Positions 1-25,337 of a stretch of 25,337 nucleotides of DNA are shown piece by piece (within the stretch, counting starts at the first letter, position 1; each line of letters starts with the position of its first letter). The DNA is from a virus. Taxonomy: Duplodnaviria > Heunggongvirae > Uroviricota > Caudoviricetes. The stretch lies in IMG/VR virus record IMGVR_UViG_2711768004_000002. One strand, given 5' to 3'. A program made the translations under genes and the position numbers. Below the pieces are notes generated by a model. It did not search any database. It worked only from the letters and a program-made list of their open reading frames with translations, and had not been told where the DNA came from.

Positions 1-35
1 GAACAGGAGGGACAGCTGATAGAAACAGAAGCCAC
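1..35 (-). CDS. insA: IS1 InsA, first 11 codons only (partial, runs off the window)
   Basis: Reverse complement of 1-35 reads GTG GCT TCT GTT TCT ATC AGC TGT CCC TCC TGT TC, i.e. (M)ASVSISCPSC, the InsA N-terminus with GTG start at 33-35. Too short for the ORF track. Confidence 0.6.
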   Translation of the reverse strand, partial: MASVSISCPSC

Positions 36-90
36 TGGAGCACCTCAAAAACACCATCATACACTAAATCAGTAAGTTGGCAGCATCACC
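1..90 (-). mobile_element. IS1 insertion sequence, terminal 90 bp (element continues beyond the left edge of the window)
   Basis: Positions 1-90 are the reverse complement of the IS1 left end as I recall it (GGTGATGCTGCCAACTTACTGATTTAGTGTATGATGGTGTTTTTGAGGTGCTCCAGTGGCTTCTGTTTCTATCAGCTGTCCCTCCTGTTC). The ~23-bp terminal inverted repeat is at 68-90. Sequence after 90 is unrelated AT-rich DNA. Confidence 0.85.
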
Positions 91-472
91 AGCCTTCTTG
101 AGGCTACCACCTGTTTTCAGGTGTCATTCAGACGTGATTTGCCCCAGATTGGGAAAGCACGCTTTTTTCTCAGCTATCGTCCTCTTATTTTGCCGTTACA
201 TTTCTTTTTGCATTCTAATGATTAATTTACAATAATAATATCGGTAATTATTGAGTAATAATAAATTAATTATTGCAAATGTAATTTAATTCCATCTTCG
301 CGTTATATTCCAATCTTTAATCTCCGCATGGAACAAGTTGCATGCGTGACTATATTAAGACGACTTATAACCACCAAAACATTTGCTTTGCAAGCAAAAA
401 CAGTGACCATTGACTCTAAGAAAATTCCGATCTATTGTTAGGGTCATCAAAGTTACTTAACAGTATTCCGAA

Positions 473-574
473 ATGAAAATACAAAGCAAGCTAATTGTCT
501 TATTAAACATTATTATTGCATTTATATTATTTGAGCTTTTAGCTCAAAAATTTGGTTTGAGTACATTATTTTAA
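473..574 (+). CDS. hypothetical small hydrophobic protein, 33 aa (MKIQSKLIVLLNIIIAFILFELLAQKFGLSTLF)
   Basis: ATG at 473 to TAA at 572-574, hand-translated. Predominantly hydrophobic, consistent with a single transmembrane helix. No convincing Shine-Dalgarno upstream, and AT-rich DNA yields such ORFs by chance, so this is speculative. Confidence 0.2.
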   Translation: MKIQSKLIVLLNIIIAFILFELLAQKFGLSTLF

Positions 575-723
575 AGCAAGATAAACAATATCGGGCACTC
601 TAGTTTTTATAATTAACAATTAAACGTCCATAAAATGTTATTTACTTTTCTTCGCTATTGTCATATCTTAATATAGTGGCTTACGCCACTCTACTTTCAT
701 CACATTTTGTACGTTTATGTACT

Positions 724-753
724 CGCCATGAAGCTCTTTCATGGCGATTTTTT
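724..753 (+). terminator. candidate rho-independent terminator, plus-strand orientation
   Basis: Inverted repeat CGCCATGAA(724-732) / TTCATGGCG(738-746) with a 5-nt loop, followed by the T-run ATTTTTTATT (747-756). The reverse-complement context is not U-rich, so it is directional. Confidence 0.5.
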
Positions 754-839
754 ATTCTTAATCCAAGAACATACTCCCTACCTATAGCAAAATCACTTTT
801 TTAACAAAAGAATAACGTATTTAGGTAATCATTACGAAT

Positions 840-1452
840 TTACCCTATAGGTGCTACTGGCCATTCAATATCCGGTGCAGTTGATGTATCAACACGGTTC
901 AGCAACACCCGATACTTTTTCCAAGCTTCCAGCAACAAGGTTTCTTTCTCCGTTGCGATCTCCAGATCCACAGCATCCTGAAGCGGCGCTATATGCTCAC
1001 TGGCTACCTGCATCAGGCTGTTTTTTGTTTCTTCCGCCTCCCGGATCCGGAACAGTTTTTCTGCTTCCGTATCCTTCACCCAGGCTGTGCCGTTCCACTT
1101 CTGAAACTCNNNNNNNNNNNNNNNNNNNNNNNNNNNNNNNNNNNNNNNNNNNNNNNNNNNNNNNNNNNNNNNNNNNNNNNNNNNNNNNNNNNNNNNNNNN
1201 NNNNNNNNNNNNNNNNNNNNNNNNNNNNNNNNNNNNNNNNNNNNNNNNNNNNNNNNNNNNNNNNNNNNNNNNNNNNNNNNNNNNNNNNNNNNNNNNNNNN
1301 NNNNNNNNNNNNNNNNNNNNNNNNNNNNNNNNNNNNNNNNNNNNNNNNNNNNNNNNNNNNNNNNNNNNNNNNNNNNNNNNNNNNNNNNNNNNNNNNNNNN
1401 NNNNNNNNNNNNNTTTTATGGTCCGTGCTTGTTCACTCATTCTGAATGCCAT
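840..1452 (-). CDS. tfa: tail fiber assembly protein Tfa (interior replaced by the N run at 1110-1413)
   Basis: N-terminal [13 protein letters not shown] (ORF 997-1452) and C-terminal [33 protein letters not shown]...[10 protein letters not shown] (ORF 840-1079) both match lambda Tfa as I recall it. The ATG overlaps the stf stop (TAATG). Frame continuity across the gap cannot be verified. Confidence 0.85.
1110..1413. other. run of N (assembly gap or masked sequence)
   Basis: 304 consecutive n characters in the sequence. Confidence 0.99.
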
Positions 1453-4400
1453 TATGCGAGCCTCACAATATAGTTAAATGCGATGTTTTTGACGGTGTTT
1501 TCCGCGTTACCAGCAGCGTTAACGGTGATGGTGTGTCCATGTGAACCAATCGCAACAGAGTGCGTATGAGCACCAATACCGACAGTATGCGCGTGTGCAC
1601 CCGCAGATGCTGCTGTGCCGGACAGTGAGTGTGTATGGTTTCCTTCTGAAGATGATTTACCTACCCATTGGGAGGTGCCACTGGTTAATGAGCCACTGAT
1701 ACCAACCTGATTAGTCCCGCTAACTTGAGTACTCCCTGCCGGAAACATTCCAGTAGGTTGACTCCCGCTATTCGTTCTGGGCCCAGTCTGACTATGTTGG
1801 TGGGCCCCAGCTGAACTTGTAGAGCCGCTCAGACTGTGCGTATGCGCCCCGGTGTTATTCGTGGATTTAGTGCCGTAATCAAACGACGATGTGGTTTTCG
1901 TCCCCAAATCCGTACTGGATGCGCTGGCGCTGTGGGTGTGCGATTTAATGCCATCCTGTTCCTGAGACAATACGGCACGACCACTGGCGGGCTTGCCCTT
2001 AATCGTCCAGCCACGCATATCAGGGATCACGCCTGACGGATAAGCGGCTGCAAGTTTCGGGTAAGCAGATTTGTCAAAAGTCTGCCCCTGCATCAGGGCA
2101 TAACCAGACGGAACGGTATCTGATGGCCACGGGATTGGTGCACCGACTGGATAAAACTCTGCAGGAGGATGAGCCGAGGTGTAAAGCTGCGCCCACGGCG
2201 ACCAGTTTGCGTCGGTCGTATCCCGTCGTGAACGAATAAATGCCGGAGCATGAGCACCGCTTGTACCACTCCAGCCGATGAGTAACTCACCTTCGCCAAC
2301 GGCTGTCATCCCTTTCAGGTGAATGATATTTCCATACGCTGTTGGATATCCGTTGTTATACACCTCGTATAACTCAAGACCTGCTGCCCCCTGCGTATTG
2401 TCTGTCAGCGCGGCTACCCGACCTTTTGAAGCCAGATTAACTGATGATACTGCTGTTCCACCTGACGGTAGCGCCCCGATCTCTGATGCCGTTGGCTTAT
2501 TTCTGGAGTTATAGTCCCTTCGCCAGCCAGGTGAATAATCTGTTCCGTGATTAATATAGGTAAACTGGGCGTTGGTTGTTCCGCCACCGCTGGATGTGGT
2601 CGGAGTGGTAATGCGGATCGTCATCGCTGACTTTATCCCCATTACTTCAATGACAGCTCCGGCGAGATGAATATTACCGCAGCCAGTATCAGTAATGATT
2701 TTATTATTGCCATAAGACCAGGAACCCTTGCACATCCAGTATGGATGGTTAAATGCTCCCTGAGAATCCAGCCACTCGATAAACTGTGCAGTCGTCCAGT
2801 TTCCTGTTGTTGTGCTTACTGACCCACCGAAGGCACGGCAGGCACCAATATTTTTCGTAAAGGTGTCTTTGCCAGGGATATCCGCACCGTTCTGATCTTT
2901 CTGCAGACGTTTCTCAGCATTGTCATTGGCTGCTTTTACTGCCTTTGGCGTTGCCGCCAGCGTTTCAGACGTGCTGTTGGTCGCGCTGCTTAGCTGGATT
3001 ATCCCTTTCTGTGCTGTCGTTGCATCCTGTGCGGTGTATTTCCCGTTAGCCAGGTCATACGCGGCCTTAACGGCTTTTGGTGTTGCCGCCAGTGACTCGG
3101 AAGTGCTGTTAGTCGCACTACTGAGCTGTACTATCCCCTTTTTCGTCGTGCTCGCATCCTCAAGCGCCACGGCGGATGCAATATCCTCTGCCCGTTTTGC
3201 CGCTGTCTCAGCGCGCGTTGCTGCAGATTCCGCCGTACTTTTGCTCTGAGCTGCTGCCGTCGCACTACCAGCAGCCTCTGTCGCCTTCGTGGATGCCGTC
3301 GTGGCGCTGCCCTTCGCTGCTGACGCCTGTCTGGTCGCCTCATCTTTTGAAGCAGACGCCGATGATGCCGATGACGCCGCCGAACTGGCGGACGATGCGG
3401 CAGCCGTTTTTGAGGATTCTGCACGGGTTTCCGACGCTTTCGCGTTCGTTTCGGATGTCTTCGCTGCGGAAGCTGACCTCGCTGCTGCCGTGGCCTGCTC
3501 AGTGGCTTCGCCAGCCTTCGTTGTGGCTGTTGAAGCGGATGATGCGGCGCTTTCTGCCGATTTTCCGGCGGCGGTGGCACTGGCTGAGGCCTGCCCGGCA
3601 CTTGTTGACGCGGCGCTGGCAGACGACGCAGCCGCTGTTTTTGAGCCTGCCGCAGCTGAGGCACTCTGTCCCGCTGCCGTTTCAGAAGACCTGGCGTTCG
3701 TCTCGGACGTTTTGGCCGCCTTCGCAGAATTTGCAGCCGCCGTCGCCGAGGAAGCTGCGCTACTGGCGCTTGATGATGCGTTCGTTTCTGATGATTTTGC
3801 CGCCTCTTTTGAAGCCGACGCATCCCGGGCTGAGGTGGCAGCTTCTGACGCTTTCGTGGTCGCGGTGGATGCAGAAGTGGCTGCTGATTGTTGTGACGCT
3901 GCCGCATTCGTTTCTAACGTTTTCGCCGCACCGGCACTGGTAGCCGCCGCGCTTTTTGAGGACTCTGCAGCGGCAGCACTTTTTGAGGCTTCAGTGGCCT
4001 TTGTTGATGCCGTTCCTGCGCTGGAAGACGCTGACTGAGCCGACGAAGCGGCCTGTCCGGCTGACGTGCTGGCTGCACGTGCTGAATCTGCAGCATCAGT
4101 CGCATGGGTTGCCGCCTCACGGGCTGATGTGCTGGCATCGCTGGCTGATTTCTTCGCGGCTGCCGTGTTCTGTGCCACCGCGGACGCGTTACGCGCCACC
4201 TCTTCCACCATCAGCTCAAAACGGCGCAGTGCCTCCGGACGGGCATCATCCTCCGTCATGGCACCGAGAAAATCATTCAGCGTACCGGGTCGGGAATCTT
4301 CATACACGGTGATGGTCCCGGCATGTGACGGCGGGAATCCTTCCACCAACAGAATAACGCTGTACTGACCGTACTCAACGTCCATGCTGTAACGCCCGGC

Positions 4401-4535
4401 TTCATCCGGATTTTCTGAGGCCAGCGTGTTCACCACCACCGTGGTGCTGTTACGTTTTGCTTTCAGCTGGATTGTGCAGTTCTGTACCGGTTTTCCTGTG
4501 CCGTCTTTCAGTACACCTGAAATCTTTACTGCCAT
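1452..4535 (-). CDS. stf: side tail fiber protein Stf (about 1027 aa, mosaic)
   Basis: ORF 1452-4541; start taken at the third codon ([29 protein letters not shown]) as in lambda Stf. The C-terminal block ([15 protein letters not shown]...HTHS...[28 protein letters not shown]) also matches lambda Stf. The centre is Ala/Ser/Thr-rich low complexity plus a tandemly duplicated fibre-repeat motif. Confidence 0.9.
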
Positions 4536-4547
4536 ATTCACCCCACA

Positions 4548-4575
4548 AAAAAGCCCGCCTGAACCGGCGGGCTGT
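4548..4575 (-). terminator. rho-independent terminator between lom and stf
   Basis: On the minus strand: AGCCCGCC-GGTTCA-GGCGGGCT followed by TTTTTTG (8-bp GC-rich stem, 6-nt loop, U-run). It lies just upstream of the stf ribosome-binding site. Confidence 0.55.
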
Positions 4576-4599
4576 CATAACACTGTGTTACCTGGCTAA

Positions 4600-5116
4600 T
4601 CAGAATTTATAACCGACACCCACGATGAAACCGTCAGTGCGCCAGAGACGTGTTGCTGTGGCGACCGTCATCACTTCCGGTCAGCACATCGTGCGTTTTC
4701 CCCTTATTGTCAGTTACGCGGATATAATCCCCGGAAAAAGTCGACACACGGCTGTAAGCCACACCCGCCATCGCATACGCGCTGAACCATTCATTCACGC
4801 GCACAGACGGCCCCGCCATCACGCTGAACCAGCGGTTACGCACGGAATCTTCATGCCAGCGGGTATCGCTGTAACGGGTCAGCTGGCGATTCTTGTCTCC
4901 TGCATAGCTGAATGACGTCACCAGCCCCAGCGTATCCGTAAACTCATAACGGTATTTCACGTTAATCCCGTTCAGATCATCACTGCCGGGAACGTTGGTC
5001 CGGGCATGAAGATACCCCGCGCTCAGCGTGGACTGATGTTCAGACGCCCATGCAGGCGCACCGGATACGGCCAGGCAAATGGCTGCGGACAAAATGGCTG
5101 CACAAACTTTACGCAT
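4600..5116 (-). pseudogene. lom: lom-family (PagC/Ail/OmpX-type) outer membrane protein gene, frameshifted
   Basis: ORF 4634-5116 (160 aa, MRKVCAAILSAAICLAVSGAPAWA signal-like N-terminus) stops after ...SNTSLAH. The conserved Lom C-terminus WRTDGFIVGVGYKF followed by a stop (4600-4602) is present immediately downstream in a different frame. 4600-5116 is 517 nt, not a multiple of 3. Confidence 0.6.
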
Positions 5117-5186
5117 AATTACCTCTCGCTTTTCTGCAATAAAAAAGGCGTCATTCCTGACGCCATTTATTGGGGTTATAAATATT

Positions 5187-8100
5187 TCAACGAATACTGA
5201 TGCCGGAAGCCGCTTTTTTGGTCACAATCACCGTACAGTCGGTGATATTGCCTGCCCCCTGATTGCCTTTCTGGAAAATCTTAAACTCCAGAGTGACGCT
5301 ACCACCACCACTAGGCATATCAATAACTGCACTGTAACTACCGGGAATGGCCCCTTTAGTTTCTCTGGATGCGATTAATACGCCGTTTTTGCGAACTTCA
5401 AAACCATAACCCGTGTATCGCGTGCCTCCTGGGTTATTTCCGCTCCCCGGATCGTCATACGCTATACCGTTAAAAATAATGGGCGGAATAATAATCTGGC
5501 GGTCAAAGTTATGATCATCGCTTATGGTGACTGTAACCGTCCCGTTTGGTGTTTCCGTGTTACCCCACGTACCAGCCTGTTTCGGAAATGATTTGGATAC
5601 AGCTTTAACGAAGTCACCTCTGACCTGAGTCGCCTCCAGCATGCCCTTAATCGTACAGTTTTCATTTACCGTGACATTGTTGAGCGTCCCGGCGTTCGCA
5701 TTCACACTGCCACTGATATCCGCATTTTTAGCGGTCAGCTTTCCGTCCGGAGTCAGGGAAAATGCCGATGGATTTCCACCGCTGGTAATGGTGGGGGCCG
5801 TCAGGCGTTTCAGGAACACGTCGTTCATGAATATCTGATCGCCCTGACCAACAAACATCGGTTTTGTGTTGCCATTCGCAGGATTAACCATCGCAATCCT
5901 GTCCGCCGCCAGCAGCACCTGACTCTGCATGCCGTCAGGGGTGTTCTCAATACCGGCACCAATACCCGCGATATAAAGGCGTCCGTCCTGCATCTGCTGC
6001 AGCTTCACAGCCCACATGCTGTTCAGGTTATTATTTGTATCAACCTGAACCTTCTGTATCTGCTGAATTGCCGCACTCTGGTCTTCCAGTTTCTTATTGA
6101 CGGTCTGCGTGATTTCATTGCTGACATCCGTAATGGACGTCCTGATTTCAGCCAGGTCAGGCGCAAGCTGACCGTTATCAATCTGCGTCCACAGCTCCTG
6201 AGCCAGATGGGTTTTCCCTATCTCGCCTTTGAAAAAATCCAGATAACCGGATGCATCATCACTCGGCTGACCAACAGCCTCCACGAATGCCGATTTGCCA
6301 ACGGTGTTCACACTGCGGATATAAAAGTAATAATCATGGCCCGGTTTGATATTGATACTGGCGGCTATCCAGTACAGCGCCGTGCCAAGATAGCGTGCTG
6401 TGGTTTCAACCTGCCTGATATCCGCAATCCGCTTTTCCGAGAACCAGAACTCAAACTGTACCGTCGGATCATAAACCGCAAGATGCGGCGTGGCGGTTAT
6501 CTGAAAATAGCCCGGCGTCAGCTCAATCCGCGACAGCGCTGCCGGTGCGGCAATCCGGAACGATACCGACGCCGGATCGCCCTGCTGCCCCCACGCATTT
6601 ACTGCCCGGACTGTCAGCCTGTAGTTCCCCAGCGCCAGTTGTGTGAAGCGGTAAGTGGTTTCCGTCGTCCGGGCCGTGCTGACCAGCCGCTCACTGCCGT
6701 CATCCGCTGTTACGGTCAGACGGAGCAGGAAGCTCACGCCCTTCACCACCTTCGGCGTGTCCCAGCGCGCCAGCACCTGATATTCCCCGCTGTCTGCGGT
6801 GACTTCGGCAGTCAGGTGCTGCACCGCTGGCGGCGTGACACCATTCACCGTGCCGCTCTGGTCGCCGTCAAAGTGCGCCCCGTTATCCACGATGGCTTCT
6901 TTTTCCGGCACATGCTGCACGGCGGTGATGGCATACGTGCCGTCGTCGTTCTCACGGATACTCACGCAGCGGAACAATCGCTGGTGCAGCGTCGGCAGCT
7001 TCAGCCCCCACACGCTGTATTCAGCAACACCGTCAGGAACACGGCTCACTTTTACCTTCACGCCGTCGGTGACGGACTGGACCTCCACGCTGACCGGATT
7101 CCCCTGCCCGTCAACCAGGCTTATCAGCGTGGTGCCGGAGGATGGCAGCGTGATTTCACGGTCGAGCGTCAGCGTCCGGGTCTGGCTGTTCACCGCCAGC
7201 ACGCGCCCGCCGGTGCGGATACCGGCATAGTCATCATCGCAGATTTCAATGACATCGCCCGGTACATGACGAAGCCCTTCAGCACCCACGCTGAAATCCA
7301 CGGTCTGCGTCTCCAGCAGTTCCGTTTTAATCAGCCACAGCCCGGCGCGGTGTGCCTGCCCCCGGCTGGTACAGCCAAAGGCATCCATCTTCGTGACGTT
7401 ACGACCGTAACGGACAATGGCCTGCGTATCCTCCACAAGCTCTGTCGCCGTCTCCCAGCCGTTATCCGGGTCAATCCAGTTCACCTCAACGGCATTATGG
7501 CGGTCTTTCAGGGCGCTGAAACTGTAGCGGAACGGCGCGCCATCATCCGGCATCACCACATTACTGCGGTTATAGGCCCACACCTTATCCGACTGTCGGT
7601 CCTGCACGAACGTCAGCGTCTGCCCGTTCCATACCGGCATACAGCGCATCGCCGAGCAGAAATCACTGAGCACATCCCACGCCTTGCGCTGTGTGGTCAG
7701 CCAGGCATTACAGGTGATGCGCGGCTCCGTGCTGCCAAAGCCGTCCGGCACCGACTGGTCACAGTACTGGCCGATGACATACAGCGCCCATTTATCCACA
7801 TCTGCCGCACCAAGACGTTTCCCCATGCCATAGCGCGGATGGGTCAGCATATCCCACAGACACCAGGCCATGTTGTTGCTGTATGCCGGTTTTAACGTTC
7901 CGTCCCAGATACCGCTGTATTGCCGCGTCTGCGGATTATAGTTCGACGGCACCTGCAGAATGCGCCCGCGAAGATGATAATTACGGCTCACCTGCTGGCT
8001 GCCGAACTGCTCCGAATCCACCTGTACGCCGACCAGTGCCGTGTTCGGGTAGCACTGTTTCACATCGATGATTTCGGTGTATGACGACCAGAGCGTTTTG

Positions 8101-8686
8101 TTCTGCAGCTGGTCTGTGGTGCTGTCCGGCGTCATTCTGCGCATCCGGATANNNNNNNNNNNNNNNNNNNNNNNNNNNNNNNNNNNNNNNNNNNNNNNNN
8201 NNNNNNNNNNNNNNNNNNNNNNNNNNNNNNNNNNNNNNNNNNNNNNNNNNNNNNNNNNNNNNNNNNNNNNNNNNNNNNNNNNNNNNNNNNNNNNNNNNNN
8301 NNNNNNNNNNNNNNNNNNNNNNNNNNNNNNNNNNNNNNNNNNNNNNNNNNNNNNNNNNNNNNNNNNNNNNNNNNNNNNNNNNNNNNNNNNNNNNNNNNNN
8401 NTTTCACTTCCGTACCCAGCACCGTCTCGGAGCCGGAGGATTCAAATCCCTCCGGCGGTGACTGCTCCTGCTCACCTGCCCGGAACACCACCGTGACGCC
8501 GGAGATGTTGGTATTCCCCTCACTGTCCAGCACCGGCGTACTGTTCAGCAGCACGCTTTTTAATCCATCCACCGGACCTTCAACCGGCCCTTCGCTGATG
8601 GCATCGATCACACTCAGCAGCTGCGTGGACTTCAGGTTGTCCTTCGCTTCGCGCGGGGTATGCCCCTTACTGCTGCCTTTACCCAT
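5187..8686 (-). CDS. J: tail tip / host specificity protein J (central tail fibre); spans the N run at 8152-8401
   Basis: N-terminal ORF 8132-8686 ([34 protein letters not shown]...) and the 985-aa ORF 5187-8144 both match lambda J as I recall it over most of their length. The last few hundred residues differ from lambda. Total length and frame across the gap are unverifiable. Confidence 0.9.
8152..8401. other. run of N (assembly gap or masked sequence)
   Basis: 250 consecutive n characters in the sequence. Confidence 0.99.
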
Positions 8687-8746
8687 TCGTCATGCTCCAT
8701 AAACGATAAAACCGCCCGGAGGCGATTTCACATAAAACATTTTGCA

Positions 8747-9418
8747 TCAGCGACCAATCACCACAACCTGACCACCGTCCCCTTCGTCTGCCGTGCTGAT
8801 CTCCTGAGATACCACACGTGACCCCACGCGCATTTCACCATACAGAACAGGCATAACATTGCCCTGGGCAACCATGTTATCCAGTGAGGAGAAATAGGTG
8901 TTCTGCTTACCGTTATCCGTTGTCTGTGTGCGGGGAGTTCTGGCTTTCGGTGCCAGCATCTGAGCCACACCGCCGAGCACCATACTGGCACCGAGAGAAA
9001 ACAGAATGCCGGTCATACCACCGGCACCAATGGCAGCCCCCCATGCTGCAAGGGTGGCTCCGGCGGTAAAGAATGATCCGGCAATGGCGGCTGCTCCCAG
9101 GACAATCTGGAATACACCACCTGACTTGGCCCCGGCGACTCTGGGAACAATATGAATCACAGCGCCGTCAGGCAGAGCCTCATGTAACTGTGCCGTTAAT
9201 CCGGACGTGCTAACATCCTGCCCGGCAATACGCACCTGATACCAGCCGTCGCTCAGCTTCTGACGAAACGCAGGGAGCTGTGTGGCCATCGCCCGGATGG
9301 CTTCGGCACCCGTTTTCACACGAAGGTCGATGCGGCGGCCAAATCGTTGCAAATCCCCGTAAAGGCAGATGCGTGCCATGCCCGGTGACGCCAGAGGGAG
9401 TGTGTGCGTCGCTGCCAT
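8747..9418 (-). CDS. I: tail tip assembly protein I
   Basis: 223-aa ORF matching lambda I in length and position. Overlaps the 3' end of K by 103 nt, as in lambda. Confidence 0.9.
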   Translation of the reverse strand: MAATHTLPLASPGMARICLYGDLQRFGRRIDLRVKTGAEAIRAMATQLPAFRQKLSDGWYQVRIAGQDVSTSGLTAQLHEALPDGAVIHIVPRVAGAKSGGVFQIVLGAAAIAGSFFTAGATLAAWGAAIGAGGMTGILFSLGASMVLGGVAQMLAPKARTPRTQTTDNGKQNTYFSSLDNMVAQGNVMPVLYGEMRVGSRVVSQEISTADEGDGGQVVVIGR

Positions 9419-10059
9419 TTGTCGGTATACCTCTCTCGTTTGCTCAGTTGTTCAGGAATATGGTGCAGCAGCTCGCCGTCACCACAGTAAATGGCGGCAT
9501 GATTCGGCACCGATGAACCAAAACAGCACAGCAGCACATCGCCCGGCTGCGCCGCTGACAACGGCACCTGATACAGCCCTGTGGCCTCCAGATTATCCAG
9601 ATAGAGATTCTGACCGTGACGCCACCAGTCATCCTCACGATGAAAATCCGGCATCTCAATCCCCGCCAGATGGTAAGCATCCCGGAACAGCGTGTAACAG
9701 TCCGTCACCCCGTGCTCAAAGCGCCGCCCGGTAAGATGTGGCACACAGCGGAACTTGTGAATCGCCCCCCGGCAGACCAGCCACCACGGCAAATCACTCT
9801 GCACCTGCAGCCGCCGGTCGGCCTCACTCAGCCAGGGCAGACCACCGGGGTGGCTGTGGACCAGTGCCACAATCTCACCCTGCATCTCTGCCTGCAGCCA
9901 GTCTTCCGGCGACATACGGAAATACGCCTCCGGCTCACCGGAGATATTCACGCAGGGGAAATATCTTTCCCCCTCCGGCGTTCTTACCACGAAGCCGCAC
10001 GACTCCGCTGGAGCACATCGCCGGGCGTGCGCCAGAATCGCTGATTCTGTCTCTGTCAT
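9316..10059 (-). CDS. K: tail tip assembly protein K (MPN/JAMM-like N-terminal part plus NlpC/P60-like C-terminal part)
   Basis: 247-aa ORF starting 6 nt after the L stop. Contains HSHPGGLPWLSEAD (HxHx7Sx2D JAMM-type motif) and a downstream Cys/His region (GVTDCYTLF...NHAAIY). The classical 199-aa lambda K annotation would correspond to an internal start at 9915 (MSPEDWLQ...). Confidence 0.85.
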   Translation of the reverse strand: MTETESAILAHARRCAPAESCGFVVRTPEGERYFPCVNISGEPEAYFRMSPEDWLQAEMQGEIVALVHSHPGGLPWLSEADRRLQVQSDLPWWLVCRGAIHKFRCVPHLTGRRFEHGVTDCYTLFRDAYHLAGIEMPDFHREDDWWRHGQNLYLDNLEATGLYQVPLSAAQPGDVLLCCFGSSVPNHAAIYCGDGELLHHIPEQLSKRERYTDKWQRRTHSLWRHRAWHASAFTGICNDLAAASTFV

Positions 10060-10064
10060 GGGAT

Positions 10065-10763
10065 TTACTGCGAAAGTTTGTTAATGGAAAGGAAGCCGCC
10101 AAAGTTGCCGACGTTATTGCGAAACTTACAGCCACTCAGGCATTTGCTGCATTTATCCTTCGTGATGTCGGACGTTGGCTGGTCATATTCATCCGCGACC
10201 GCCGGACCGTGATAACCGCACTCATCGCCGCGATAGGTCCAGGTGCAGGTGTTGGCCAGCATGATACGTCCCGGAAAAACAGCGCCATCTGTTTCCGTCG
10301 GCGTGGACAGTACAAAAGAGGCACTCACCGCGCTCAGTTCGCTGCACTGCTCAATGCGCCAGCGGCTGATCACCTCCTGCTCCGGATCGGCGTCACTGTT
10401 TCCGTTGACGAAGTTCACCGCATCCAGAAAACGGGCGTAAACCTTACGCCGGACCACCGTTCCGCCGACCAGACTCTGTAGATCTTCCGCCATCCCGGTG
10501 ACCATACCGTACAGGTTAGAAACCATCAGCGTGGGGCGCGTACTGGTGCCTTTGCCATTCAGTTCAAAACCACTCCCCTGAATGGGATACGGCTGATACT
10601 GTCGCCCCTGCCAGGTGACCGGCTCACCTTTTTCGTTCTGCTCATTACAGAAAAAATAACGTTCTCCACCGACCTCTGTCAGATCGATTTCCCAGAGCAC
10701 CACGCTGGCCGACTGCTCCGCACGGGTGCATTCATTCAGTGTTTCCTGCCGGATATCCTGCAT
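10065..10763 (-). CDS. L: tail tip protein L
   Basis: 232-aa ORF (MQDIRQETLNECTRAEQSASVVLWEIDLTEVGGERYFFCNEQNEKGEPVTW...) matching lambda L. The start overlaps the M stop. Confidence 0.9.
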   Translation of the reverse strand: MQDIRQETLNECTRAEQSASVVLWEIDLTEVGGERYFFCNEQNEKGEPVTWQGRQYQPYPIQGSGFELNGKGTSTRPTLMVSNLYGMVTGMAEDLQSLVGGTVVRRKVYARFLDAVNFVNGNSDADPEQEVISRWRIEQCSELSAVSASFVLSTPTETDGAVFPGRIMLANTCTWTYRGDECGYHGPAVADEYDQPTSDITKDKCSKCLSGCKFRNNVGNFGGFLSINKLSQ

Positions 10764-11092
10764 CAGTTCACCACCTGTTCAAACTCTGCGCTGAACTCAA
10801 CACGCAGCATACTGACCCGCGACGACCATTTTGCGCAGGTCACCTTTATCTGCCGCCACTCATAAGGCGGCGTCCACAGAAAGGCTTTCCAGCCCCCGTG
10901 CTCTTCCAGAAACGACTCCAGTACCATGGCCTCCTCACGGGGGACAGAAAGCGTCACGCTGTACGTTTTCAGGTTGGCATTCAGCCCGGCAGGCGCTCGC
11001 TGGGAATAGCCATCACCAAAGCGCACCTTTCTTACAGAAGGGGCCGAAGCCACATCCATACCGGGTTTCACTTTCCAGCGGAAGGTTTTCAT
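10763..11092 (-). CDS. M: tail tip protein M
   Basis: 109-aa ORF (MKTFRWKVKPGMDVAS...) matching lambda M. Overlaps the H stop by 4 nt. Confidence 0.9.
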   Translation of the reverse strand: MKTFRWKVKPGMDVASAPSVRKVRFGDGYSQRAPAGLNANLKTYSVTLSVPREEAMVLESFLEEHGGWKAFLWTPPYEWRQIKVTCAKWSSRVSMLRVEFSAEFEQVVN

Positions 11093-13650
11093 CGTCCACC
11101 TCCGGAGAACAGGCCACCATCACGCATCTGTGTCTGAATTTCATCACGGGCACCCTTGCGGGCCATGTCATACACGGCCTTCATCATCTGTGGACCTGGC
11201 AGACCATTCGTACCGTCGTTCTGAATCACCACGTGATTGTTCTGATTAAAATTAATGCCTTCAGCCCGCCGCATCTGCGCCGGACTTCCGGCACCGCCCA
11301 CATAACCACCTTCCGCATAGCCGCGCATCAGCCGGTAGAGATTCCCCACGCCAATCCGGCTGGTTGCCTCCTTCGTGAAGACAAATTCACCACGGTGAAC
11401 AATCCCCGCTGGCTCATATTTGCCGCCGGTTCCCGTAAATCCCCCGGTTGCAAAATGGAATTTCACCGCAGCGGCCTGAATGGCTGTACCACCTGACGCG
11501 GATGCGCCGCCACCAACAGCCCCGCCAATGGCGCTGCCGATACTCCCGACAATCCCCACCATTGCCTGCTTAAGCAGAATTTCTGTCATCATGGACAGCA
11601 CGGAGCGGGTGAAGCTGCGCCAGTTCTGTTCACTGCCGGTCAGCATCGCCGCCATATTCTGTGCAATACCATCAAAGGTCTGCGTGGCTGCACTTTTAAC
11701 CTGTGACATACTGTCCGTGGCGCTCTCTTCCCACTCACTCCAGCCGGACTTCAGGCCTGCCATCCAGCTCCCGCGAAGCTGGTCTTCAGCCGCCCAGGTC
11801 TTTTTCTGCTCTGACATGACGTTATTCAGCGCCAGAGGATTATCGCCATACTGTTCCTTCAGGCGCTGTTCCGTGGCTTCCCGCGCTGCCTGCCGGTCAG
11901 TCAGCCCCCGGTTTTTCGCATCAATGGCTGCCCGTTTTGCCCGTTGCTGCTGTGCGAATTTATCCGCCTGCTGCGCCAGCGCATTCAGGTGCTCCTGATA
12001 CGTAACCTTGTCACCAAGTGCAGCCAGCTGGCGTTTGTACTCCAGCGTCTCGTCTTTATGCGCCAGCAGGGATTTCTCCTGTGCGGACAGCTGGCGACGT
12101 TGTGCCGCCTCCTCCAGTACCGCGAACTGACTTTCTGCCTTCCACAAATCCCGGCGCTGCTGGCTGATTTTCTCATTCGCTCCGGCATGCTTCTCCAGCG
12201 TCCGGAGTTCTGCCTGAAGCGTCAGCAGGGCCGCATGAGCACTGTCTTCCTGACGATCGCCCGCATACACCTTCACGCCGGACTGTTTCGGCTTTTTCAG
12301 CGTCGCTTCATAATCCTTTTTCGCCGCCGCCATCAGCGTGTTGTAATCTGCCTGCAGGATTTTTCCGTCTTTCAGTGCCTTGTTCAGTTCTTCCTGACGG
12401 GCGGTATATTTCTCCAGCGGCGTCTGCAGCCGTTCGTAAGCCTTCTGCGCCTCTTCGGTATATTTCAGCCGTGACGCTTCGGTATCGCTCTGCTGCTGCG
12501 CATTTTTGTCCTGTTGACGCTGTTGATCTACCCTCTTTTGGGCTGCATCCCGCTCCAGGCGTTTTTTTTCACGATCATCCCAGTAACGCGCCCGTGCTTC
12601 ATCGTTAACGAAATAATCATCCTTGCGCAGATTCCAGATGTCGTCTGCTTTCTTAAACGCAGCCTCTGCCTTAATCAGCATCTCCTGCGCGGTATCAGGA
12701 CGACCAATATCCAGCACCGCATCCCACATGGATTTGAATGCACGTGCAGTCCTGTCTGCCCAGGTCTCCAGCGTGCCCATGTTCTCTTTCAGGCGGCGGG
12801 TCTGGTCATCAAACCCTTTCGTTGCGGCCTCGTTCGCCGCCTGCAATGCCCCGGCTTCATCGCCGGAACGCTGCAACTGAGCAACATACGCAATCTGCTC
12901 CGCCGTCACGTTATGGAACTGGCGTGCCATCGCCGTCAGCCCCGACGTCGGGTCTGTGGTCAGCTTCCCGAAGGCTTCAGCGACCTTGTCCACCTCCACG
13001 CCGGATGCATAGGAGAAACGCGCCACACTCTGGCTGATGGACGCAATCTGAGCCTCACCGCTTACCCCCGCCTTAACCAGTGCGCTGAGTGACTCGCTGG
13101 TCTGGTTAAACGTCAGCCCTGCCGCCTGCCCGGCTCTGGACAGGACCAGCATACGATCTGCCGTCAGTCCCGCCTGATTACCGGAAAGGACCAGCGTTTT
13201 GTTGAAATCGGACAGGGTTGAGTTGCCCTGATACCAGGCATACGCCAGCGCACCGGTCGCCACCGCCAGCGAGGTGGCCCCCACCATCGGCAGGGTGATC
13301 GCGCCGGCAAGCCCCCTGAACATGGGGATCATCCCGCCGAAGGAGTCCTTAACCTGACCACCCTGTTGCAGCAGGATCAGCCAGGGATTCTGCCCCCCTG
13401 CAAGCTGCGTGGCCACGTCGGTGAACTGTGCAGGCAGCATACGCATGGCGGCTTTATACTGCCCGACGGAAATCCCCGCTTTCTGTGCAGCCAGCGCCTG
13501 TCGGCTCAGCGACTGTTCAACGACTGCCGCTGTTTTTTTCGCATCACTTTCCGTACCGGAAAAATGACGCCTGACTCTGGCCATCTGCTCGTCAAATCTG
13601 GCCGCATCCAGACTCAAATCAACGACCAGATCGCCTACCGGTTCAGCCAT
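11089..13650 (-). CDS. H: tail tape measure protein H
   Basis: 853-aa ORF, the same length as lambda H, with matching N-terminus (MAEPVGDLVVDLSLDAARFDEQMARVRRHF) and C-terminus (...QTQMRDGGLFSGGGR). Confidence 0.95.
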   Translation of the reverse strand: MAEPVGDLVVDLSLDAARFDEQMARVRRHFSGTESDAKKTAAVVEQSLSRQALAAQKAGISVGQYKAAMRMLPAQFTDVATQLAGGQNPWLILLQQGGQVKDSFGGMIPMFRGLAGAITLPMVGATSLAVATGALAYAWYQGNSTLSDFNKTLVLSGNQAGLTADRMLVLSRAGQAAGLTFNQTSESLSALVKAGVSGEAQIASISQSVARFSYASGVEVDKVAEAFGKLTTDPTSGLTAMARQFHNVTAEQIAYVAQLQRSGDEAGALQAANEAATKGFDDQTRRLKENMGTLETWADRTARAFKSMWDAVLDIGRPDTAQEMLIKAEAAFKKADDIWNLRKDDYFVNDEARARYWDDREKKRLERDAAQKRVDQQRQQDKNAQQQSDTEASRLKYTEEAQKAYERLQTPLEKYTARQEELNKALKDGKILQADYNTLMAAAKKDYEATLKKPKQSGVKVYAGDRQEDSAHAALLTLQAELRTLEKHAGANEKISQQRRDLWKAESQFAVLEEAAQRRQLSAQEKSLLAHKDETLEYKRQLAALGDKVTYQEHLNALAQQADKFAQQQRAKRAAIDAKNRGLTDRQAAREATEQRLKEQYGDNPLALNNVMSEQKKTWAAEDQLRGSWMAGLKSGWSEWEESATDSMSQVKSAATQTFDGIAQNMAAMLTGSEQNWRSFTRSVLSMMTEILLKQAMVGIVGSIGSAIGGAVGGGASASGGTAIQAAAVKFHFATGGFTGTGGKYEPAGIVHRGEFVFTKEATSRIGVGNLYRLMRGYAEGGYVGGAGSPAQMRRAEGINFNQNNHVVIQNDGTNGLPGPQMMKAVYDMARKGARDEIQTQMRDGGLFSGGGR

Positions 13651-14481
13651 ACCGGACTCCTCCTGCGATCCCTTCTGATACTGTCATCAGCATTACGTCA
13701 TCCTCCGTCATGTCCGCCACATCCGGGGAAGCGGGGATAACTTCATTCCCGTCCGGGCCAAAGCGGACACCTCCGGCAAGCCCTGCCGCTTTCTGCATCA
13801 GCACATCATCTTCAGGCTCTTCGTCAGCCTCGCGCCGGTTCAGCAGACTGAAATCCAGCGGATGCATCTCCGGATCGCTGAAAAACAGGCTGAGCACGGT
13901 GTACGTCAGCCCGGAAAAGTGCATATCCAGCAGAACATCATGAAAATAATGGGTACTGTAAAAGCGGTGCCAGTCGGCATACTCCGTGGATGACATCCCG
14001 GCAAGCATGGCGCGCCAGTCGGGTCGCCCCATCTCACGCGCCAGTTTCAGGGCAAAACTCAGCTCACCGTCGAACACTTTCCCGCAGAAACAGGCTCTGC
14101 AGGCCCGGCGTCCTCTGCCTGTTCAGGAGCATCATTCACCACAAACTCATACATACCGGACAGCCGGTACACCACGTTTTCAGCATGAGAAATTGCCTCT
14201 GTGGGCCAGGTGGTAAGCACTTCCTGCTCAATCTGTTTAACGGCTTCATTCATGGACGGCATCTGCGTCTTCTTCGGATGGTTATGCCACAGGGACATCG
14301 CAACCACAAAAGCGCCGGTTCTGATGGCGTCTTCCACAGTAAACTTCCGGTTGCTGTCTGACTCCGCCTGTTCTGCCTGCCGTTTCATCAGGTCGAGATG
14401 CTCAATACGCTGCAGGGCTGACAGTTCAGAAAGCGTGACGGTCACACCGTTATGTTCAAATGATTCGGTTTTCAGGAACAT
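13643..14481 (-). CDS. tail assembly chaperone G-T fusion (G read into the T frame by a programmed -1 frameshift)
   Basis: The G ORF (14059-14481) and the overlapping T-frame ORF (13643-14077) are arranged as in lambda, with the slippery heptamer GGGAAAG at 14077-14083 near the G 3' end. Confidence 0.8.
14059..14481 (-). CDS. G: tail assembly chaperone G
   Basis: 140-aa ORF (MFLKTESFEHNGVTVTLSELSALQRIEHL...AGKCSTVS) matching lambda G. Confidence 0.9.
   Translation of the reverse strand: MFLKTESFEHNGVTVTLSELSALQRIEHLDLMKRQAEQAESDSNRKFTVEDAIRTGAFVVAMSLWHNHPKKTQMPSMNEAVKQIEQEVLTTWPTEAISHAENVVYRLSGMYEFVVNDAPEQAEDAGPAEPVSAGKCSTVS
14077..14083 (-). other. programmed -1 ribosomal frameshift slippery site (G GGA AAG)
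   Basis: Plus-strand CTTTCCC at 14077-14083 is the reverse complement of GGGAAAG, inside codons S-A-G-K-C of G, at the position of the known lambda G/GT frameshift. Confidence 0.8.
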
Positions 14482-14496
14482 CGCTGACTCTCCGGA

Positions 14497-15237
14497 TTAA
14501 CTGGCGGTGACGTTGATTTCTGCAACCGCAGCAAACTCACCATTACCAGATACGACCGGAATGTTGACCTTGCCTGCAGCAACACCTTTCACGGTGATGG
14601 TCATACCACTGACCGACACGGTGGCTTTTGTTTTATCCGCAGACACCGCACGGAAGCTCTTGTCGGTTGCGCCATCCGGCTGGAATGCCACGGTCAGCGT
14701 GGTGCTCTGCCCTTTCACTACGGAAGCACTGGCGGGTGTCACCGTCATGCCGGTCGTCGCCGTCACCGTGCTGCGATCTTCTGCCATCGACGGACGTCCC
14801 ACATTGGTGACCTTCACCGTGCGGGTAATCACCTCCTTCGCCGTCACCGCCTTACCGATACTGCTGACCCAGCCACGGAACACATCGACCGTGCCGTTCG
14901 GGAAGCGGATTTTATAGGCACGGGTATCACCTTCATTAAACCACGCCAGCAGCGCCTGCTGCCCCTGCTCTCCGGGCATCCACGCCAGCGTGAAGCTGGT
15001 ATCTCCGGCAGATTTCTGCCCCTGCCCGGTCGCAGTCCAGTCTGCATCTTCATCATCGAGATAGCTGTCGTCATAGGACTCAGCGGTCAGTTCGCCGGGC
15101 GTCAGGTCTTTAACTTTTGCCAGACGCGACCAGTCAACGTCTGAAAGCGGGTTCGCATAAGGGTCACCGCTCCCCTTATAAACCCACAGGGTGGTCCCGG
15201 CACCTTTCACCGGCATTGTAGGATTTGGTACAGGCAT
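14497..15237 (-). CDS. V: major tail tube protein V
   Basis: ORF 14497-15267; start taken at the internal ATG giving [22 protein letters not shown]..., the lambda V N-terminus (246 aa). Confidence 0.9.
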
Positions 15238-15244
15238 AGCGTCC

Positions 15245-15640
15245 TCACATTTCATAGATAATGACATAAGTCAGATCGGCTGAACTCCACAGGCCCGCAT
15301 CATCGTCGCGCCGGTAGTCATAGCCGCTGGCCACCATACTGGTGATCAAATCTGACAGTGCCGGGATATCGCTCATCACAGGATAAATCCGGGACTCCAT
15401 CCACGAATCCAGCTCTGAATCCGGCACCTGAGCAGGCAGGAAAACTTCAATATGCAGCTCCGCCTGCCAGGTATCGCTGTCCAGCTCTTCGCCCGTGTAT
15501 TCAGCGCCGGTGAGATAAACGGCAATTGCCGGAAAATCTTCCTCATCAAAAACAGCGGGGCGACCATCAAAAAGCGTCGCCCCGGTGTCATGCTTCTCCA
15601 GTGCATCCAGTACGGCTGCACGGAGTTCAGTATGTTTCAT
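15245..15640 (-). CDS. U: tail terminator protein U
   Basis: 131-aa ORF ([36 protein letters not shown]...) matching lambda U. Confidence 0.9.
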
Positions 15641-16215
15641 CGCTTTATTACCATTCTCAGTTGATGCTGCAGCGCATAGCCCAGCTCTTTCGGAAGACGT
15701 TCACGCCGTATCCGTTCAATATTCTGTTTAAACGCCGTGGTCAGCGGCACCGCCATCGGGATTTTCACCACATCAATGGGGTAACGGTTTTTCCCGGCCA
15801 CACGCTGCATAACATGCCACCGGCCGTTTTTCAGTTGCTGAATAAACGCGCCGGGAATACGACGGTTACCCACCACAAGCACGCTGCCGCCACCTTTCAG
15901 GGATGAACGCTGCCCCTTTTTATGACGCCTGCGGCGGGACAGGACAACCCGCGCATTACCCAGCTTGATTACGGGCAAATCCCCCCGGTTAACTTTGATT
16001 CTGGCCTGCGGATTTTTGACCGTGGCCCTTTTCAGCCTGGCCCTTTCCTTTACCAGTTTCCGGCGTACCTTTGTCTCACGGGCAACCTGTGACGCAGACT
16101 GCGATATCGCGGATGAAGCAACGCGGTTAATGGCCATTGCGGCGGCACCGGGCACCGCCGTTTTGCTGATACGGCTGAGGTTTTCAACGGCCTGCTCAAG
16201 ACCTTTTATGGCCAT
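15637..16215 (-). CDS. Z: tail completion protein Z
   Basis: 192-aa ORF (MAIKGLEQAVENLSRISKTAVPGAAAMAINRV...) matching lambda Z. Confidence 0.9.
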   Translation of the reverse strand: MAIKGLEQAVENLSRISKTAVPGAAAMAINRVASSAISQSASQVARETKVRRKLVKERARLKRATVKNPQARIKVNRGDLPVIKLGNARVVLSRRRRHKKGQRSSLKGGGSVLVVGNRRIPGAFIQQLKNGRWHVMQRVAGKNRYPIDVVKIPMAVPLTTAFKQNIERIRRERLPKELGYALQHQLRMVIKR

Positions 16216-16226
16216 ACATCCCCCTT

Positions 16227-16580
16227 TCAGCGGCGACGGTTAACGGCAGGCGGTACGCCCCGTCCAAGCCAGAGATGACAACTTCCGCCATCATCCGGCG
16301 AAACCCGATCTACCCAGAAATTTTCCTCACCGATGGTCAGCGTGTCTCCACGCCGCAGCTGCCGCACCTCATCAGTCCGGACAAACAGGGACGGGCTGGA
16401 GCCTTCAACGCGCACGCCCTGTCCGGCATAGCTGATATTTTCAGGGTCATCAAAAACACCACGTATCACCGCACCTGACTGCTCACCGGATGTCATGGTG
16501 GCTGACGTTCCCATGTACCCGCGTATCGTTTCATCGGCGCGGGCAATGGCAGCATCGAACAGGTTATCGAAATCAGCCAC
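16227..16580 (-). CDS. FII: head-tail connector protein FII
   Basis: 117-aa ORF (MADFDNLFDAAIARADETIRGYMG...VPPAVNRRR) matching lambda FII. Confidence 0.9.
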   Translation of the reverse strand: MADFDNLFDAAIARADETIRGYMGTSATMTSGEQSGAVIRGVFDDPENISYAGQGVRVEGSSPSLFVRTDEVRQLRRGDTLTIGEENFWVDRVSPDDGGSCHLWLGRGVPPAVNRRR

Positions 16581-16591
16581 AGCGCCTCCCG

Positions 16592-16990
16592 TTATTGCAT
16601 TCTGGCCAGGCCGCGCTCTGTCATTTCGGCTGCCACACCGGCAGAGACACGAAACGCCGTTCCCGGCAGCACAAATGCCACAGGTTTATCCCGCGTGGCG
16701 TGAAGTGCATCAGTATGCAGCGTCACCAGTGCCACGACCGTGACCAGTTCAGCCGTATCCTGAATCACGGTATCCGGCTGCGCTGATACCACCTCATTTT
16801 CATGCCCGGTCAGCACATTTTCCCGGCTGAGAGGGGTGTCCTGACCGGCAGTTTCATCCGTGTCATCAAGCTCTTCTTCCAGCTCTGCCACACGAAGCGC
16901 CAGTTCTTCTTTCGTTCCCGTCAAACTGACATCGCGGTTCAATTGCTCACCCAGCTCCTGAAGACGGGCAATCAGTTCATCTTTCGTCAT
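16592..16990 (-). CDS. FI: DNA packaging / head completion protein FI
   Basis: ORF 16592-17029; start taken at the internal ATG giving MTKDELIARL..., the lambda FI N-terminus (132 aa). Confidence 0.9.
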   Translation of the reverse strand: MTKDELIARLQELGEQLNRDVSLTGTKEELALRVAELEEELDDTDETAGQDTPLSRENVLTGHENEVVSAQPDTVIQDTAELVTVVALVTLHTDALHATRDKPVAFVLPGTAFRVSAGVAAEMTERGLARMQ

Positions 16991-17031
16991 GAACTCCTCC
17001 ACAGAGAGAAAATGGCCCCGAAGGGCCATGA

Positions 17032-18057
17032 TTACGCCAGTTGAACGGACACGAACTCATCAGGATCAGCCAGCAGCATCAGCGGTGCTGACTGAATCAT
17101 GGTGAACTCACGCGCCGGATCGCCGGTGGTCACCCAGTTTTTCGGGTAACGGGCAGAAGCGTTAATGCCTTCGCGCTGTGCGTCCGCATCCTGAATGCAG
17201 CCATAGGTGCGCAGACCGCGAGCCTGAGTGTTCCCCAGCACCATCGTGTTGTCCGGCAGGAAGTTCTTTTTGACGCCGTTTTCCACGTACTGTCCGGAAT
17301 ACACGACGATGGCCACATCGCCATACATTCCCTTATAGGACACCGCTTTGCCCAGGTCTTTTACCGCTGTCTCCAGCTCGGAATGAGAGCCGCGACGGGT
17401 ATCCAGCTTCTCCTTGACGGCTTTGAAGGAACGGAACAGCGCCCAGCCTTTCGGGTCAAACACGATGATATTCACCACACCGCTGGCGTTCAGCGCGTAG
17501 GCTTCGATATCGTCGGTCGGGTCATACGTGGACTTGTCACGCTTGCTCCACTCCGTGACGCCGGACTGTGTGATGTTGTTCGCCGCACTGCGGCCCATAT
17601 CCACCTCAACCGGATCGAAGGCTTCACCGGTCATGGTGTATTTGCCCTTGAGCACGGCAGAAACTGCCTGCATCTCTTCGACCTGAGCAATGGCCAGCTC
17701 TTCGTCACGCATGTTCTGCATGATGATGCGACGGCGGCGGTAAGCCGGGTCCGCCAGATTCTGCGGATCTTCATCCGGCAGGCGACGCAGGGTCATCTGC
17801 GGATTCACCTCATGCTTGGGTTTGACATATCCCGGCGTAAATTCAGAGGTGGAGCCGCCACGGGAACGGATAACCTCACCGGAAACAATCGGCGAAACGT
17901 ACAGCGCCATGTTTACCAGTCCCGGAATTTGTGAGAGATAGACTTTCTCCGTAGTGAAGGGATAGCTCTCACGGAAAAAGAGACGCAGAAACAGCGGATC
18001 AAACTTAAATTTCTGCTCATTTGCCGCCAGCAGCTGGGCGGTTGTGTACATCGACAT
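17032..18057 (-). CDS. E: major capsid protein E
   Basis: ORF 17032-18084; start at the internal ATG giving MSMYTTAQLLAANEQKFKFDPLFLRLFFRESYPF..., the lambda E N-terminus (341 aa). Confidence 0.95.
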   Translation of the reverse strand: MSMYTTAQLLAANEQKFKFDPLFLRLFFRESYPFTTEKVYLSQIPGLVNMALYVSPIVSGEVIRSRGGSTSEFTPGYVKPKHEVNPQMTLRRLPDEDPQNLADPAYRRRRIIMQNMRDEELAIAQVEEMQAVSAVLKGKYTMTGEAFDPVEVDMGRSAANNITQSGVTEWSKRDKSTYDPTDDIEAYALNASGVVNIIVFDPKGWALFRSFKAVKEKLDTRRGSHSELETAVKDLGKAVSYKGMYGDVAIVVYSGQYVENGVKKNFLPDNTMVLGNTQARGLRTYGCIQDADAQREGINASARYPKNWVTTGDPAREFTMIQSAPLMLLADPDEFVSVQLA

Positions 18058-18112
18058 AAAAAAATCCCGTAAAAAAAGCCACACAGGCGGCCTTTAGTGA
18101 TGAAGGGTAAAG

Positions 18113-18445
18113 TTAAACGATGCTGATTGCCGTTCCGGCAAACACGGTCCGTTTTTTCGTCTCGTCGCTGGCAGCCTCCGGCCAGAGCACATCCTCATAA
18201 CGGAACGTGCCGGACTTGTAGAACGTCAGTGTGGTGCTGGTCTGGTCAGCAGCAACCGCAAGAATGCCAACGGCAGCACCGTCGGTGGTGCCATCCCACG
18301 CAACCAGCTTACGGGTGGAGGTGTCCAGCATCAGCGGGGTCATTGCAGGCGCTTTCGCACTCAATCCGCCGGGCGCGGTTGCGGTATGAGCCGGGTCACT
18401 ATTGCCCAGCGGCTGGTAATGGGTAAAGGTTTCTTTGCTCGTCAT
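18113..18445 (-). CDS. D: head decoration protein D
   Basis: ORF 18113-18451; start at the third codon giving [27 protein letters not shown]..., the lambda D N-terminus (110 aa). Confidence 0.95.
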
Positions 18446-18454
18446 AAACATCCC

Positions 18455-19060
18455 TTACACTGGTGTGTTCAGCAAATCGTTAACGGCATCAGATGCCGGG
18501 TTACCTGCAGCCAGCGGTGCCGGTGCCCCCTGCATCAGACGATCCAGCGCAGTGTCACTGCGCGTCTGTGCACTCTGTGGTGCTGCGGCCAGAATACGGC
18601 GGGCCGTTTCCACGGTCATACCGGGGGTTTCGGCCAGCACGCGTGCCTGTTCTTCGCGTCCGTGAGCCTCCTCACAGTTGAGGATCCCCATAATGCGACT
18701 GTTTTCTGCCGCAACCGCTGCGGTGATCTGCGCGTTCACGTCCGGCTGCGCCGCGCTGGCGTTCTCGCCCTCCGTCGCTTGCACCACGCCAGTAACGTCA
18801 GCCTGCGAAGCAGTGGCTGAAACAGTTGTTGATTGAGTCTCTTTGGTCATTCGCCCTCCTGAGAGACGGGATTTACGTGCATCCAGTGCATCACGCATGA
18901 CGGTGATCGCATCGGTACTGTTAACAAGTTCATCAGCCAGTCCGGCATCAATGGCCTCCTGACCGCTGTACACTGCAGCCTCGGTATCCAGCACAGCCTG
19001 CACGGACAGGCCGGTATATGCCGACACCTTCTGTGCAAACATCCGGCGGGTTGCATCCAT
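18455..19060 (-). CDS. Nu3: scaffolding protein Nu3 (in-frame internal start within C)
   Basis: An ATG in the C frame at about 19058-19060 gives MDATRRMFAQKVSAYTGLSVQ..., the lambda Nu3 N-terminus. Shares the C stop codon. Confidence 0.7.
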   Translation of the reverse strand: MDATRRMFAQKVSAYTGLSVQAVLDTEAAVYSGQEAIDAGLADELVNSTDAITVMRDALDARKSRLSGGRMTKETQSTTVSATASQADVTGVVQATEGENASAAQPDVNAQITAAVAAENSRIMGILNCEEAHGREEQARVLAETPGMTVETARRILAAAPQSAQTRSDTALDRLMQGAPAPLAAGNPASDAVNDLLNTPV

Positions 19061-19754
19061 CCGGGACTGCAATGTTTCCCGGACATCATCCGGTAGATGG
19101 CTGTAGGGGTTGCCATCCACCTTATGGCTGCCGCTGTAAATCAGCGTGATTTCCACGCCCTGTTTCTCCAGTGCAGCGCCGTAATTACTGTGAGCCATCA
19201 TGACGCCGATGGAGCCTGTCCGGGCGGTCTGCGTGACCAGACGCCGGGAGGCGGCACTGGCAAGCAGCTGACCTGCGCTGCAGTTCATGTCATTGGCCAG
19301 CGCCCATACCGGCTTTATGTCACGCACACGGGCGATGATGTCAGCGCAGTCAAATGCTCCCGCCACCATTCCGCCCGGTGTGTCCATATCGAGCAGAATG
19401 CCGTCCACCATCGGGTCGCTGGCAGCCTGTTGCAGACGGGCGATAATGCCGTTGTAACCGGTCATCCCCGAGTACGGCTGCAGCGCCCGCGTCCGGCTGA
19501 CCAGCGTGCCGGACACCGGCAGCACGGCGATGCCGTTCATTACCTGATAACTGCGGGCCTGTCGTGGTCCGTCATCATCACCGGATAACGCCAGCGCCGC
19601 GGGTGCCTCTCCGGCAGTCAGGCTGTCGCCGGATACTGCATCCGTCAGGCAGCTGATCCCAAGCTGGCCTGCAAGCGCACAAAAGAAAACCCGCGCATAG
19701 GCGGGTTCAAGCATCAGCGGCTCATTAAAAGCCATGCTGGCAATATGCGGGAGA

Positions 19755-19774
<20 letters not shown>
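18455..19774 (-). CDS. C: capsid assembly protease / scaffold protein C
   Basis: 484-aa ORF 18455-19909 contains the lambda C sequence beginning (V/M)TAELRNLPHIASMAFNEPLMLEPAYARVFF. The start is assigned to the GTG giving a 439-aa product as in lambda, overlapping the B 3' end. Start coordinate is plus or minus 1 nt because of the counting discrepancy noted in the summary. Confidence 0.85.
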
Positions 19775-23455
<3,681 letters not shown>

Positions 23456-23481
<26 letters not shown>

Positions 23482-24001
23482 TCAGCAACCCCGGTATCAG
23501 TTCATCCAGCGCGGCTGCTTTGTTCATGGCTTTGATGATATCCCGTTTCAGGAAATCAACATGTCGGTTTTCCAGTTCCGGAAAACGCCGCTGCACCGAC
23601 AGGGGGATCCCGTCGAGAATACTGGCAATTTCACCTGCGATCCGCGACAGCACGAAAGTACAGAATGCGGTTTCCACCACTTCAGCGGAGTCTCTGGCAT
23701 TTTTCAGCTCCTGTGCGTCGGCCTGCGCACGCGTAAGTCGATGGCGTTCGTACTCAATAGTCCCTGGCTGGAGATCTGTCTCGCTGGCCTGCCGCAGTTC
23801 TTCAACTTCCCGGCGCAGCTTTTCGTTCTCAATTTCAGCATCCCTTTCGGCATACCATCTTATAACGGCGGCAGAGTCATAAAGCACCTCATTACCCTTG
23901 CCACCGCCTCGCAGAACGGGCATTCCCTGTTCCTGCCAGTTCTGAATGGTACGGATACTCGCACCGAAAATGTCAGCCAGCTGCTTTTTGTTGACTTCCA
24001 T
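23456..24001 (-). CDS. Nu1: terminase small subunit Nu1
   Basis: 181-aa ORF (MEVNKKQLADIFGASIRTIQNWQEQGMPVLRGGGKGNEVLYDSAAV...) matching lambda Nu1. Its 3' end overlaps the start of A. Confidence 0.95.
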
Positions 24002-24019
24002 TGTTCATTCCACGGACAA

Positions 24020-24200
24020 AAACAGAGAAAGGAAACGACAGAGGCCAAAAAGCCCGTTTTCAGCACCTGTCGTTTCCTTTCTTTTCAGGGGGTGTTTTAA
24101 ATAAAAACATTAGGTTACGGCGAAGAAGAACGGAAACGCCTTAAACCGGAAAATTGTCATAAATAGCGAAAACCCGCGCGCCTTCCGCCCCGTAACCTGT
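24020..24200 (-). other. cos region (cosB terminase-binding region plus cosN-equivalent sequence)
   Basis: 24040-24178 is the reverse complement of the lambda left-end sequence ...CGCGGGTTTTCGCTATTTATGA(A/C)AATTTTCCGGTTTAAGGCGTTTCCGTTCTTCTTCG. 24191-24220 matches the lambda right end (CGTAACCTGTCGGAT..CCGGAAAGGACCC). The 12 nt between them (24179-24190) is where the cohesive end maps. Confidence 0.75.
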
Positions 24201-24226
24201 CGGATCGCCGGAAAGGACCCGCAAAA

Positions 24227-24241
24227 TGATAATAATTATCA
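24227..24241. promoter_or_regulatory. 15-bp perfect palindrome TGATAATAATTATCA (Fur-box-like), candidate operator
   Basis: TGATAAT-A-ATTATCA is perfectly self-complementary. It resembles the Fur consensus GATAATGATAATCATTATC and sits about 150 bp upstream of the 24390 ORF. No binding factor can be assigned from sequence alone. Confidence 0.3.
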
Positions 24242-24389
24242 TCTACATGTCACAACGTGCATCTACGCCATCAAACCACGTCAAATAATCAATTATGACG
24301 CAGGTATCGTATTAATTGATCTGCATCAACTTAACGTAAAAACAACTTCAGACAATACAAATCAGCGACACTGAATACAGGGCAACCTC

Positions 24390-24623
24390 ATGTCAACGAA
24401 GAACAGAACCCGCAGAACAACAACCCGCAACATCCGCTTTCCTAACCAAATGATTGAACAAATTAACATCGCTCTTGTTCAAAAAGGGTCCGGGAATTTC
24501 TCAGCCTGGGTCATTGAAGCCTGCCGCCGGAGACTGTGCTCAGAAAAAAGAGTTTCGCCTGAAGCAAACAAAGAAAAGAGTGACATTACTGAATTGCTCA
24601 GAAAACAGGTTAGACCAGATTGA
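24390..24623 (+). CDS. small conserved lambdoid right-end protein, YlcI/YnfO-like (DUF3950-type), function unknown
   Basis: 77-aa ORF MSTKNRTRRTTTRNIRFPNQMIEQINIALVQKGSGNFSAWVIEACRRRL.... This matches the small ORF next to cos in lambda and the E. coli K-12 cryptic-prophage protein YlcI as I recall them. The C-terminal tail differs. Confidence 0.7.
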   Translation: MSTKNRTRRTTTRNIRFPNQMIEQINIALVQKGSGNFSAWVIEACRRRLCSEKRVSPEANKEKSDITELLRKQVRPD

Positions 24624-24665
24624 AGCAATTTAGATAATCGTGCAGACTACGCCCCCTCATATCAC

Positions 24666-25091
24666 ATGGAAGGTACTACAATGGCTCAGGTTGCCATTTT
24701 TAAACAAATATTCGATAAAGTGCGAAATAATTTAAACTATCACTGGTTTTATTCTGAACTAAAACGTCACAATGTCTCACATTACATTTACTATTTAGCC
24801 ACAGAGAATATTCATCTTGTTCTTGAAAACGATAATACGGTTTTAATAAAAGGACAGGGTAAGGTTGTAAATGTAAGATTTTCAAAAAATAAATGCCTTA
24901 TAGAAGCCACCTTAAAAGGATTCAAATCAGGAGAGTTATCATTTTACGAATACAGGAAAAATCTTGCTACAGCAGGGGTTTTCAGATGGATTACAAATAT
25001 CCACGAAAACAAAAGGTATTACTATACCTTTGATAATTCATTACTCTTTACTGAGAACATACAGAACACTACACAAATATTTCCGCACTAA
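24666..25091 (+). CDS. conserved lambdoid right-end protein, YbcV-like (DUF1398-type), function unknown
   Basis: 141-aa ORF; the likely start is the second ATG (24681, [17 protein letters not shown]...). The C-terminal half ([38 protein letters not shown]) matches the lambda right-end ORF / YbcV family from memory. Confidence 0.7.
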
Positions 25092-25337
25092 ATCATAACG
25101 TCCGGTTTCTTCCGTGCCAGAACCGGACTCGCTGGCATGATGAAATATGTGTACCCGGTAACCCCGGTGTGCATCGTTTTTGATTATTCCCGCACACTCG
25201 CGCAGAAGGAGTTCCCCGTCGGGCTACGGTCTCTGTTAATACGGGAATACGGCGACGATTGGATTTGCCCCTATATTTCCAGACATCTGTTATCACTTAA
25301 CCCATTACAAGCCCGCTGCCGCAGATATTCCCGTGGC

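Follow-up and report, generated by a model that had tools for sequence, protein, structure and literature searches.

Small membrane proteins such as YncL were missed for decades, and functions in membrane depolarisation, metabolic silencing and stress survival are now emerging for them. Phage morons, of which bor and lom of phage λ and gp15 of HK97 are examples, are a further class of accessory genes, and the concept is said to go back to Juhala, Hendrix and colleagues. YncL itself has been detected as a small membrane protein and is induced by stress. Its overproduction depolarises cells and lowers their viability (PMC12542507), it is cleaved in vivo as a substrate of RseP (PMC10470546), and in Salmonella the yncL gene lies within a short σS-dependent transcript that was first catalogued as the sRNA STnc1110 (PMC5437024).

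The DNA considered here, referred to as the window, is a stretch of 25,337 nucleotides from a virus of the Caudoviricetes (IMG/VR record IMGVR_UViG_2711768004_000002). We assign a probability of roughly 0.65 to the reading that positions 410–757 of its plus strand form a self-contained moron, expressed in the lysogen and acting by the mechanism proposed below, that encodes a diverged paralogue of YncL. The features on which this reading draws are collected in Table 1.

Table 1. Features of the window from its IS1-bearing edge to tfa.
Feature	Position	Strand	Details
IS1, terminal 90 bp	1–90		window edge cuts the element; outer end adjoins 91
Prophage-end module, right-hand 85 bp	91–175		IS1 inserted within this module of at least 386 bp
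Very AT-rich locus-specific spacer	176–261		confined to loci with an AraC-family gene
tfa-linked module, upstream part	262–409	+	non-coding; all ORFs broken in diverged copies
σ70-type promoter-like site, TTGACT-17 nt-TATTGT	410–438	+	consensus scan
yncL-like gene, 33 codons	473–574	+	ATG start, TAA stop, no Shine-Dalgarno
Variable 3' UTR	575–674	+	575–629: 57% identical, indels; 630–674: 78% identical
Hairpin 1, AGUGGC-UUAC-GCCACU	675–690	+	predicted ΔG −8.9 kcal/mol, z −3.9
U/A-rich linker, CUCUACUUUCAUCAYAUUUUGUACGUUUAUGUAC	691–722	+	38 unique sequences aligned
Predicted Rho-independent terminator	723–757	+	stem 723–747, loop GCUCU, U-tract 748–757
tfa (tail fibre assembly protein)	840–1452	−	Pfam PF02413 Caudo_TAP, E 1.2e-31

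A preliminary description of this DNA had singled out positions 91–839, downstream of tfa, as an AT-rich segment with no ORF of 60 or more codons. On both points it was right. GC content in 200-nt windows over 101–900 is 26–36%, against 44–64% in the tfa/stf late genes, and the longest ORFs in 91–839 encode 52 amino acids (77–235, with its start codon within IS1) and 48 amino acids (658–804). What has to be given up is the picture of a single orphan block: the segment is a mosaic of three modules with different distributions. Positions 1–90 match at 100% identity the ends of IS1 in more than 5000 plasmid records, where the elements carry the annotation IS1 family transposase, and homology to intact loci begins exactly at 91. 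The module to which 91–175 belongs recurs in many E. coli prophages that are unrelated to one another, close to their chromosome-proximal end, and hundreds of genomes without the remainder of the segment match these 85 bp at 93–100% identity. In loci L062 and L061, homology extends leftward past the IS1 junction (to positions 3700 and 3873 of locus L004) and ends at window position 175. A tRNA-like 3' fragment is also contained in this module. In the spacer at 176–261, a conserved feature was looked for and none was detected; the spacer is missing from copies at the Qin and sit sites, the homology of which begins at 262 or 294. In intact loci, the cargo region represented by 91–261 continues for ~750 bp to a YdeO/GadX-like AraC gene. 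The earlier suggestion of a degraded cargo remnant is thus upheld for 91–261, as a truncated cargo region, and fails for the rest of 91–839.

The third module, 262–839, always travels with tfa, the final gene of the late operon, which is convergent with the yncL-like unit, is masked by Ns at 1110–1413 and has counterparts annotated as tfa or tfaQ in related loci. A strong Rfam match, IS009, is located inside tfa and outside the unit. Conserved patches in 262–409, for example GGAACAAGTTGC at 330–341, possibly have a regulatory role. Several ORFs in and around this upstream part were considered as genes and rejected: 328–441(+), annotated as a hypothetical protein in phage PhiR70_1, is broken in other copies, and 342–413(+), 303–410(−) and 355–450(−) suffer stops, frameshifts or loss of the start codon.

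The ORF at 473–574 behaves differently and, judged by its conservation, is a genuine, selectively maintained gene. The 33-aa hydrophobic ORF is present as originally described. Its product, MKIQSKLIVLLNIIIAFILFELLAQKFGLSTLF, has a GRAVY of 1.5 and a best 17-residue hydropathy window of 2.9 (1.3 and 2.3, respectively, for YncL), and is best read as a predicted single-pass inner-membrane peptide. The earlier remark that a clear ribosome-binding site is missing also holds, there being no Shine-Dalgarno sequence upstream of the ATG at 473. The predicted probability that the start codon is unpaired (~0.5, compared with 0.42 for K-12 yncL) offers no discrimination.

The start codon, the 33-codon length and the TAA stop are intact in all 57 of the loci assessed, among which there are four peptide variants; one frameshifted allele, P0018, was found. 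Most copies are more than 94% identical, and many of them are therefore not independent observations. The ORF is also kept in two ~75%-identical copies from decayed prophages in which tfa is fragmentary. Comparison with these copies demonstrates purifying selection on 473–574 in that reading frame only. Synonymous changes number 11 and non-synonymous ones 7 (pS 0.56, pN 0.088), giving dN/dS values of 0.09 and 0.04, against 0.37 and 6.0 in other frames used as controls, and the differences are distributed 7/1/10 over the three codon positions (Fisher p 2e-5), the test comprising about 18 substitutions in essentially three lineages. DNA flanking the ORF drops to 57–60% identity with indels in the same copies; directly after the stop there is a 5-bp deletion, followed by 55 nt at only 57% identity.

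These data bear on the alternative, already raised for the ORF in the preliminary description, that a chance ORF and a fortuitous hairpin lie in decaying AT-rich cargo and owe their conservation to recent common ancestry. Short hydrophobic ORFs do arise readily in AT-rich DNA, and the absence of a Shine-Dalgarno sequence and the near-identity of most copies are what this explanation would lead one to expect. However, it does not account for copies that hold frame, length, start and stop at ~75% identity with a dN/dS of 0.09 between flanks only 57–60% identical, for the destruction of every other ORF at 303–450, or for the specific similarity to YncL considered next. We regard it as hardly tenable and in effect excluded. 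Conservation thus goes beyond neutral drift, and the segment was found not to be what decay has left of the 3' end of some larger gene.

The profile search recommended at the outset matched one family. Among 18,950 NCBIfam models searched at an E limit of 10, the sole match was YncL (NF000537), with E-values of 1.3e-5 and 3.7e-5 for two peptide variants, residues 1–28 being aligned with the 30-position model. The corresponding scores of 25.0 and 23.5 bits lie below the curated equivalog cut-off of 35 bits, and the peptide is therefore not YncL itself but at most a diverged paralogue. By BLASTP, 11 of 28 residues are identical to K-12 YncL (39%) and 18 of 28 positive (64%), without gaps and running from Met1 to Met1. 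The YncL score was reached by no full shuffle out of 20,000 and by at most one segment-preserving shuffle out of 20,000, and in a six-frame tblastn search of 94 kb of K-12 DNA, a set that also contains hokD, ynfT and ynaM, yncL ranked first at 28 bits, the next match scoring 21. A HMMER search over 1.8 billion representatives recovered only the peptide itself and the frameshift allele, in a library of such a size that similarity at the level of YncL cannot become significant. A tblastn search of phage sequences with the peptide gave no match even though the identical DNA occurs among them, presumably an effect of low-complexity filtering. Entries of 52–71 residues that cluster with YncL were dismissed as relatives; they are unrelated upstream ORFs. 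A diverged YncL paralogue is the best reading of the peptide, homology among transmembrane peptides of 30 residues being inherently hard to prove.

The gene is flanked by signals that would make it a transcription unit of its own. A search for −10 and −35 elements upstream of 473, proposed in the preliminary description, yielded the candidate at 410–438, which matches 9 of 12 consensus positions and would place the start of transcription near 445–447. In the ~75%-identical copy L007, a scan of 720 bp on both strands gave a single promoter-like match, the equivalent TTGACT-17-TATCGT, and the region of 410–438 is 79–81% identical, compared with 57–72% for neighbouring non-coding stretches. The plus-strand stem-loop and T-run noted earlier proved sound. 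The stem of 10–11 bp, with five G-C pairs, is followed by TTTTTTATTC; its predicted ΔG is −15.2 kcal/mol (z = −6, with none of 200 shuffles equally stable), and 9 of 10 pairs are invariant. Its position is retained in diverged copies, in one of which the counterpart of 723–757 is the sole terminator-like site on the plus strand. With no run of U residues beyond the stem on the minus strand, the terminator is predicted to function on the plus strand only, and it ends 83 bp from the stop codon of the convergent tfa. ORF, promoter-like site and terminator thus all hold their positions at ~75% identity. Together with frame-specific purifying selection and the similarity to YncL, this supports the initial suggestion of a small-protein transcription unit. 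The unit also has the attributes by which morons are recognised, namely a promoter (here a consensus match) and terminator of its own beside essential phage genes, and a base composition unlike that of neighbouring phage genes, with a GC content of 26–36% against 50–64% in the late genes.

We propose the following mode of operation for the moron. The unit lies just past tfa, at the end where lambda-like prophages carry cargo, and points toward the late operon. In the lysogen, where the late operon is silent, host RNA polymerase would yield a monocistronic transcript of ~310 nt, from ~445 to ~755, which would be translated from an AU-rich leader without a Shine-Dalgarno sequence. The peptide would enter the inner membrane as a single helix, where it may lower the membrane potential and shift the cell to a stress or low-metabolism state, or otherwise modulate the envelope; this effect is extrapolated from the overproduction of YncL, to which the peptide is 39% identical (PMC12542507). 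During lytic growth, no minus-strand terminator having been found, transcription that continues past the end of tfa would cover the unit in antisense, with silencing of the yncL-like gene as the probable result. A near-invariant block at 687–747 probably contributes to the stability or processing of the RNA, or has a further function at the RNA level.

The search for conservation of the segment that had been called for located it, or its tfa-proximal part, in 827–1343 of 5426 complete E. coli genomes and in four phage records, a carrier share of ~15% (at least 827/5426). Phage mEp332 (PV340541) carries the unit. Unit and tfa remain linked in prophages at three or more chromosomal sites, with differing cargo beyond the unit. 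A search of 185,579 species-representative genomes for the 3' element and for a codon-degenerate pattern of the ORF found neither, and there is no copy or remnant of the unit in Qin and Rac of K-12. The gene is missing from RefSeq/PGAP annotation, PHROGs, Pfam and PADLOC. The exact peptide occurs only twice, unnamed, among ~15 billion predicted proteins, and string searches of the literature for peptide and RNA returned nothing relevant.

This distribution invites a second interpretation. Exclusion factors are known among the morons that lie near the tail genes of lambdoid phages, cor and HK97 gp15 being examples, and the peptide could act likewise in superinfection exclusion or abortive infection, by blocking the entry of phage DNA or collapsing the membrane potential on infection, the constant linkage to tfa/stf then representing co-selection with tail-fibre specificity. 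The invariable presence of tfa beside the unit at different integration sites fits this proposal, as does the survival of the unit intact even in decayed prophages, which suggests a benefit to the host. However, linkage to tfa may simply follow from a location where the late operon ends, a stress function like that of YncL accounts equally well for retention, and no family in PADLOC or PHROGs is similar. We consider an exclusion function quite improbable.

Of the initial suggestion of a type I toxin, the small hydrophobic ORF survives scrutiny, and the antitoxin RNA was not found at the locus. Here, a membrane-depolarising toxin would be repressed by an antisense or partly complementary RNA of the same locus. 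The size, hydrophobicity and charge pattern of the peptide are those of such toxins, depolarisation and loss of viability on overproduction of YncL point the same way (PMC12542507), and RseP-dependent turnover is common to YncL and the Hok toxins (PMC10470546). The predicted fold of the unit transcript, moreover, is more stable than that of shuffles (z −4.4), and the start-codon region (460–479) may pair with 646–661 in a Hok-like fold-back, a helix with one compensatory change from A-U to G-C. Against this, the adjoining long-range helix is broken in many sequences, and the minus-strand promoter-like matches of the window are absent from the diverged copy, a comparison that leaves the unit without an overlapping promoter or terminator conserved on the minus strand. 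Inverted repeats nearby are AT-rich, only 73–76% complementary and partly in DNA missing elsewhere, none being conserved, and no known toxin family was matched in NCBIfam, Pfam or PADLOC. To our knowledge, chromosomal yncL has no antitoxin either. Because no antitoxin partner was found, the unit is not demonstrable as a type I toxin-antitoxin system, and we think it very unlikely to be one.

A more searching challenge to a purely protein-based account of the moron comes from its 3' end. The linker and the terminator stem are together the most conserved stretch of the entire segment. Only 2 of the 32 linker columns vary in at least two of the 38 unique sequences, and 3 vary at all; over 687–747, the figure is 4 variable columns in 61, against 24 in 102 for the ORF. 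Across 675–755 there are 5 differences in 81 positions, in copies that are ~40–56% diverged at neutral sites (binomial p < 1e-5). A minus-strand ORF over this block, 668–742, was rejected as a gene, since it shows five non-synonymous changes to one synonymous and is open only through conservation of the DNA; coding therefore cannot explain the conservation of the block. As the 3' UTR is conserved beyond the ORF, the protein may not be the sole or main product of the unit.

The locus may accordingly be read as a dual-function or mainly RNA-level element, in which an sRNA of hairpin 1, linker and terminator (from ~630 or 675 to 757) would act through Hfq-dependent base pairing on mRNAs of the host or the phage, with the ORF as an additional product. 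Such an RNA would be cut from the 3' end of the mRNA by RNase E or started from an internal promoter at 608–613, where the sequence TATAAT, retained as TACAAT in diverged copies, could be a second −10 element. The succession of hairpin, U/A-rich single strand, G+C-rich terminator and U-tail is the typical layout of enterobacterial Hfq-binding RNAs, stem changes in hairpin 1 (C-G to U-G, U-A to U-G) preserve pairing, and a precedent exists in the Salmonella yncL transcript, first catalogued as an sRNA (PMC5437024). Covariation contributes little in either direction: 97% of cells in the structure alignment are paired, yet 27 of 43 pairs never vary, and this low variation leaves only the one-sided wobble-preserving changes of hairpin 1 and one compensatory event in the long-range helix.

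Other observations fit an independent sRNA less well. No Rfam family reached threshold on 91–839, the scores for MicC (22.8 bits, where 90 are needed) and Esr41 (15.6, where 102 are needed) falling far short; identity with either was rejected, the similarity being weak and mostly confined to the terminator, and the MicC-like 5' motif being lost in diverged copies. The 3' block is never found without the ORF, positions 630–674, the 5' part that would contain a seed, are more variable than the rest, and strain NCTC9064 (L010) retains the ORF and terminator despite an 80-bp deletion of 607–686. A purely non-coding reading is excluded because the coding signal is strong. A dual-function element, or one acting mainly through its RNA, is, on balance, a reading that we think rather unlikely. 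We hold a more specific form of it to be improbable, namely a prophage dual-function RNA that combines a YncL-like depolarising peptide with a separately released, Hfq-binding 3' UTR sRNA that rewires gene expression of the lysogen. Were that form correct, it would represent a previously unseen module of lysogenic conversion, small protein plus sRNA, in ~15% of complete E. coli genomes.

Returning to the moron encoding a diverged YncL paralogue, its significance would be that lambda-like phages carry such a gene as cargo, under purifying selection. A new small-protein gene becomes available for annotation, the core and phage-borne paralogues offer a natural comparison for the function of YncL-type peptides, and a 60-nt block of 3' UTR more conserved than the ORF is flagged. 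A tractable test system exists in phage mEp332, a carrier of the unit that plates on K-12. No paradigm is changed by these findings, the value of which is incremental and lies chiefly in annotation and the generation of hypotheses.

Comparison with known systems places the unit between several of them. With the type I toxins Hok, Ldr, TisB, Ibs, ShoB, ZorO and DinQ it shares a hydrophobic single-helix peptide of ~30 residues, and it differs from them in that no antitoxin RNA, conserved complementarity or family match was found for it. YnfT and YnaM (37 aa), from Qin and Rac of K-12, are likewise small hydrophobic proteins. Their genes occupy the corresponding, tail-fibre end of lambdoid prophages, in the interval that separates the fibre genes from the chromosome junction, and tfa lies on the other strand; however, they have no sequence similarity to the phage peptide, and pin and ydfK/ynaE separate them from tfa. 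In coding and 3' UTR-derived sRNAs (STnc1110/yncL, SgrS/SgrT and KilS of Rac), too, a small ORF lies on a short transcript, and the 3' end of the phage unit resembles theirs in its hairpin, U/A-rich linker, terminator and U-tail, although, unlike them, it has no Rfam match.

Like phage morons, the unit adds a gene that brings a promoter-like site and an intrinsic terminator of its own and deviates in base composition; this gene lies in the cargo region, next to the tail genes, and is dispensable for the virion. Compared with described morons, the unit is far smaller, is convergent with the late operon and has an expression that is predicted, and it is unrelated in sequence to bor, lom, cor and gp15 (no PHROG match). 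The closest relative is YncL of E. coli K-12 (b4598, 'stress response membrane protein YncL'), with 31 residues to the 33 of the phage peptide. Whereas K-12 yncL occupies the core locus patD-yncL-ortT and has a Shine-Dalgarno sequence, AGGTGG, the phage gene is found in prophages beside tfa at three or more integration sites, lacks a Shine-Dalgarno sequence, is followed by a 150-nt 3' UTR with a highly conserved block and has no DNA similarity to the yncL locus. Nevertheless, both peptides have a short, polar and positively charged N terminus, one hydrophobic helix, an Asn at position 12 of the sequence and a later [KR]-F-G, and both genes form short stand-alone units, each with its own terminator hairpin.

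The AT-rich DNA at 91-839, between IS1 and the tail-fibre genes, contains an unannotated phage-borne gene for a YncL-like small membrane protein, furnished with its own promoter-like site and terminator. As the preliminary description had it, the segment is AT-rich (26-36% G+C; the tail-fibre genes next to it have 44-64%) and has no ORF of 60 aa or more. It is downstream of the late operon, since tfa and then stf both lie on the minus strand. A 304-base N run at 1110-1413 masks the middle of tfa, and the ORFs listed across this run are artefacts (such as 851-1477 on the plus strand and 997-1452 on the minus strand). A full-length match to Rfam IS009 (RF02111; 880-1078, minus strand; 218 bits against a threshold of 117) sits wholly within the 3' half of the coding region of tfa, and this 'sRNA candidate' family seems to consist of DNA that codes for tail-fibre assembly.

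Features of the window in and beside the segment 91-839
Feature	Position	Strand	Details
IS1, terminal 90 bp	1-90		100% identical to annotated IS1 ends
Prophage-end module, right end	91-175		The whole module is at least 386 bp long
AT-rich spacer	176-261		Restricted to loci carrying a YdeO/GadX-like AraC-family gene
tfa-linked module	262-839		With tfa in every locus
Promoter-like site, TTGACT-17-TATTGT	410-438	+	Consensus scan; 35 nt upstream of the ATG
33-codon ORF	473-574	+	
Terminator	723-757	+	Stem 723-747, T-run 748-757; dG -15.2 kcal/mol, z = -6
tfa	840-1452	-	Pfam Caudo_TAP, E 1e-31
stf	1452-4541	-	Follows tfa

A search upstream of the ORF found the promoter-like site, and its position is kept in a copy only ~75% identical to the window, where a scan of both strands over a 720-bp region gives TTGACT-17-TATCGT as its sole promoter-like match. 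The stem-loop and T-run noticed earlier are likewise present; the hairpin is predicted to function on the plus strand only and is the only plus-strand terminator in the same region of the diverged copy, which lacks the promoter-like matches seen on the minus strand of the window. We infer from these signals a monocistronic transcript of roughly 310 nt (~445 to ~755), convergent with tfa and ending 83 bp before its stop codon. A promoter, one gene and a terminator, of deviant base composition and beside tail genes, are the classical layout of a moron. The terminator scan found no minus-strand terminator between tfa and the unit, so late transcription would cross it antisense; expression of the unit would occur in the lysogen and fall in the lytic cycle. 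The -10 region, TCTATTGT, has C at position -13 and resembles a sigma-S-type -10. By analogy with Salmonella yncL, which is sigma-S dependent (PMC5437024), the site might be linked to sigma-S. Further upstream, at 296-360, are conserved non-coding patches, with GGAACAAGTTGC invariant in all copies, and 336-360 shows 25-nt complementarity (76%) to 666-690; these could form a regulator-binding site, or reflect chance.

The ORF itself was correctly placed, and no Shine-Dalgarno sequence precedes its ATG, as had also been noted; translation would have to begin without one. The decisive comparison is with two copies (L007 and L009), only ~75% identical to the window, in decayed prophages where tfa is reduced to fragments, yet the small gene, promoter-like site and terminator are all intact. 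In the alignment the ATG, exactly 33 codons and the TAA are kept (diverged peptide, MKIQSKLIILLNIIFALILFKLLAQKFGLYTLF); directly 3' of the stop comes a 5-bp deletion, and identity over the following 55 nt is just 57%. By Nei-Gojobori counting, 11 differences are synonymous and 7 non-synonymous (pS 0.56, pN 0.088, dN/dS 0.09), and dN/dS is 0.04 against the sit-type copies, the two other reading frames serving as controls with 0.37 and 6.0; the differences fall 7/1/10 by codon position, and p is 2e-5 in a Fisher test, the analysis resting on ~18 substitutions and essentially three lineages. The ORF is intact in 57 of 57 assessable loci, drawn from the window, annotated loci and 48 IMG/VR contigs found via the conserved 3' element, with four peptide variants, and a scan for the ORF recovers essentially the same loci; one frameshifted allele occurs in a metagenomic contig. 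Judged by these sequence comparisons, the ORF is a real gene under selection, and its origin as a chance ORF in AT-rich DNA, which the preliminary description had allowed, is effectively excluded by the retention of start, length and stop at that divergence and dN/dS. Competing small ORFs at 303-450, including the one annotated in PhiR70_1, are each broken in some copies. In L007 (2892-2991 and 3596-3754), and likewise in L009, tfa 3' fragments lie on both sides of the yncL-like module, which adjoins sitD and an MFS efflux gene.

Searched against 18,950 NCBIfam models (E-value limit 10), the peptide matched one alone, NF000537, 'stress response membrane protein YncL', over model positions 1-28 of 30 (E-values 1.3e-5 and 3.7e-5 for two variants), with scores of 25 and 23.5 bits that fall under the curated equivalog cut-off of 35; Pfam, PHROGs and PADLOC gave no match. 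Its alignment to K-12 YncL (MNVSSRTVVLINFFAAVGLFTLISMRFGWFI) is gapless from Met1, with 11/28 residues identical and 18/28 similar, a score equalled by no full shuffle out of 20,000 and by at most one segment-preserving shuffle out of 20,000; these control for hydrophobic composition and the polar-hydrophobic-polar layout. Across 94 kb of K-12 DNA in six frames, a set including hokD, ynfT, ynaM and many membrane-protein genes, yncL was the top match for both variants (~28 bits; runner-up 21). Given these similarities, and scores below the equivalog cut-off, we have filed the peptide as a putative diverged paralogue of YncL, not YncL itself. Among ~15 billion predicted proteins the exact peptide has only two entries, unnamed and not from NCBI; HMMER, run exhaustively against 1.8 billion representatives, returned only the peptide and the frameshift allele; and neither the ORF nor the 3' element was found in any of 185,579 species-representative genomes. 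From this near-absence, the gene appears to be part of the accessory (prophage) genome of E. coli.

YncL has been detected as a small, stress-induced protein of the inner membrane; when it is produced, the membrane potential dissipates, the phage-shock response is switched on, protein synthesis drops and the nucleoid condenses (PMC12542507). Its degradation in vivo is RseP-dependent (PMC10470546), and its mRNA turns up in RIL-seq among the partners of the Rac prophage sRNA KilS (PMC8175672). By homology, the prophage peptide would form a single helix inserted in the inner membrane, and could modulate how the lysogen's membrane is energised as well as its stress state. A role in superinfection exclusion, a less likely reading, would fit the tight tfa linkage. 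The type I toxin suggested earlier lacks its defining partner, as neither an antisense promoter or terminator nor a complementary repeat was found to be conserved at the locus; a Hok-like fold-back that would pair the start region with 646-661 shows one compensatory change and is otherwise weak.

Conservation in the segment peaks outside the ORF, at 687-747, which comprises a U/A-rich linker and the terminator stem: among 38 unique sequences 4/61 columns vary there, compared with 24/102 in the ORF and 45-50% in the flanks. Against the diverged copies 675-755 has 5/81 differences, where neutral sites have 40-56% (p < 1e-5). Coding does not explain this, because an overlapping minus-strand ORF has 5 non-synonymous changes to 1 synonymous. 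The hairpin at 675-690, the linker and the G+C-rich terminator with its U-tail resemble the layout of Hfq-binding sRNAs, and the block may belong to a dual-function RNA or give rise to an sRNA derived from the 3' UTR, although no Rfam family matches it and it never occurs without the ORF; its sequences vary too little for covariation to be assessed. In E. coli NCTC9064 an 80-bp deletion between short overlapping repeats (window 607-686) removes the variable part of the 3' UTR and the first hairpin, leaving ORF and terminator intact.

Of 5426 complete E. coli genomes, 1343 contain all or part of 91-839 by megablast, chromosomal in every case and annotated in none; the segment is also present in phages mEp332, PhiR70_1 and ev099. 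The segment is thus widespread, but blastn does not bear out a single orphan block; by sequence it is a mosaic of three modules with different distributions. The first (3700-4085 in L004, an intact related locus) is found again in many unrelated prophages, close to their chromosome-proximal end; in an O26 strain, for instance, it lies beside NleG-type (NleG/DUF1076) effector genes, and in another strain it adjoins a diguanylate cyclase gene. Its homology in other prophage loci extends left past the window's IS1 junction, so IS1 landed inside it. Partial Rfam hits mark a tRNA-like 3' fragment (L004 ~3831-3890), ARAGORN finding no intact tRNA in the module; the fragment is probably an old attachment-site (att) scar, and the module probably now marks a cargo-exchange joint. 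In spacer-bearing loci the AT-rich tract extends ~750 bp further, to the AraC-family gene, from whose side IS1 cuts the spacer off in the window. That gene in L004 (2501-3244, minus strand) encodes a 247-aa YdeO/GadX-like protein (E 2e-43 to YdeO, below the cut-off), by sequence a prophage-borne acid-resistance-type regulator with a ~1.5-kb AT-rich upstream region; beyond it, intact loci have IS remnants and then int/xis or bioA-ybhB. The opposite flank of the tfa-linked module varies between the AraC gene (lambda att site), ydfJ (Qin site) and sitABCD, and block 600-770 alone is found in 827 genomes.

The small-membrane-protein transcription unit envisaged in the preliminary description is therefore supported by a conserved ORF, a promoter-like site, a terminator and similarity to YncL, in a widespread gene that is under selection and that current annotation misses; mEp332 on K-12 offers an experimentally convenient phage carrying the segment. 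The K-12 prophages Qin (L063 7891-8004) and Rac (L064 26294-26407) encode identical 37-aa hydrophobic proteins, YnfT and YnaM, which share with the window peptide the tail-fibre end of the prophage but are unrelated to it in sequence. Small membrane-protein genes may be a recurrent type of cargo at this end, and the gene described here extends an existing family, that of YncL, rather than revealing a new principle.

Follow-up and report, generated by a model that had tools for sequence, protein, structure and literature searches.

Introduction

The tip attachment protein of phage lambda, gpJ, is built of hub domains and a pair of FNIII domains, followed by an alpha-helical shaft, the central straight fibre (a beta-sheet prism) and an Ig-like receptor-binding domain (RBD). 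Four loops at the bottom of the RBD enter the receptor (PMC11101478). When lambda J was swapped for the 434 gene, the phage bound OmpC, the receptor of 434 (PMC3509688; PMC11101478), and the 434 J trimer has been docked on OmpC in an AF3 model (PMC12502783). The use of OmpC by phi330 J has been demonstrated genetically with complementation (PMC12502783). OmpC is also used by A8 and 1A2, two J variants from E. coli prophages (PMC11338833), and by Gifsy-1 J in Salmonella (PMC12312913). OmpC is thus a frequent target of J, being used by several naturally occurring C-termini of the protein in E. coli prophages (A8, 1A2 and phi330).

One J mutation led to OmpC use by phage 21 (PMC11336670) and four mutations to OmpF use by lambda (PMC6646904), and the OmpC alleles accepted by A8 and 1A2 differ (PMC11338833). 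Natural J proteins vary by insertions and deletions at hot spots corresponding to lambda residues 1012, 1048, 1077 and 1107 (PMC6646904). Mathieu et al. (2020) distinguished only four J clusters, which did not match host range. Here, we describe gene J in a 25,337-nucleotide stretch of viral DNA (Caudoviricetes; IMG/VR record IMGVR_UViG_2711768004_000002), hereafter the window.

Results and Discussion

Location and Domain Order of Gene J

The window corresponds to the late (morphogenesis) arm of a lambda-like prophage, the genes of which read on the minus strand. Nu1 and A lie at 21556–24001, H lies at 11089–13650 among the head and tail genes together with L and K, and I lies at 8747–9418. 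Gene J (tip attachment protein, or central tail fibre) occupies 5187..8686 on the minus strand and ends in a TGA stop codon at 5187..5189; comparison with phage cdtI gives it about 1165 codons. On this strand, J follows I and precedes lom and then the genes for the side tail fibre, which is also the order in lambda. According to the ORF list and translation, its readable ORFs are 8132..8686 and 5187..8144, and the interval 5187–6180 comprises the last 330 codons and the stop. Beyond Nu1 and the presumed cos site, at 24390–25091, the window carries AT-rich DNA (GC ca. 0.40) with two ORFs on the plus strand (77 and 141 residues), which we presume to resemble the small conserved proteins adjoining cos in lambdoid prophages.

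Pfam matches, all above the curated cut-offs, followed the order FNIII-A_GpJ, Phage-tail_3, Ig_J, Ig_J_second, Phage_Tail_Tip and Ig_GpJ_C, with Ig_J_second ending at residue 818 and Phage_Tail_Tip starting at residue 872. This is the domain order of lambda-type J: hub, two FNIII/Ig domains, shaft and fibre, and C-terminal Ig-like RBD. The anatomy of the protein contains nothing unexpected for lambdoid mosaicism.

Block Mosaicism Relative to Lambda J

The 985 readable residues of the window J were compared by BLASTP with the lambda reference (NC_001416; NP_040600). Overall, 780 of 990 positions were identical, but identity was distributed very unevenly along the length: it was approximately 97% up to lambda residue ca. 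815, after which two divergent blocks followed. In bins of 30 residues (cdtI numbering), identity to lambda was 90%–100% over 181–810, fell to 47%, 7%, 33% and 53% in the successive bins of 811–930, recovered to 77%–97% over 931–990 and was 20%–50% over 1021–1165. The DNA profile showed the same two blocks, with 18%–63% identity at 6254–5895 and 37%–57% at 5624–5205. The last 150 residues also contained several indels relative to lambda (+2, +6, +1, +2 and −6). This divergence is block mosaicism rather than scattered drift, far beyond chance, and J is a recombinational mosaic of three alleles already known in other lambdoid phages.

A sequence-only reading of the locus had described the N-terminal and central parts as close to lambda and the last ca. 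150 residues and an upstream block as different, with a conserved block between them. The residues that it quoted are the exact translation of ORF 5187..8144, and direct alignment confirmed each of these points: ca. 97% identity up to lambda residue ca. 815, 36% identity with indels in the RBD, 7%–53% per bin with a 28-residue insertion in the upstream block, and 77%–97% amino acid identity in the block between.

The first of the three parts, with the hub domains and two FNIII/Ig domains (6277..8686, minus strand), had 90%–100% amino acid identity per 30-residue bin to lambda, 434, 21, cdtI and mEp460, and 91%–100% DNA identity. It is the lambda-like part that all these phages share.

The upstream divergent block (ca. 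5810..6276, minus strand) comprises the alpha-helical shaft and the upper beta-prism fibre, the domain names following the lambda scheme (PMC11101478). Its edges lie near 6276 and 5810 in the mismatch map, and its DNA was 96%–99% identical to that of phage 21 and cdtI, with only 18%–78% to lambda, 434 and mEp460. Shaft and upper fibre are the phage 21/cdtI allele. The block is 28 residues longer than its lambda counterpart, the difference appearing as a gap in lambda in the BLASTP alignment; the extra residues would correspond to four putative coiled-coil heptads. Under the lambda domain scheme (PMC11101478), this block is the shaft and the top of the fibre and not a receptor determinant.

Between the two divergent blocks, the lower portion of the central straight fibre (the PMFV... 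region; 5619..5809, minus strand) is conserved, with 77%–97% amino acid identity to all compared J proteins and 80%–93% DNA identity to lambda. This stretch is the common ground where J alleles join. Lambda residue 964, the graft point that Brodel et al. used for natural J variants, falls within it (PMC11338833).

Class and Fold of the Receptor-Binding Domain

The RBD comprises the 143 residues from GDFVK to the C-terminus (5190..5618, minus strand) and matched Pfam PF12421 (Tip attachment protein J, C-terminal receptor binding domain). In an alignment of J from lambda, cdtI, 434 (isolate 434B; OL657227), phi330, 21, Fels-1 and mEp460, identity to the window RBD was 98% for cdtI, 97% for mEp460 and 94% for 434, and dropped to 45% for Fels-1, 41% for phi330, 40% for 21 and 36% for lambda. 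Over the last 200 residues, 185 were identical to 434 J without any gap and with the same loop lengths, whereas identity of the RBD to every other class was 35%–45%. The C-terminal Ig-like RBD, together with the downstream lom, is therefore of the 434/cdtI/mEp460 type.

When 50,697 phage records were searched by tblastn with the C-terminal 150 residues as query, 74 records were at least 90% identical. The remaining matches were in identity bands below 60%, the closest among the matches listed being 44.8%. Members of the class included cdtI, mEp460, mEp332, Ayreon, phi458, 2B8, Evi, ev207 and many Stx1a-, Stx2a- and Stx2c-converting phages.

Other assignments were considered and rejected. A lambda-type, LamB-binding RBD does not fit the 36% identity to lambda residues ca. 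990–1132 and the indels at all four loop hot spots, and a phage 21/A8/phi330-type RBD does not fit the 40%–41% identity over the domain. A8 does not carry the same allele as the window, as it belongs to the phage 21-like class, nor does 1A2, the sequence of which ends in ...SISDLLVVVMKKATAGITIS and represents yet another class. A 2026 preprint on receptor prediction was set aside as a guide, as it treats the Drexlerviridae-type GpJ and not lambdoid J.

The last 200 residues of J were modelled as a single chain with AlphaFold2 (mean pLDDT 77.8). Most 10-residue blocks of the RBD scored 83–97, and the loop-containing blocks scored 72–80. The modelled RBD is a beta-sandwich that superposes on the lambda RBD. 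The top PDB matches in Foldseek were lambda gpJ713 with and without LamB (8xcj, 8xck), followed by A8 gpJ713, in the closed state and in complex with OmpC from E. coli EDL933 (9wca, 9wcb); entry 9wcb contains an OmpC chain. Structure prediction and alignment with J proteins of known specificity, both proposed in the sequence-only reading, thus gave a fold nearest to lambda and then A8, and a sequence class nearest to 434 (94%, compared with 40% for 21 and 41% for phi330).

Genes Downstream of J

Between J and lom, a hairpin followed by a T-run (ggcgtca-ggaa-tgacgcc, then tttttt; 5141..5164, minus strand) resembles a terminator, and the homologous site in mEp460 is annotated as a rho-independent terminator. 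The lom-like gene (4634..5116, minus strand) is of the 434/cdtI/mEp460 allele and matched Pfam Ail_Lom over profile positions 1–159 of 199. DNA downstream of J was 88%–99% identical to cdtI, 434 and mEp460 and 40%–65% identical to lambda; judged from these sequences, the lom allele travels with the RBD allele as part of the same 434/cdtI/mEp460 module.

Within lom, 83 bp present in cdtI and mEp460 are absent, with the junction at ca. 4640–4645 between two copies of CTGGCG. The deletion shifts the frame, so that a stop occurs at 160 residues instead of 199 (cdtI lom, 199 aa), and the gene is probably a pseudogene. An exact search for the deletion junction in a collection of species-representative genomes gave no match.

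The side tail fibre gene stf (1452–4541, minus strand) is a 1029-codon ORF. It is uninterrupted, unlike the frameshifted stf of laboratory lambda, and encodes a long low-complexity middle rich in Ala, Ser and Thr, along with a Collar domain and, close to the C-terminus, repeats of His-x-His. Its last 350 residues were 85%–88% identical to side tail fibres of the ECOR-derived phages PhiR68_2 and PhiR42_1 and of mEp460_ev081. Downstream of stf, the greater part of the tail fibre assembly gene is masked by a second run of N (304 bases, 1110–1413).

Predicted Receptor and Contact Loops

OmpC, and not LamB, is probably the receptor of the window J, because its RBD is 94% identical to that of 434 J, a stated OmpC user. 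The original assignment of the 434 receptor, as protein Ib, is reportedly that of Hantke in 1978. From the divergent C-terminus, the sequence-only reading had proposed a receptor other than LamB, or a different way of binding LamB. The proposal of another receptor is supported at the sequence level by the PF12421 match and the identity to 434 J; the upstream block, in contrast, does not determine the receptor. A literature search for receptor data on carriers of this RBD type or related phages (cdtI, mEp460, mEp332, Ayreon, phi458, ev243, ECOR-derived PhiR phages and Stx phages) found none.

If this J works as lambda gpJ does, each of the three RBDs in the trimer would insert its bottom loops into a trimeric outer-membrane porin. 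Binding would then spread the RBDs and twist the fibre, as the lambda and A8 structures suggest, flipping the helical shaft and opening the tail tip for DNA ejection (PMC11101478).

Eight RBD residues differ between the window and 434 (S/A, Q/K, A/V, N/D, D/N, I/V, Q/H and G/W, window state first). Contact loops were mapped from the AF3 descriptions of phi330 and 434 (PMC12502783) and from the indel hot spots (PMC6646904). When the phi330 ranges were placed on the alignment, equivalents of L1 and L2 were located and that of L4 was KGNQGAG, and the indels of the window relative to lambda fell at the hot spots (lambda residues ca. 1012, ca. 1044, ca. 1078 and ca. 1100–1108). The predicted contact loops hold six of these eight differences: Q1036K, A1037V and N1047D in L1, D1078N in L2, and Q1138H and G1143W in L4 (cdtI numbering, window residue before and 434 residue after the number). 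However, all eight are common polymorphisms among 39 members of the class (S 14 and A 22; Q 14 and K 23; A 17 and V 21; G 28, W 6 and R 5). Phage 434 is therefore an ordinary member that stands inside the class rather than beside it.

Across these 39 members, frequent polymorphisms clustered at positions 1032–1047, 1077–1078, 1127 and 1136–1143 (cdtI numbering), mostly in predicted contact loops, a pattern suggestive of diversifying selection where J meets its receptor. A more speculative extension, which we consider rather unlikely, is that the loop sites S/A, Q/K, A/V, N/D, D/S/T, D/N, Q/H and G/W/R form a natural specificity code. Combinations such as that of the window (S, Q, A, N, D, Q, G) would then recognise OmpC variants of particular lineages, or a different porin, as opposed to the K-12 OmpC recognised by 434.

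Alternative Explanations

The most direct challenge to OmpC as the predicted receptor is that the RBD belongs to the 434 class, but that this allele, with contact loops differing from those of 434, uses another porin (LamB, OmpF or other) or only certain OmpC variants. The concentration of six of the eight substitutions in predicted contact loops would fit this explanation, as would the discrimination between OmpC alleles by the A8 and 1A2 J variants. In another J class, moreover, the RBDs of phage 21 and phi330 are 80% identical to each other and yet use LamB and OmpC, respectively, so class membership alone is no safe guide to the receptor. Nevertheless, the window RBD is 94% identical to that of 434 and has no indels relative to it, so that the two are much more alike than those of phage 21 and phi330. 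Moreover, the residues that differ (including the states found in 434) are all frequent in the class, and no class member has been reported on a different receptor. We therefore regard a switched or restricted specificity as unlikely. The possibility that the divergence merely reflected an inaccurate lambda J sequence behind the sequence-only reading can practically be dismissed, as direct alignment to the lambda reference gave 36% identity in the RBD and the 28-residue upstream insertion, which refutes such an artefact.

It might also be argued that the prophage is defective, that J is decaying and that the C-terminal allele has no current function. The state of the reading frame bears on this explanation. 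A masked run of 250 N lies within J at 8152–8401 (residues ca. 96–178), and the readable parts on its two sides, open for 95 and 985 codons, are in different frames; in addition, the adjoining lom carries the frameshifting 83-bp deletion. However, the N run is a mask, and its length may differ from that of the hidden DNA. The lambda and cdtI register predicts 248 hidden bases, 2 fewer than the run, so that the two readable parts would appear out of frame, and related E. coli loci are 3697–3699 bases long compared with 3701 in the window. J is open on both sides of the run, and the head and tail genes have lambda-like ORF lengths (A 641, Nu1 181, B 533, H 853, M 109, L 232 and I 223). As for lom, it is a dispensable accessory gene. 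Decay of J appears rather improbable.

Frequency of the Allele and Its Implications

The 454 bases encoding the RBD (window 5187–5640) were used as a megablast query against complete E. coli genomes. The 434-type allele was found in 2113 of 5426 genomes, almost always at 90%–99% identity and in up to seven copies in some genomes. The equivalent piece of lambda J was found in 98 of the 5426, and the five genomes among the matches listed were laboratory K-12, B and DE3-type strains. The LamB-binding tip of lambda is therefore rare in E. coli compared with the common 434 type, which corrects a lambda-centred view of these phages. Relatives named in the protein database came from E. coli, E. albertii and Shigella sonnei. 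When the J region (window 5100–8800) was compared with complete E. coli genomes, no match was better than 97.5%.

The divergent ending of J is thus an already known and very common 434-type allele; the observation in the sequence-only reading was correct but ordinary, because the RBD is of a common type that had already been sequenced. Dozens of phages in GenBank carry this allele, cdt- and Shiga-toxin-converting phages among them, and the receptor of the 434-type class has been known since the classical work on 434. For annotation, the sequence suggests that the prophage would need OmpC rather than LamB. Down-regulation of lamB or mal, which is selected in the mouse gut (PMC11338833), would accordingly not be expected to exclude it.

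Comparison With Known Systems

Taken together, the results describe a mosaic of known alleles with a 434-type RBD, for which the porin is most probably OmpC and not LamB. The closest described relative is J of phage cdtI (AB285204; BAF63351), which was identical at 960 of 985 residues (ca. 97%) without gaps, the 25 substitutions being scattered. It has the same mosaic over the whole readable length, with the same shaft and RBD alleles, and a lom-like gene comes next in both. Lambda gpJ (NP_040600; 8iyk, 8xcg, 8xci, 8xcj, 8xck) has the same domain order and fold and a hub/FNIII part that is ca. 97% identical, whereas its shaft is 28 residues shorter, its RBD is 36% identical and its receptor is LamB.

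The two divergent blocks resemble different phages. Phage 21 J (OL657228) is 97%–100% identical in protein and 92%–99% in DNA over the shaft and upper fibre block, but its RBD is of a different class (40% identity), and its native receptor is LamB (PMC11336670). Conversely, J of phage 434, the classical OmpC-using lambdoid phage, has a short lambda-type helical shaft with 7%–53% identity to the window in that block, whereas its RBD is 94% identical and gap-free, with eight substitutions, and its lom allele is of the same type. Two further J proteins with demonstrated OmpC use are more distant in sequence. A8 gpJ713 (9wca, 9wcb), for which OmpC use has been shown structurally, has a J-type Ig-like RBD that matched the model with a Foldseek probability of 1.0, but this RBD is of the phage 21-like class, with 47%–53% identity over Foldseek alignments of ca. 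200 residues. Similarly, phi330 J, for which OmpC use has been shown genetically, has a phage 21-like RBD with 41% identity over the domain.

Follow-up and report, generated by a model that had tools for sequence, protein, structure and literature searches.

A recurrent right-half variant of the lambda-type cohesive-end site in Escherichia prophages and phage-plasmids

The window, by which we mean the whole 25,337-nt stretch of viral DNA analysed here (IMG/VR record IMGVR_UViG_2711768004_000002), carries a lambda-type cos whose 12-bp cohesive-end sequence, cosN, departs from that of lambda in its right half. Judging by sequence comparison, this cosN, GGGCGGAAGGCG, is very probably a functional natural allele that circulates in the lambda-like prophages of Escherichia and Shigella and in N15-like phage-plasmids with lambda-type head genes. 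It implies no new mechanism and would be an ordinary right-half polymorphism. An earlier note on this DNA had called a changed nicking site unexpected next to lambda-like Nu1 and A proteins. The published genetics of cosN removes this surprise, since bp 7-12 tolerate mutation (PMC4669245).

The cohesive-end sequence and the other cos subsites

The cosN 12-mer lies at 24179-24190 on the minus strand. The plus strand reads CGCCTTCCGCCC at these positions, and the minus strand, which has the lambda orientation, runs ...CCGACAGGTTACG / GGGCGGAAGGCG / CGCGGGTTTTCGCTATTTATGACAATTTTCC... across the junction. The site was read from the sequence and aligned to lambda, 434, Perceval and PhiR46_1. The canonical lambdoid overhang GGGCGGCGACCT, present in lambda, 434 and Perceval, is not the one at this site, which matches it at 7 of 12 positions. 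Positions 1-6 and 11 are the same and the mismatches fall at 7, 8, 9, 10 and 12, in agreement with the five differences counted in the earlier note. The relatives lambda (DE3), PhiR26_1, 2H10 and Kati, aligned to the window, all have GGGCGGCGACCT. The left half GGGCGG and a CG pair at each nick are present (...TTACG/GGGCGGAAGGCG/CGCGGG), as in a lambda-type cos. With changes in bp 7-12 only, the window falls into the class of right-half cosN polymorphisms of the N15/phiD326 and Gifsy-1 type.

Five changes within 6 bp, between flanks that are otherwise identical, amount to a discrete replacement and cannot come from background divergence of the ordinary kind. An origin by local inversion of CGACCT was considered and found unconvincing, since the reverse complement AGGTCG matches AAGGCG at 4 of 6 positions. 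The hexamer AAGGCG of the right half (window 24179-24184) also stands at lambda bp 49-54, on the left edge of R3 (24137-24142), and we judge this 6-mer identity to be coincidental. A full-text literature search for GGGCGGAAGGCG and its complement returned no phage paper, and the exact 12-mer gave only papers on plants and Streptomyces. The allele appears to be identical to none that we found described, and the N15 cosN is a different sequence.

The flanks proved as lambda-like as the earlier note had said. Over 70 bp the left flank and the right end of phage 434 are 100% identical, and the right flank (bp 13-120) is the same as in the isolated phage Perceval save at bp 35. We mapped the cos subsites onto the window through alignments with the annotated phage 434 record OL657226. 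The CG pairs at the top-strand nick (lambda bp -2, -1; window 24191-24192, minus strand) and at the bottom-strand nick (lambda bp 13, 14; 24177-24178, minus strand) are both conserved, following the published rule (PMC4669245). The cosQ heptamer GGGTCCT, the packaging termination signal, lies at 24214-24220 on the minus strand (bp -30 to -24). It is identical to the heptamer annotated in OL657226, and its distance to cosN equals that in phage 434.

On the other side of cosN, the cosB elements R3, I1, R2 and R1 follow each other in this order and at lambda spacing, and then comes Nu1. All were placed on the minus strand by the 434 annotation and alignment. R3, a Nu1 binding site, is identical to lambda (AGGCGTTTCCGTTCTT, 24126-24141), and so are R2 (AAGAAAGGAAACGACA, 24068-24083) and R1 (TGTCGTTTCCTTTCTC, 24025-24040). 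The IHF site I1 (TAACCTAATGTTT, 24105-24117) differs from lambda by T78C at window 24113, a change which it has in common with the isolated phage Perceval. The R2-R1 spacer (24053-24056) has a 1-nt deletion relative to lambda which is also found in 434 and Perceval, and the Nu1 ATG at 24001 corresponds to bp 190 as in these two phages (lambda bp 191). Since the deletion is present in both phages and the I1 change in Perceval, we regard the two as tolerated polymorphisms. The substitution which the earlier note had seen in the adjacent cosB-aligned sequence is real. It is an A to C change at lambda bp 35 (window 24156, minus strand, by alignment), a minor polymorphism in the I2 region of the spacer between cosN and R3. 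C35 was found in 7 of the 33 IMG/VR contigs with the variant allele and in one contig with standard cos (L102). Judged by every sequence criterion tested, the site is a lambda-type cos.

Occurrence of the allele

The exact 31-mer across the variant was found in 14 IMG/VR contigs, and GGGCGGAAGGCG with lambda-like flanks of either type in 33. We scanned IMG/VR for lambda-flanked 12-mers with a base other than T at position 12. The listing, with no sign of truncation, has 49 contigs: 33 with GGGCGGAAGGCG, 13 with GGGCGTCAGGCG and one each with GGGCGGCGACCG, GGGCGGCAGGCG and GGGCGTCAGACG. Positions 1-5 are invariant among these 49 sites and the variation lies in positions 6-12, which agrees with the published variability of the right half. 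The first 120 lambda-flanked IMG/VR sites served as an unbiased sample, and 116 of the 119 extracted were lambda-type.

Complete genomes were searched with a 52-nt probe in which any 28-nt seed is forced to span the GGAA at positions 5-8. It matched 159 of 5,426 complete E. coli genomes, at 154 chromosomal places and 16 on plasmids. For comparison, a lambda-like cos region of whatever type is present in 4,387 complete E. coli genomes. The probe also matched 23 PLSDB plasmids from E. coli, Shigella sonnei, E. albertii and E. fergusonii, all of them predicted to be non-mobilizable and mostly 42-48 kb in size. Two deposited phage genomes carry the allele, PhiR46_1 and YDC107_1. YDC107_1 belongs by its classification to the N15-like phage-plasmids (Ravinvirus), and PhiR46_1 was deposited with ECOR13 as host, its plaque-forming ability being taken from the record alone. 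Literature searches on the PhiR phage names, the accessions and ECOR13 did not find a PhiR46_1 paper. The allele is a minority among lambda-flanked sites, yet it is well established. The earlier note had said that its view would fall if this exact variant were widespread among functional phages. This largely applies: the allele is widespread in prophages and phage-plasmids, and the phages themselves are represented by the two deposited genomes. Cos finders keyed to the canonical 12-mer miss the allele, which is carried by about 3% of E. coli genomes.

A scan of genome contigs with an N12 pattern gave mostly chance matches in unrelated GC-rich genomes. The real cos sites that it recovered came from Escherichia, Shigella and a few assemblies that are likely contaminated, and all were lambda-type, so that the scan does not bear on the variant; the species range given above is that of the PLSDB plasmids. 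The unrelated assemblies with lambda-type cos were Raphidiopsis brookii D9 (L164), Aeromicrobium sp. PE09-221 (L166) and the 39.8-kb 'plasmid unnamed3' of Alicyclobacillus fastidiosus (L167). All three match the DE3 sequence over the overlap, printed as 40 bp to the left and about 70 bp to the right of cosN, and contamination by lambda or by a cosmid or fosmid vector is the most likely source.

One IMG/VR contig of 56 kb (3300045988_113976) has two copies of the variant cos, reported on opposite strands (L181 and L185). Their flanks are identical over the full stretches compared, about 3 kb to the left and about 6 kb to the right. The pair could be a fold-back assembly artefact, or it could come from an N15-like linear plasmid whose hairpin telomere was read through.

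Predicted cleavage of the variant site and alternative explanations

In lambda, the assembly of Nu1 and IHF on cosB positions gpA, whose nicks lie 12 bp apart (PMC4669245, PMC9026076). Feiss et al. (2015, PLoS One; PMC4669245) report, citing their reference 60, that many bp 7-12 mutations have minimal effect. The symmetric changes in the left half are described there as severe: G2C reduces the yield by a factor of about ten, and C11G is without phenotype (PMC4669245, citing reference 60). The same account attributes this functional asymmetry to the proximity of the right half to cosB (PMC4669245, citing reference 34), and describes bottom-strand nicking as anchored by cosB-bound Nu1 (PMC4669245, citing earlier work). 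Natural cosN variants differ from lambda at positions 9 and 12 (N15 and phiD326) or at 8, 9 and 11 (Gifsy-1); cosQ and the nick-flanking CG pairs are conserved (PMC4669245). Feiss et al. concluded that bp 7-12 are free of sequence selection (PMC4669245). In their comparison of lambda and N15 cosN, lambda TerL is reported to show no cosN specificity, with equal yields on cosN-lambda and cosN-N15 (PMC4669245). The published tolerance tests consulted changed fewer positions at once, for instance positions 9 and 12 of N15, whereas the window has a block of five changes, with bp 10 and 12 beside the nick among them. The allele is in this sense a natural five-base test of the published asymmetry, with the left half constrained and the right half free.

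On the window, Nu1 dimers would bind R3, R2 and R1 of cosB while IHF would bend the DNA at I1. The anchored gpA would make its bottom-strand nick at the bp 12/13 junction and its top-strand nick at the bp -1/1 junction, probably at about normal efficiency at these usual positions. The product would be a 12-nt 5' overhang, predicted to be GGGCGGAAGGCG at the left end and its complement CGCCTTCCGCCC at the right end. Since nicking in bp 7-12 rests on anchoring and not on base contacts, a nearly unchanged lambda terminase could use such a site. The extra CG at bp 11-12 need not shift the nick, since N15 has a CG at the same place and yet an annotated 12-nt extension. Both ends of a chromosome would be cut from the same allele, so they would be perfectly complementary and cyclization would be normal. 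The nearest-neighbour value for the annealed variant ends is -17.8 kcal/mol vs -18.2 kcal/mol for the lambda ends, with GC at 10 of 12 positions in both, and end-annealing stability is predicted to be unaltered.

The flanks of the variant patch are found with standard cosN too, in Perceval, PhiR47_2 and O26 prophages. The allele itself has left flanks of at least two types (GGTTACG and GGCTACG), and it was seen with two Nu1 types. Its presence in more than one flank and Nu1 background means that it has moved between them by recombination. Chromosomes with mismatched ends can yield progeny of both alleles (PMC4669245), and they offer a possible route by which a cosN allele would be joined to a foreign flank exactly at the nick. 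This transfer should be inefficient with five mismatches.

The genes that would act on the site are complete. Nu1, the small terminase (23456-24001, minus strand), has 181 aa and is 98.3% identical to lambda Nu1. The large terminase A, with its nuclease and ATPase (21556-23481, minus strand), has 641 aa and is 99.4% identical to lambda gpA. Both are full length and adjacent, as in the lambda family, so that their description as lambda-like was correct. From each retrieved locus of sufficient length we took the Nu1 and gpA sequences downstream of cos, and we compared the two proteins position by position for variant and standard cos. None of the residues was fixed with the allele. A Nu1 identical to that of the window adjoins standard cos in 6 IMG/VR contigs, and four distinct Nu1 proteins, this one among them, were found with both cos alleles. 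The gpAs of variant-cos loci are 1-5 aa away from some standard-cos gpA and the differing positions are inconsistent. The gpA of the window is 2 aa from its nearest standard-cos counterpart (L404R and I459V). Essentially the same terminase is, by these protein comparisons, paired with both sites.

The structural genes W, B, C, D, E, FI, FII, Z, U, V, G, H, M, L, K and I are also full length, with 94-100% identity to lambda. Two runs of N interrupt the window, one of 304 nt at 1110-1413 in the tail-fibre assembly gene tfa and one of 250 nt at 8152-8401 in J. The split of J into two open reading frames (8132-8686 and 5187-8144) was considered as a frameshift and a sign of a defect, and rejected because the N run at 8152-8401 causes it. 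The split of tfa in the list of open reading frames was likewise rejected as real and put down to masking by the run at 1110-1413. A lom-like open reading frame on the minus strand (window 4603-5116) encodes 160 aa vs 206 aa in lambda Lom, with 38% identity, and the last 14 Lom residues are found in another frame at 4603-4644. This suggests that the lom homologue is frameshifted or truncated.

Could the terminase have been retuned together with its site? In that case changes in the nuclease region of gpA would shift the nicking specificity, and the window has two candidates relative to lambda, L404R and T466I. The comparison of A with lambda suggested in the earlier note does show these residues, and I466 is enriched with the allele (16 of 23 variant-cos loci vs 9 of 47 standard-cos loci). 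Neither residue is exclusive to variant cos, however: T466 is retained in 7 of the 23 variant-cos loci, and 5 standard-cos loci have R404. In some cases a variant-cos gpA is just one residue away from a standard-cos gpA, the change being A117T alone, V377L alone or the common polymorphism I459V alone. The equal yields of lambda TerL on two cosN types also speak against a need for co-adaptation, and we regard it as very unlikely. The enrichment of I466 could reflect linkage or mild adaptation; it is most simply explained by physical linkage, as the residue is encoded about 2 kb from cos. The earlier note had also considered that the cos might be degenerate and its prophage packaging-defective; the site would then be non-cleavable and lie in a decaying chromosomal element. 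The window is prophage-like, its search as a 25-kb query against complete genomes gave no identical match (the best was about 97%), and the lom-like gene seems truncated. Decay should be private and scattered, whereas one and the same 6-bp patch is found in hundreds of elements whose flanks vary, among them extrachromosomal phage-plasmids and the two phage records. A near-full-length match to lambda gpA was found in 23 of the 24 variant-cos loci of sufficient reach. In the window the terminase, head and tail genes are full length, the other cos subsites are intact and J only looks broken because of its run of N. We consider decay highly improbable, and a lambda-like prophage without a GGGCGGCGACCT end gives no ground for calling it packaging-defective. 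Error, raised in the same note, would mean a fault of sequencing or assembly in the source record, and the tight clustering of the changes in a GC-rich stretch would fit it. The exact allele is present in the 14 and 33 contigs, the 159 genomes and the 23 plasmids described above, from many laboratories and platforms, which leaves error with a negligible probability and excludes it. The reading of the earlier note that gains support from this recurrence and from the intact neighbouring subsites is that of a genuine variant cos.

Selection might also maintain the allele as a separate cohesive-end compatibility group, in which chromosomes with mixed ends cannot cyclize and hybrids with lambda-type phages are limited. 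Variant ends should anneal poorly with lambda-type ends: 7 of 12 bases would pair between the two end types, and about -8 of the roughly -18 kcal/mol comes from the shared GGGCGG block. A 2-base mismatch between the ends was enough to lower the yield of viable phage about fourfold (PMC4669245), and there is a related allele family that ends in AGGCG. On the other hand, the same Nu1 and cosB haplotypes are freely paired with both alleles, so that exchange near cos is frequent and not blocked, which argues against a strong barrier. The literature takes bp 7-12 as simply unconstrained (PMC4669245), and neutral drift followed by recombinational spread is sufficient for the data. Selection for such a group is in our opinion quite unlikely. 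The related proposal, that AAGGCG-type ends define a second compatibility group among the lambda-like phages and phage-plasmids of Escherichia, with a partial barrier to hybrids and rare exchange of cosN across the nicks, is also unlikely. If it were true, a chromosome cut from lambda and variant sites, mismatched at 5 of 12 positions, would fail to cyclize, and the reproductive-isolation element would be just 6 bp long and measurable as such. A functional natural allele is the explanation that we prefer. Near-isogenic cos pairs, the window or PhiR46_1 vs Perceval or 434, are suited to tests of mismatch tolerance.

Comparison with known cos sites

With lambda the window shares cosQ, both CG pairs at the nicks, bp 1-6 and 11 of the cohesive end, R3, R2, R1 and the spacing of the subsites. 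It differs in bp 7, 8, 9, 10 and 12 of the cohesive end, in bp 35, in one base of I1 and in the 1-nt deletion between R2 and R1.

The cosN of N15 and phiD326, GGGCGGCGTCCG, is like the window allele a right-half-only variant with G at position 12 and CG at bp 11-12, and despite this CG a 12-nt 5' extension is annotated in the N15 record. From lambda the N15 site departs at two positions (9 and 12), the window allele at five. The cosB of N15 is also its own, with one R3, and its TerL is about 65% identical to that of lambda, whereas the window has a lambda-type cosB and terminase. The cosN of the Salmonella phage Gifsy-1 has right-half-only changes like the window by its published description (PMC4669245). 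The positions and bases of these changes, as published, differ from those of the window.

Among the IMG/VR alleles, GGGCGGCAGGCG is one step (C7A) from that of the window. GGGCGGCAGGCG and GGGCGTCAGGCG end in AGGCG (bp 8-12) like the window allele, and in GGGCGGCAGGCG, GGGCGTCAGGCG and GGGCGTCAGACG bp 1-5 are unchanged, as they are in the window. Unlike the window allele, GGGCGTCAGGCG (13 contigs, for example L120) alters bp 6 too. The window allele belongs to a small series, with GGGCGGCAGGCG one step off and GGGCGTCAGGCG as a sister allele. GGGCGTCAGGCG often adjoins a different cosB (CTATTTATGAGCATTTTAAGGG), and the Nu1 proteins of this group go down to about 35% identity to lambda. Its presence next to a different cosB and Nu1 shows that cosN alleles are common to more than one packaging-specificity group.
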